A stretch of 63,879 nucleotides of DNA, the filler included, from Reticulomyxa filosa (lineage: Eukaryota > Protista > Foraminifera): assembly GCA_000512085.1 (NCBI GenBank). It is 18 parts of 18 records of this genome, joined end to end, with 100 filler letters (N's around TTAATTAATTAA, not from the genome) between each part and the next. Parts side by side here need not be neighbours in the genome. Positions count along the whole stretch, not along the records: positions 12,075 to 32,058 come from ASPP01009421.1; 17 more parts are not named here. One strand, 5' to 3'. The notes under the pieces are model-generated. The model searched no databases. It was given only the letters and a program-made list of their open reading frames with translations, and was not told where the DNA came from. Each line of letters starts with the position of its first letter. The stretch's first letter is position 1. Of this stretch, positions 1 to 63,879 are shown one piece after another. A program made the translations under genes and the position numbers.

Positions 1-950
1 TGAATCTTTTCCAATAATCTTTCATTTCCTTTTAAACTTGGTGGCTTCACAACTATAATCTCATATTTTTGCAATTCTGTTACCAAATTCTTAATTTCAG
101 TGCTATTCATTGCCTGTTCACTTCTTTCTCTTAAATCTTCAATACTCTTTGCGTGTTGTATTATTTTATTTGCTTTTAATTCATATAGCAATCCAGATTT
201 AATTGCGTATGAACATTGATAATTATTATCTTTAAGAGGTGTTGGATTCTCACTTGTACAAATCGAATGTTCTGAGTTGTAGAACATAGTTTTGACAATT
301 GAGCTCACTGTTAATTTTTTACAATCCGGGCAACTAAAAGATGTATTACTTGAAACGAATGAGATAGCATCAAACCCAATATTCACCCATACTGGTAATT
401 TTGCTTTTGATGCTAAACAGGTTTCATTGGTGCAATATCCTTGCAAATTAATTCCTGGTTTGACCTCTCCAACTTCTGTTTTCTCTATTTCTTTTGTACA
501 CTCTTGCTTTTGTTAGTATTTTCATTTACTGCTTCCTTTGCTGTTGTTTCTATTTGTTGAATAAGATAAAATAAGATATGTAATATAGAAAATTATAAAT
601 TAACTACCTGTTCAACATTTTCCAAATCATCGACTGTACTCTCGGGTTTCGACTTATCCTTTTTTTTTTGTTTGTTTGTTAAAAAAAACATCACCATTAA
701 CAAGCAAGTGGAAAGATATGCGATTGCAATTTCATACTTCTTTTTCAATTGATTGCTGTACAATCTCTTTGATCACTAATTCAATATTTTCGTTGTAATA
801 TTCCATTTTTTGCTGCAATTCTTCTTTATTAATTAAATCTCCAAATAATTTAATCAATGTTTTCATTTCTTTTGTGTATTCTCGATTTTTTTCATTTATA
901 TTGTTGTCTTGCATCCCTCCATAGCATTTTACTTTTTTACAAAAACACAA
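1..950 (-). pseudogene. Disrupted member of a repeated protist family with a Cys-rich Zn-binding module; runs off the window
   Basis: Minus-strand translation GEVKPGINLQGYCTNETCLASKAKLPVWVNIGF..CPDC downstream of exon 732-950; frameshift/TAA near 514. Confidence 0.5.
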
Positions 951-1849
951 TTATATACATTGTCGTCAGTTCAAACAAGTATGTCACTATTATTGACATT
1001 GTAGTTTGTATTTTAGAAATAATAGATCATGGCAAAGTTGGTATACTGGTCTTCTCATTGATGATGTTTCCACGGCATCCTGTTAGAGTTGCTATCACTG
1101 CATATTGATTATCACAGCGGGTTATTTTCTTTTTGTTTTCCATCAAAAAAAAAAACGAGTAATAAATATTTTCTTCGATTCTAAAAACAGTAAATTCATA
1201 AAGCAACCTCAAATCGATGCATCTTATTCCTAAAAATACATAGTTTTTTTGTGAGAAAAAAAAACGTGCGTGCGCTTTTTCAGAGACATGAAAAAAACCA
1301 TTGTTTGTAAAATATCTGAGTGTAAGTAGTCTGAAATACCCTAAGCTGTTAGTTCTCTGCTGTTTGAGGAAACACGTCTATGAAACTAAATATAACAAAA
1401 AGGCAGTTAGCTCCCTTGATTTTTTAAAAGAAAAAGTTCATGTCCCAAAAAACGTGTGTTGACAACAAAAATTTTTCTTATATTGCTATTTGCAACGTCA
1501 TTGAGAGACTTTGAGCGAATAGATACACTATTTGTTTTACTTATGAAATTACCTGGGGAGTTAAGACTAAAAAATTAAATTCGTATTTCGACCAATTTGA
1601 ACTACAAACTTAAGAAAGCGGAGACTACACATCTTTTAACATTGTCTTAAGAGTTTTCACATGCTGCATACGAGAATATAAACCACTTTCACAAAATCTA
1701 CGGAGAAAATATGTAAAAGCTTTTTTCCAACTGTTGTTTATTCAGTTTCATTGAAAATGCGTACCAATATTTTGCACATGCAACGCTAATGAAAGGTTTG
1801 TCGTTTAATCTATTTATCAATATTATCACATTGGTTTGCGTTTATCGCA

Positions 1850-2700
1850 TTAAAATTTTTTCAAGCGAATTTGGGTTTGCAAAATATCCACGGACCTTCC
1901 AATCCTCGTCTTCTAATATAACGATCAGACATTGAAGAACAGTATCCAATTGTTTGTTATTTCATTTCGAGGAAATATTTGCGATGGCCATTGCACACGA
2001 ACTACGGGATAGTCACCCCACCTTCAATACATCCATAAATCAATCAATAAAAAGCTTATTTACTTGAAATTGCTTCAAGTAAACTCGCAGGGATTTTTGT
2101 ATTAACAAATCTACTTAATGCTTATCACCGCCATTGGAATGACTACTTGCAATATTTTGGAAATAAGCATGGATATACTTTTGAATGTCCTGTGGCTGGG
2201 GTCCAATAGCATTTAATACTCATGGGTGATTTCGATAGGAGCACATTCATTGAGATGACTTGTCGTTATCATACAATGATTCAAACCAGGTTTTTTTTGT
2301 TCGATTCATTTTGCAATTTCATCAAATCCAATAACAACAATAGCCCATTCATTGAATATACAATACATTTAATATCACTGTGGAATATGCAATTCATTGA
2401 TTACCTTCAATCGTTGGCTTTCTACACTATTGTAATCATCATTACCGTCATCGGAAATATTGACAATTTTTCTAATATCCATTGAAATTGATCATTCCAT
2501 TTTAATCATTTGCTGCTCGTTCTATTATTTGTCATTCTTTCTTGAAGTGCTACTGGGTTCAAAAATATTAACCGAACCTAACAACTGGCAATAGGTTGTC
2601 TAGAATCATCAAACAATGAAATCAACTTGACTTGGGATTTGTAAGCTCTTTTATTTTTCTTTAGTAATTTTGCTACTTTCCTTTTGCACTGATAAAACAG
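1850..2700 (-). pseudogene. Degenerate NACHT/STAND NTPase plus HEAT-repeat (NLR-like) pseudogene
   Basis: Fragments WNDQFQWIL, NGLLLL-GFDEIA (Walker B-like), ITTSHLN..VLNAIGPQPQDIQKYIHAYF, then HEAT-like NNKQLDTVLQCLIVILEDEDWKVR; many stops and frameshifts; Walker A not found. Confidence 0.6.
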
Positions 2701-3070
2701 TCGTTTCCATTTTATTTTGGTTGGTCACGAAAACTTTATTTTATTTTCTAATTTTTGAAAGGGAAATTGATTTTTAAAGTAGTTTTTTTTAATAAAAATA
2801 GCCCCTTGTTTTTTTTTAAAAGCTTTGTTTGTTGAAACTGACAGTTGGCAATATGTTTTATTTATAATTTAGCATTGACAAAAGTGTTTTTTTTGTTTGA
2901 CGCAAAAGAGTGAAAATAACAAAAGTTTTGTTGTACGATGTCAATTGTATTTTCAAACACCAAGTTAAAGACCAAACTTTTTCCACACGACCAAAATGCT
3001 ACAATCAATGCTCACATCCCCCCCCCCCTCCCCTTTCACCAAAAAAAAAAGCTTTTTGTTTGACGAGATA

Positions 3071-5395
3071 TCATGGTTGATATGATTGTTCTTGCTTTAC
3101 TCGCTTGGAAATTTTGCAATTTGTCATACCACAGAAAATGGCTTGAACAAGTTTTTTTAATCCTCCATCAATGAACCCCTTTGACAAGTAGACATTGGAA
3201 GACTGTGGCTTGCTGCTGAACAAGACTCCAATGTACACTTTTTCTCCTTCAAGTTGCAGACAATGATCTTGGCTGTTCATAATAAACTTGCCTCCCTGGT
3301 ATTCAGTTTTTTCCTTTGAATTACGTTGTTTATTTTTGTCAATAGGAAACGGTCCATTTGGTTGATGCCATCCTTTGTTGGCTGTATGACAACGCACATT
3401 CGAGTGTCTTTCGGTATGGCCATGATCGCTATTACTCTCTTCTTCTTTTGCGTCATCGCCGTCGTCTTTTCCAAATCTACGCAAGTCTTCAATAGTATTG
3501 ACATATTCAGTGGAATGGGTGAAAATGTAATCCCAATCGACGCTCTTATTTTCCAAATAGATGGACACAATGGTTTTCTCGTTCCGCAAGACCCCATGCA
3601 AACGAATCCATCCATCAAAGCCTGGATTGTTGCTCTTGAACGTGCAAAACGAAGGGATATCATGATGTTGCAACTTGGGTAATTCGTCAAAGTACTTTAC
3701 AGGTCGATGCTCAATATCCAGTTCCTTTGGCATCACCTCTAGCTCCGAAAGGTTCTCTTTGCTGTTTGGAATGTCAATCACATTGAATATCACCTGTACC
3801 TTTTGCAACTCATTCTTTTCCTCGTCTTCACTGGAAAACGCACTGATACGTAGCAGCGCCAATGACATGGTCATTTTCTCCATACTTATCCCTGAAGGAT
3901 CTTTCATTGGTTTACAAATTATTGATAGGTGTTTAAAAAATATACAGTTATCATGCTGTTCATGTGCCAAATTCAACAAGAGCAGCAGAGGCACGTCAAA
4001 TGATGTCATTCCATTCGTTGCTGTTGGTTCACTAGGCGACGTGGTAGCATTTGCAAAAGAAATGAGTCCCACGTCGGCCAAGCTCTTCCATGTGCATTTC
4101 AGTCCTGGGATTTTATTGTCCACATTAATCTCCTTTTGCAACACAAAGTATTTCCAAATGCGTGGGAATATGTGCATTGCTAATGAGATCAAGTCCCGGT
4201 TAAATTTTTTCCATTTCTTGCGATAGCACGTTACACACTCTTTCCAATTGTACTTGTTGAGATTGTCTATAAAATTAAAATAGTCACATTGAGGATTTTC
4301 CAAAAGCTTCTTCAGTATCAGCAATGACGATTCGTCATTATCTGCTAGTGTTATCAAGTCCTTCCATCCTCTCCAATCAATTTGCTTTTTTTTTTTTTTT
4401 TTTGATACGTCTCAGACTCTCAACGTTTCTTGTAAGCATAACAAAAGACCAAATTGCAAAAAAAAAAAAAAATTTTGTTTGTTTTTTGTTGTTCTTGGAT
4501 AGATAGAGACGGTGAAGCAACTTTTTATCGTCCCCACTACGAGAGGATGATTGGATCATTTGATCGAAGCTGTGAGATATGGTGGAACCACTTTTGTCTG
4601 ACGATTTTTCTTCGTCTTCTCGTTCGCATTCTGGTTCTTCAGAACGGTTTAATCTTTCCGACAACTTACGAATTTGTTCGACAGTTGCTCTTCGCGTCTT
4701 GTATTTCTGCAAGGGTAACATATTCTCGGCTTCTTGTACAGTGACTCTCTTGACTCCCCACTATTTTATTATTTATTATTTATTATTATTATCTGTTGTT
4801 AGCTATGACATTAAATAAATTATTGATGTTTACAAATTGTCCTTTATTGTCCAGCTTACAAAAAAAAAACAAAACAACCCCACAATCTGTTATTTTTTTG
4901 TTTTGGTTGGGGATACCCCCTTTTCTTTTACACCCAATTAACATACACATACCTTCTCTTTTAATGGCAGCTTTCTTTGGCTTCGTCTCTTTTTCTTCAC
5001 AACAATACAAAACAAAAAAGGTGTGCGAAGTTGTTCCAAGAGATGTGTGGACTCATTTGGCTTACTTAGTTGGATTGGATTTTTCGTTTTTGAATCTTCA
5101 GTTATTGGGAATGACGATGTGCGGAGCAGTGCCGCTGTTCCTGCTTGTTGATTTAAATTTTTCTATTTTTTTTATTTTTTTTATTTTTTTGGTTTGCTAA
5201 TAACCAGATAATTTGTCCTTTGCTCTTCTTCATCCCTCCCTTTATTTTGGCTAAAGTTGTAACATACCTTCTCAGTTACTTCATCGTTTCTTTCCACTCG
5301 TTTATGAAATGACTGGCCTATAATACCTTTTGAATCCTTCACAGATTTTTTTTTTTATTTTGTGTGTTTTGCCGTGTATACGTTCTTCAAAACTT
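3071..5395 (-). CDS. Multi-exon protein with C-terminal PD-(D/E)xK restriction-endonuclease-like domain, Crinkler (CR-REase)-like; 5' end unresolved
   Basis: In-phase GT-AG introns (donors 5267, 4952, 4510) join upstream exons to the 428-aa ORF, which carries WKSLADVGLI..VPLLLL..SMEKM..FKSNNPGFDG..IYLENK. Confidence 0.55.
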
Positions 5396-6377
5396 TAAAA
5401 AAAAAAAAAATGTCAAATATAACACCACTTGGCTGGAAGAAGGATTACTGGAGTTAGATTCAGAAGGATTACTAGAATTAGATCTAGAAGGACTGGGCTA
5501 TTGCAAATGTAAAAAAAAATAAAAAAATAAAAAAGTAACCATTTTTTTTTTTTACTTTTTCTCCTCAAATGCAAACTCAACATCCACTCGCACCCAAATC
5601 CCTCTTGGCACCTGCAATTGTTGTTTTTGTGTTGGAAAGCTTTGTTTTTTGGAAAAGCAAATGGAAATCCATACACAAATACCTCTTTCTCATAGTTTAC
5701 ATACCTTGTTACTTGAGCTCCCACTGGAGTAACTAGTTTTAGTTGACGGCTATTTTTTCCAAAATTATTTGTGTTTCACCAATCCAAAGACAACACCCCG
5801 CATTTACGCAATTCTCACAGTAAGAAAAGACAGATTTAAAAAATAAAAAAAAGAAAAGGTATGAAGTTTTGTTCGTGCCAGGTGACGCACGGGAGGGGGG
5901 TACCTTTTTTATATTTGTTCCTTACCATTGTTCCTATTGACAACTTGGAAAAAGGCAAATAGGACACACGCCAAATTTATAACAAATGCTCCCTGAAGCA
6001 GAAAGACATATGGACAATGTAAACGAGTTTTTTTTCTTCATGAGGAAAAAAAAGAGCGCCTCCTTTTTTCTGGTCCTTGCGTCAAACAGCACAGTGACCT
6101 TCTGTTTTGCTCTTAGCTTAAATATAGGTGCATATGCAGTAAAATCTACAACAATATGCAGAGAAGAAAGAATAAAAGAGTAGGAGAGAATGGCAAACGC
6201 TAGAGAAATAAAAATGGAATTTGTGAGCACGATATTATTGTCATAAGATTGTAAATGTGAACATTTTACCTAAAAAAAAAAAAAAAAATTACTGTTCCTG
6301 ATTGGCAGTAACAACATTGAAAAGAGTAGCCAATCTTTTTTTTGACAGAGTTGGTTTTGGAAAAAAAGATAATGTCG

Positions 6378-6978
6378 TTAAAAGAACGAGTCACTTCCCT
6401 GATATCGAGAGCAGAGACAACAAAAGAGAGCATGTGCATTTGATGGTCGCTCTAATTCTTTCATAACCTCCTTTCTGGAGCATATATATTCAATTACGTT
6501 GATCAGACTATACGTTGGATATTCTTCCAAAGCCGCTTTCTCATCCACGTTAATTGTGGCGATGTCGTCCATGTCTTCCAGCTCTTTTGCATCCCCTTGT
6601 TCGTATTTGTTCAAACGCTGCAGTTGGGTAAATAGGGTAGACTTTCCCGCTCCTCTCTTTCCTAACAAAAGTACTCGCTCCTTCGGTTTGTTCAAACGCC
6701 CAAAGGTGTCACTTTTGTTTGTTTTTCCGTCAAACCATTTGCAAACTGCATGTTAAGAGTTTTAGCGGTTCTTGGAACCTTAGATAATACTCAGTTTCTG
6801 ATTCAGACATACCATCACGCTTGATGGATGCATTTGAACTGAAATAGGCAAATATGCGAAATAGTTGCCCATGACAGCAGGAAATATGTTTTTTTGGAGG
6901 CTCAAAGTTGGGTAAGCAAGAACACGCAGAAAGTGAGCGTATGTTTTCTAGCGTTTTTAAAATAAGATATGCAAACAA
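6378..6978 (-). CDS. P-loop-containing segment, frameshifted; G-alpha-like or NTPase, possibly the 5' part of the 3071 gene
   Basis: VLLLGKRGAGKSTLFTQL Walker A; no Walker B or G3 motif identified. Confidence 0.35.
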
Positions 6979-7331
6979 CGCATTTGTTTAGGAATGCCTT
7001 GTTTATTTCAAAAAACGTAGGGTTTTGTTGTTGTAAGGTAAACACTTAATGTGCACATCCCGTTTGAGCAATATTTCTATTGGCCTTGACAAGACTGTTT
7101 CTAAATTGTATACTTCACACAAATCGAAATAAGAATAAATGACATGTTAAAGACGTTGTGCCCTTAAATAAAACTGTACACAGCTTGTATAATGAAAAGA
7201 TTGTAGCATGTTAACGTTTTTTGTTTGTATCCCCGTCAAGTGTAAAGAAAAAAACGTGTGGACAGAACAGGAATTTTTTGTTCCCTGAAATCGTCTCAAA
7301 AGGGGAAGAAGCCCTGCTTCATAGTTGACTG

Positions 7332-8335
7332 ATGACCTCAAAAGCAAATGGCGGGATGGCCCACACATCTAGTGTATCAAGTACTAATATTTTGGCAAAT
7401 GGGAATAGCAACACTCCAGAAGCGAATGGCAATACCAATGGTGTTAAAAGTAGAAAGCAGTCTAAAGCGTCTCTGCATGACGGTAGCGGACCGTCAATAA
7501 ATGGGTCAAAAGCAGGAGGCGATCGTATTTTCAGAACAATTGAAGTTTTTTTTTTTTTTTTTTGCAATATGCATATGAGAAAGCAGAAGGAAGAGAGGGA
7601 ATGAAAGTGACCGACAAAAAAAAAACTTTAGAGCAATCCAACAAGTCCACTACTACGAAGTAGAACAGGGACCCCAGACCCACCTCATTTGGGAGCCATC
7701 TCTGCAATGGAGAATGGATCAGCAAGTGCGAACGGGACAGGGACAGGGAATGGGAATGGGAATGGGAATGGGAATGGGGGTAGCAATGGAGAAGTGTCAT
7801 CGAAGATAGGGACAGTGCGAAGAGCGATAAGCCACACAGGATTGCAGGTGAACAAGCGAGGGGACGAAACAGCGCCGACGGTCAGTAATGGCATAGCCAA
7901 CAACCATAACAGTAGCAATGGAAGTGTAGTGGACAGTCTATATCATGACAACGACAAAGCCACAAATCCTTCGGACAACAACGCGTCCGTCTCCGACACC
8001 GCCGATAACTATTCCAAAGACTATCACAAGCCCATTGTCCAATTCCAAATCGGGTTGTCGGTGGGGTCTGGTCTGGGAAAGTGTTATTTGGAATTACAAA
8101 AGCTGGATCATTGGTATTACATATATAAATATACATACATATACATATATGTATATATATATATATATATATGTACATATATGTATATGTAATGTTTTGT
8201 ATATTGATGTTGCTATGTTTGATACAACCCGCATACTTTTCGAAAATAACACTTACACAAAAATTAGCGTGTCCAAATTGAGTAATTTGACCGATGATGT
8301 GAAAGGGGTATTGTTGGATATTTCCAATTCCAGTA
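7332..8335 (+). CDS. Unknown Asn/Gly-rich protein, 3'-truncated by contig end
   Basis: ATG 7332; in-phase introns 7545-7631 and 8114-8267; GNGNGN repeat. Confidence 0.55.
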
Positions 8336-8369
8336 CTATTCAAAATTCTTTTTAAATTTTTTTTTTTTT

Positions 8370-8469
8370 NNNNNNNNNNNNNNNNNNNNNNNNNNNNNNN
8401 NNNNNNNNNNNNNTTAATTAATTAANNNNNNNNNNNNNNNNNNNNNNNNNNNNNNNNNNNNNNNNNNNN
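8370..8469. other. Artificial contig linker (first of 17)
   Basis: N44-TTAATTAATTAA-N44 with stops in all six frames; recurs at 10284, 11975, 32059, 35548, 40380, 42838, 44280, 45517, 47888, 49723, 52027, 54338, 55827, 56927, 61274, 62768. Confidence 0.98.
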
Positions 8470-9099
8470 TCTACCACTATTAAATTGTGAAAATTCAATT
8501 CCATAAACACCTTCTGTCAACATAAGGCAAAAACGATAACAATAAAGAATAAAAACTTAAAGATAACTTGAACACAACTTTCGTTGATAAGTTTAAGTTC
8601 ATTCTTTTTTTTTTCTTTTAAGATGAATGATCTTGGATGATGCAAGATTAAAAAAATACTTAACTTTTTTTTTTTAAAAACGAATGAAAATTGAATTCTT
8701 TTTTCATTTCAAATAACTATTGCATAAGCGATTTTATATATCCTTTTTTAAAGGCTCAAAACAAAAATGTGTAAATCTCCAAAACTATAGGAAGCAGATA
8801 AATTAAATCTATATTTGAAATGCAATAAGACAAATATTAATATCAGAAAGAAAGTATCCGATATTATTTTAATTGCTTCTTTTTTTTGTTAGGGTCACAT
8901 AAATACGCTGTATAAAAGAGATTAATTAGCCAAGATATTTCTCAAAAAGGGAATTGATGATCACTTCAACTTGTATTTATTTCAAATAATAATTTATTAT
9001 TACATTAAATAATAGTTTATATCAATTAATTTATTTTCTTTCTCCAATTGTGTTTTCTCATTTGATTTATATTTTATTTGTCCAGAATCTCTTTATATA

Positions 9100-9270
9100 T
9101 TCCATTGGATGCAATTTTTGATAGTTATACATTGAAATTCTTTTGAATGTTATTGATGGTAGTTCAAATGTGATATGTTTTGGATCACATGATAATATAA
9201 TTCGATTTTGGGATATTCGGTCAAATAAGAATGAGTTGTATATCATTACAAGAGATGAAGAAGATATTGA
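9100..9270 (+). pseudogene. WD40 fragment, paralog of the 13343 gene
   Basis: GSSNVICFGSHDNIIRFWDIRSNKNELYII, nearly identical to the last repeat at about 13460-13570. Confidence 0.75.
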
Positions 9271-9699
9271 CAACAAATGTATTTATGAATAAAAAGTGAA
9301 TATATTTTCTTTTTAAAATTTTACTAAAAGAAAAGTAAAATTATATTAAACTAGTAAAGAGAAAATAAAAAATTAAACAATATTAAAAACTAATGTTAAA
9401 CTCAAATGTAATGCGATTTACAAAGTGTTGATCCTTAAAAGACACATAAATATCAAAAATACATTTAAAAATAATGGTTTTTTCTCAAATGAAAAGAAAA
9501 ATTTAAGTAAATAAAACTAATGTGCATAATATCATTTTCAATGTCTTACCCTTTTTTTCTCCTTTTAAAACCAAAAATAGATGGACGGATTAATGTTACA
9601 AAAAAAAACTTGATGAAATCTACTTACTCTTCTTGAGTATGAATGATTTATAATTTTTATTTTTTAAAAAATTTAATCTGTTGATGCGAAAAAGTAAAA

Positions 9700-10085
9700 A
9701 GCTTGAAGGTTGTTACAACAAAGATTGGGTAGCAACTCCGACTAAACAAAACAAGTTGACAATGTCTATTATGTAAGTAGATTGTAAACAACGCAACGGA
9801 ATTAACTTGCAATGAACACGATAATTACAAAGACGCACTAATAGTTGGTGAACAATGTCTGACGAAATATTTGAATGAGAATAACAATCAATGTCCCATT
9901 GGAAAAACTATCAAAAAGCAAATGAGCAAATAAAAGCAGGTGATATGGCTACAGAATTTGTATATATTTGTAAATGTAAAGGAAAGATTGAAGAAATGAA
10001 AAAGCATTTAGAAAATGCATGCTCTTGAAACTTTTAGATTGTAAATGCAACGAATTTGGATGTGATGATATTTTATTTGTTTTTA
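9700..10085 (+). pseudogene. RING/TRAF-like Zn-finger fragment
   Basis: GCYNKDW..IVGEQCLTKYLNENNNQCPIG..CKGKIEEMKKHLENACS; stops and frameshifts; resembles 14860-15450. Confidence 0.65.
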
Positions 10086-10383
10086 CTAAATGAAATAAAT
10101 CAATGAAAATTCATTATTTTTCTGAATTCACCACATTCAACCTATTTTCACTTCATTATCAAACAATCTTCACCTGGAGGTACTGTTTCAAAAAATAATT
10201 TAACATCTTCTCTATCCAAATACCACACTGTTGGATTTTCTTTGTCTTGTTCAAGTCGTATTTGTATCTTCCATTTGTTTAATNNNNNNNNNNNNNNNNN
10301 NNNNNNNNNNNNNNNNNNNNNNNNNNNTTAATTAATTAANNNNNNNNNNNNNNNNNNNNNNNNNNNNNNNNNNNNNNNNNNNN

Positions 10384-11974
10384 CAACAACAGCAACAACA
10401 GCAACAACAGCAACAACAGCAACAACAGCAACAACAGCAACAACAGCAACCTCAACAAGCGCAACAACCTACGTCGTCAGAGCCACTCAAAGAAAATGGA
10501 GCACAGACATTGAATGAAGTATCATCTTCGCAGTTGGAAATTAACCCAACAAACCAAACTGAGACAGAAAAGACAAATAACTCTGAGCCACAAAAAGAGA
10601 CGCAGAGCACCGAAACCGAAGAAGATGAGTCGAAGAAAGCGGCAGCGCAAGAACTGTCTCGACAAGTGTTTGAAATTATGGATGTCGAACACAACGGAGA
10701 CTTGAGTTGGCGTGAGTTTGAAAAAGGATTGGCGGCAATTGATTTGGATTGGACGCAAATATTCAAAGACATTGAGTCCAAAAAGCAACTCATGCAAACC
10801 AAGTTACAATCAGTACACGCGCCACAATCCTCAAAACCGCTGGAAAAGCAAAAATCTGCGGATAAAAAGCCCTCTCCTTTCTCTTCTTCACGAGATGAGC
10901 CAATTACCTTCTTTTCCAGTCTAATTCAATCGGCAATCGCTACAGCTTCCTTTTCTACTTCTGCTCCTTCTACTTCTACACTGCTCCTTCTACTTCTGCG
11001 TCGGAATCAAAGCCACAAGCCGATCCGCCACAACAGTCCACCTCCGCTTCTCAAGCACAGACTTCACTCGAGACACAGCCAGTGTTGTTATCACAACCAC
11101 AACAATCACAAGACCAATCTCCACCACAGCCCGAAGCACAGCCGCAAGTACAGCCGCAAGCACAGCCGCAAGCACAGCCGCAAGCACAGCCGCAAGCACA
11201 ACCACAACCACAACCAGAACCACAAGCGCAACAACAAGCACAGCCCCAAGCACAGCCACAACCAGAACCACAAGCGCAACAACAATCACAATCACAACCA
11301 GACGCACAGACACAAGCAGCATCTGATCTTTCGTTACAGAAAGGACCTGCGATTCAACCCGATTCTTCATTGCCAGCACCTTTGACAGCGAATCTGGCAG
11401 CCCCTCAAGTTGAAAGTCAACTTCCTAATCAGGAAAAAATCACAGTCGCAGACACCACACAGAAAGAACAAGGAGCGAAAAACCCGGACGAGCCTACAAA
11501 ACCGGCGCAGCCCTCGGAGGCCAATACCGTACCCGCTAATACGGTCTCAAATGCAGCCGTGGCCGTGGAGATAAAGAAGACTCCACAGGAAATGGAGATA
11601 GAACGTATCACCGAACTGCTTCAAGAGTGGAGTGAGTACCCGACCAATCCTCAGGAACAAGTCAAATACTTGTTTTCTCGAATTGTGAGTATTCCATACA
11701 ACAAAAAGCCTGCAAAGGTGGAAGCGGCTCCAATCAAAATTGACGCGACGCTGTTCGAAGACACCTTTGAAAACTTTACTTATCACGGCGACGACGACCT
11801 GAAAAAGCAGGCCGAGGCTTGGTTGAAAGGAGACAAAGAACTATTTAAAAACGAACCTCAAAAAACAAGCATATTTGAACTAGAAGACGACACCAACAAT
11901 AACAACAATAAGTCTATACAATCCGATGAACCAAAGGAATCCGACAATAATAATAATAATAATAATAATAATAA
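10384..11974 (+). CDS. EF-hand protein with poly-Q and QP-rich region; partial, one apparent frameshift near 10979
   Basis: VFEIMDVEHNGDLSWREFEKG EF-hand loop; (QPQA)n repeat; second frame continues as ORF 11082. Confidence 0.6.
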
Positions 11975-12419
11975 NNNNNNNNNNNNNNNNNNNNNNNNNN
12001 NNNNNNNNNNNNNNNNNNTTAATTAATTAANNNNNNNNNNNNNNNNNNNNNNNNNNNNNNNNNNNNNNNNNNNNTTATTGTATCAAAAAGGTAAATAAAG
12101 TGATATTTCAAAACAAATGAACAAAGTTGGCATTATGAAGAAACATTTGCAACAAAATCTGTTTATCCAGTATGTTTGCAAGCATAAGTTATAAGAAGAC
12201 AACGTAGTGCCACAGACAACCTTTGATTTATTTCCCAAATCTGCAAGCTCTATTTTATTAGCAATCAATTTCAGCAAAATTCAATTCAAAAAATAAAATT
12301 TATCTGTTCTCACTAAAACTTTTGATTGTATAAGTTGGGGTGGAGTTTTTTGCTTTAAATTTTTTCAAAGCCCTTTTTTTTTGGCAAGAAACTCTTTGTA
12401 TCGTAATTGATTTACAAAA

Positions 12420-12820
12420 ATGTCTTCATATAAAGCGTTTGTTAATGATGAAGGAAAAATACATACGATAATGTTGTCAGATTTGACAACAGAACATTTT
12501 AAAAGACAAATCTTCCAAGTCACTTGACGAACACAAGCAGATGATCTCTAGTAACTGTCATTGATAAAGACTGTAATCACATTGAAACTAACGAAAGTGT
12601 GTCTCATGCATTTAAAAATGCTACTGCATATTTTACTGTCCTATTTCAATCAGGTTTTTTTTATTATTGTAATTTGGAAGTATCTATGTTATCTTTATTG
12701 TTATTTTGTCAATTATGTGTCATCGTCTTGCTAGCCTTCCTATCAAACAAAAAAAGACAACGTTACAAATAAAATCATTTCATCATAGAAAAAGCTTTGT
12801 ATATAGCATTGTACAATCTC
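12420..12820 (+). pseudogene. Truncated N-terminus of a repeated family (MSSYKAFVNDEGKIHTI...)
   Basis: ATG 12420 followed by in-frame stops; family assignment from recall only. Confidence 0.3.
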
Positions 12821-13342
12821 AATATTTTATATGATCCATATTGAAATACAATCGCAGTAAATATAAAGATCACCATAAAATGGAATATAAATATTTGTAA
12901 GTTTGTTATGAAGAATCAATATCTTTCCAAATTCTTTTTTTCAAAATATTCAGAAAAATCAATAAAACATTTAATGTTTTAGCTTTTAATACAAAAACGA
13001 ATCAATCTTTTTTGAAAATTTTCAAAAAATGAAAACAATTTTCATTAGTATACTTTTATTAAAAATAAAACTTTTTTTGGATTTTTCACTATATGTATAT
13101 ATCATTTAAAGAATTGATTTTTCATGAATAAACTTACAAATATTTATATGTGTTCATTTTTTGTTTTGTCACTTGTAAGTGAATTAAACAAAACATTTGC
13201 CAAATGAAACCTGACCAAAAGTCATTTTATTGGACAAAAAATATCTTTATTCATCGAATTCAGTTAATCAAGCAAATCCAACACCACTCCCTTTTGTTTT
13301 AAACTCTAGAAAATACTCAAAAATAGTGTTATTTCTTGCTTA

Positions 13343-15512
13343 TTATCCCCAAATACGAATACTGTTAATTGAACCATAACATAATCCAAAATTATAATCG
13401 TTATTTTTATTTTTCATTTTTAACGATAAAAATTTAAAACATAATATTCCACCGTCTTCTTTATCTCCATTGATCACATACAATTCCTTCTTATTTGATC
13501 GAATATCCCAAAATCGAACTGTATTGTCAAATGATCCAGAACATATTACATTTGAACTATCACCAACTTCGATATTTTTTACTAAAAATGGTGTGTATTC
13601 GACAGAATACACTGTACTTGTATGTCCATTGAACACTTGAATTTGTTGACTAGATCGAATATCCCACAAACGAACGCTTTTATCATGTGATCCAGATAAT
13701 ATTGTATTTGCGCCACCACTATTTCCTAATTCATTTGATCCATATTTTACACTCCACACATTATCTTCATGTCCTTTGAATAAAATAAATTGTTTGATTG
13801 TTTCAATATCCCATATACTAATCATTTTATCGAATGATCCAGAACAAATTGTATACCCATTACCACCAATCACACCAATACTATTACTTTCATTGTTATT
13901 GCTTTGTAATGGTGAAAAACTCACACACAAGACACGATTTGTATGTCCATTGAAAACATGTAATGATTTAGATGTTTCAACATCCCATAAACAAATAGTT
14001 TTATCAAATGACCCAGAACACAAGTATTTACCACCATTAAATGGAGAAAATTCAATACCACTTGCTGCATCGGTATGTCCATTAAATATTTGCAATTGTT
14101 GATCATTTTTGATATCCCAAAAACATATTGTCTTGTCATGTGATGAAGAGCAAATGACGCCATGGCGATTATTATAATAATGATATGGAGAAAACTTTAC
14201 ACAATTTACTCCAGCTGAATGTACGTTGAATACTTGAGTCTGTTTGTTGGTGTCTATATCCCATACACGAACTGTTTTATCCGCTGATCCAGAACAAAGC
14301 AATCGATTACCATCAAATGTTGAATAATCAATACTACACACCCAACTTTTATGTCCTGTGAATGTTTTGATTAAGTTGGACGATAAGCGAAAAATATCAA
14401 AATTAGGCTTAGACGATTGTGTAAGCACAGTTGTTGAAAATGTATCTTTATTGTTATTTTCTTTATTTTCATCGTTAGTTTTTTCTCGATTTTCTCTTAC
14501 TTCATTGTCCTTTTTTAATATTATTTTATCTTTCAATTCTATGTCATGTTTTAATTTTTCAATTTCGTTGAGGAGCATTTTCTATTAAATTATATCGTGG
14601 GCTTGTAAAATTTCTAGATCACATTTGTAGGAGGGGAAAAAAAAAAAGCATACCTGATGATGATCTAAATTGAGAATATGTTGCTTAAAAATAGAGTTTT
14701 CATTTAGTACCTTTAATATTTCTTCATATTGTTTTTTTTATCCAAATCTATTTGCATCTTCAGCTGTTCATTTTCTAATTGCAATTGCTTTAATTCTTCC
14801 TATTTTGTTTCCAAGTCGTACTGTATTTGCAACGCTATTATTGATGGAAAAGCAGAAAAAGACTATCTATAACATCTCGCTGTAGGATGGTCTGTTGCAT
14901 CAATGCAACTTTCTTCGCTACTAAATCAAAATGATGTTTCATCTTTTCATTTAAATGAGTGTCCAATCCATGTCCAAGACATGAGTAATCACATCCAAAC
15001 GATTTGAACCAACACTCTGACAATTTTAATGTGCATGCGTTATCCAAGTGACCCTTTAAATCTTTTATTTTTCCTTTGAAGCTACATATCACTGCCGTAT
15101 TTCCATGTGTTTGTCCTTCTTCATTCCCTTCCAGTGTTTGCAAATCTTGTTGAAACTGTCTTGGACACATCACTATCAAATCATTAATTAGTCGTTGCAT
15201 TGGTTTCATTTTATAGTACTCACAGCCATCATGCGGTTGAACTGGACATGCGTGTGGATTGTTGTTAAGAAATTGTTTCAAACAATTCTCTCCTGCTATC
15301 AATGTTTCATCCATATTTTCGTGTTGCGGACAATTAATTTCAACTGGGCTGTTTGCAACTTGCTTACAAATTAAACAAATAAAATGATTGATCTGCTCGG
15401 ATGAGTTTAACCGTAAAACCCAGTTCTTATCAAAGCACGAATGTTCAAAAAAAAATGGAACAACTCCACTTTGATGTTTTTCGTTCATTGTCTCCTCTTT
15501 CATGTCACTCAT
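13343..15512 (-). CDS. RING/TRAF-type Zn finger, coiled coil and WD40-repeat protein
   Basis: CLICKQ..CPQH..GENCL..CPVQPH; TRAF-like CSFKGKIKDLKGHLDNAC; about 7 GH..WD repeats; two GT-AG introns; one A-run frameshift near 14735. Confidence 0.85.
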
Positions 15513-16095
15513 GTTTGAACTTGGCTTCCTTTAATCTCTTTTGATTACTATTGCGCTTGTCGATAATTTCGACAAAGTTTTTCGAAATTTTCTGTTTCTA
15601 TTTAACGGGTTATTTTTTTTGACAAAAATAAATGAAACTTTTAAGCGGCAACTTCAAGCTTAAAAAAAAATACTGGGCAATAAATAATTGGAAAAATGGA
15701 TCTAACGGCTTTGCCGATTTTTTTCGATGTGAACGAAAAATTTGTGTGATAGACAACTGACAAAATTGGAACAATAAAAGAAGCTTTGATCAAGTTTTCA
15801 ATTTTTTTGTTATTTTAATGTTATTGTAGACATCATTGGTGTATTTGCTTAACTTTTCATTTGAGATGTAAAATTATCCGAGATTTAGATTTAAAAAAAG
15901 ATTGAATTCCTATCGACAAATTAATTATTTGACAATTCATGCGCAAACTGTTGAGATATAGTTTATTAAACGTTAGTAATATTCCATGTTCTATGTGTTG
16001 AAATAAGAAGCAGCATCTCCAAAAAAAAAGACAACTGAAAAAAAAAAAAGCAAACAACAAAAATCAAAAATGAATGAGAAATGATAAAGACATTG

Positions 16096-17518
16096 TTATT
16101 CTTCATTTTCATCATCATTGACAGCAACCAATTGCCGCCTCAATTGAATGCGTTTGAACTTCCAGTAGACATAAGAGAACAATAGTATGAAAAACACAGC
16201 CGAGATTGCCAACCAAATGAGTATCTTCTTAGCATTGGCAGTGGCGTCTGGTAACAATAAATATTGATCTTGCTGTTTTGTTTTTTTCAAATCAAAAAAA
16301 AAATATGCCAATATTTTATTAAAAACACCCCCTTCTCTCCCTCCTCCCCCCCCTTCATTTGCAAATGGAATTGTTTGCAAGTGCAAAAAGATGATAGAGA
16401 CAAAACGATAATGTAATAAATGGACAATAAACAGGCCTGTACCCATCCAAGTTTCAACCACATCCAAAAGCTATTCCACAAAGTGCTCTTAGGAACAACA
16501 GTTAAATCATCTTGGTTAGCCTCCACAGCGGCACCATGTTCATGGTCATTCGTGTCACTATCATCATCACCATCACGGTGTCCCCTTTTTTTTTTTTGCT
16601 TGCATGTTCGTGACCAACTTTTTTTGCATTTGAGTTTTCAGCGTCTTTGTTTGCAATGTGTTGTCGATAATTGTTTACAGCGTGTTGGCACCAATTGACA
16701 CCCCACAAGGCTCCCAGTAGGCCTTGGAATGGTATTCCAATCAAACTTCGGATGAGGAAGACCATCAACTGATTCGTCCAGCCACCGTACAGATAGCCGA
16801 TGATGCAGACGGCCGCAACGCCGTCCACCATCGTGGACATACCCAATCCAGTGCACAAGCCAAACCACACGTAGTTATGAAGGTATGACTCATCTACAAA
16901 TTGTTCATGTGGCAAGTAAAGATGAGTCGAATGTTGCATTACTATCCCTTTGCCAATGTATTCTTCCATCATTCCTTTTTTTTTTTTTTTATATATAAAA
17001 AAAACGTGCGAAAATTTTTTTTTTTTAAATCACTTCCCCCCCCTCTTTTTTGTCTTATAATTGTTCATACCTTGCAATACGATGGCAAAAAAAATAAAGT
17101 ACGTGTTATAACCATTGGAACTCGTGTCTACATTAAATCTATAACTAATGTAAAGGGAAAACATCAGCTGGATCCAGAGCACAAAATGTGCGGTGCCAAA
17201 AAATGCGTGGCAGTAACAACGAACCAAATCGTTCAGATGCAGTTTGCCGTCGTCGTAAAATCCCCGTCTTTTCAGTCGCTTCCATATAAATACTAACGTC
17301 AATGTGTACAAAAATATTAACGGAAAAAATAGCACATTGCCCCAGTATCCATGTGTCAACGCCAGTGAAAATGCACAAGCAAAATAGTAAAACAATACTG
17401 CCCCGTACCAAAACGGAGAAGCTTTGTGCGTGTCAGGGGTATCATGAGGTGGATGAATACTTTCAGGTTTATTGTGGGAACTTGTGCAAGGACAACAATA
17501 GTCAACTGTTGTCAACAT
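16096..17518 (-). CDS. PrsW-like polytopic membrane protein
   Basis: Multiple TM segments; MEEYIGK (EExxK-like) and FGLCTGLGM motifs; intron 16975-17070; A/G-run frameshift near 16590. Confidence 0.55.
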
Positions 17519-17852
17519 TTTTTCTGAATGATATAAATTCAATATTCCAAGTTTTTTTTCAGAAATTATTAAAAATTTTTGAGAAACTACAGCAAATTTT
17601 TTAAATTTGTTCATTTCAAAAAGATCAATATAAAAAAAGATTTATTGAGTATGTTATTTCAGATGCAGCAATCAATAAGCCCCATCTCTCACTGTAACAT
17701 CCGCATGTGATAAAATCATTATAAATAAACAATTCGGTGTAAATAACGATGCAAATCATTCATTATTCCACATTAAAGTATTTAAATAAATCAAAAGAAT
17801 AACACTAAATATTGAACATTAATAACAAATACAAAAACTAAATAGAATAATT

Positions 17853-18034
17853 GGGAGGTGGCGCGATTAACGCAACCACCATTGAACACAAATTGAGTCG
17901 AATGCTAGTCCACTTGGGAAAAAGCAAAGTAGGTTCGCCCAACGTCTGATTTTCATCGAGTGCACAATTGGGACACAGTTCCTACTACCCAGGGGCCTTA
18001 ATTGATCACCCACTGAGTTCGACCAGGTATGTAA
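17853..18034 (-). ncRNA. U1: U1 snRNA with variant 5' end (UUACAUACCUGG)
   Basis: All U1 elements in order: ACAUACCUG 5'ss-pairing end (18032-18024); helix H GUCGAA/UUCGAC (18023-18018 with 17902-17897); SL1 with GAUCAAUUAAG loop; SL2 AGUAGG/CCUACU containing UGCAC; SL3 UGCU..UCC-CAAGU-GGA..AGCA; Sm site AAUUUGUG (17894-17887); SL4 GGUGG..GCG/CGC..CCACC. Confidence 0.92.
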
Positions 18035-19478
18035 GGAGATAGGAATGGTATATAGATAGTGTTCACCCAGAAAGTGAAAACATTAACCATAGTCGAATAT
18101 ATGCTATTTGCGAAAGCCAAGAACTTTCATCACACATCTTAAAAAAAGTCATTCTTTGGTGCAAAGAAATTCCATAATGACCTTCTCTGCTTTTTTTTTG
18201 GTGTGGATTGCAACTGGTTTTGGAAAAGTAGAAGCGAAGAAAAATACAAAGGTTACACACTTGTTTTGTCATGGACAAGCCCTTGGCGTTTGAATAAGCT
18301 ACAGGCTTCGGTTGCTTCGGATCAGTTTTAGTACATGTTTTTTGAGTGGTAAATAAAACGCTTTTGTTTCGATGGGGCCAATTTTTGTACAAAAAAAAAA
18401 CACAGAGTAAACAAATACAACCAATCACTATGTCTTATTACAGTTGTTTGTTGTTTGTTTTTCACACAGTCCACACCGTGTGATGCGAGGGTTTGTTGCT
18501 ACGTTTTTTCCAAGGCAATGGGCAATAGTTTGTGTTCTCTCGTGTTTGTAAATTTTGGGATATTGGAAGTGTTGTGTCAATGCCAGGGATAATCCAAAGC
18601 TCACAAACAATTTCAAACTAATTTTTAAAAATCCCCTAAAAATTGGCAGTTTTGGTGATTTTTTTTTTTTTTCGTTAGTTAGTTCAGTTTAGGTATCCTA
18701 ATTTGGGTTCAGCCTCAAAAAAAAAAAACAAAAAAAAACACACCATTTATGGTTTAGTTCAAATCGATGCAATAACATTGCTTGCTTTCGAATTTCTCGT
18801 CTTTTAAAAGCAACAAGACAGAAATTTTTATTAAACACTTTCACTTCATAAGCAAAACACTAACACAAAGGGGGAAGGAAAAAAACAATAATTAAAAAAA
18901 TTGAAAAGGATCATACGGCATAATTGTTTCTTATGTATACGTTTTGTATGCTGCAATCAACAAAGCCTTCCAACAGTCTTCCTTCCACGTCCCTTTTTAC
19001 ATTGCAAAACATTTTTAATGTTTTTGAAATTGTGTTATACGGATCTCAGATTCTCAAGTAAAAAATAAAAAATACACACCTTGTTTTGTGTGATTGGCAC
19101 TTATAAATACAATCCAAGATTTTGCTCAGAAATTTCTTCTGTTTGTCAAACAAGTTTATTCCATATTTTACTTGCAAAAAGAAAAACATCTTGGGTCATG
19201 TCTCATAAGAGCAGTATAATGTGGCCACAGATCAAGTTATTTTTTGGTGCATTATACATTTCAAACTTCTTGGGGACCAAAAAGAGAGCTTTTTGAAAAA
19301 GAAACGAGAATTAATTGTATACTTTGTGTAAGTAGTCTGTAACTTTTTTGTACATCTTCGTATTGTTCTAGGACAAATAAATTACAAATATGCATGGCTC
19401 ACTGTAAAATTTTTTGTCCTCAAAAGTCGGTTCTTTGACCCCCTTAAGGGGGAGGGATGTTCCTGAAGTTTTTTGAGG

Positions 19479-22400
19479 ATGCCCATCGCCCAAGATATTT
19501 TAAGAATATTGGATCACCAAAAGACAAGTTGTCGCATCCCTCGAGAATCAGACGAAGTTGAAAAGGATGAATGCATGTTATCTTTCGATAATCCCTTTTC
19601 GCCGGACGGACTGTACACAAACCTGAAATCATGGCAATCCTACGGTCGTGAATTTGTGGAAAAAGATTCAGAGAAGTCTCAGCATCAAATATACTTATTT
19701 CAAAAATTTTACAAAGTAGGATTTCCTTGACTTTTTTTTAATATCCCCCTCCCTCCTCCTCGTTCCAAAAAAAAAGGGGAGTTAAAACTTAAACTTTTTA
19801 ATCCCTCCAAAAAAAAAAAAAAAAACAACAACTCCAGCACCTCAAACCAGAAACAAAAGAAAGCAACGAGACAACAAAAACACCAAGCCTATTGGGCCTA
19901 GGTATTGAGAATGGATTTAGTGGGAACGACGACAGCATTGAATTAGAAAGGCAATATTTTATATGTGTGTTGCCAAGCTTTACTCTGGTGGAATTAACGG
20001 AAAAGGACTTGCCGACCCAAATTGCGGCAAGTGCACAAGCTATCATAGCCCACAAGGGCGCAGCAGCAAAGGCAACCGATATTTGGGTGCCCGATATCAA
20101 AGTATGAACAAAAAAATATTTTATTTTTTTTTTGCCACACTACGCATATTCGCAACAATAATAACCCATACATTTTTTTTTTTTTATATATACATATATG
20201 TATATTATATAAATATAAACATAAATAAAAGGAAAGCAAATACAGCAACAACCTTGTGCAATTGAAAGCGGGTAGTATTCGCGTGTCACCAAATCCGAAA
20301 GATTGGCAATGTGCGGAATGTGGCGAGACGAAGAACTTGTGGTTGAATTTATCAGACGCGTACGTTGGGTGCGGACGTCAACAGTTTGGTGGGTCGGGTG
20401 GCTGCGGTGCCTCGTTGCGACACTTTGAGCACACGGGACGAACGTACCCGCTGGCCGTGAAGCTGGGCACCATCACGACCGACGGCGCAGATGTGTTCAG
20501 CTACGAGGAAGACGACCTGGTCAAAGACTCGGCTCTGGCCCAACACTTGTCTCATTGGGGCATCGACATCATGAAACTGCAAAAGACGGACAAAACCATG
20601 GAAGAGTTAGACATTGATTTGAATAAGGGCTTCATTTTGGGATTTGTTCTTGAAACACGAAACTGCTTGGTATATTTGTGTTTTTTTTTGAGAGTTTTTG
20701 ATGATGAGTCCATTCGAAATGGACTACAATTTGCATGCGTGATCACTTTGAATTACATATTCGAAACAATAAAACATTAGCAACAAGTGAATGGACCCTC
20801 ACTCATTGGGTTAGAAAATTTGGGCAACACGTGCTATATGAACTCCTTGCTGCAGACTGTTTATACCATTCCGGAAATGCGAAACAAGTTTGGCAACGAG
20901 GAAAGGGGGAGGGGATCCCATTTGTTCATTGTATTGTTATTTGTTGTTGTTGTTAACAATATGTGCTTTTATTTGTTTTGGTTGATTGATTGATTGTTTG
21001 GTTGATGAAAAAAAAAAAAACAAGATACTTGGATAATGCAAGTGACATTTTGACAATGGCTCCGGAAAAACCGGAAAATGATCTGGCGACCCAAGCCACA
21101 AAGCTAGCGGTTGGACTGCTAACCGATCGCTACATTTTGCAATTGGAAAAGAACAATGCTCACGAGAAAGAGCGGATAGAGAAAATAATGCAGGATGTAC
21201 ACGAGACAAATACAGAGCCGACTAAACATAGAGTCGCCTTTGAACGCACTTGCTTGAGGCCACGGATGTGGAAGAAATTAGTCGGGGCTGAACATGGCGA
21301 GTTTTCTTCCAACCGTCAACAAGATGTTGTTGAATACATGCAGTTTCATACTATACACACACCCCACTTTTTTTTGTTGGTCTCTCTCTCAATGGAGCGT
21401 GAGTGCATATGTGTGGAACTGATAGACATATGTTTGAGCTGATCAGTCGTCGTGAGCGAGTTTGCACACGCATTGACAAATCAATTCCGACCTTGACCGA
21501 TTTGTTCCGATTTCAAGAAGAGGAAAGGCTGCAATGTTGTGCTTCACAAAAAGTTCGCTACTCCACATCCGACCACTTGGTATTGCGATTGCCTGTTGAC
21601 ATGGAAGATGCCATTCGTAAACATGATCCACAAAGCAATCAGGTCTCTAACACTTTGGCCACATATACATATACATGTATATGTTTATATGTATATGGAC
21701 GAGTGCTTGGATTTTGGAAATTAGGAAACGAACAAGACCACTTGTGCGCAAAATTATGTGACTACAAAGGTGGACTCATATGTATGTTAACAATTAAGTT
21801 TCTCTTTGTGTGATTCCTTTTTTACTATCTCTTGATCAATTAACTATACAATCTAAAAAAAAAGGAGAGACCATGTAAACGTCAACGGATTGAAAGTAAT
21901 GAAGAAACCAAAAACAGTAAAACGTCTTGTAACGAAGAAACAATGAAAGACGTGCCAACAAGCTTGCCGATAATTCCATTTGAAAAGTGCGTCGACCGCT
22001 ATATGCAACAATCGACAGCAGAAGATTGGCTGTCTCCAGTGACTGGAATTCGTGGGAAAGCAATCAAATCACATCGACTGTCCACTTTCCCAAAGTATTT
22101 GGCCATTCAAATATCTCGCTATTATCTCACCGAGCAATGGCTGCCCGAAAAACACAATGTCGAGGTCCCTGTGCCCACAGAGCTTGATCTCGAATGTATG
22201 CGAGCAAAGGGGGCGCAACAGGACGAAGAGTTGATGGCAGACACAACCTCAAAAGAAGACAATGATACATCATTACCGACACCTGATCCTACTGCTGTCA
22301 ATGCATTGCTATCCATGGGCATGGGGTTCACTGAAAACGCGTGCAAACGAGCAGCTCTCGCTGTTTCAAATGGTAGTACTGAATTGGCTGCTGCTTGGCT

Positions 22401-22881
22401 GGTTGAACATATTGGTGATGAAGACCTCAATGATCCATTGCCAAAAGCGGATACCAGCACCAGCAATTTGGTGACATTGGATGAATCAACAGTCGAAATG
22501 TTGTGTCAAAATTTGGGATTTGATCGTGAGTCAGTGGAGGTGGCGCTGCAACATACCAATGGGGACTCGGGTAGAGCTGCAGATTGGCTTTTTTCTCATA
22601 TGGATAACTTGCAAGAAAGTATTTCGACTATTAAAGCACAACAAACCAATAAAAAAGATACACAAAACTCAAAGTATACAAACGGAATTGCAAAATATAA
22701 AATGTTTGCATTTATTTCACACTTGGGGAAAGCCACAAGCCATGGCCATTACGTTGTTCACATCAAAAAGGGATCTCAATGGTATATTTTCAATGACAAC
22801 TATGTTGCCAAATCTCAGGAACCTCCATTCAGTCATGGTTATCTATACTTTTTTGAAAGAGACTCACAACAATCCACATAA
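19479..22881 (+). CDS. USP5: Ubiquitin C-terminal hydrolase 5/13 (isopeptidase T)
   Basis: KDEC..SFD N-domain; ZnF-UBP (NLWLNLSDAYVGCGR, YPLAVKLGTIT, DVFSYEED); Cys box LENLGNTCYMNS; two UBA domains; His box HLGKATSHGHYV..FND. Introns 19716-19837, 20102-20231, 20629-20694, 20733-20780, 20888-21024, 21343-21425, 21643-21724, 21770-21864. Confidence 0.95.
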
Positions 22882-24589
22882 GTGCTGAATATTCACAAAA
22901 ATTTTTATTTTCTTATTTATTTGTCACATTTTCAATTAAAATTATAAATTAACATTTTCAGTTACACTAATACACAAGTCCAATTATTTTTTAATGTTGC
23001 AAATCTATCTCGTTTTTTCAACATGCTAAAAACTGAAAATTCAAACGCTATTATATATTTAAAAGTCTATCCCAAATTATTTCCTTCAAGCAAGTAAATT
23101 TCGTATGTGTTTTTGTTTTATGTATCTTTGATTATTAGTCATTTATACAACATTTGTCAAACTCAAAATTCATCAGTATAATAAAAAAGAAAGTTGACAC
23201 ATAAAACGGCGCATATGAAGATGGTCGATTTTCTTCACAAAAAACAACACTTAATTAAAATTGTTTTTATTTAAAGAAAAATATCTACGAACCGTGTAGT
23301 TTTTAAATATCGTTGGTTTTTTATTTTATCTTTCAAATTTTTTTCCTCTAAATGTTGTTTTTTCATGGAGAAAATCGATCACTTCATAATGCGCAGTTTT
23401 ATATATCAACTTTCTTTATTATACTGTATTTCCTAATTTATATAAGTATAAAACTTATTTTTTTTGGTTGCAACTAAAGGAAAAAAGTGTTTTCTCTGTG
23501 TGAAGCACTTTCTTCCGTTATATTCTTGTGCACGATGAAGTTAATTGTTTTGTTAAACAAAAATTAGTTTGTAAATGTGATGCATCATGAGATTATATCT
23601 TCCAAAGTAAATATTGACTTACATTTCTGTGAATAAGTGAATGGCATGGAAAAATTATGATTGTATAACCAAAAAATGTATACGTAGTGTTTATGTTTTG
23701 CATTGGATATTACGCTTTTCTTAGCAATAAAAAGAATGTTTAAACACAAAAACGAGATGAAAATATTTAACATACTCTATATCAGCCATAGAACGTGGGA
23801 AAAAAATGAAGTCGGATTTGTCAGTGTGAATACAACATCAGTTATTATTCATTCACCTTTTTTTTGTACATTAAAAAGTTAAATTTATAAATATCATGTG
23901 CAAGATTTAACAAAAAAAGTATTTACTTTCATCTGTACCTCGAAAAACTATAACAAACAAACATAAGCACTAAACAACACTACAAGAAAAAGCATAAAAT
24001 AACACTTTTTAAAGAATCAAGGCCGCAGATAAACGATAAACTTGCAAATTATAAACAGACACAAAAATAAAAACGACATTTTATTTGTGCTAACACAAAC
24101 GTAATAACAAAAATTAATAAACTATTTTTTTAAGTAGTTTAATTGAACAAAAATAGCGTTGTTCAATACAGGAATGATGGACCGTTGAAATACTTGCAAT
24201 GACCAGTTTTTTGTGTTGGTCCACGAAAGTTAAAATAGGCTTGAATTTTAATCTTTAGCCTCTATGTAACGTTTCCTTGGTTGGTCAAAAAAGTCATTTA
24301 CTTTTCGTTGGCTCCTCGAAAAATAAACACAAAAGTACTAAACAATGCGACAGAGAGAAAGCACAAAATAACAACACAACAAAAAAAAAAAAAATAGAAT
24401 GATAAAACGAAGAGCATCAACTGCTATTATATTCCCAATGATCAATCCAACTTTCACCCTCGTTTTTTTCCCCCTCTTGCAGACCGATCAAAAAATTTTT
24501 TCCACATTTTCATCAAATAAAAAAATGGAACAAAAAAGGTTTTTTTTTTGATCTTGTGTCTGATCTTTTTTTTTGTTTGTTTGTTTTGA

Positions 24590-27285
24590 TTATTTTTGTT
24601 TAAGTTTTTGATTTAGTATTTCTTGGGATCGTTCTGGAACATTTGTTTTTTTAATGTCTTTTTTAAATTTATTATTGTCCGTGGAACCGTTGGACAACTG
24701 ACTAGAGGAGCCAAGAGTTGGGGTTGGCGTGGAACTACCCGAGTTGGCGTTGTTAGAAGATTGAGATTGCATCTCCAATTTGGATTTGGAAATGCGCTTT
24801 TGTGTTCGAACATTCTTTTGTTGTTTATGTGTCGTTTCCCAATGTTCCAAATTGAGTTGCATAACTTGGGACCAAGGTTTCAATTCCGGGATGATGTCAC
24901 AAAAAACTTCAAATATCGGAGCAACAATAAAGCGGATAAAGCCAATTTGCCCACTGGCCAAACTAGCCGTTTCCTTGTCCATCATTGGTGACACTGGCAA
25001 GCCTAGGGCTTTTTCCTTGTCTCCCTGATTGAAAAATTCTTGCATAATGCGATCTGCCCATTGAGTACAAGCTTTCAGTTCTTTAGTTGGGTTGGATACG
25101 TCGCATATGTGGATCGCCGCGCCGAGGATAAACAACCTCTCATCTTCTACACCATTAACACGGGAGCTTTCAGTTTCCACTTGTTTTTCTGGAATCAGTA
25201 CACTGGTTAGCTCTTCATTCTTTATTGCTATTTCCGTACATATAAAAATAAATAAATAAATATATTTATATGTGTACGTATTTTTGATAAAATTTTTTTT
25301 TTTTTTTATAAAAAAAAAGCAATATAACCAGTGTGAGCCAAGTTGTAATTTGCCTTTGACTTTTCCAAAGGGATGGTTGAAAAAGAAGAGACCGGGGAAG
25401 TGGGGGAGACGTCCAATTCTATGTTGCTCCTTTCGGACATTGGTGTTACAATGTCACTGGTTTCTTGAGAAGGGGTTGTATTCAATTTGTCGCCATTCGA
25501 CTGGACACTGCTCGTTTTCGATTTTGTCTCTTGTCTGTAAACAAAGCGAGGTCATTTTTATGTACATTTCATAACTTTTTTTTTTTTTTTTTGTTAAAAA
25601 AGGTCCCTCACCTCTCATCACTCTTTTTTTTTTAAAAAAATACATCTTGCACTGAAGTGAATGTATGTGTATAAAGATTGAAGTAGAAAACTTAAAAGCG
25701 GCCAACATCGCCCGCAGACGTGCGAGTTCTTGGAAATGGAAATGCATGTCGGTGGCCAACACCAATTGAATGATGACGTTTCGGAAATAGTTTTGAATGG
25801 GTCGACTGAGCTTGTGATACCAGTTGTTGTTGCTTTTCTTAAGCAAAAAGAACGCGCGACTAATGTGATAATTTTCTAAAACGCTGCTGTCGTTATACGT
25901 CAAAGCAATGTCACTACCACTGCTCATATGAAAGGCATTGTTGTATCCATCATGGCCTAAATCATGCACACATGCGGCAATGATCGCCGCCATTTGATCA
26001 AGCTTGGACAAATGGTTTTGCATAAACTCGGATTTCAATACAAAGAACAAGGTATTGGTCACATCCAACGCATGTAACTTGTTGTGATACGGAATATTGT
26101 TGTAATTCATCTCCACATCGCGCAAGAAATTCCACAGTTTGCGATGCGATATGTCTAACGATCGAACCATGTCCAATTGCATCAATATGTGATGTGTGGC
26201 CAATACTAGGCATTGTTCTTTGCATACGTCAATATCATACATTTCAAATACATTAAAGTCCCATTCACCTTTTATTCAATCAAAGTGTTTGTGATGAAGA
26301 AGTGGACATATTTAATATATAAATATGGATTATATATGTACATATACATATATATGTATGTATGTATTTATATGTTCTGATTATTTATAGAAATTAATCT
26401 TGCTTTTTTTTTTTTTTTTTTTTTTTTGTCATACCAATTTTTGCCAAACAATTCTTCAATTGTTCATTATGACTTAATAACGAAATGGTTGAATTGAGTT
26501 GGTTTTTGAATGATCAATGCAACCATAACTCGTCTTGCACAGCGCCGAAGTCTTTGTACACCCGATAGCTTCTGTCTTACGTATGCGTGTTCGCTGCCGC
26601 CTTCGTCTCCACTCCCTTCTTCCGACCTGTCCTTCGTCTTGTTCACTATATCGTCCACCGTTGCTTTTGGTAGGAAATTGTTCACCAACCACAACGCGGT
26701 TTCGCGCGTGTCAAAGTCATCGCTGTCTTGGAATTCTGTCTTGTGCTCGTTCTTTGTCACCACCATCGATTCTAATGCTCTTGTCGTCTCCACCCGCATT
26801 TTTTCCGATTTGGCTTTTATACTGGTTTTTTTTAATCGTTGTTTCAATATTGTATACTCTGTTGCCCATACGTCATTCAACGCTACGCGCATGTCATTCT
26901 TTTTTTTTTTTTTTTTTGTTATACGTCTTTAATCAAATATTTTTTCTTTTTTTTTTTAAAAAAAAGGGGGACGAATCTCCTTTGAATGTTTAATTTTTTT
27001 TTTTGAAGAGACCTGCAATTTTTGGTCTTTGCCGACCACAGTTTCCAATCGGCTTATAATGTCGCTTTTCATCTTTTTCAAGAGCTCCAAATCACTCAGT
27101 TGTTGGAGTTTTGAACGGTCGGTGCTGCAACGGGTCAACTGTCTTGTCGCTGACGGCCTTATGTTCGCCTCACCTTTGGCTCTGGTCCCGTTCTTACCCT
27201 TCAAAAACGAAAAGAAGCGTGAATTGCTCACACCACTATTGGGCAATCGGATTGACATTTTTTCGTCATCTTTCGTAGTGGTCAT
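24590..27285 (-). CDS. Class I 3',5'-cyclic nucleotide phosphodiesterase
   Basis: WDFNVF, YHNKLHALDV, HDLGHDGYNNAF, SVLENYH, LATDM, HICDVSNPTK, EFFNQGDKEK, QIGFI; four GT-AG introns; one A-run frameshift near 26505; true start uncertain. Confidence 0.92.
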
Positions 27286-28282
27286 CTTTTCTTCTTTTTT
27301 TTTTCCTTACTAGTATGAAATTTGACAGGTGTGATATTGACTTCGAAAAGACCTCTCCGGTTTCGACCGAACGTCTCTAATTTGGTACACCCTTGTGTGT
27401 CACACTTCTTTTTTTAAGTTTTTCCGCGTATTGTTTTTTACAGAGTGTGTAGAAATAACGAAAGACGCTGCAAGTGCAGTTAAAAGAAAGAAGAATGAGA
27501 CTACTTTGGAGAAGTTGGTCAATTTGCTTGGAAGATTAAAAAAGAAACTTTATTTTGTGGATTTAGTCGTCAAAAATCTTTTCATATCACGCATTCAAAG
27601 GTATATAAAATGGTACGAAACATTGCTCAAAATCATGAAAATATATATAAATGTATATATGAATTATATACACAAATGAAACCGTGCGAGAAGTGAGTGT
27701 ATATGGAAAAAAAAATAAAGCATTGGATGTCGAACACGAATTTAACAACACTGTGACTACCGAGGGAAACACATTGTACGCAAAGGATCAAGCGGCATTG
27801 CAATTGACGATACAGAGCAAACGACAGTGTACATTAGCGAGTCCGCATTGAAACTAGTCACACGATTGAACTTGAAAACCAAGAAAGTTTGTTTTGTTGA
27901 AAGGATATACAGTAGATTGCAAAAAAAAATTAGGTTTAAATCTTTATTTTTCATGGAGAAAATCGATTCTCTTCGTATAGTGCCATTTAGGTATTGCGGT
28001 TTTTTTTGCAATCTACTGTAGAAAGCTGAACAAAATATTTTTTTAATATCTTTTAATATCTTGTCTTTCTTCAGGAATGAGAAGATATATTGTCGTAACA
28101 AAAGCTCTTTCAACAATGTTATTAACAATTGGATTTTGTAAAAACAAAAGAAAAATAAATTAATAAATAATGCAATAACAGCAAATTTCAAACAAAAATA
28201 GCAAAATTAATTGTAAATTATTAAAATTAACAAAAAAATATTATGACAAAAAAGTTTTATATATGCTAAAAAAAATATATTA

Positions 28283-28460
28283 TATCAGACATCGAGTGAG
28301 ATAAAGTGATGGAACATCACGAGTCACTAATGCTCAGATGATCCGTATGATGCTATATCATAAGTTGGTGACTAGTTCCCTAGTCTTAGGGGACCCAAGC
28401 TAACATACAGTCATCACTTTGTCATTGTGATCATCTATCATGATTCAAGCGATGTCGATA
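28283..28460. ncRNA. Candidate structured ncRNA, possibly C/D-box
   Basis: Nested inverted repeats GACATCG/CGATGTC and GATAAAGTGATG/CATCACTTTGTC plus several small hairpins; minus strand has GTGATGA (28417-28411) and CTGA (28337-28334). Confidence 0.4.
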
Positions 28461-29082
28461 TTATTTTTTTTTTCATATTCATATCAGAAGTTCCACAAAG
28501 TGTAATAGTGATGGTTTTTTTTTTGCTGATTTTCAACAAAAAACAAAAATTAATTAAATTACAGAAAAGATAGTTTAGAGCATGCGATAGCTGCAATGAA
28601 GAAATCCTTTTTAGTACATCTTTGATTCAATTGTAGCCTTTTAAATTTCAGTTGTCTAATTTTGACAGCCATTTTCGAAAAACGCAAAATTTTCTAATAA
28701 AAAATTGTTCATCGTGGTTTTAAGCTTTTTGCATAATAAAAATATTTTTCTGCATCAATAAAAACCATAGAATTTTCTTTGCAATTAACTTCTTTAGAAA
28801 AAGGTGGACTGAGCTTTAGAAAAGAAAAGCTCAATAATTAATTATTTTATTAATTCTTTTGCACTTTGAAATTCAGATCTAATAATCTGGCGTCCCAAGC
28901 GGATCTCGAAGAAACCCAAAAAAAACAAAACAAAAAAAAAAAATTAAAAATAAAATTTACATTGGCAAATTCACCAAATTTTAATTTTTTAAATTTTTTT
29001 TTTTTTTGAAAAAAAAAAGTCGTTTCGAGTATTAGCAAAAAAAATTAGGAAAGGGAAGAGAGCCAAAAAGAAAAGTTGGAGA

Positions 29083-30914
29083 TCAAGGTTGCAACAAAGG
29101 GTCAGTAAGAGCATCAATAATTTCCAGCAAAAGCAAAAACAGATGCTCCGCGCCTCCCGGCATGCAAAAGTGACCACTCGCCATGCCTCCGTCTTCCATA
29201 GTATCGAGTGTCCGATAGAGGTTGACTTTCCCCCATTTTTTGTCGAAAAAAGAGAGCGGCGAGATATTGACAAAAACGGACCTAAACTCTGGCGGAACAG
29301 GAATGGAGTTGTAGTACCAGTAGTACCCACAATAAACAACATACAGAGGCTGATGTTTTTTTGGAGTGCAATACTTTGCCCTCCACTCCAAAACTTGTCG
29401 GTATTCGTTCCAAAAGTACTTGTCCCAATCGTAGTAGGGTTGGTTGCCCCGATTGAAGACTATCACGTCGATGTCGCTAAAAACGAGTGCATATTTATGC
29501 CTATTGTGCGACGCGTCGAGTCGATATCATAGCTTTGGTTCAACTGCACGTCATTGAAATCATTGGCTAATTTCAGTACATTCGAGCTTGTCATGCAAAA
29601 AGTTAAAAAAAAAAAAAATCAAACTTTTTAATAAACAAATTTAAAAAAAATAAATATATACATATACATATATATATATATGTATATAAATTTATTTATT
29701 TATTTAAATTTGTTTATTTAAAAAAAAAAAAATGTGTGGTTACCTGTAGGTTTCCAATCCCTTAAATAATCGCTTGTCCTGTTCGTAGTGATTGAACGAA
29801 AGTGCCACTTGGCATTGTTTTTGTGGAAATGGAGGTTGACCCAGTCGGAGCCACAATGTTCGGACTCCATTTGTTGGATGGAGTGTGTGCTTGTAACGTT
29901 GAAGCCGTAGGTCTGGAAGGCGTGTTTGTAGTAGGGGAAGGACTGGTAAAAGGAGCGCACGTCTTCGCGTCCATTCGATATTTTGGCGAGGTGCTGTTCC
30001 AATTGGTCCAACGTATAATCCGAACACGGAGTGTATACGTAGCCGGGTCCTGCTGTCTCTGTCGAAAATGCATTTGGGAACTGCAGCTGCTGCGTTTTGT
30101 GATTGTGCAGTTTCAACTCGATTTCTTTGCTTATATCCGGAACTGTGTATAATGTCATGTTCCAATGGTACAGCGAACACAGCAGCGTTGTCAACGGCTG
30201 CTTCCCATGCGAATTGCTCCATTCGAATATCGTCATGTCGCGCCGGTTGCATCCAAATAAGCAGTGGCTCGATTTTAGGTTGGAAATGTAGTGCTTCCAA
30301 TAAAGGTTGGAGCCATCTTGGAAATAATTGCGGTATACGTACTTCGCGTCCGTCGTCGACAGGTTTGGATGGAGGGAGTCCGTTAAAAAAGATAGAGTCA
30401 TATTGGAATAGTGAAACTCATTCCAAGGGTAGCACTGATACAACGCTTTTAATAACGGGCAATGATGTGTATACCATGGTGTGAAACCTGTTACAAAAGG
30501 TCTATTATTATTATTATTTGCCTTCTTCAGTTCGTGGTAATATTCGTTCCAACGATTCGGTATACTTTTTTCTGTCCATTTTGTTTTCTCTGTCCATGTT
30601 ATTGGTACCTTCCTTGCTTCCAGTATATCGTCTATACTTGCAAATTGAATATTTGACAAGATATACAATTGCAGATATTCTGCCATTGACATATTCCCCA
30701 GGCTTGACTCAATCCTTCTCGGTGTCGTATTCGACGGTACTTGGTCGGCTGTTGTGTTGTCTCCACTCTGTGGCGCTGAGTTTTCAACCAACATTTCTCG
30801 CTTCACTGTCATCATGTCAATCCCGATAAAAAACAATACTGGAATTATTGCCAATATCGCCACAAGATAATGCTTCCACGAATAGACACCGAACCATGAT
30901 GCAAGCTTATGCAT
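29083..30914 (-). CDS. Type II membrane protein, TBL/PC-esterase (SGNH) O-acyltransferase-like
   Basis: N-terminal TM anchor; IFEWSNSH (GDS-like); IVFNRG; C-terminal GHFCMPG resembling the TBL DxxHWCLPG motif; exon junction near 29500-29745 unresolved. Confidence 0.5.
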
Positions 30915-31139
30915 TGATGGGTTTCAAAAAAAAAAAAACCATTTTCCCCAGTTTGAAGCGTTTTTGGAATAAAGTTGCTATTGAAGACTTTGATTAACAT
31001 GACACCAGAATGCATTTACGATACTTTTTCTCGATGAAAAACGTATAGCCTTATTGTGATGAACACCATTACGTAAAGTTTCAAAAAAAAAAAAAGGGGG
31101 AAATACATAATATAAATATATCAATATCAATTTGTTAGG

Positions 31140-31977
31140 ATGGGCAATATAGTCTGCTCGACAAAAGCGGAAATGCATGACCAAGCGGATATAGAATCAG
31201 GAAGACAAAAAGATGATGAGAAGAGTATGAGTTCAGAAGGGGAAAAGCCAACGAAAAGGAAGAAAAAAGGGAGCACACGTAAACGTGACACGAAAAAGAA
31301 AAGCAAGAGCAAGAGCAAGAAAGAAGAAGCAAAGACAGTAACGAGTGGAATGGGATCAGAAATGAAAGTGCAGCAAGACGTGGTCATTGCACGTGAGCGT
31401 GACGACAACCGCGATCGAGGCAGCAGTAATGTCCACGGACGAATCGACGAGGAGCATAGTGAAACAGCGACGATATGTGAATCGTCAGTGCGCGAAGCGA
31501 GCGGCAAAGGTAACGAGCGTCAGCCATTGAAAGGTACGCATACTAGCAATTCAATAGCAATGTACGCAGACGTTGTGCAGCCCATTGGCAACGGAACGAA
31601 TGGAGGTCGACGACGAACGTTGTCGCTACGTGGCCGCCCAAATCCCCCTTTGCCAAGGGTGTTGATTATTCAAAATGATAACATTGTCCCTTTTCAATCG
31701 ATCGGAGCGGCGTTGACGGCACATCGGATTGCATACCAAGTTATCTATGCTTTCCACGATAACGCACTTGAAAACCTGTCTCCGACAATGTACGAAGCCA
31801 TTGTCGTGATCGGCGCTAATCCTTGTCCGTCGGACGACGATGTGTTCCTTTGGCTCAAATCCGAAAGAGACTTTCTTCAGCAGGCCGTCTTCGAAGGCGT
31901 CCCAATGTTGGCCATTGGCTTGGGCTGTCAGCTTGTGGCGGAGTCTATTGGAGGTCGCGTGTTTCATGCAAATAAAG
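31140..31977 (+). CDS. Class I glutamine amidotransferase-like domain with long charged N-terminus; 3'-truncated
   Basis: RVLIIQN..AIVVIGA..WLKSERDFLQQAVFEGVPMLAIGLGCQLVAESIGGRV; MGNIVC acylation-type start. Confidence 0.75.
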
Positions 31978-33067
31978 GTAGAATTATATATTTATATATG
32001 TATATGTATATATGTGTATATGTATATATGTATGTATATATATTTTTTTATTTTTTTTNNNNNNNNNNNNNNNNNNNNNNNNNNNNNNNNNNNNNNNNNN
32101 NNTTAATTAATTAANNNNNNNNNNNNNNNNNNNNNNNNNNNNNNNNNNNNNNNNNNNNCAAGGAGAAACACATGGGGAGGACACAATTCGAGTATGATAA
32201 ATAATTTCAATCCATCACAACAGTCCCCCACTCCTCCAAAACTCGACCCAGCCTGGCAGTATGCCTTTTTATTCTTATTTTGGTTGAAAGACATGACAAT
32301 TGTCAGTATACAAGTTGATCTTTTTCTGGCCACTAAAAACCGGTCTGCTGGGGAAACAAGTCCAATGCACAAAGAAGAACCACAATTTCCTGGTGATTTG
32401 TTTTATTTTATTTTTTGTTTTTTTTGAGAGGTTTTTATTTTTGGTTTTCTTGGTGTTTTTTTATATCCTTCTTTCCCATTTTACTGATGGTGAATTTTGT
32501 CAGTTTTAATGTGTATTACTACTTCTTTTAAGGTTTAGTTTCGTGTGGAGAAAACGCGTGGTTTTTGGAAATAATAGTGGTTCGTACTTTTGTTTTGGGG
32601 ATGGTTGTTTGGGTTGATTATTTTTAATTTTTTTTACCTTTTTTTTTTTTGCATTCGGCTATTTGTTTCTCCTTTAGTTGCAAAGTATCATTTTTTTGCA
32701 TTACTGAATTTCCTCTGGTAAGTCTTTGGTTGTACACATTTGAAATTTAGTTGACTGTTCACAAAAAAAAGGAGAGATTTTTATGCTTCTTATTTGAATA
32801 ATTTTGGTGAAAAATTATAAAAAACGTTCTTTTTGCTGTAGTCATGTTATTTTGTTACAAAGTATAGGTCATTGTTCAGATAATATTCAACATACAAAAC
32901 TGGCTGTGCTAGGCAACAATAAAGGTATTTTACAAGATGTCCAAAATTTTGGTTACAAAAAATAAATGTTTCGAGAATTGAAAATATGTAAGGAAATGTT
33001 TTTTACAAATTTTAATTAATAAATTTGAAAAAAATATATCCAAAATAAAATTTAAAAGTTTTTGCAT

Positions 33068-34893
33068 TTATTCAGGTAGTTCCCAATATTTGCTGAAATC
33101 ATTGGCAACTTTGCCTGCGGTAGTATTAGTGTTTGTTTCCATACACCGCAAGATCTTGTAATACAAATGCAATCGACCTCGTACGTTGAGATACTCTCGC
33201 AAAATGATTTGAACTTCACAAATCATTTTCCAATATTTGTTGGCTGCCTTTTCCAGATCGTCACTTTGGTGTTTGTGTTTTTCTTTTTGTCGATCTAGTT
33301 TTCCATAGGTTTCATAATCAAACACGAGATTGATTAAAATCGAGCGATAATGTAATACATCTTCACCTTTTACTTTAGGATCAAATCCATTTTTAACGCG
33401 TGCAACCTTTCCATCGAATTGCTTCATGATTTTGTTGAACAATTCAACACACTCGGATTCATTTTCAACAATCAGTGCAACTCTCACCCAATCCTTCACC
33501 GAAGTAATTCCAGGGACAATATCATATTCTCTCGCTTTGACTGACGCTCTTCCGATGGTCTTCACTGGTCCATATTGTATTCCTTGGCGAATTATCTGTT
33601 ATTTCAAATGGTAAAAAAAATAAATTATACGTGTATACAAATATGTACATATACGTTTATAATGACAAACATCCTCCTCACTATTTAACGTCTTCTCTAG
33701 CCAATTCAGTCTGGGTTTTGTTATCGTCTTTGTCATCTTTCTTGTCAGTATCGTTCACACGAACACTCTTAATAACATCCACGAAGAGATCAGTCATGAC
33801 CTCGTCAAAAATGGGTGCCAGCCGATTGGCCATTTGAAAAAAGAGTTCAGTAATCGTGGTATCTTTCGTCAGCGGAGTGGTATACACAACGTGTTCCGTT
33901 TTTTTTGTGGTCGGGTTGTACATATCAACCGACGATACAAACTGACTTTTTTCCAGCAATGCAAAGTCTAATCCCATTTTTCGGAACATAGCTTTTGCCA
34001 ATTCATGTCTTTCTGGAAGTAATATAAACGTAGCTGATGGTTCAACAGCCCTTTTATTTTATGTACACATTTATGTTTATATGTACAAAGGGAGGGGTTC
34101 TCTGCCAAAGGGGGGGAGGGGGAAGGGGGGGAAAAAAAAAAAAAAAAGAAATTTCAAAAAATTAAAAGGAGAAGAATCCTCGAATGTTACACCATTTCCT
34201 CATGTCGTCAGCCCATCCCATCTCAAATAAAGAAGCCTGGGTTTTCAATTTGAGCTGTTCGTTGTTACATTTCAAATGCAACAAAGGACTATCCTTTTTC
34301 AACAAATGAGTTTCGTAAAAGTCTTTCAAAGGCTTGGCAATTTCATGCGCAATTTCGTGGGCGACAATACGAACATTCTTTTCATTGGGCTCGGGCCCCC
34401 AAATCAAGCTGCTGTTGGTGCGCTGCGGCTTGAAATGCTCGTAGTTTACCGACAGCAATGCACTCAAGTAGCGCTTCACGGGTTCGTTTTCTTCGTCAGA
34501 TAAGCGCTCTCTGTATTCTTTCAATATCCATTGAATCACCGGAATCGTGTTTGGGTTCAATTCTTTGAACATACCCGAACTCGACATATAGGGGTTGGAC
34601 CAGTAAAATAATAACGATGGGTGTACGTAGATTGGGAATTGTTTGTGGTCACTTTTCACGTGGTCGTCGATCATTCGACTAAATTCATTGCCTATTGCGG
34701 TTAACAATTCTCTGCGCTTGGCCACCACTGGGGTGTCCCCAAAGTATACACCCAGCTGTTGCATGTGCGTTTGCGTCAGTGTCTTTGGGATTTTTGTTAG
34801 GTCTTTCAACATCTCGTCCACTAGATCGGGCACTATTTTCGTCTCCACGATCTTGTCGGGACTTATGTCTGACGATGTCTTGTCCGAAGACAT
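33068..34893 (-). CDS. Protein with C-terminal RelA/SpoT-like nucleotidyltransferase domain
   Basis: Introns 34051-34192 and 33596-33689 give one frame; GPVK..R..K, DWVR, RVKNGF..YRSILIN, EVQI, HLYYKILR. Confidence 0.75.
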
Positions 34894-35203
34894 TGTGTTT
34901 GGTCTTCTTTTATTTACTGCTTTTTTTTTTTAAGGGGGGGGTGGAGGGAGAGTCTTGAACGGAATAGAAATTTGCCATCAACTAAAGACCGGTCTTTTTC
35001 TCTCTCTCTTTCCCCCTTGTGTAGGTTAAAAATTGTATAACACATTTTTGAATGCTGAAAGTATGCTTGAAATTAATTGTGCGTGTGCAAAGTTTTAAGA
35101 TATTTTTGTGGGCCAATATTGGGAGTGGGGTTTGATGCACTAATTGGGAGAAGAAAAAAAGAGTTAGCTACACAACAATAAAAACAAATAAATCCAAAAA
35201 GCT

Positions 35204-35527
35204 CTAGGAAGATTTGTTTTTGTGTTTGCTAACAGTTTCGCGGAAGTTTTTAATAGCTTCCAAGCGCTTACGCTGTGCCTCTTCCTTTCGACTGAGGGAA
35301 GAGCTACGATCGTTCCCATTGCTGTCGGAGGGAGAAGAGCGAAGAGGGGCCCATTTGACCCAAGCCACGAGTACAACAATACCAGTGAGCAAAGGTGTCA
35401 ATTCATTTCGATATTCGCTGGGAATAAATCCGAAAGCCAACGGAGCCAACGTGCGACACAAATTGGACGACCCATCAAGTACCCCCATATACAGTTGAAC
35501 TGAATCTTCATGACCAATCTGCAACAC
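35204..35527 (-). CDS. MFS-type transporter, last exon only
   Basis: LYMGVLDGSSNLCRTLAPLAFG TM11-like motif followed by a final TM. Confidence 0.45.
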   Translation of the reverse strand: MLQIGHEDSVQLYMGVLDGSSNLCRTLAPLAFGFIPSEYRNELTPLLTGIVVLVAWVKWAPLRSSPSDSNGNDRSSSLSRKEEAQRKRLEAIKNFRETVSKHKNKSS

Positions 35528-37258
35528 AATTCCAAAAAAAAAAAAAANNNNNNNNNNNNNNNNNNNNNNNNNNNNNNNNNNNNNNNNNNNNTTAATTAAT
35601 TAANNNNNNNNNNNNNNNNNNNNNNNNNNNNNNNNNNNNNNNNNNNNTTTATATAATATTCAAAAAACAGAAGCCAAATACCAAGAAGACGAAATTATTC
35701 ATATTCATGCAATTGTTTGCTTCAACTTGGATTCTATTGAAAATGAAATAAATATGCGATAAAGATCACTGAAATCAATCACAATATGATACATCATTGG
35801 AGAACAATTGGACTTACATTCAGATCATCTTCCAATTATATCAAAGTCACTGATCATTCAAGAAATTAATAAACAAAGAATTGAAATCTTGAATTTAAGA
35901 AGTGACAAACTGAATTTGTATTGACATATACTATGAATGAAATTGGAAAATTAGAAAAAAGAATTTACAATGATTAACCAAGATAATCAACAATTATTAT
36001 ATTTTGCTGTGGAATCTTGGACTAATTTGTGACTGAATCAGCAAAGCAAAGTATTGGAATAATGACTAATTGGAAAAGAAACAAACACTGTTGGAGTGAT
36101 TCACTTCACATGAAAAGAATTTTTTCTTTTTGAAGATTGCTTAGATTTCAGAGATATGTTACGTTTCCAAGTTAAACAAAACAAAAAATTGAACAAGAAA
36201 AGAAGCACCTCGTTAACACTTTAACATAGTACTTCATACGTTCCAAATTTGTTTTGTCGTTATCATTCGTTGATTATTCATCCTTTATTTTACATTCGAT
36301 CTCTCTATTTCCAACCCCTCAATTCCAAAACAATTTCACTACATACAAAATGCTCATAACAATATTTCGTCATCATTCAACCCAATTCTTCCTTTATGAT
36401 TGAATACAAAGCGTTTAAAGAACCAAAACATCTCGAAGGCTCGTCCTCCAAAACTACAAAATTAACACATGTCAAAAGATTGGATTTTGTCAAACTCATT
36501 TCCTAGCTAGTCTCTTATAATTATTGCGATAAATAAAGTTGCGAAAAAATTTTGAATGAACAGTAGCATAGTTTCTCACGTTATGCAAGTTTCAATTGAA
36601 AAGTACTTATATCATTATTCGGTATCAACATCTATATTTTTGATGTGGAAATAATAGAAAGGATAGAGGTAAGAATAACCAAGGGGGACAAAAGGTGCAT
36701 TGAAAAAGGATTGCGATTTGGATGATCGTCCATACAATTGCAAATGCCACATGAATGCACTTGGGTCATTGACAGTCGAGTTGTCGCTTTTGCTATCCCA
36801 TTCTTGGTCATGGTATTCGGTCAAGTCACAGTCGAGAGAATTGGCCTCGGGAAGATGAGCGACACACCGCCGTCCTGCAGCGATTCGGCTGGATTCTTTG
36901 TGCGTTTGAGTCAATATTTTAATTGAAAAAACTTATTTTTGTTCAAAAACTTTTATACTTTGTACTGTTGGAAATCAAATTTGTATCTATAAAGACATAA
37001 TTCCTTGGAAAGTATTTTCTTCTAAAAAAAAAATTCAAAAACTAATTTTTGGTTTGCTTTTTTTTTATTGAATCATCAAAAATATGGATTTTGAGGAATG
37101 GAACAAAAGTTATCAAGGTTAAAAACCTTTTCAACATCAACAAAGTAATTGTGTTCCCAATCAATTAACTTTTGATTGGATGTAATTGAGATCATTTAAT
37201 TTTCTTTTTAAAAATTTTATTATGTTTTGATGTTTATGTTGATGCGTTTTGCATTTGA

Positions 37259-38218
37259 TTAAACGTCGCTAGGACTTCGATGCAATTTATTTTCAGGCTC
37301 TTTCATTTCGACATCTTCGTCTTTGTGTTCCCGTGGAGCCTCTCGTGAAATTTCTCGTGTGCCGTCTTTATCGACAATTTTCACGACAAATTTTTTCATG
37401 TTAATTAAGAAACGATTGTTCAATTGCTTTATACACATGTCAACTAATTTTAATCCATCTTCTAAGTTCATGTCTTTTTTCCAATGTCTGTCAAATAAAC
37501 TGAGCAAAAAAAAAAAAAATTTTTAATTTTTTTTCAACTACTAAAAAAAAAAAGTTGAACCTTAAAAGAAAGAATGCACAATAGCCATGTGCTGCTTTGT
37601 CTACTTTTTGCAAACTGGCTAAATAATCAATGTAATAAAGACATGGTCCTGCCTTTGCATCGTATCCTGCTTGCAATAAGTTCACCATATAAGGACTGCT
37701 TCTCAAAGCAGTCGCCAATTCGTTTCTATTTTTTTATTTTTAAAAAAATAAGTTTGTTCTTGTTTATTATTGTTCGTTATTTCAATAGTACTATTCATAT
37801 TTATTTCTTTTGTCCTGAGCTTCACATACCCCCTTCTCCCAAAAAAGGACTCACCTTGTGAAATGGGCAATGGCATGATTTGACAACTTTCGACCATTTC
37901 GCATTTCATACCATTTCAAGTTTCTTTGAATGTATTCTGAAAAATTATTTCTGTATTTGTTTGCCCATATTTCAATTAAAAAAATTAATTCAAATACTTT
38001 CCCAATTAAGATATTGTTTTGTTTTCTGGTGTATTGTGTGATTCCCCTTTTTTTTCTTGCCTGTCTGAAACTTCTCCAGCTAATGCAAACAAAGTGTGCG
38101 AACTAACAGCCGCGATTTTATCTTCGAATTGCTTCATTACCACAATCGAACGTGGAACTGCACAATCACACACAACCAAAGCATAATCTTTACCGACAAA
38201 TCCAAAAGCAGCGTCCAT
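37259..38218 (-). CDS. PSMB2: 20S proteasome subunit beta type-2 (beta4)
   Basis: [29 protein letters not shown]|[35 protein letters not shown]; introns 37951-38060 (GC-AG), 37726-37854, 37500-37560. Confidence 0.95.
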
Positions 38219-38601
38219 ATTGTCCAATGAATGATGTTATATCGAATAACTAAAAAAAACCAATAAAAAATTCTCTCGTCTCCTTCCTTTCAGTTCTGAC
38301 AGTATATTTGTAATTGATCAAACACTGTGTTGATTTAACGGTGTTCTTTTTACAAAAAAACATATCTATTTGCATAATATCGTTTACACGGGAATATTTA
38401 TTATTATTCAACGCATTTTTTCATTGGAGCTTTCGAGAAAGAGTAAAGATCAGAGTGTTGTGAATAACTAACATTTTTCTTTCTGACATTTTTTAAATAC
38501 GTACAACAAAAGATAAAAATTGTGAGTATAAGCTTGTAATGATTAAAAAAAAGCACTTGCAACATCCTCTCTCTATAAAGATGATTGAAAAGTAAATAAT
38601 G

Positions 38602-40270
38602 TTAAATAGCAAGTGGAGCGTAATGTCTCTCCGCGACTTTTTGCAGTCTTGACACGTGTTTGGTATGTTGTTTCAATGGCCGATGATGACTGACACATTC
38701 GGCCGGATCGTTAATAAGATTGTAGTGACTCTTTCGATGTCTCGCCAAGCGAATTGTCGGCGAGTTTGGAAGCGAACTTTGGCAAGTGAGGTTGTCAAGT
38801 TTCTGGGCCGATTGATTCCATTCATATACCTCCACATTGACTTGATAAAGTTGCCTTAGTGCATTAATGTCCACATCATCGCCCCACTCATAGGGCTGCA
38901 ATTTTTTTGAAGGGTGCATTCCCAGTCAGTCAATATAAAGTCTTGGAAGAACTCTTTGTTCTGTCGCTAATCTCAAATTCAATTTTTTTTTTTTTTTTTT
39001 TTTTAATACAAATCACATTTCAACTTTTTTTGCAAAGAGCAGGATGGAGGGAGAGAAAGAGGAAAAAAAAGAGGAAGCTGCTTACCATATAACTAATGCA
39101 TTCTTGACGTACTTTCATGTGCAAGTTTTGATCGCCGTAGATTTCATGTGCAAAGCAGCGATATAAGCAATTGCCGTCACCTTTGATTAAAATGAGTTCA
39201 AAGTCTTTTTCATTGAGGGCCTTAGTGAAAGCATCCATTTCTTTTTTGATTTCCAACTCTCTCGCGTCTGGCTCCAGACCACTTCCCAGTGGCCGAATGC
39301 TGTCACCATGTTTGGAGAGCAGCAAAGTGTCGTCAAAAACAGACGAGCGTCCGTCGTAATGGACTCGTATGTGTATCGTGTCATTTTCTAACACAACAGC
39401 AGGTCTCCAATATTTGTTTACTTTGTCCCAAACCTCAATCCAATCGCCAACACTGAATGTGTGCATCTCTTCTTTTTTTGTTTCTCTATCATGTCCACAC
39501 AACAAATACATCAAGTTGATTTTTTGTTTTATTTAAAAAGACGACATTCCCTTCTTATGCAGAGACGTGGTGTGGCCCACCTTGTTGATCTTTCGCAGTA
39601 TTAGACGTGATTTCATCTGCGAATGATGGTTCGTCCTCTGCTCCTTGCGTGGCCTTGCTGCATTTGCGCGGTTTACACTGGGATTGTGTCGATTTCGACA
39701 TCAGGTCCGCAATGCATTGAGGATCGTCCAAATGTGCCCAATAATACTGACAACCCTCGGTACCACCATCGTCGTACGTGAGATACACTTGTCCCGAGCT
39801 TTTGTCCAACTCTTTAATCTGTCCAACGACCCATCCCGGATGTCGCCGTTGCGGATTCAAATCCACAAAGTCGTCTTTTTTTAGACTTGTAAAGCGATGT
39901 GCCGGCCGTTTCGATATACTCATCGCCGGCGCAAATTGGTCGAGATGGTCGTGATAGTCAATCCAAATATGGTGTTGTACAACATGCAAATTAAAACTGC
40001 TTGAATTTTTATTTATTATTCTTGCGTGGTACCATCTCCCGAGTGAATCCCTTTGTTGTGTTCAATGTGACCAATACACATATATACATATACATATATG
40101 TATGTATATGTATATGTATATAAATCCAAACGAGACTGATAGTCAACAAAATCGCCAATATTCAGAGATTGAGCCTGAGAAAGGGTAATATGGCTGGGGA
40201 AGTCCGGTTCATATTTTATCTCGGTCGATATTGTCTTTGAATTTAAGGTGTTATCATGGCGGTTCGTTGT
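38602..40270 (-). CDS. OTU deubiquitinase (OTUD5-like catalytic domain) with tandem Tudor/Agenet-like modules; 5'-truncated
   Basis: KGDGNCLYRCFAHEIYGDQ, EWGDDVDINAL, SHYN; upstream GDFVDYQDSLGRWYHARI and VGDWIEVWD..WRPAVV..RVHYDG. Confidence 0.85.
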
Positions 40271-41070
40271 TTTTTTTTGTAAATACGACAAAACACACAA
40301 AGTGAACATGGAGAGCATTTTTGTTTTTGTGGTTGTCAAGGTCTTCAAAAAATAAAATAAAATAAAATAAAATAAAATANNNNNNNNNNNNNNNNNNNNN
40401 NNNNNNNNNNNNNNNNNNNNNNNTTAATTAATTAANNNNNNNNNNNNNNNNNNNNNNNNNNNNNNNNNNNNNNNNNNNNAGTTGAATAGTTTCTTAAAAA
40501 GGGTCTAGTTCCAGATTTTTTATTTTTTTATGTTACATCATTTGTTTTACTCCTTGTTTTCAAAGTTTTCAAGGCTAAAATTTATATTCCCGGATTGCCG
40601 AAGAAATTCCATGTATGAAAGTAGTTGAGACAATCAAAAGTGACTATAATTACATTTTTTTTTCATTAAAAATATTTTCGATATTAACGTCTGAAGTTAT
40701 TAATGTTATGATCAATGGCACGAATTGAAAATTTGCATATCGTGCATTTAAAAAAAGCATTTTGATTGTTTGCTTCTTTCAAAAAAATGAAATTGCATTA
40801 GCATCGCCCCATCATTAAAGAGATTTGCATGAGAGAAGAACTTTTTTTGAAATAATGTCGATATCACTTTTTATCAACTTCCAGAAATAACCTTCATTAG
40901 TGACAACAATAAAAAAAATACAAAACAATTCAAGTGGAGGAAGGATGCACAAAAATCAATCATTTCCAAAGAGTTTTTCCGATAGAATTGACTCTTCGAG
41001 TAAATCCAACTTTTCGGTTTTGCATTTTCTTTGATTTGATTTTTTTGCTGGTGGCGCTAATTTGTCATCA

Positions 41071-41352
41071 TTACTTTGTGCTTATCGCCCGGAGCAATCG
41101 CATCATCTGCAGCAACAGCACCGGAATATTCTTTTCCATCAATTGGCATAAATAATTCCAAGTCTTTATATTGAGCTTTTTGTGCAATATCTTTTCATGT
41201 TCTTTCAGAAGGAGCATAGACCCAAATGTATCTTTTAGATCTTGCGATTTTTTGATTTGCTGTTTCAAGTAGTTGGCCTCAGAAATGGCTTTTTCAAATT
41301 TTTTGCGTCCGAGAATACGCATTTGCTCTAACAACTGATGCCATTTTAAAGG
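41071..41352 (-). pseudogene. ESF2/ABT1-like 3' fragment
   Basis: LKWHQLLEQ..; nucleotide similarity to 45617-45800. Confidence 0.5.
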
Positions 41353-41359
41353 AAATCAT

Positions 41360-42587
41360 ATTTTTCAATTCAAATATTTCATTATTTATTTATTTGTTCA
41401 ATTTATAATTATTTAGTTATTTTGTCAAATCAATTGAAAATATTTTACAATGAGAATAGTAGTTCAAGTTTTTTTAGTTTCGAAGCTTTACTCATATCTA
41501 AATGTAGAATGATGAGAAATGTGTTCATAAGAAAAGGAGTTTTTTGTGATATAAATATGATATTTTTATCATTAAAAAAATGAAGGGGAAAAGGTTTGTA
41601 ATTAGTTCAAGAGCAACAATAAATGTTGCTACAAAAGCTGTCTTAAGGAGATCACCAGTTAACTAAGTCCTTTTGATTGCTTTTGTGCTGTCAAAGTCCT
41701 TGCGACAACTTTAAAAGTTTCACATATCTCAGCAAATTTGTTTCTTCTATTTTTTTTTTTAATTTTCTCTTCGATCTTGTTCACACGTTCACAAAGCTTT
41801 GTGACAAAAAAGTGCATCCATGAAAAACGTTCAAAAAAAAAAATATTCAACGAAATCACACTGAAAATCAAATAAAAGAAAGTGATATAATTTATAATAA
41901 AATACGACGACAAACTCAGACAGCTGAAAAGGTGCTCAAAAAGGTCCCATTTTTTTTATTTTTGTATCTTTCATCTTTTTTGTCAGCTCCTTTTTTTTTT
42001 TTGAACGTTTCTGACAGGTGCCACAAAGCTTTGTGAACGTGTGAACAAGATCGAAGAGAAGATTAAAAAAAACAGAAAGAATGAACTTTCTGAGATATGA
42101 GAAACTTTTAAAGCTGTTCCAAGGACTTTGACAGCACAAAACAATCAAGAGAATTTGATTAACTGACAATCTCCTTAGACAGCTTTTGATGACAATATTT
42201 ATTGTTGCTCATCAAATTAATTACAAACCTTTTCCTGTTTATTTTTTCAATGGTAAAAATATCACATCTACGTAGCAAAAACTCCTTTTCTTATGGACAA
42301 ATTGCTCATCAATCTACATTTTAGATATGAGGAAACTGTTGCTATCATTGAATGAATATATCACAATCATTATTTTTTTCTTAAGGTGTCATAATTAAAT
42401 TGACTACTAACAAAACAAATACTAAAAATTTCGTGCCCTCCATGCCCCTTTATGAATGTAAGCAGACAAACATTAAAGCTTCGAAACTAAAAAAACTTGA
42501 ACTGATATTCCGTTGTAAAACATTTTCAATTAAATAATTATAAATTGAACGAGTAAATAAATAATGAAATATTTAAATTGAAAAATA
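41360..42587. repeat. Large imperfect inverted repeat (arms about 41360-41806 and 42020-42587)
   Basis: ttcaagtttttttagtttcgaagcttta and cttgttcacacgttcacaaagctttgtg each have a reverse-complement copy; arm 2 carries an insertion of about 140 bp. Confidence 0.85.
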
Positions 42588-42601
42588 ATGATGATTTGTA
42601 G

Positions 42602-42783
42602 AGTTCCTTAAAAAGGGTCTAGTTCCAGATTTTATATTTTTTTATCTATCATCATTTGTTTTAATACTTGTTTTCAAAGTTTTCAAGGCTAAAATTTATA
42701 TTCCCAGATTGCCGAAGAAATTTACTGTATGGAAATGGCTAAGATAATTCAAAGTGACTATAATGATCTTTTTTTTTCATTAA
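42602..42783 (+). repeat. Direct repeat of 40490-40667
   Basis: Shared aaaaagggtctagttccagatttt..caaagttttcaaggctaaaatttatattcc. Confidence 0.85.
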
Positions 42784-43255
42784 TCATAGAAAGTTTATTT
42801 TATATATTTTTTGAAGTATCTATACAAAGGAATCGATNNNNNNNNNNNNNNNNNNNNNNNNNNNNNNNNNNNNNNNNNNNNTTAATTAATTAANNNNNNN
42901 NNNNNNNNNNNNNNNNNNNNNNNNNNNNNNNNNNNNNTTATATTTTTAAAAGATTTAAATTAAAACTAAAATTTTTTTTTTTTTCACTTGTTGTTGATTG
43001 TGTGAGTTTTTTATATGTTTTGTTGATCTTTTCCATTTTTTTGTTTTCATTATAGTACTGTGTTCCTTTTGGGACGATGTGCTCATTTTAACTTGGATAA
43101 GGTCTCTAAAAAAAAAAAGATATTGATTTACTGAAAGGAACAAATAAAGTGCCTGGTCAATAAAGAGATTAATTTCCAAATTAAAAAAGACCTATGTATC
43201 TCTATTTATAAATACTTGTATTTTTACTAAAGAGAATTCATTTTATTTTTTAAAT

Positions 43256-44279
43256 TTAACTATTAAAAAATAAAAGATAAAATGATTTTTTCAAAATAGC
43301 ATTTTTACCAACACCATCTTCATTAACGATTGTTTTTTTTGGTGATTGGTTTTGTATCTTCCATTCTTGATATGCATATTGGTATGCAGCAGCACAATGC
43401 TTCCATTTCAAAAATTGATGTGGAAAATATTGTAAATCACGATATTGTTTTAGCATATGAGTAAAATCTTCAATTTCGGCATTTCGTTTGATCTGCCCTT
43501 GTTTATAAGCAATCTCACGCCAAGCCGCTAATAGATCCTTCATAGTACCCATTGAAGTTTTTTTAACAAATTCTTTGATTCGTGTTTGTGCTTCATTGGT
43601 TAAAGGTTTTCGATAAATTTCAAGAACAAATGGAGCAATTGAACCTTCATCCAAACGTTCAGATTGAACTACATTATGCAATTGACGCCACAACACTCCA
43701 ACATGTTTGACACAGAGTTGCTCTGTTTTGTCATTGAGACAATATCTTTCGGAAAACAAAACCCAATCTTTCTCTTCAAATTGTAATTTTTTAAGTAATT
43801 TAGTTAATGGCATATCCACTTGAAGATTTTGAAGATTTTGATATAAATAGACAATTACATCGTTTAACATTCCCAATGCTTTTTGTTTTTTCAAAGATGA
43901 AGCAGCTGACAAGTTCAATTTATCCCAAAAAGACTGGAATTGCGCATATTTGAAATCTTCATAACGCGTTTCAATAGTTGCAATGCAACTTTGAATATCA
44001 AGATCATTACGATATTCAAATAAAGGAATAACGATTATAATTGGTTCTCGGCCATGAACAAAGGTGTGATATATATCATTTTCAATGGATGCCAAGCTAA
44101 AGCATTTGGATTTGTTACTTTGATTATACTGCAGTGTTAGAATGCTTCGCTGTTGGGTAATATCATTGCAATGAATTTTATCGAAACATAAAATATCTTT
44201 TTCAGTGATATCATACGAGCATTTTGGTGTGGGCTGTTGCAAATTGTCATATTTTTTTTCTTCAATTTCTTGGGTGTGT
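43256..44279 (-). CDS. C-terminal part of a large protein, tentatively RNF213-like
   Basis: Open 328-aa ORF; resemblance of FSLASIENDI..FVHGREPI and the FPHQFLKWKHC terminus is by recall only. Confidence 0.4.
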
Positions 44280-45616
44280 NNNNNNNNNNNNNNNNNNNNN
44301 NNNNNNNNNNNNNNNNNNNNNNNTTAATTAATTAANNNNNNNNNNNNNNNNNNNNNNNNNNNNNNNNNNNNNNNNNNNNTCCACGCACAAGTTATTATAA
44401 TCCACGCGCGCAACTTTGTCTCGCACCAACACGAAGCCACAAGCCAATCATTTTTTCAAATGATGTTCGATAATTCAATGTTAGGTTCTTTTTTTTTTTT
44501 TTACACTTTTTTTTTAAAAAACAAAATAAAAAAATTTGTATAGGTCGTACAACGTTGCACAAAAAAAGAAACATGGACGAAATGGGCGACAAGACAACAA
44601 TGAAGACTTTGGCACATGGCCAAATTACCGGTGAAAATGTTGGTGGAAATCATTATCATCATGGATCAGCACCTGCCTTATGTAATAGAAGCGCTGTTGG
44701 CGCAAAGAAGGGTTGTATACACAACTGACGAGCAATCGAATTGCAAGTCAGTGGTGATGACAAACCTTTTTTGTGCAGCAGAGTTTCTTTCACAAGGCAT
44801 GGTCTATCCAGCACTTATGCAATCAAAGATCACACTACGCATTCACTATCACAAGAATCTCGCATTGCCCACTCCAAACAAATTCACATCAACATTGTGA
44901 CCCATGTGGTCTTGTAAAGTTATTTTTTATTTTATTTTCGTTGTTGCAATAATAATAAGATAAGTTTTTATTGTTGTATAGATTGAATAAATACAGCAAC
45001 AATTGCGCAAATGGTTGGAAGTGCGAGATTGGCAACTGCACTTGCAAAATAACAATAAAGTAATATCTTGTATTTTTTATTTATGTTCATCTTGTAAATA
45101 TATCGTATGATGTTGCTTACATAGGACCACCAACTGTGATGAATAGAAAAAAAGAATACGGGGTAGAAACCACCCCGTCTCCGAAAGGAGAAACAAAGGC
45201 TTGTTTTGTTTATCCTTTTTTTAAAAAATATGTTCAAGTTTTTTGCTGTGTGTTACGTAACATAGGTTCCCTCGTCCGCAATGACCGTTACAAATCTATG
45301 CACCATCCCCTGCACATACAAAAAAAAAGAAAATTGGGGTTGAAATCTACCCCCGTATCCTCAATGAGGAAAAATGGTTTGTTCTGTTTATATTTATTTA
45401 TACATAGATATTTTTTTGTTATGTAATGTTGTGTGTTTGCTTGATTTAATAGGATTCCCCCTTCAAATAAAAAAAAATATATGTACTTTTTATTTTTTAT
45501 TTATTTGTCCCCCCCCNNNNNNNNNNNNNNNNNNNNNNNNNNNNNNNNNNNNNNNNNNNNTTAATTAATTAANNNNNNNNNNNNNNNNNNNNNNNNNNNN
45601 NNNNNNNNNNNNNNNN

Positions 45617-45950
45617 TTTGTGTTTATCGTCCGGAGCAATCACATCATCTGCGGCAACAGTCCCAGAACCTTCTTTTCCATCACTTGGCATGAACAATTC
45701 CAATATCGATAATACCTTTTTGTGTCCTTTCAGAAGGAACCATATGCCCAAATGTGTATTGAGATTTTTTGATAACAAATGATGCCATTTGAACCCTTTT
45801 AAATATTTCATATTCCACACTTGTCCCTTTACCATTCTGTTATTCAAATCTTTTGTGGGACTTTTGTGCCATTTAAAATTCTCGCCACTAGCTTTGCCAT
45901 TTTTTTATCTGCAAACTCGATCCACTCTTCCGCAAATTCCATACATATGC
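45617..45950 (-). pseudogene. ESF2: ESF2/ABT1 pre-rRNA processing factor pseudogene
   Basis: EEWIEFADKKMAKLVARILNG..WNMKYLKGFKWHHL; frameshift/stop and internal deletion. Confidence 0.75.
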
Positions 45951-47297
45951 CATGTATCTTTTTTGGCTTTCCATCACTATTCTCTTTTTCACACATACAT
46001 ATATACGTACACCACCGTATAACAATTTAATGATGGTTTTGCACGTGATTTGAATGTTTGATAGACAAATAAAGGTTGAACAATATTTCTAATAAACGAG
46101 TTCAATTTTTGGACCGAATAATTCTAATTCTGATTTGTATACATTTTAAATGCAATGACACCCAATTGTTGAAACAAAAAAAATTAGGATTGAATACGGA
46201 ATTTGCATGACTGGCGTTATTTCATTTTGTTTAGACAAATATTGTGCTCATAGCAATTTTCAATATTTAAGTGTAAGATGATTGAATTATTTGATGTTGT
46301 TGGTGATATTTTTTGTAAAATATAGGAAATTTTGTTGTGTCATTTTATCAATTAAATCAAGTTAAAAAAAAGCAACTAAAATGAGATTGCAAGGATGCTC
46401 GTGCTTATTTGTGACAGTCGTTTGCTCTTGTTGTTTTTTTTTTTCTCTTCTTGTTTTTTTTTTCTCTTTTAAATCAAACTAAACACAACTTATGATGTAA
46501 AATTGAATTTGTTTTTTATTTTGTATTTTTTGGAACACAAATCATAGTATTGATGTTTGAGTCGATATCAAATATTACAAATTTTTTTCTTATCCAAGCT
46601 AGTTCAAGGAATTAAAGAAATATTCCAATAAATTTTGTGAAAGAATTTCACTTACAAAAATTGGCATTGCCAAAAAAACAATTAAAAATAATTGTGTGTA
46701 GGACAAAGACATAATCATTGTTCTCTTTTGCTGGATTTGTTAAGTCTCCAGTTTTGTCTAAGTCTATCTCTCTCAAAGCAGACAGTTACAATTTGGACTC
46801 GAGGTCAGACAGTGAACGCTCGTTGCCAAATTGGTAAGCAAATAAAAAGTGTATTGCCCCAATGCTAAAGACAAATAATATGAGACCACACAATAACAAC
46901 CAACATTTTCGTAATGTGAATGCTTTTTCTTTTTATCGACAATCTTTTTTGCATTATCATCCCAGCATCGACTTTTTCGTTTAATAATCTATTTGATATT
47001 TAAAAAAAACTTTACAAAAAAGTAAGTATGGTATATAAATAAATATATGAAAGGAGAGAAGCAATATGTAAGGAGCGAAGAGATGTATAATAGGAGCGAA
47101 ACACGGTGTGTAATGGAGCGAAACAGATATAAGGAGTGAGGCGATTTAAAAGCTAGCTTAAACGCGAATCAACTCCCATACCGACGCAGCTCCAACACCG
47201 GACGCAGCTCCCACATCAGACGTACTCCCACGTCAGACTAAACTCACTAACACATACATATAACATAAATATACACATACATTTGAAGTTCAATTGT

Positions 47298-47510
47298 CGT
47301 GTATTTGTCATTGTTCGTGCATCTATCATTGCTCGTGCATCTATCATTGCTCGTGCATCTATCATTGCTCGTGCATCTATCATTGTTCGTGCATCTATCA
47401 TTGTTCGTGAGTCTATCATTGTTCGTACATTTATCATTGTTTATGCATTTGTCATTGTTCGTGCATTTATCTTTGCTCGTGCATGTGTCCTTGCTCGTGT
47501 TTCTATTCAT
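47298..47510. repeat. 18-bp minisatellite, about 11 copies, grading into 6-bp repeats up to about 47755
   Basis: (tcgtgcatctatcattgc)n; minus frames read TNNDRC and MIDART repeats. Confidence 0.9.
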
Positions 47511-47987
47511 GTCATTGTTCATATGAATATACTTGTCTTTGATAATGCCTTTTGTTTGTATTCGTATTTATATTTATTTATGTATTCGTGTTTGTATTTG
47601 TGATTGTTTTTTTAATTATTTTTGTGATTGCATACTTATTTGCGTTCGTCGTATTTGCATTCGTTCCGTTCATTTTTGTATTGTTTATTGTATTTGAGTT
47701 TGTCGTATTTACCATGTTCGTATTTACAGTCTTCGTGTTTACCGTATTCATGTTTGCCCTTGATACTGGAATCATTAATCTAAAATAAATATTTATTTAA
47801 TTTTATTTTGTTTTGTTTTTTGGAAAGTGGAAAGTGGACAGTGGAAAAAAAAAAGGAAAAAGCAAAAGGGGGAAAAAAGCAAAAGGGNNNNNNNNNNNNN
47901 NNNNNNNNNNNNNNNNNNNNNNNNNNNNNNNTTAATTAATTAANNNNNNNNNNNNNNNNNNNNNNNNNNNNNNNNNNNNNNNNNNNN

Positions 47988-48029
<42 letters not shown>

Positions 48030-49722
48030 TTGCTTTCGCAAGTATTTTTAATTATTATCATCATCATCATTATTTTCTTGACTTAATGCTTCACTGTAAT
48101 GCATAACCATGAATGGTAATTTTGATACCTTAGCAAACATTAGTTCTATTTTTGTTACTTCATCTTTGGCTGCTTTCATCATTTCTAAGTTTTGCCACGG
48201 AACTACTTTTTCTATACCCATAAATTCTTTAATTATATCATCGAATTCACCATTTCTTTTCGTATATCTGTTCCTGTATTGCACTATTTTTCTGTTTACT
48301 AGAAATGTATGCAAATTCATTCGATTTTGCTCTTCGATATATTTAATGTCCGTTGGTGCTTTTAATGATTTCATTATAATTGCTAATACTTTAGTTCTTT
48401 TCTCACTTCTTTTAGCTTCAACTAATAATGCTGCATCATATAATATAATATTGGCAATATCACCTAATGCTTTTCTTATTCTTCTTTTTTCCTAATCTTT
48501 GATGATCACTTGCCCATACATCCATTACTTCTACTGATTGTGATGCTGCTGGTTCAATACTGGTTTGCGATAATTCCTCTGTTAAGTCTACTACTGAGAT
48601 GTTGTTGATTCTGTTATACATTTCTTTGATGACTTTTTCTGATAGCTGAGCAATTGTAATAAATATAAATTATACTTGTGTAATAACTTTTACTACTGTA
48701 ACTATTTTACCTTCTATTTCTATTTATAAATAACTTGTACAATATTTCTTTCTGTAACTATCCCTACTACGCAATTTCGCATGTAGTTATCTTGTTGGAG
48801 ACTCACTTTTATCAAGTAACTACACCCCTTTCTGTTTATTCCTTAGTTTTCTTCTTTTCCTTCCTCTTCATCTAGCCATTTATGATATATTGCCATTATT
48901 CTTGATGTGACTAGTTGTTTTTTGTTTAGCATTGATTCCACCATTCTTGATATCATTGTGTCTTCAATGTTTATCAATTCATTATTTCTGGTTATATAAC
49001 CATTGCTTGTAATTAATAAATCTATTTCTGGTATGTCTTCTACACCTTGATTTTTCTTACATTTCATGTAGTATCTGTATCCTTCATCATTATAGATTCT
49101 TCCTACCCATACTCTAGATTGTGTTTTTATTCCTAACATTATTGAGACTTCATCATATTCTTCTATTTCTTGTAATGTTTTGTACCATTGCCATTGACTT
49201 GAAATGTCTGGTCTTTTATAACATATTGTAGTAAGAATTTCTTCTATTTTTTTCTTTGCTTTGCCCATATCCTTTTCCATTCTATCTAGAACTCTATGGT
49301 ATTCATGTTTACTGTGCTCCATTTTTGAATCATTTTCCCATTGTCTTTTCTTTACTTGATTTACTGAATATTCAAGTTCTTCTTCATCAAAATCTTGTTT
49401 TCTGCTTTCTTCATTTTCGATCCAATATTTTTTACATATATCTTTAATTTCTTCACCTCTCATTTTCATTATTTGTTCTCTTCCTTGCTTTTTGAATTCA
49501 ATTGATGCTTCTGCTCTTTCATCATCTTCTTCTGCCATGTTATAGTATGGTTGAAAAGGTTGTGCTAACCATTCTCTTTCTTTTTCCAATATTAGTATAT
49601 CTAACATGTCTTCTTCTATTATTTCCATCTTCTCTGCTTCCATTGGACCAAAGGCTTGCTCTTGTGTATCTGTTGCCATTTCTGTACGTATACTTTTTGG
49701 CTTCTACGGCTGTTCGCACTTT
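47988..49722 (-). mobile_element. Putative repeated or retroposed element: two intronless A-rich ORFs followed by poly(A)
   Basis: ORF 49679-48843 and a disrupted ORF about 48620-48048; A38 begins about 22 nt after the stop; no catalytic motif seen. Confidence 0.3.
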
Positions 49723-49904
49723 NNNNNNNNNNNNNNNNNNNNNNNNNNNNNNNNNNNNNNNNNNNNTTAATTAATTAANNNNNNNNNNNNNNNNNNNNNN
49801 NNNNNNNNNNNNNNNNNNNNNNAACAAACAATGGCAACGAATAAAATTGCGCCTCTCTCCCCACAGACAAGGACAAAAAAACAAATGGTGGAAAGAATGG
49901 CAGT

Positions 49905-50745
49905 GTGATGTGGTTGGAAAAATATGAATATTGGGTGCACATATACTCGTGCCAATTGCATTTGTTTCAACAAAGGCCATCAGAGGCATGGGGACATTTG
50001 ACAAAAGCCATTGAAATGGCAAAATTATTGAAGACAACACATGCACAGTATAGTGGAACTGAAGAAAAGGAAAAAGACAAAGATATACGAAATATCAATG
50101 ATCGATTAGATTTCGCAAGACTGCTGTTTTGTAAAGCACAATATGAAGTTACAAAACAAGGATTACAATATTTGAGCCAATCACAAAAACAATTGTATCA
50201 AACTCATAAAAACAATCCTCAAAAATCGGCACAGTTTTGTGTTGATATTACCTTTATATATATATGCATATATGTGTATATACATATATGTATATATGTA
50301 TATATTTATTTATTTATTTATTTCTCCCATTTTTATTTTATTTCTTTTACCAACTTTATACAATCAACCCCATTCATAAACATATGTTCACATGTCGGGG
50401 TTCAATTTATTCCTTTACTATTTGTCATTGCCATTGTTATTATTATTTACAACTGTTACAATTACTATAATTATCAATTGCCTATTGATTACTTGAAATA
50501 GCGAAGATATTGCATATTTGAACAATATGTCGTGTCTGTTTGGAATGGAGCAAAAGCCTGCGTCGGCTCTGCTCATGCTACAAAAGGCGCTGCAAAAGCA
50601 CTCGGAATACGTCGACACTGTGCCGTTGTATCAATCTGATTATATGTTATCCTATTTGTGTTACAATGGTTAATTTGCAATTTTTTATTTTTTTATTTTT
50701 TTATTTTTGTTTAGTTTGAAAGGAGACAAACAAATAAACATAAAT

Positions 50746-50779
<34 letters not shown>

Positions 50780-52026
50780 GCTGGAGTATTTGCACAAAGA
50801 TTGGAAAATTACGCCAGAGCGTTGGATTGTTTTGTAATGTGCTTGCCAACATTGCAAAGTCGGCCGCACTTGTGGCTGCGAATGGCGCAATGCATTTTGG
50901 CCATTTGGGAGCCTTACGGAGACTATCAGAATTTTCGAGATGGCCAGCCACAAATGAACAGCTTGACCAAGGACATACTCGACGCAAAATCCGTTCGCCG
51001 AGGTGACTTGTTTTTCGACTTTCAAAATTTGCAAAACTTTGTATATATATATACATATATATATATATATTGATAGAAAACATTGATAGGCGATATCTAT
51101 GTGCTTCCAACAAAGCGACGATGTCTACTGTATTCGAAAAAACGCAAAACGCCAGATTGGAAATTGAAATGGGAAAGGCGAAGTGACGAATACAATGGGT
51201 TTCCGTACGAATATTACAAAGACAAAGAATGGAGAGAATATCAAAAGAAATGGGAGCAATGGACCAAAGAAAACGAACAACGACACAAACGCAAAATGAA
51301 TTTGATTCGCAAATTCAATCAATTGCAAAAGCAATTTGATTCGAAACAAGACGAACGCAACCAAATGGAAAAATACTTGGAAGAGAGACAAAAAAAAATC
51401 AAGTCGCGTTCCTCGAAGATGCCCCCTTCCAAAACCCAAAAAGAAAAGGAGTCATCGTCGTCGAAAGAGAGTAAACATAACACCAAAGACAAAGATAACA
51501 AGCCTGATCCTTCGTCTTCATCTTCGTCTTCGTCGACACATCACAAAGCAGAAAGTGGAGCGGATAAATCCAAGGTTTGTTTACACGTCATATTCAATTA
51601 TTGTGATCAAAAAAAGAGGGCGGGGGTGGAAAATGTTGGATCAAGGATGACAAAAAAAATTCGAAACGAGATGTCGATGATACATTGTCCAGTGGCGCAC
51701 AGGCCTCAGACCCAAGTAAGGAAGAAAGAGACGCGGAAGAAAAACAACAGTCTCAACAGCAGCAACAGCAACAGCAAGAAAGTGACAAAGAACGCACGGA
51801 CAGAGACAACGAAGGCAACGACAAAGGCGATACGGAAGACCGAAATAAAGTCGAGGAAGACAAAGAGGCGGAAGACGAAGGGGAAGATAAAAATAAAGAT
51901 AAAGATAAAGCGGATGACAATGGCGACAATGGAACGCGAAAAAGAAAAAAAAAAAAGGCAACGACGACAAGAAAAAAAAAGAAAAGACAAAGGCCATCAC
52001 GACGACGAAACCGGAAAAAAAAAGAC
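49905..52026 (+). CDS. CNOT10: CCR4-NOT subunit 10-like TPR protein, partial
   Basis: YLNNMSCL..LQKAL..YNAGV..ARALDCF..PHLWLRMAQC; introns 50233-50500, 50669-50780, 51041-51076 and one near 51574-51645. Confidence 0.7.
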
Positions 52027-52799
52027 NNNNNNNNNNNNNNNNNNNNNNNNNNNNNNNNNNNNNNNNNNNNTTAATTAATTAANNNNNNNNNNNNNNNNNN
52101 NNNNNNNNNNNNNNNNNNNNNNNNNNATGATGAGACAATCTGCAGAAAATCTTATAAAGTAAAAATGGGAATTAGTAAAGTTGTGTATGATTCTCCACCT
52201 TCGCAAAGGCCAATGACGACTCCTCCCGATCTTGAACATGTGACAGCAAACTTTGGTATAAGTGAACCAATTATAGCAACAGGTACAGAAAATAAAGAAA
52301 CAGATGAAAAGAAGGCTACGGAAACATACCAAGAAAATTTCGGCTTGCAAACTAGTGACAAAAATGGGAATCCATCTGGGAATGAAAACGTGGAAAAAGA
52401 AACGGATCAACCGGGTTTAGAAACGTCTACGTAAAAGACCTCAAAAAGTATTCATGAAAAGGTTTCCGAAAGTAATTCGGGAAAAAATTTGGCGGAAGAA
52501 ATGAACGTAGATGGTGAGGAAAAAAATGAAAATAGAAAGAATATCATGTAAGTGGATGATTCGAAAGAAGTAGAAGAAAAAAAAGAAAAAAGCATTTCCT
52601 ACATTATAATTATTATAAAATATATTATAAAAAACAAGAATTAGTACAAGACGTTAGTAACATTGCTCAAAAGTTATACGTAAAATTAATCTATTTTTTT
52701 TAATAAATAAATAAAATAAACAAATTAAATAAATAAATAAACTAAATAAATAATTCTTCTTAATTTTCAAATTAATATGTAATGTAAACGATTCATTGC

Positions 52800-53120
52800 T
52801 TACTCCCATTATATACAATTTTTATTTAATAATGCAATCGAGCAAGCTAAACATAACTGCAATTCTTGATTCATTCTTATACACCTTTTTTCATTTATGA
52901 TATATTTATGAATTAATTTGGAAATAGTAATATTTGCATTAATATCAACATGATACCCACCAAATAGGAAAATATAACTATTAACATGTAAATATTCATA
53001 TTTGTTATATTTTTTAATATAATCACAAACAGGTAAATTACAAAATTCAAATGTATTTTTTTCTTCATAATAAGATATCGTTTTATGCGTTCGGTTTTCT
53101 TTGCAACTTACTGTATTGCA
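52800..53120 (-). pseudogene. Kelch-repeat fragment
   Basis: YEEKNTFEFCNLPVCDYI..IFLFGGY..SKLIHKY; no intact ORF. Confidence 0.55.
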
Positions 53121-54452
53121 AATTTTGTTCTTCTACTTGTTCTTTTGGCTGTATCAAATATTATATTCAATAAAACTACAATTTCGAAAATTTATTAAAT
53201 GCTTTTTGAGTCCTTTTATTATTTTGACATGTTCAATCAAAAAATCTTTCATTCTTGCAACAATTGTAGCTTTATTACAACAAATATCTGAAGACAACTG
53301 AAATGCTTGACGAAACTATACATACTAATAACTTACACAAACAATACATAGATCACAGTTTGGAATACTTTCAATAATGTGAATATTAATTATCATAATT
53401 CAAGTAAATCTTAAAGTGATTTATTTTATAAAAGTCAAATATTGATCATATTTTATCAATTTGTCTTTATTATTTGTCAATATGTAAATAATCTTCAAGT
53501 CAGAATTATAATTATGTATTTATTTTCAGCAAATCTACATTTTGCAAGCACTAGCAAAAAAAAATATTATTTTTGTTTCTTCATTCTTTTTTGTTAATTA
53601 CTACAAATTTATAATTAATTCTTCGAACAATTCTTTGAAATTATTGTCATTATGTTTATATTTGAAAAAGATTTAAATGAATTTTTTCTAAAAAAATGAA
53701 GTGGTAATTTTTTTTCATCTATTAATATTGCATATATATTGATTTATATCTTTTATTTGTTTAATTAGTTTAATATTAACAGTCTGAGTATTTGTTGCAT
53801 AAATAATTTGACAATTTTAATTGTCAAAATAATAAATCGTCGTAACAAGTTGTATACAGATCCTTAAAAATTAATACCAAATAAGTAATGCAAAGATTTA
53901 TTTATCTAAAGAAAATGCAAAGTGCATTAATTGTTGCAAATACTACATATTTAATTATCACAAATTCCAACAATTTGCAAATGATTTCAAAACTAAATAT
54001 AATTTTTAATATATTTCAAAAATATAGATAAGTTTTCAATTTTCATTTTTACTAAACTTTATGTATCCACAATTTCACTTTTCTATAATAATAATTAGAT
54101 TTTAATTATTTCAAAAATAATATATTTTTGAATGTTCAATTTGGTTTTTCTGCAAATAATAAAGAAAAAATTTAATATTATATAAACAAAATCGATTTTA
54201 AGGATTCGATAAATAATAGAATACATGGATCCTGAATTTTATTTTATCAAAATGTATCTTATATACAAATTATTATGACTACAGTAGTATAATTTTAATT
54301 AATTGATATGAAAAAAAGAAAATAAACACAAAATAGTNNNNNNNNNNNNNNNNNNNNNNNNNNNNNNNNNNNNNNNNNNNNTTAATTAATTAANNNNNNN
54401 NNNNNNNNNNNNNNNNNNNNNNNNNNNNNNNNNNNNNAAAAAAAAGCTTGAA

Positions 54453-55475
54453 TTGTTATTTGTGCCAAAGAAGGCACCATTTCAGCAGACGATGAAAGAG
54501 AAGAACATTAAACTCTTCGTTCCAAGAGTTTTTATTGTGGATGATTGCAAGGATCTTTGCAATGAATATTTGTCGTTCATTCGTTGTGTTGCGGACATCG
54601 AAGATTTGCCATTGAACCTTAGTAGAGAATCATTGCAGCAAAACAATGTATTGAAGATCATCCAAAAAAATGTAGTAAAGAATTGTTTGAATCTATTCGG
54701 CGAAATTGCGGAAGTTTACTACGTTACAGGTGAATCGCGAGTAGATGTTGAAGAGTTGCTGTTTTTGGAAGCATTGAAGAAGAGATACTTTGAAATCTTA
54801 TTTTTAGTTGACCATATCGACGAATCCGCTGTCCAACAATTGCGAGAATATGATGTAAAGAAATTGGTTTGCGTTACCAAAGAAGAAAAAAAAGTTAGTT
54901 TTTTAAAAAAGTATATATTTCTTTAAAAAAAAAACTTAAAACATTACGTATAATTGTTGTTTTTATAGAAACAAGATGACGAAAAAGTTGCGTATGAATC
55001 GATGACGAAAAAAATGAAAGATATCATGGGAGACAATGCGAACAAACCATTCGATAGCCGACAATGACTTTTTCCACATTGTTCTTTGGTTACGAAGAAA
55101 TATGGATGGTCGGCGAATATTGAAAGAATTATGAAGGCTCAAGCCTTAAGAGATAACTCGATGACGCAATACGTGCAGTCGAAGAAAACAATTGAAGAAA
55201 AATTTGCAGCAGACCTATTCGATAAAACAATTAAAGATATGTTGCTGTTATTCGAAACAGCCTTGTTGACCGATGGATTCAGCTTGGAGGAACCAGTAAA
55301 ATTTGATGGGAGTATCCATAAATTAATTAAATTTTTTATCATCTTCATCATAATCAAAAATGCTAATGTCCCTCAAGAAGCCACAAAAAAGGACCAGAAG
55401 AACAAACGACGAACGAACCAGACGATGAAGCAGAAAATGCCGACGTGGAAAAGGAAGAAATATCATCAATGTAAG
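54453..55475 (+). pseudogene. HSP90: Cytosolic HSP90 pseudogene (middle and C-terminal domains)
   Basis: [63 protein letters not shown]; large internal deletions, frameshifts, no MEEVD. Confidence 0.85.
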
Positions 55476-57944
55476 AAATTAGTCTTGTGTAAAGTGAAAC
55501 AAAGAAATGGTCATTCTTTTTTGTTTTCCCGCCGATTTGTTTTTTAATTTTTATTTTAACTTTGATATTTTTAAAATGAATATATTCTAAAATCTATTCA
55601 GTAGCAAATTTTTTTAAAGCATTATCAAGTCGCAAAGTAGTAAATCTGTTCTGAAAATACTTTTTAAAAAGAAATTCGATATTATTTTTCGTGATTCACC
55701 AAGTCTAAAGTATTTATTTTCTTGGTAAAAAAGTGCACAATAATCTATTTTCATATCCTTTTGTTCGCAAACAACTACAACTTTAATAAAAATATGCAGA
55801 GTACTTTTCTTGTTTCTGTACCACTGNNNNNNNNNNNNNNNNNNNNNNNNNNNNNNNNNNNNNNNNNNNNTTAATTAATTAANNNNNNNNNNNNNNNNNN
55901 NNNNNNNNNNNNNNNNNNNNNNNNNNGTCGTGTGTGTGCATGCGCAACTTGGATTTTGAATTGTGCGTATTTTGACGTGAGAAATTTTGAGCCTGCGAAA
56001 CATTGACCATGTTTATCGGTGAATAAAGATATACAACTAGTTATATTTTTCGACTCCATCGCCGCAAGAGTGGCGTGCCTTGTGTTTGTCGAGCAAGGGC
56101 ATATTACCTTTGCCTAGCTGCCTCCGGGAACTACGGACGACTTGTTAGGTAGCAACCAAGAAAGCAAGGAAACGAATAAATCTAATAGTAAAATTGAATG
56201 TGCAAATGTTCAAGTCTATTCGATCAGGCCAATGTATGTTTTTTATCACAACGGCGACGAGTGCAGATAAACTTGCTGTTGAAAAACATCGCGATATGTA
56301 GTTGGAGCAGCTGGCAAGATCCTCTCAGGTTAATTGCAGACAATATCTTGATTTTGGTGCCTCCAAATATGAAAGCGAGTTCGTCAGTAAGAAAAAAAAG
56401 AAGACTGTAATACCGAGCAAAGTAAAAAGGGTGTAGCACTGGTGGCAGCGACTGAATTGACGAAGGAGTGGAAGACAAGGAAGAAAAAGAAAATAATTGA
56501 CATTGTGATCAGACAAACCACTACATTGGATGAATCATCACATATAAGATAGTTTAATTTAGTTGTTTGAAACTCACAGGACACCGGCAAGCAAGAGTAG
56601 AAAGAGGATGACGATGATAATTTATTTAAAAAGAAAAAAAAAATCAACCGATCGGCTTTTATTGACTTTAGTTATGGAATCGCTTTTTTTTTACGTTTGA
56701 GAATACGCAAAGTCGCCACTCGCTGACGTATACTAGTTTCACACAGTCACCCCAATGAAAAATATTGAACGAATATGTTAATGTCTCGCAGCGGTAATTC
56801 GAAGTATTGCAAAGAACTTGTTTGTCATCAATGTACGTTGATACAAATCTCCTGGTGCTTTGCCATGCCAACAATTATACGCAAAGATTGTATCGAACGG
56901 TAATCCACTGGCTCCATAGCAAGGGANNNNNNNNNNNNNNNNNNNNNNNNNNNNNNNNNNNNNNNNNNNNTTAATTAATTAANNNNNNNNNNNNNNNNNN
57001 NNNNNNNNNNNNNNNNNNNNNNNNNNCTTCTTCTTCTTCTTCTTCTTCTTCTTCTTTGCGGAAAGGGGAAAGCGTTAGGACAAGTAGCAATATCCCAGGT
57101 GAAAATAACACGAAAAAGGTGGTTGAGGGAGGTGAGGTCCTTGATAGAAATGCTTCACGGAACCACAACTTGCCAATGACGGATGACCACTCTCTTGATG
57201 ACAATCTTTCTGCGGAGGGTGAAAGATGATTACCACAACTATCATATCAACTCGGAGATGCCAGTTACTCAAGACCATCACCACTTATTGCCAATGGTGA
57301 GAAACATAACTCTAAATCCTTGTCCAAACATTTAGAGGAAAGAAAAAAAAAAAAAAATTAAAGAGTTCTTCTTGAAATAAGTACTTAGATATTTCACGAG
57401 GAACAGAACCAATACGTTATTTTTAGATCGTTTTTTGTTTTCTTTTTTTCCATTGTCTTCTTCATCTAACAATAGAATACAATAGTTCAATTCCAAAGCT
57501 ATTAATTTATAATTAATAATATAAGTCATTTTCCAAAATTTAACACTTAGTTATGCTTTGATGGGTTACTATATTCTAGACAATAAACATAAAATCTAAT
57601 TTATTACTCTTTATTAGGAATCAAATTTAATCCAAAGTTTCTATGTTTTACTAACACTCATTCGACGCTAACAAAGATCCATTTAAAACGCAAAACAAAA
57701 AAATGAAAAGAAACTAAGTTTTTTAGATAAAGTTGATTTTTTAATATAAAGCTGCCTACATTTTAGAATTAACTTTGCAATAGTGTATTTAAATCTGCAT
57801 TGAATATTATATCCCTCACTATTTTGATTTGACTAACTATAAATGTCTTCTTGCAGTCGATAGGGAAAAACAACAATCTGAAGCGAAAACTTGTGGGAGC
57901 TTAAATATAACGCTTAAAAAAAACGACCGCTTTTGACGCTTGCC

Positions 57945-59448
57945 ATGGCTGTTAATTTTTTGCTTCCGTCAACAAGAAGGCTCATACCATGGTCTGTATA
58001 TTGCCAACAAACAAGATACGCAAGCTCATTTGTGCGTCGGCAAATGGTGAAAATGAAAGAAGAAGCCAAAGCAAAAGAGCAAAAAAAAGAGATGTCACAG
58101 ACAAGAGAAATGGAAAAAAAGATATATTTACGTCGAGCTAAGTATAATTTTTGCTGAGCCAACATTGAAATTTCCAGTAATTTCTAACCAATCCAACATC
58201 CTCCAAAACAAACAAAATAAAAAAAAGATGGGAATTATGTCAGAACAAGCGCTCAGAGACAATCCTAAAATATTGCATGAAACAACAATAAAGGATCTAA
58301 AAACGCTCTTCTACCTTTACAATCGTTGTGGCCTTAAAAAAAATGAGTTACAAGAGCGTCCAGAGTTGTTGAGTGTGAACCCAGCCAATTTCGTTGCCAT
58401 ATGTCGTCACTTGAATGAAAAGTTGGAAATAAAAAGCGTTGAGACTATCATCAAAGCGCAGCCACAATTGCTATTAAGCGACGTTACAGATAACCCTGGT
58501 ATTCAAAAGTTGGAGCTTTTGCTCAACGCTTTAAGAGACTTGGGTGTCACTAACCCGGCCGTTGCTATTGATCATATTCCAAATGTAATTCAAAGAGATA
58601 TTACTAACGAATTGGCAAGCTTAAAAGAATTCGAAATTTTACGTATGTTATATATGTATTTATGTATAAATATATACGTATATATGTATGTAAATACACG
58701 CACGTGCATGTATAATATTTACATATTTTACAAATTATACATATGATACTAAGGAGTGGACCTTAATGAATTAATCAAACAATATCCTCAAGCGCTGACC
58801 ATGTCATTACTACAGATTAAGAAAGTAACCCAATTTATCAAAAATATGATCAGTGAAGACTGTGGATATGTAATTAACCAGTGCCCGAAGATCTTACGTT
58901 ACAGTACTGATCAATGCAAAGCGACTATTGACGAACTCCAAACTAGTTTGCTAAGTTTGGAGGGTGTTCCGATTTATGGCCACGATGAGTCCTTTTCGCC
59001 ACTCCATTCTTCAAAAAGACAACACAAGAGAACCAGTTGGGCAAAGAGATCGCCGAAAGCTCAAAGGGTGGAAGTTATGCGGTTGAAATTTACAATGGCG
59101 GATGTGTTGAAGTTTGAGCCACAGCTTTTGTTGGCTAATCCTTTGTCAATCCGCCAATCGTTAACATACTTGTGTGGGCCCAGTGAACCCATTTCTCTGT
59201 GGTGGGTACGCAACAAAAGATTTATTTTGAGTTTTTTTGACCACAATTCTGAAGCTGACAGTCCTTTGTCGTTCAAACCACTCTTTTTAAAATTAGTCAC
59301 GCGTCAAAATCTTAAAAAAGTATGGGAGAAATTTCAACAAGACAACCCCAATGAAGACGTCAGTGATGCCACTAATGATCATTTGTTGGAAATGATGATG
59401 CATTTGTTGGAAATAAAAAACACAAATTCAATAACAAAAGTGAATTAA
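57945..59448 (+). CDS. mTERF-like repeat protein with probable mitochondrial targeting peptide
   Basis: Arg/Ser-rich N-terminus; repeated NPKIL, RPELL, QPQLL, YPQAL, CPKIL, EPQLL; introns 58137-58227 (GC-AG) and 58643-58753. Confidence 0.7.
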
Positions 59449-59789
59449 CTCATTCAACTTTACAAATTTTTTTCACTTATTAAAGCTTTTAAAAGAGTAG
59501 CGTTCTGAATCTTTACAAGAGTTCGTTTTTACAAAAACATTTGTGCAAAATTGAGTAAACTCATACAAAATTAAGGGAAAATAAATATTTCCTGTTACCG
59601 ATTGATCGTGCTAATGGTTTACTGTGCTGTGAAATATAGTGTGCTTTAATAACTTGCAATGACGCCAAAAAAAAAAAGTGTAGTGAAGCCATTAAAACAA
59701 AATAGGTCGGACAAGGAAGCATGTATGTTGACATCACAACAAATAATGATTTATTTTGGTTGTTTGGAACAAAAACATAACACTTTAAA

Positions 59790-61240
59790 AAAAGGTGTGC
59801 TTCAACTTGAGGAAATGGGCTATGAAATGGAGGAAATCGCAAAGGCGCTCAAAGATTATCAAGTTTTGTGTTCTTTTGTTATTGAAGCGTTAATGCAAAC
59901 AGAGAATTTGCAATGAAAACAATGGAATGAACAGGAAAAATATGGTAACGAATATGACTTTGAATTGATTCAAGAGATAGTTCACAATAGCCACGAAGAA
60001 GTTGCATTTTTTTTTTAAAAAAAAGAGAGTGAAGAAAAAGAGAGGTGGAGCTTGTCGTAGTCCCCTTGTGAACTCCAAAAAAAAAAATCAAACAGAAAAA
60101 AAAAGAAGACGCGTTAATAGACGGGAAAAAACCCAAAAATGGATGCTCCAAAGGATGAAAGAGAGAAAATTTGGGAAGTGTTGAAGTTGATGGGTTATGA
60201 TGACTATTCAATCGCAAGTGCTTTTCAATACCATCAAGTTTCACATCCTTACCATTTCAATGTCTCCACATACATACACACATATACATATGTATATATA
60301 TACATATATATATATAAATGGATAAAACACAAAGCCAGGCACAAAAACAAGCTACAGTGCGTGGCTGTCACTGGAAGGAGAAACAGTGAGGGTTCCGTTG
60401 AAAGAGTTGACGATGACGGAGTTGGAGCGTCACATTTGCACGTACTTAGTGAAATGCAGTCGAAACGACGTCGCCACGGGACTCACTGTCACTGACAATA
60501 ATAACATGAAAATCACCACCGATCAGCACGTGATCAATGCCTTTTCGATTTCAAACGAACGCGTGTTTCAATGTGACTTGGAAAGTGCAAGGCGATGCAT
60601 ATTGTGACGAGGGCAAGGAAGAGGAGGAGGAGGAGAGCAATATTGACAAGAATCAGAGTCATGACCAGCATCAAACAGAAAATGAAAATGAAAATGAAAA
60701 AGAAAAAGAAAATAAAAATAAAAATAAAAATAAATAAGAATAAAAACAAAAATGAAAAAGAAAAAGAAAAAGAAAATCAAAAGCATAGCAAACAATCCAC
60801 ACTCAAAGCACATTTGCGAAAGGGGATGAAAAAGATTGGCCTGTTCGAAGTCAATATGAGAACAGCACCTGTCACGACGGCCGTTCTGGATAATAACACA
60901 AGTGATATCATTTGCGTGGATGGAGGACATGAATGCACACTCGCCGCGTTGCAAAAAGTGGATGCCTCCAATAACTCTTTGCAAGTGCTTATCATTTGTC
61001 AAAATAGAATATCGTGTGATGCAGTGTTTTCAGTTTGTTATATTGTTTATGATATTGCTTTTTTAATCCAATCAAATTTGTTTTGTACAGACATTGCTAT
61101 TGCTCGCGTTGGATGAGACCGTTTGGCACGTCAACACTGCTGTTCGAGGTCCCTCGTGTTATGCCCAAATTGCTGTTTGCAATACGGGAGTGGTTTTGTC
61201 CAAAGACATCCCCTTCGAGACTGTACGCTCCTTTTGAACA
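59790..61240 (+). CDS. Multi-exon protein with UBA-like motifs; function unknown
   Basis: LEEMGYEMEEIAKAL and LKLMGYDDYSIASAF; exon structure only partly resolved. Confidence 0.4.
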
Positions 61241-61373
61241 CCTTTTTTGTTGTTATATTTTTTTTTTTTGTATNNNNNNNNNNNNNNNNNNNNNNNNNNN
61301 NNNNNNNNNNNNNNNNNTTAATTAATTAANNNNNNNNNNNNNNNNNNNNNNNNNNNNNNNNNNNNNNNNNNNN

Positions 61374-61898
61374 CAACAACAACAACAACAACAATCGAAA
61401 GACAAAGATCCATCTAACAATGATGATGCTGCTACTGCTGCGCAAAATTGGATTGGAAGCTCTCCACACACAGATTGGGGACTATTGACGCTCATTGCTG
61501 CCGATGATATTCCTGGTTTGCAATTGTTTGACAAGGAGAAAAATCAATGGCTCACTGTCAAACCTAGGTTCCATCACAATGAAATTTTTGTCAATTGTGG
61601 GGATTTCATGAGCATCTTGTCCAACTCCAAATTTAAGTCTCCCTTGCACCGTGTTGTTTTGCTACAAAACGATGACAAACAAAGGCTCTCTTTTGTTTTC
61701 TTTTTTTACCCTAATTATCATGCCAAAATTCCCAAAACTGCTGGTCAGCAACATTACAGTTTGTGGGAAGATCAGTCCTTACATAAAAATGATCCTCAAG
61801 GGCAAGATGAAAAAAGTGCTACAAAACAAAACATTTATGACATATCTTTTGGAGAATATATTAAACGTAAATGGGAGCAAGTACAACGAAAGTACTAA
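61374..61898 (+). CDS. 2OG-Fe(II) oxygenase (IPNS/ACC-oxidase-like), C-terminal part
   Basis: PHTDWGLLTL, GLQL, VNCGDFM, SPLHRV, RLSFVFF. Confidence 0.92.
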   Translation, partial: QQQQQQQSKDKDPSNNDDAATAAQNWIGSSPHTDWGLLTLIAADDIPGLQLFDKEKNQWLTVKPRFHHNEIFVNCGDFMSILSNSKFKSPLHRVVLLQNDDKQRLSFVFFFYPNYHAKIPKTAGQQHYSLWEDQSLHKNDPQGQDEKSATKQNIYDISFGEYIKRKWEQVQRKY

Positions 61899-62046
61899 AT
61901 TTGCTTTTTTAATTTTAAAATACAAAAAAACATTTAGTAACCAAATCGAATAATGTAAGCGAGCATTTGTTTTAAAAAAAATTGTTGTAAAAGGACCCTT
62001 CCCTCAATAAAAAAACTCTTCTTGAAAAAGCAAAAGAAATATCGGA

Positions 62047-62767
62047 ATGTTTCGTCTGTGGAGTTGGAATTTGCGTATTTCCAAATATATCAATCGTTTT
62101 GACAGTCATTTGCTTTATTCGGTCCGATATTTGCAGAAGTCTCACAGTCAATTTTCAACCCCACAAACGCCAATGAGCGACGCCGACAAAGAAATTTGGC
62201 AAACGGTAATAAAGAGTGAGAAAAAAAAAAACAGCACAAAACAAGGTCTGACCTCTGTTGTGAACAACTCAAAAAAAGTCAGTGCGTTATCGCAGATTAC
62301 GTTATTATCGTTCGCTGGGAAAGCACTCAGAAAGCTACCTATTAATAAAAGAAATGGAAAAGTATTTGAAAGAGTTTCACGCGAAAGAAAGAGAAGACAA
62401 GATGGATCCGTTTTGGAATCGAAAGTCGTTTAAAAGTGTATTGGCAGTATTGATGGTGAGAAAAAGACAAGACAATGATAACAATAATAACAATAATAAT
62501 AACAATAATAATAATAATAGCAAACAATATGTATTTTATCGAGGCCGAAACACAGAGATATCACTGCCAGTGGGATCGCACTGCGCAGAGCGAGCGGCCA
62601 TTGTCACGCTGTGTCAAGTTGTCTCGATATTCGGCGGACTGACTTTGTCGCCATCGCTGTGATCGATCCTTCCGGGGACGTGGTCGACATTCAGCCTTGC
62701 GGAGTGTGCACTGAAGTGTTGCAGAAAATCCAAGAAGATGCGCCGAGCTTCAAAGTTATGTTTGGGG
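62047..62767 (+). CDS. Cytidine deaminase-like protein; two apparent indels; 3'-truncated
   Basis: GRNTE..HCAERAAI..PCGVCTEVL Zn motifs. Confidence 0.8.
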
Positions 62768-63879
62768 NNNNNNNNNNNNNNNNNNNNNNNNNNNNNNNNN
62801 NNNNNNNNNNNTTAATTAATTAANNNNNNNNNNNNNNNNNNNNNNNNNNNNNNNNNNNNNNNNNNNNCATGTGCAATCAAAACACAACACAAAAATCAAC
62901 TCTGATCCAAACTTTGAAGGACTTACTTACTCCACTTTCCCACTCTCAATGTGTGCTACACAAACGTGAAATTCTCATTTGGGGTTGCTATAAACAAAGT
63001 GATTGTTATTCTTATCATTTATTTAAAAACAAATACAATTTATCTGTTCGTATCCAAGTGGCGTTGAATTATTAGGACACTGTATAGTGAATAACAACAA
63101 TAAAGACAACAATGAAATCACTTTGTTGTCTTTTGATGGAAAAAAGAAACAACATTGGTGATGAAATATGTAAGCGTTTGGGGTGATCAGGTTAGATTGT
63201 AAGTTTGTTTTTTTTTTAAATGAAATTCATTGATTGAAGCAAATTGTGAAACAGTATACAAAAAGACGGAATAAAATATATGCATGTATACATTTCGAAT
63301 AGGAATTTTAAGCGTTGTGTTGGTTGCATGCGCCCTACAATTTACACGTTTGCGCTTCATGCGGCGATATATTTATTTATGTCATAAGCATTGCATGGGT
63401 CGAAATGCACTCGTTCGATCCAAGGTTCAGCTATTTGTGCGTGTGTAACTTATAGTTCATTCATTTGAATTTCTATTGCGTATGTGCGTATGGATGTATT
63501 TATCTTGTGATTATTTGCAGAGGAGACATAGACAAAAAGGGCGCTTGTCATCGAATACCAAGACACAAGACATCGAACAATTTATCAAGTTCTTGTCTTG
63601 CTATGCGTTCACAAAGCTCTCTCCCGATAGGTAGTCTGTGTTGCACTTGAAGAAATTGGAAGAGTTGTACGAAAAAATGGACGACGTGGTTGATAAGATT
63701 ATTCGTCGAGATCAACTTGAGCTTTTGAACAGTCTTGTGGAATTGACGGCAATTGCGGAGTTGTTCCGAATACAGCCACCGTTATCGTTTGCAAAGCCGC
63801 ACAGTCCTCCAAAGAAAAGGAAAAAGAAAAAGAAAGAGAACGAGAAAAAGTTAATGAAAAGCATGCAAAGATCAGCGCG

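What the first reader, a model, noticed from the sequence alone, without database searches (positions are those of the whole stretch)
17853..18034. U1 snRNA with a rewritten 5' splice-site recognition sequence (ACAUACCUG)
Seen: a full U1 architecture (helix H, SL1 GAUCA loop, SL2 UGCAC, SL3, Sm site AAUUUGUG, SL4) in an intergenic island, with stems intact. Its 5' end reads UUACAUACCUGG. Established: U1 nt 3-11 are ACUUACCUG in nearly all eukaryotes, and nt 5 (normally pseudouridine) faces intron +4. Budding yeast keeps U5 even though its donors are GUAUGU. Inference: A5 makes this U1 perfectly complementary to CAG|GUAUGU. It may be a natural compensatory U1, either the main U1 of this lineage or one of several donor-specific variants.
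Basis: partly seen in the sequence, partly recalled or inferred. Interest (0 to 1): 0.92.

Follow-up and report, generated by a model that had tools for sequence, protein, structure and literature searches.

The report
Variant U1 snRNA gene in a foraminiferan
This is a real U1 spliceosomal RNA gene of the foraminiferan Reticulomyxa filosa in which one letter of the normally invariant intron-start-recognition sequence is changed (ACAUACCUG instead of ACUUACCUG); the genome also keeps canonical U1 genes, and the change does not match the commonest intron starts I could verify.

Summary
Observation confirmed. Window 17853-18034 (minus strand) is a full-length U1 snRNA gene. It has helix H, SL1-SL4, an Sm site and the 70K/U1A-type loops, and its 5' end reads UUACAUACCUGG. 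The genome is Reticulomyxa filosa. It holds six U1 genes. Four carry A at nt 5, in two diverged subtypes. Two carry the canonical ACUUACCUG. Stems covary between copies. Conservation stops at the RNA borders. A GTGTGA box sits at -101, as in the U2 genes. So this is a working gene family, not a sequencing error or a single decayed copy.

A5 would pair with +4U (GUAUGN). But 35 homology-verified donors (actin, alpha-tubulin, UCH-L, USP5-like) mostly read GUUAAN or GUUUNN. At +3 they have U 27, A 7, G 1. At +4 they have A 19, U 11, G 3, C 2. GUAUG occurs 3 times. U6 ACAGAGA is unchanged and a METTL16-family gene is present. Consensus-level compensation does not fit.

ACAUAC U1 is already reported in Physarum, also alongside standard copies. 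I also found it in uncultured eukaryotes. No reads were available, so expression is untested.

The parts
17853..18034 (-). U1 snRNA gene, subtype A of the A5 class, about 180 nt
   Evidence: Rfam RF00003 matches over the full model: 47.8 bits, E 7.8e-11. The genome's own model R1 gives 183 bits at G000:C9421:5779-5960. The MFE fold shows a four-way junction plus SL4.
18024..18032 (-). 5' splice-site recognition sequence, nt 3-11 = ACAUACCUG. A5 is at 18030, where other eukaryotes have U/pseudouridine.
   Evidence: Sequence read directly. The same change is present in C2366, C22512 and C20079. C4815 and C23977 read ACTTACCTGG.
17997..18007 (-). SL1 loop GAUCAAUUAAG, the counterpart of the U1-70K-binding loop
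   Evidence: GATCAA is invariant in all six copies. It aligns to the GAUCAaGAAG of the Rfam consensus.
17960..17964 (-). SL2 loop UGCAC, the U1A-type loop core
   Evidence: TGCACTC is invariant in the five aligned copies.
17886..17894 (-). Sm site AAUUUGUGU, single-stranded between helix H and SL4
   Evidence: Aligned to the Rfam AAUUUgUGg. It is unpaired in the MFE and consensus folds.
17857..17880 (-). 3' stem-loop SL4
   Evidence: Helix 8 of the consensus structure is 87% paired across copies and has two pairs with double changes.
18130..18135 (-). Upstream GTGTGA box at -101, a candidate proximal-sequence element of an snRNA promoter
   Evidence: A GTGTGA-like box lies at -98 to -103 in 7 of 8 U2 genes, at -56 to -59 in U6 genes, and at -96 in U1 copy C2366. 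Its function is inferred, not shown.
18041..18046 (-). ATTCCT motif at about -12 to -7, shared by U1 copies of subtypes A and C
   Evidence: Seen in the alignment of flanks. Its function is unknown.

Best explanation
The locus is a functional gene for a U1 snRNA isoform of Reticulomyxa filosa. The only change in its splice-site-recognition sequence is U5 to A. The genome keeps two classes of U1: an A5 class (four genes, subtypes A and B) and a canonical U5 class (two genes).

Mechanistically, nt 5 faces intron position +4 in the standard U1:5'ss helix. The A5 class therefore adds a Watson-Crick pair at donors with +4U (GUAUGN, GUUUNN; about a third of verified donors). The U5 class does the same at +4A donors (GUUAAN, GUAAGN; about half). 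A5 is thus best read as one of two co-resident donor-recognition variants. It is not a rewrite that matches the lineage's consensus donor.

What is shown: the gene, its copies, their covariation, and the donor statistics. What is inferred: expression, the promoter element, and any division of labour between the two classes.
For: U1 identity and architecture are supported. Whole-genome searches found six U1 loci, four reading ACATACCTGG and two reading ACTTACCTGG. This came from a pattern search and from a model built on this genome's own copies.

Selection on the RNA is indicated in three ways. First, 84% of cells are paired and 18 pairs have changes on both sides, against 8.5 +/- 2.0 in shuffles (0/500) and 5-9 in slid controls. 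Second, the window copy and C2366 are 87% identical in the RNA but 62% in the flanks, which equals the unrelated baseline of 58%. Third, A5 is kept across subtypes A and B, which are only about 74% identical.

A promoter-like GTGTGA box sits at -101, the same distance as in the U2 genes.

Both +4U and +4A donors exist: +4 is A 19, U 11, G 3, C 2 in 35 verified donors. At one conserved tubulin intron position, paralogues carry GTATGT and GTAAGT.

There is precedent. Physarum has ACAUAC U1 together with standard copies. Environmental U1 genes with ACAUACCUG score above the Rfam gathering score and lie inside 5S-U1-U2-U5-U4 clusters.
Against: There is no expression data for any of the six loci. 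The donor sample is small. It is dominated by two conserved intron positions in two multigene families, so genome-wide frequencies are not established. Most verified donors have +3U, which mismatches U6 of both U1 classes. Pairing is therefore weak overall (mean about 4 of 9 pairs), and nt 5 may matter little. No test links either U1 class to a donor class.
Confidence: 0.55

Rival explanations
1. Relaxed constraint. R. filosa donors carry little information beyond GU, so pairing at nt 5 is nearly neutral. A5 is a tolerated variant that drifted to high copy number without matching any donor class.
For: Verified donors are degenerate after GU: +3 U 27/35, and +4 to +6 are mostly A/U. Mean complementarity to either U1 class is low, about 4 of 9. 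Neither AGGTATGT (1956 copies) nor AGGTAAGT (1289) reaches the composition expectation of about 3960 copies.
Against: Every other position of nt 3-12 is invariant in all six copies, and only nt 5 differs. A5 is retained in two subtypes that differ at about a quarter of positions. The same single substitution recurs in Physarum and in unrelated environmental U1 genes, which drift would not easily produce. Even the B. natans nucleomorph, whose introns lack a 5' motif, keeps the canonical U1 motif (PMC6461891).
Confidence: 0.2
2. Full compensation. The A5 class is the main U1, and GUAUGU-like donors dominate genome-wide. On this view my verified sample (actin, tubulin, two other genes) is unrepresentative.
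For: A5 genes outnumber canonical ones 4 to 2 and score higher against Rfam U1 (47.8-37.3 against 30.5 bits). GTATGA recurs among donors predicted from open-frame junctions in ordinary genes, including two in the window. AGGTATGT is 1.5 times as frequent as AGGTAAGT.
Against: GUAUG occurs in only 3 of 35 verified donors. UCH-L and two USP5-like introns, from ordinary single genes, start GTTATA, GTTTGG and GTTTCA. AGGTATGT occurs 1956 times, against about 80,000 introns implied by 2 introns per gene (PMC13746701), and is below composition expectation. U6 ACAGAGA is canonical and a METTL16-family gene is present. In yeasts METTL16 presence goes with +4A preference. Canonical U1 genes are retained.
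Confidence: 0.12
3. The A5 loci are variant or pseudogene copies with little or no expression, like many human variant U1 loci. The two canonical genes supply the working U1.
For: No expression evidence exists for any locus. All copies score below the Rfam gathering score. Subtype B has its GTGAAA box at -61 rather than about -100.
Against: Compensatory stem changes between subtypes, and conservation confined to the RNA, point to selection on the folded RNA. All protein-binding loops and the Sm site are intact. The window copy has the U2-like GTGTGA box at -101. The canonical copies are the more divergent from U1 consensus (30.5 bits; 78.6 and 131 bits against 176-185 with R1, although R1 was trained mostly on A5 copies).
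Confidence: 0.08

Closest known systems
Physarum polycephalum U1 snRNA with ACAUAC (as described in Roy & Bowser, bioRxiv 10.1101/2022.06.08.495308)
   Same: The recognition hexamer is changed in the same way, ACUUAC to ACAUAC. According to that preprint, standard and modified U1 variants coexist in the same genome. This is exactly the situation found here.
   Different: Physarum is an amoebozoan and R. filosa is a rhizarian, so the two cases probably arose independently. In Physarum the commonest donor is reported to be GUAUGU, so the change is complementary to the consensus. In R. filosa the verified donors are mostly GUUAAN or GUUUNN, and GUAUG is a minority.
Entamoeba U1 (ACAAAC) and Mastigamoeba U1 (ACGUAC), co-evolved with GUUUGU and GUGCGC donors (same preprint)
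   Same: These are natural substitutions in the U1 nucleotides that face +3 and +4. Entamoeba donors, like most R. filosa donors, have U at +3.
   Different: In Entamoeba a single U1 type matches a nearly universal donor at both +3 and +4. In R. filosa only nt 5 changed, nt 6 still mismatches the prevalent +3U, and canonical U1 genes persist.
Canonical U1 snRNA (Rfam RF00003) of yeasts, Giardia and Trichomonas, which have GUAUGU donors
   Same: They have the same RNA family and architecture. These lineages show that +4U donors can be served by U1.
   Different: Those lineages keep ACUUAC despite +4U. It was invariant in 236 species in PMC10581693 and in 69-70 yeasts in the preprint. R. filosa has the A5 change that those studies looked for and did not find.
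Human variant U1 (vU1) genes and shifted or bulged U1:5'ss registers (PMC4856993)
   Same: Several U1 genes with different 5' ends sit in one genome. Donors such as GUUAAGU pair with canonical U1 only in a register shifted by one nucleotide. In that register the tubulin donors reach up to 8 of 9 pairs.
   Different: vU1 copies are minor and mostly poorly expressed. Here the variant class is the larger one. No functional data exist for R. filosa.

Membership tests
U1 spliceosomal RNA (Rfam RF00003) | Covariance-model match over the whole model at or above the curated gathering score | tested here: inconclusive
   The match covers the full model (1-166) with E 7.8e-11, but 47.8 bits is below the gathering score of 69.5. 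All six R. filosa copies fall below it.
U1 spliceosomal RNA (Rfam RF00003) | 5' single-stranded ACUUACCUG that pairs with the donor site | tested here: met
   Eight of nine positions are identical. The only difference is A at nt 5. The segment is unpaired up to nt 9 in the consensus fold.
U1 spliceosomal RNA (Rfam RF00003) | Four-way junction (helix H, SL1, SL2, SL3) followed by an Sm site and SL4, supported by covariation | tested here: met
   The consensus structure has 49 pairs, 84% paired, and 18 pairs with double changes against 8.5 in shuffles (0/500). The single-sequence MFE gives the same layout. One caveat: the structure was derived from the same five sequences.
U1 spliceosomal RNA (Rfam RF00003) | Protein-binding loops (70K loop in SL1, U1A loop AUUGCAC in SL2) and Sm site AAUUUNUGG | tested here: met
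   GAUCAA, UGCACUC and AAU(U/A)U(G/U)UG are conserved in all aligned copies. Binding itself was not tested.
U1 spliceosomal RNA (Rfam RF00003) | Expressed, TMG-capped, Sm-bound RNA | not testable with these tools
Co-evolved (compensatory) U1, as in Entamoeba, Mastigamoeba and Physarum | The substituted U1 nucleotide restores Watson-Crick pairing with the lineage's predominant donor nucleotide | tested here: not met
   Position +4, which faces nt 5, is A 19, U 11, G 3, C 2 in 35 verified donors, and GUAUG occurs 3 times. The sample is small and family-biased, so the result is provisional.
Co-evolved (compensatory) U1, as in Entamoeba, Mastigamoeba and Physarum | The modified U1 is the only or main U1 of the genome | tested here: inconclusive
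   There are four A5 genes against two canonical genes. Expression levels are unknown.

The most novel reading that the evidence does not exclude
R. filosa, and perhaps foraminifera generally, may run a natural multi-U1 system in which co-resident U1 classes with different recognition sequences divide the donors between them. A5 would take +4U donors and U5 would take +4A donors. A probably related marine lineage may have gone further. The metagenome contig L090 carries, next to an A5 U1, a second U1 whose 5' end ACUUAACUUG is a perfect 10-bp complement of CAA|GUUAAGU. That is the unusual +3U donor type seen in R. filosa actin and tubulin introns.
Probability: 0.3. Interest if true: 0.8.

Novelty: new member of a known kind. 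Interest (0 to 1): 0.58.

Why it matters
The U1 recognition sequence is among the most conserved RNA motifs in eukaryotes. Two recent studies searched hundreds of genomes with +4U donors for exactly the U5-to-A change and found none. Only Physarum, Entamoeba and Mastigamoeba are on record with altered U1 5' ends. A rhizarian genome with four A5 genes beside two canonical ones adds an independent lineage. It gives a natural system in which to ask whether U1 isoforms partition donor sites or whether nt 5 is simply dispensable when donors are degenerate. The accompanying finding that verified R. filosa introns mostly begin GUU, a pyrimidine at +3, is itself unusual. It makes this organism useful for studying how 5' splice sites are chosen when U1 pairing is weak.

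Tried and rejected
**Reads.** The look-up of sequencing runs found one non-RNA run with a 0.07 share. The Pfam query began at 20238, and the places were masked with N in the local BLAST. Earlier local scripts had read the piece as a whole and printed a few bases around a predicted acceptor there.

**More genome sequence.** Later searches returned no loci. The look-up of encoding contigs leaves this genome out. The donor survey is therefore limited to about 232 kb.

**De novo intron finding.** Joining open frames with EM was rejected as evidence. It converged on the actin/tubulin motif and on poly-A acceptors, and it favours donors that contain stop codons.

**Junction peptides against paralogue ORFs** were too noisy.

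**USP5 references** at 30-40% identity resolved only 2 of 5 junctions.

**Genome-wide 8-mer counts** show no enrichment of either perfect consensus. They are dominated by background.

**A CUUAAC-type U1 in R. filosa.** I searched for a counterpart of L090b and found only chance matches.

**Literature and earlier findings.** The R. filosa genome paper is not held.

**Sequencing error or contamination.** I rejected both. There are four loci, and the contig GC of 35.2% equals the genome mean.

Full report
**What is there**

The minus strand of window 17853-18034 reads UUACAUACCUGGUCGAAC.... No Rfam family reaches its gathering score in the 20-kb piece. At the E-value threshold, U1 (RF00003) aligns over its whole length, model positions 1-166, at 17855-18034. 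The score is 47.8 bits and E is 7.8e-11, against a gathering score of 69.5.
- the SL1 loop GAUCAAUUAAG
- the SL2 loop UGCAC
- the Sm site AAUUUGUGU
- a 3' stem-loop

The single-sequence fold gives a four-way junction plus SL4, with z = -2.06. The gene is a 48% GC island in AT-rich spacer.

**Organism**

An actin exon from the same assembly is 99% identical to RFI_15712 of Reticulomyxa filosa. The assembly statistics, 101.9 Mb in 50,809 contigs, are those published for that species (PMC10245619).

**How many U1 genes, and which 5' ends**

Rfam U1 finds five loci in the genome. A pattern search for ACWTACCTGGT-N8-16-GATCAA finds six, with no hits in the reversed control. A covariance model built from the five copies finds the same six and no more among the candidates it scored.

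Four loci read ACATACCTGG:
- subtype A: this locus and C2366, 87% identical to each other
- subtype B: C22512 and C20079, near-identical including their flanks

Two loci read the canonical ACTTACCTGG (C4815 and C23977). Positions 3-4 and 6-12 are invariant in all copies, and only nt 5 differs. A5 is therefore not an assembly error. It is also not the only U1 5' end in this genome.

**Are the A5 copies working genes?**

Three lines of evidence say probably yes.
1. On the consensus structure, 84% of cells pair. Eighteen of 49 pairs show changes on both sides, against 8.5 +/- 2.0 in shuffles (0/500) and 5-9 when partners are slid. The caveat is that the structure was derived from the same five sequences.
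2. Between this locus and C2366 the RNA is 87% identical. The 150 nt upstream are 62% identical, which is the level of unrelated upstream regions (58%).
3. A GTGTGA box lies at -101 here and at -96 in C2366. The same box lies at -98 to -103 in 7 of 8 U2 genes and at -56 to -59 in U6 genes. This is the pattern expected of a proximal snRNA promoter element at Pol II and Pol III spacings. That reading is an inference.

Expression itself could not be tested.

**Does A5 match the donors?**

In the standard helix, nt 5 faces +4, so A5 would pair with +4U.

I located introns by spliced alignment of external reference proteins. Most references were metatranscriptome-derived actins and alpha-tubulins. 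R. filosa's own gene models were excluded. Pfam profile coordinates placed a UCH-L gene intron. Distant USP5 homologues placed two introns of the USP5-like gene in the window.

Thirty-five donors passed. They come from four genes or gene families. About 28 of them sit at two conserved positions: actin FYN|ELR and tubulin NLA|VD. Their composition is:

| Position | A | C | G | U |
|---|---|---|---|---|
| +3 | 7 | 0 | 1 | 27 |
| +4 | 19 | 2 | 3 | 11 |
| +5 | 20 | 3 | 8 | 4 |

Typical donors are GUUAAG, GUUAAA, GUUUAA, GUUAUA and GUUUGG. GUAUG occurs three times. At one tubulin intron position, two paralogues have GUAUGU and GUAAGU.

For the first 33 donors, mean Watson-Crick pairs with nt 3-11 are as follows:

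| Register | A5 | U5 |
|---|---|---|
| standard | 3.91 | 4.21 |
| shifted by one | 4.24 | 4.73 |

Donors predicted only from open-frame junctions in other genes include GUAUGA twice in the window, plus GUAGGA, GUAAUG, GUAAUU, GUAAAA and GUUAUA.

Genome-wide, AGGTATGT occurs 1956 times and AGGTAAGT 1289 times. Both are below the roughly 3960 expected from base composition. The genome has about 80,000 introns, from 2 introns per gene with a mean length of 87 bp (PMC13746701).

U6 keeps ACAGAGA in all copies. A METTL16-family gene is present (PF05971, 144 bits, 501-codon open frame). In yeasts the presence of METTL16 goes with +4A preference (PMC10581693).

Together these results argue against a GUAUGU consensus. 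They therefore argue against consensus-level compensation. They are compatible with +4U and +4A donors each being served by one U1 class. The sample is small and family-biased, so this remains provisional.

**Comparison with what is known**

PMC10581693 explicitly proposed a pseudouridine-to-adenosine change at U1 nt 5 as the possible compensation for +4U. It found ACUUACC invariant in 236 species.

Roy and Bowser (bioRxiv 10.1101/2022.06.08.495308) found the canonical sequence in 69-70 yeasts, Thecamonas and Mamiellales. They described altered U1s in Entamoeba (ACAAAC, donors GUUUGU) and Mastigamoeba (ACGUAC). They also noted that Physarum has ACAUAC with GUAUGU donors, and that both standard and modified U1 variants exist there.

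R. filosa thus repeats the Physarum pattern in a different supergroup. The difference is that its verified donors do not centre on GUAUGU. I found no report of a foraminiferal or rhizarian nuclear U1 5' end.

**Other occurrences**

A metagenome scan for ACATACCTGGT-N10-14-GATCAA gave mostly chance hits. Five contigs, however, carry true U1 genes with A5. Four of them (L099, L113, L163, L193) lie in 5S-U1-U2-U5-U4 clusters, and three of these U1 genes score 77.6-90.4 bits, above the Rfam gathering score. The fifth, the marine contig L090, has an A5 U1 that resembles R. filosa subtype A. Beside it is a second U1 beginning ACUUAACUUG, a perfect complement of CAA|GUUAAGU. No such variant was found in R. 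filosa. The source organisms are unknown.

**Verdict**

This is a natural U1 variant that belongs to the majority class of a two-class U1 repertoire. On present evidence it is not a rewrite matched to the lineage's consensus donor.

It is a new member of a known but very rare kind. Expression data and a transcript-based donor table would decide between three readings: division of labour, neutral tolerance, and silent variant copies.

Noticed in passing
L008, L010, L013, L022, L042-L064 (actin and alpha-tubulin loci); L022:3361; window 20888 and 21343: Verified R. filosa introns mostly start GUU: +3 is U in 27 of 35, for example CAA|GUUAAU and GCA|GUUAAG. A pyrimidine at +3 is rare in eukaryotes. 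These donors fit canonical U1 best in a register shifted by one nucleotide.
   Followed up: partly
L090:301-475 (-) and L090:671-838 (-): A marine metagenome contig carries two tandem U1 genes. One is ACAUACCUGG and resembles R. filosa subtype A. The other begins ACUUAACUUG, a perfect 10-bp complement of CAA|GUUAAGU. This looks like a second kind of rewritten U1. The organism is unknown.
   Followed up: partly
L113:1-2746; L099, L163, L193: Environmental contigs carry repeating 5S rRNA-U1-U2-U5-U4 gene clusters whose U1 has A5. In L099, L113 and L193 the U1 scores 77.6-90.4 bits, above the Rfam gathering score. The taxon is not identified.
   Followed up: partly
G000:C4815:2077-2267 and G000:C23977:1622-1814: Two canonical-5'-end U1 genes diverge strongly from the A5 copies in SL1-SL4 (about 67% identity) but keep the loops and the Sm site. 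The sequence of C23977 beyond its first 30 nt could not be read.
   Followed up: partly
window 19467-22878 (+): A six-exon USP5-like deubiquitinase gene (zf-UBP_var, zf-UBP, UCH, two UBA domains). The public gene model that matches it (P0361, 564 aa) covers only the 3' part.
   Followed up: partly
window 13343-15512 (-): A zf-TRAF open frame lies upstream of a 411-codon WD40 open frame. Together they may form one TRAF7-like gene with an intron of about 290 nt (candidate donor GTTATA). The WD40 part belongs to a very large R. filosa paralogue family.
   Followed up: no
window 24593-26275 (-): A cyclic-nucleotide phosphodiesterase gene is split between two open frames. The intron or insert between PDEase_I profile positions 136 and 143 was not resolved.
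   Followed up: no
G000:C7441:3019-3981 (-): A METTL16-family methyltransferase domain (PF05971, 144 bits) in a 501-codon open frame. This suggests that U6 m6A may be retained.
   Followed up: no
L076-L083 (U2 loci): The U2 genes come in two lengths by the Rfam match (about 249 nt and about 203 nt) with different 3' parts. Both have the GTGTGA box near -100.
   Followed up: no
(whole genome): There are more than 100 actin and more than 160 tubulin matches. Many contain in-frame stops or are truncated, which points to extensive paralogy and pseudogenes.
   Followed up: no
They lie at the 3' end of intron 2 and the start of exon 3 of the USP5-like gene. I worked beside them.
   Followed up: no
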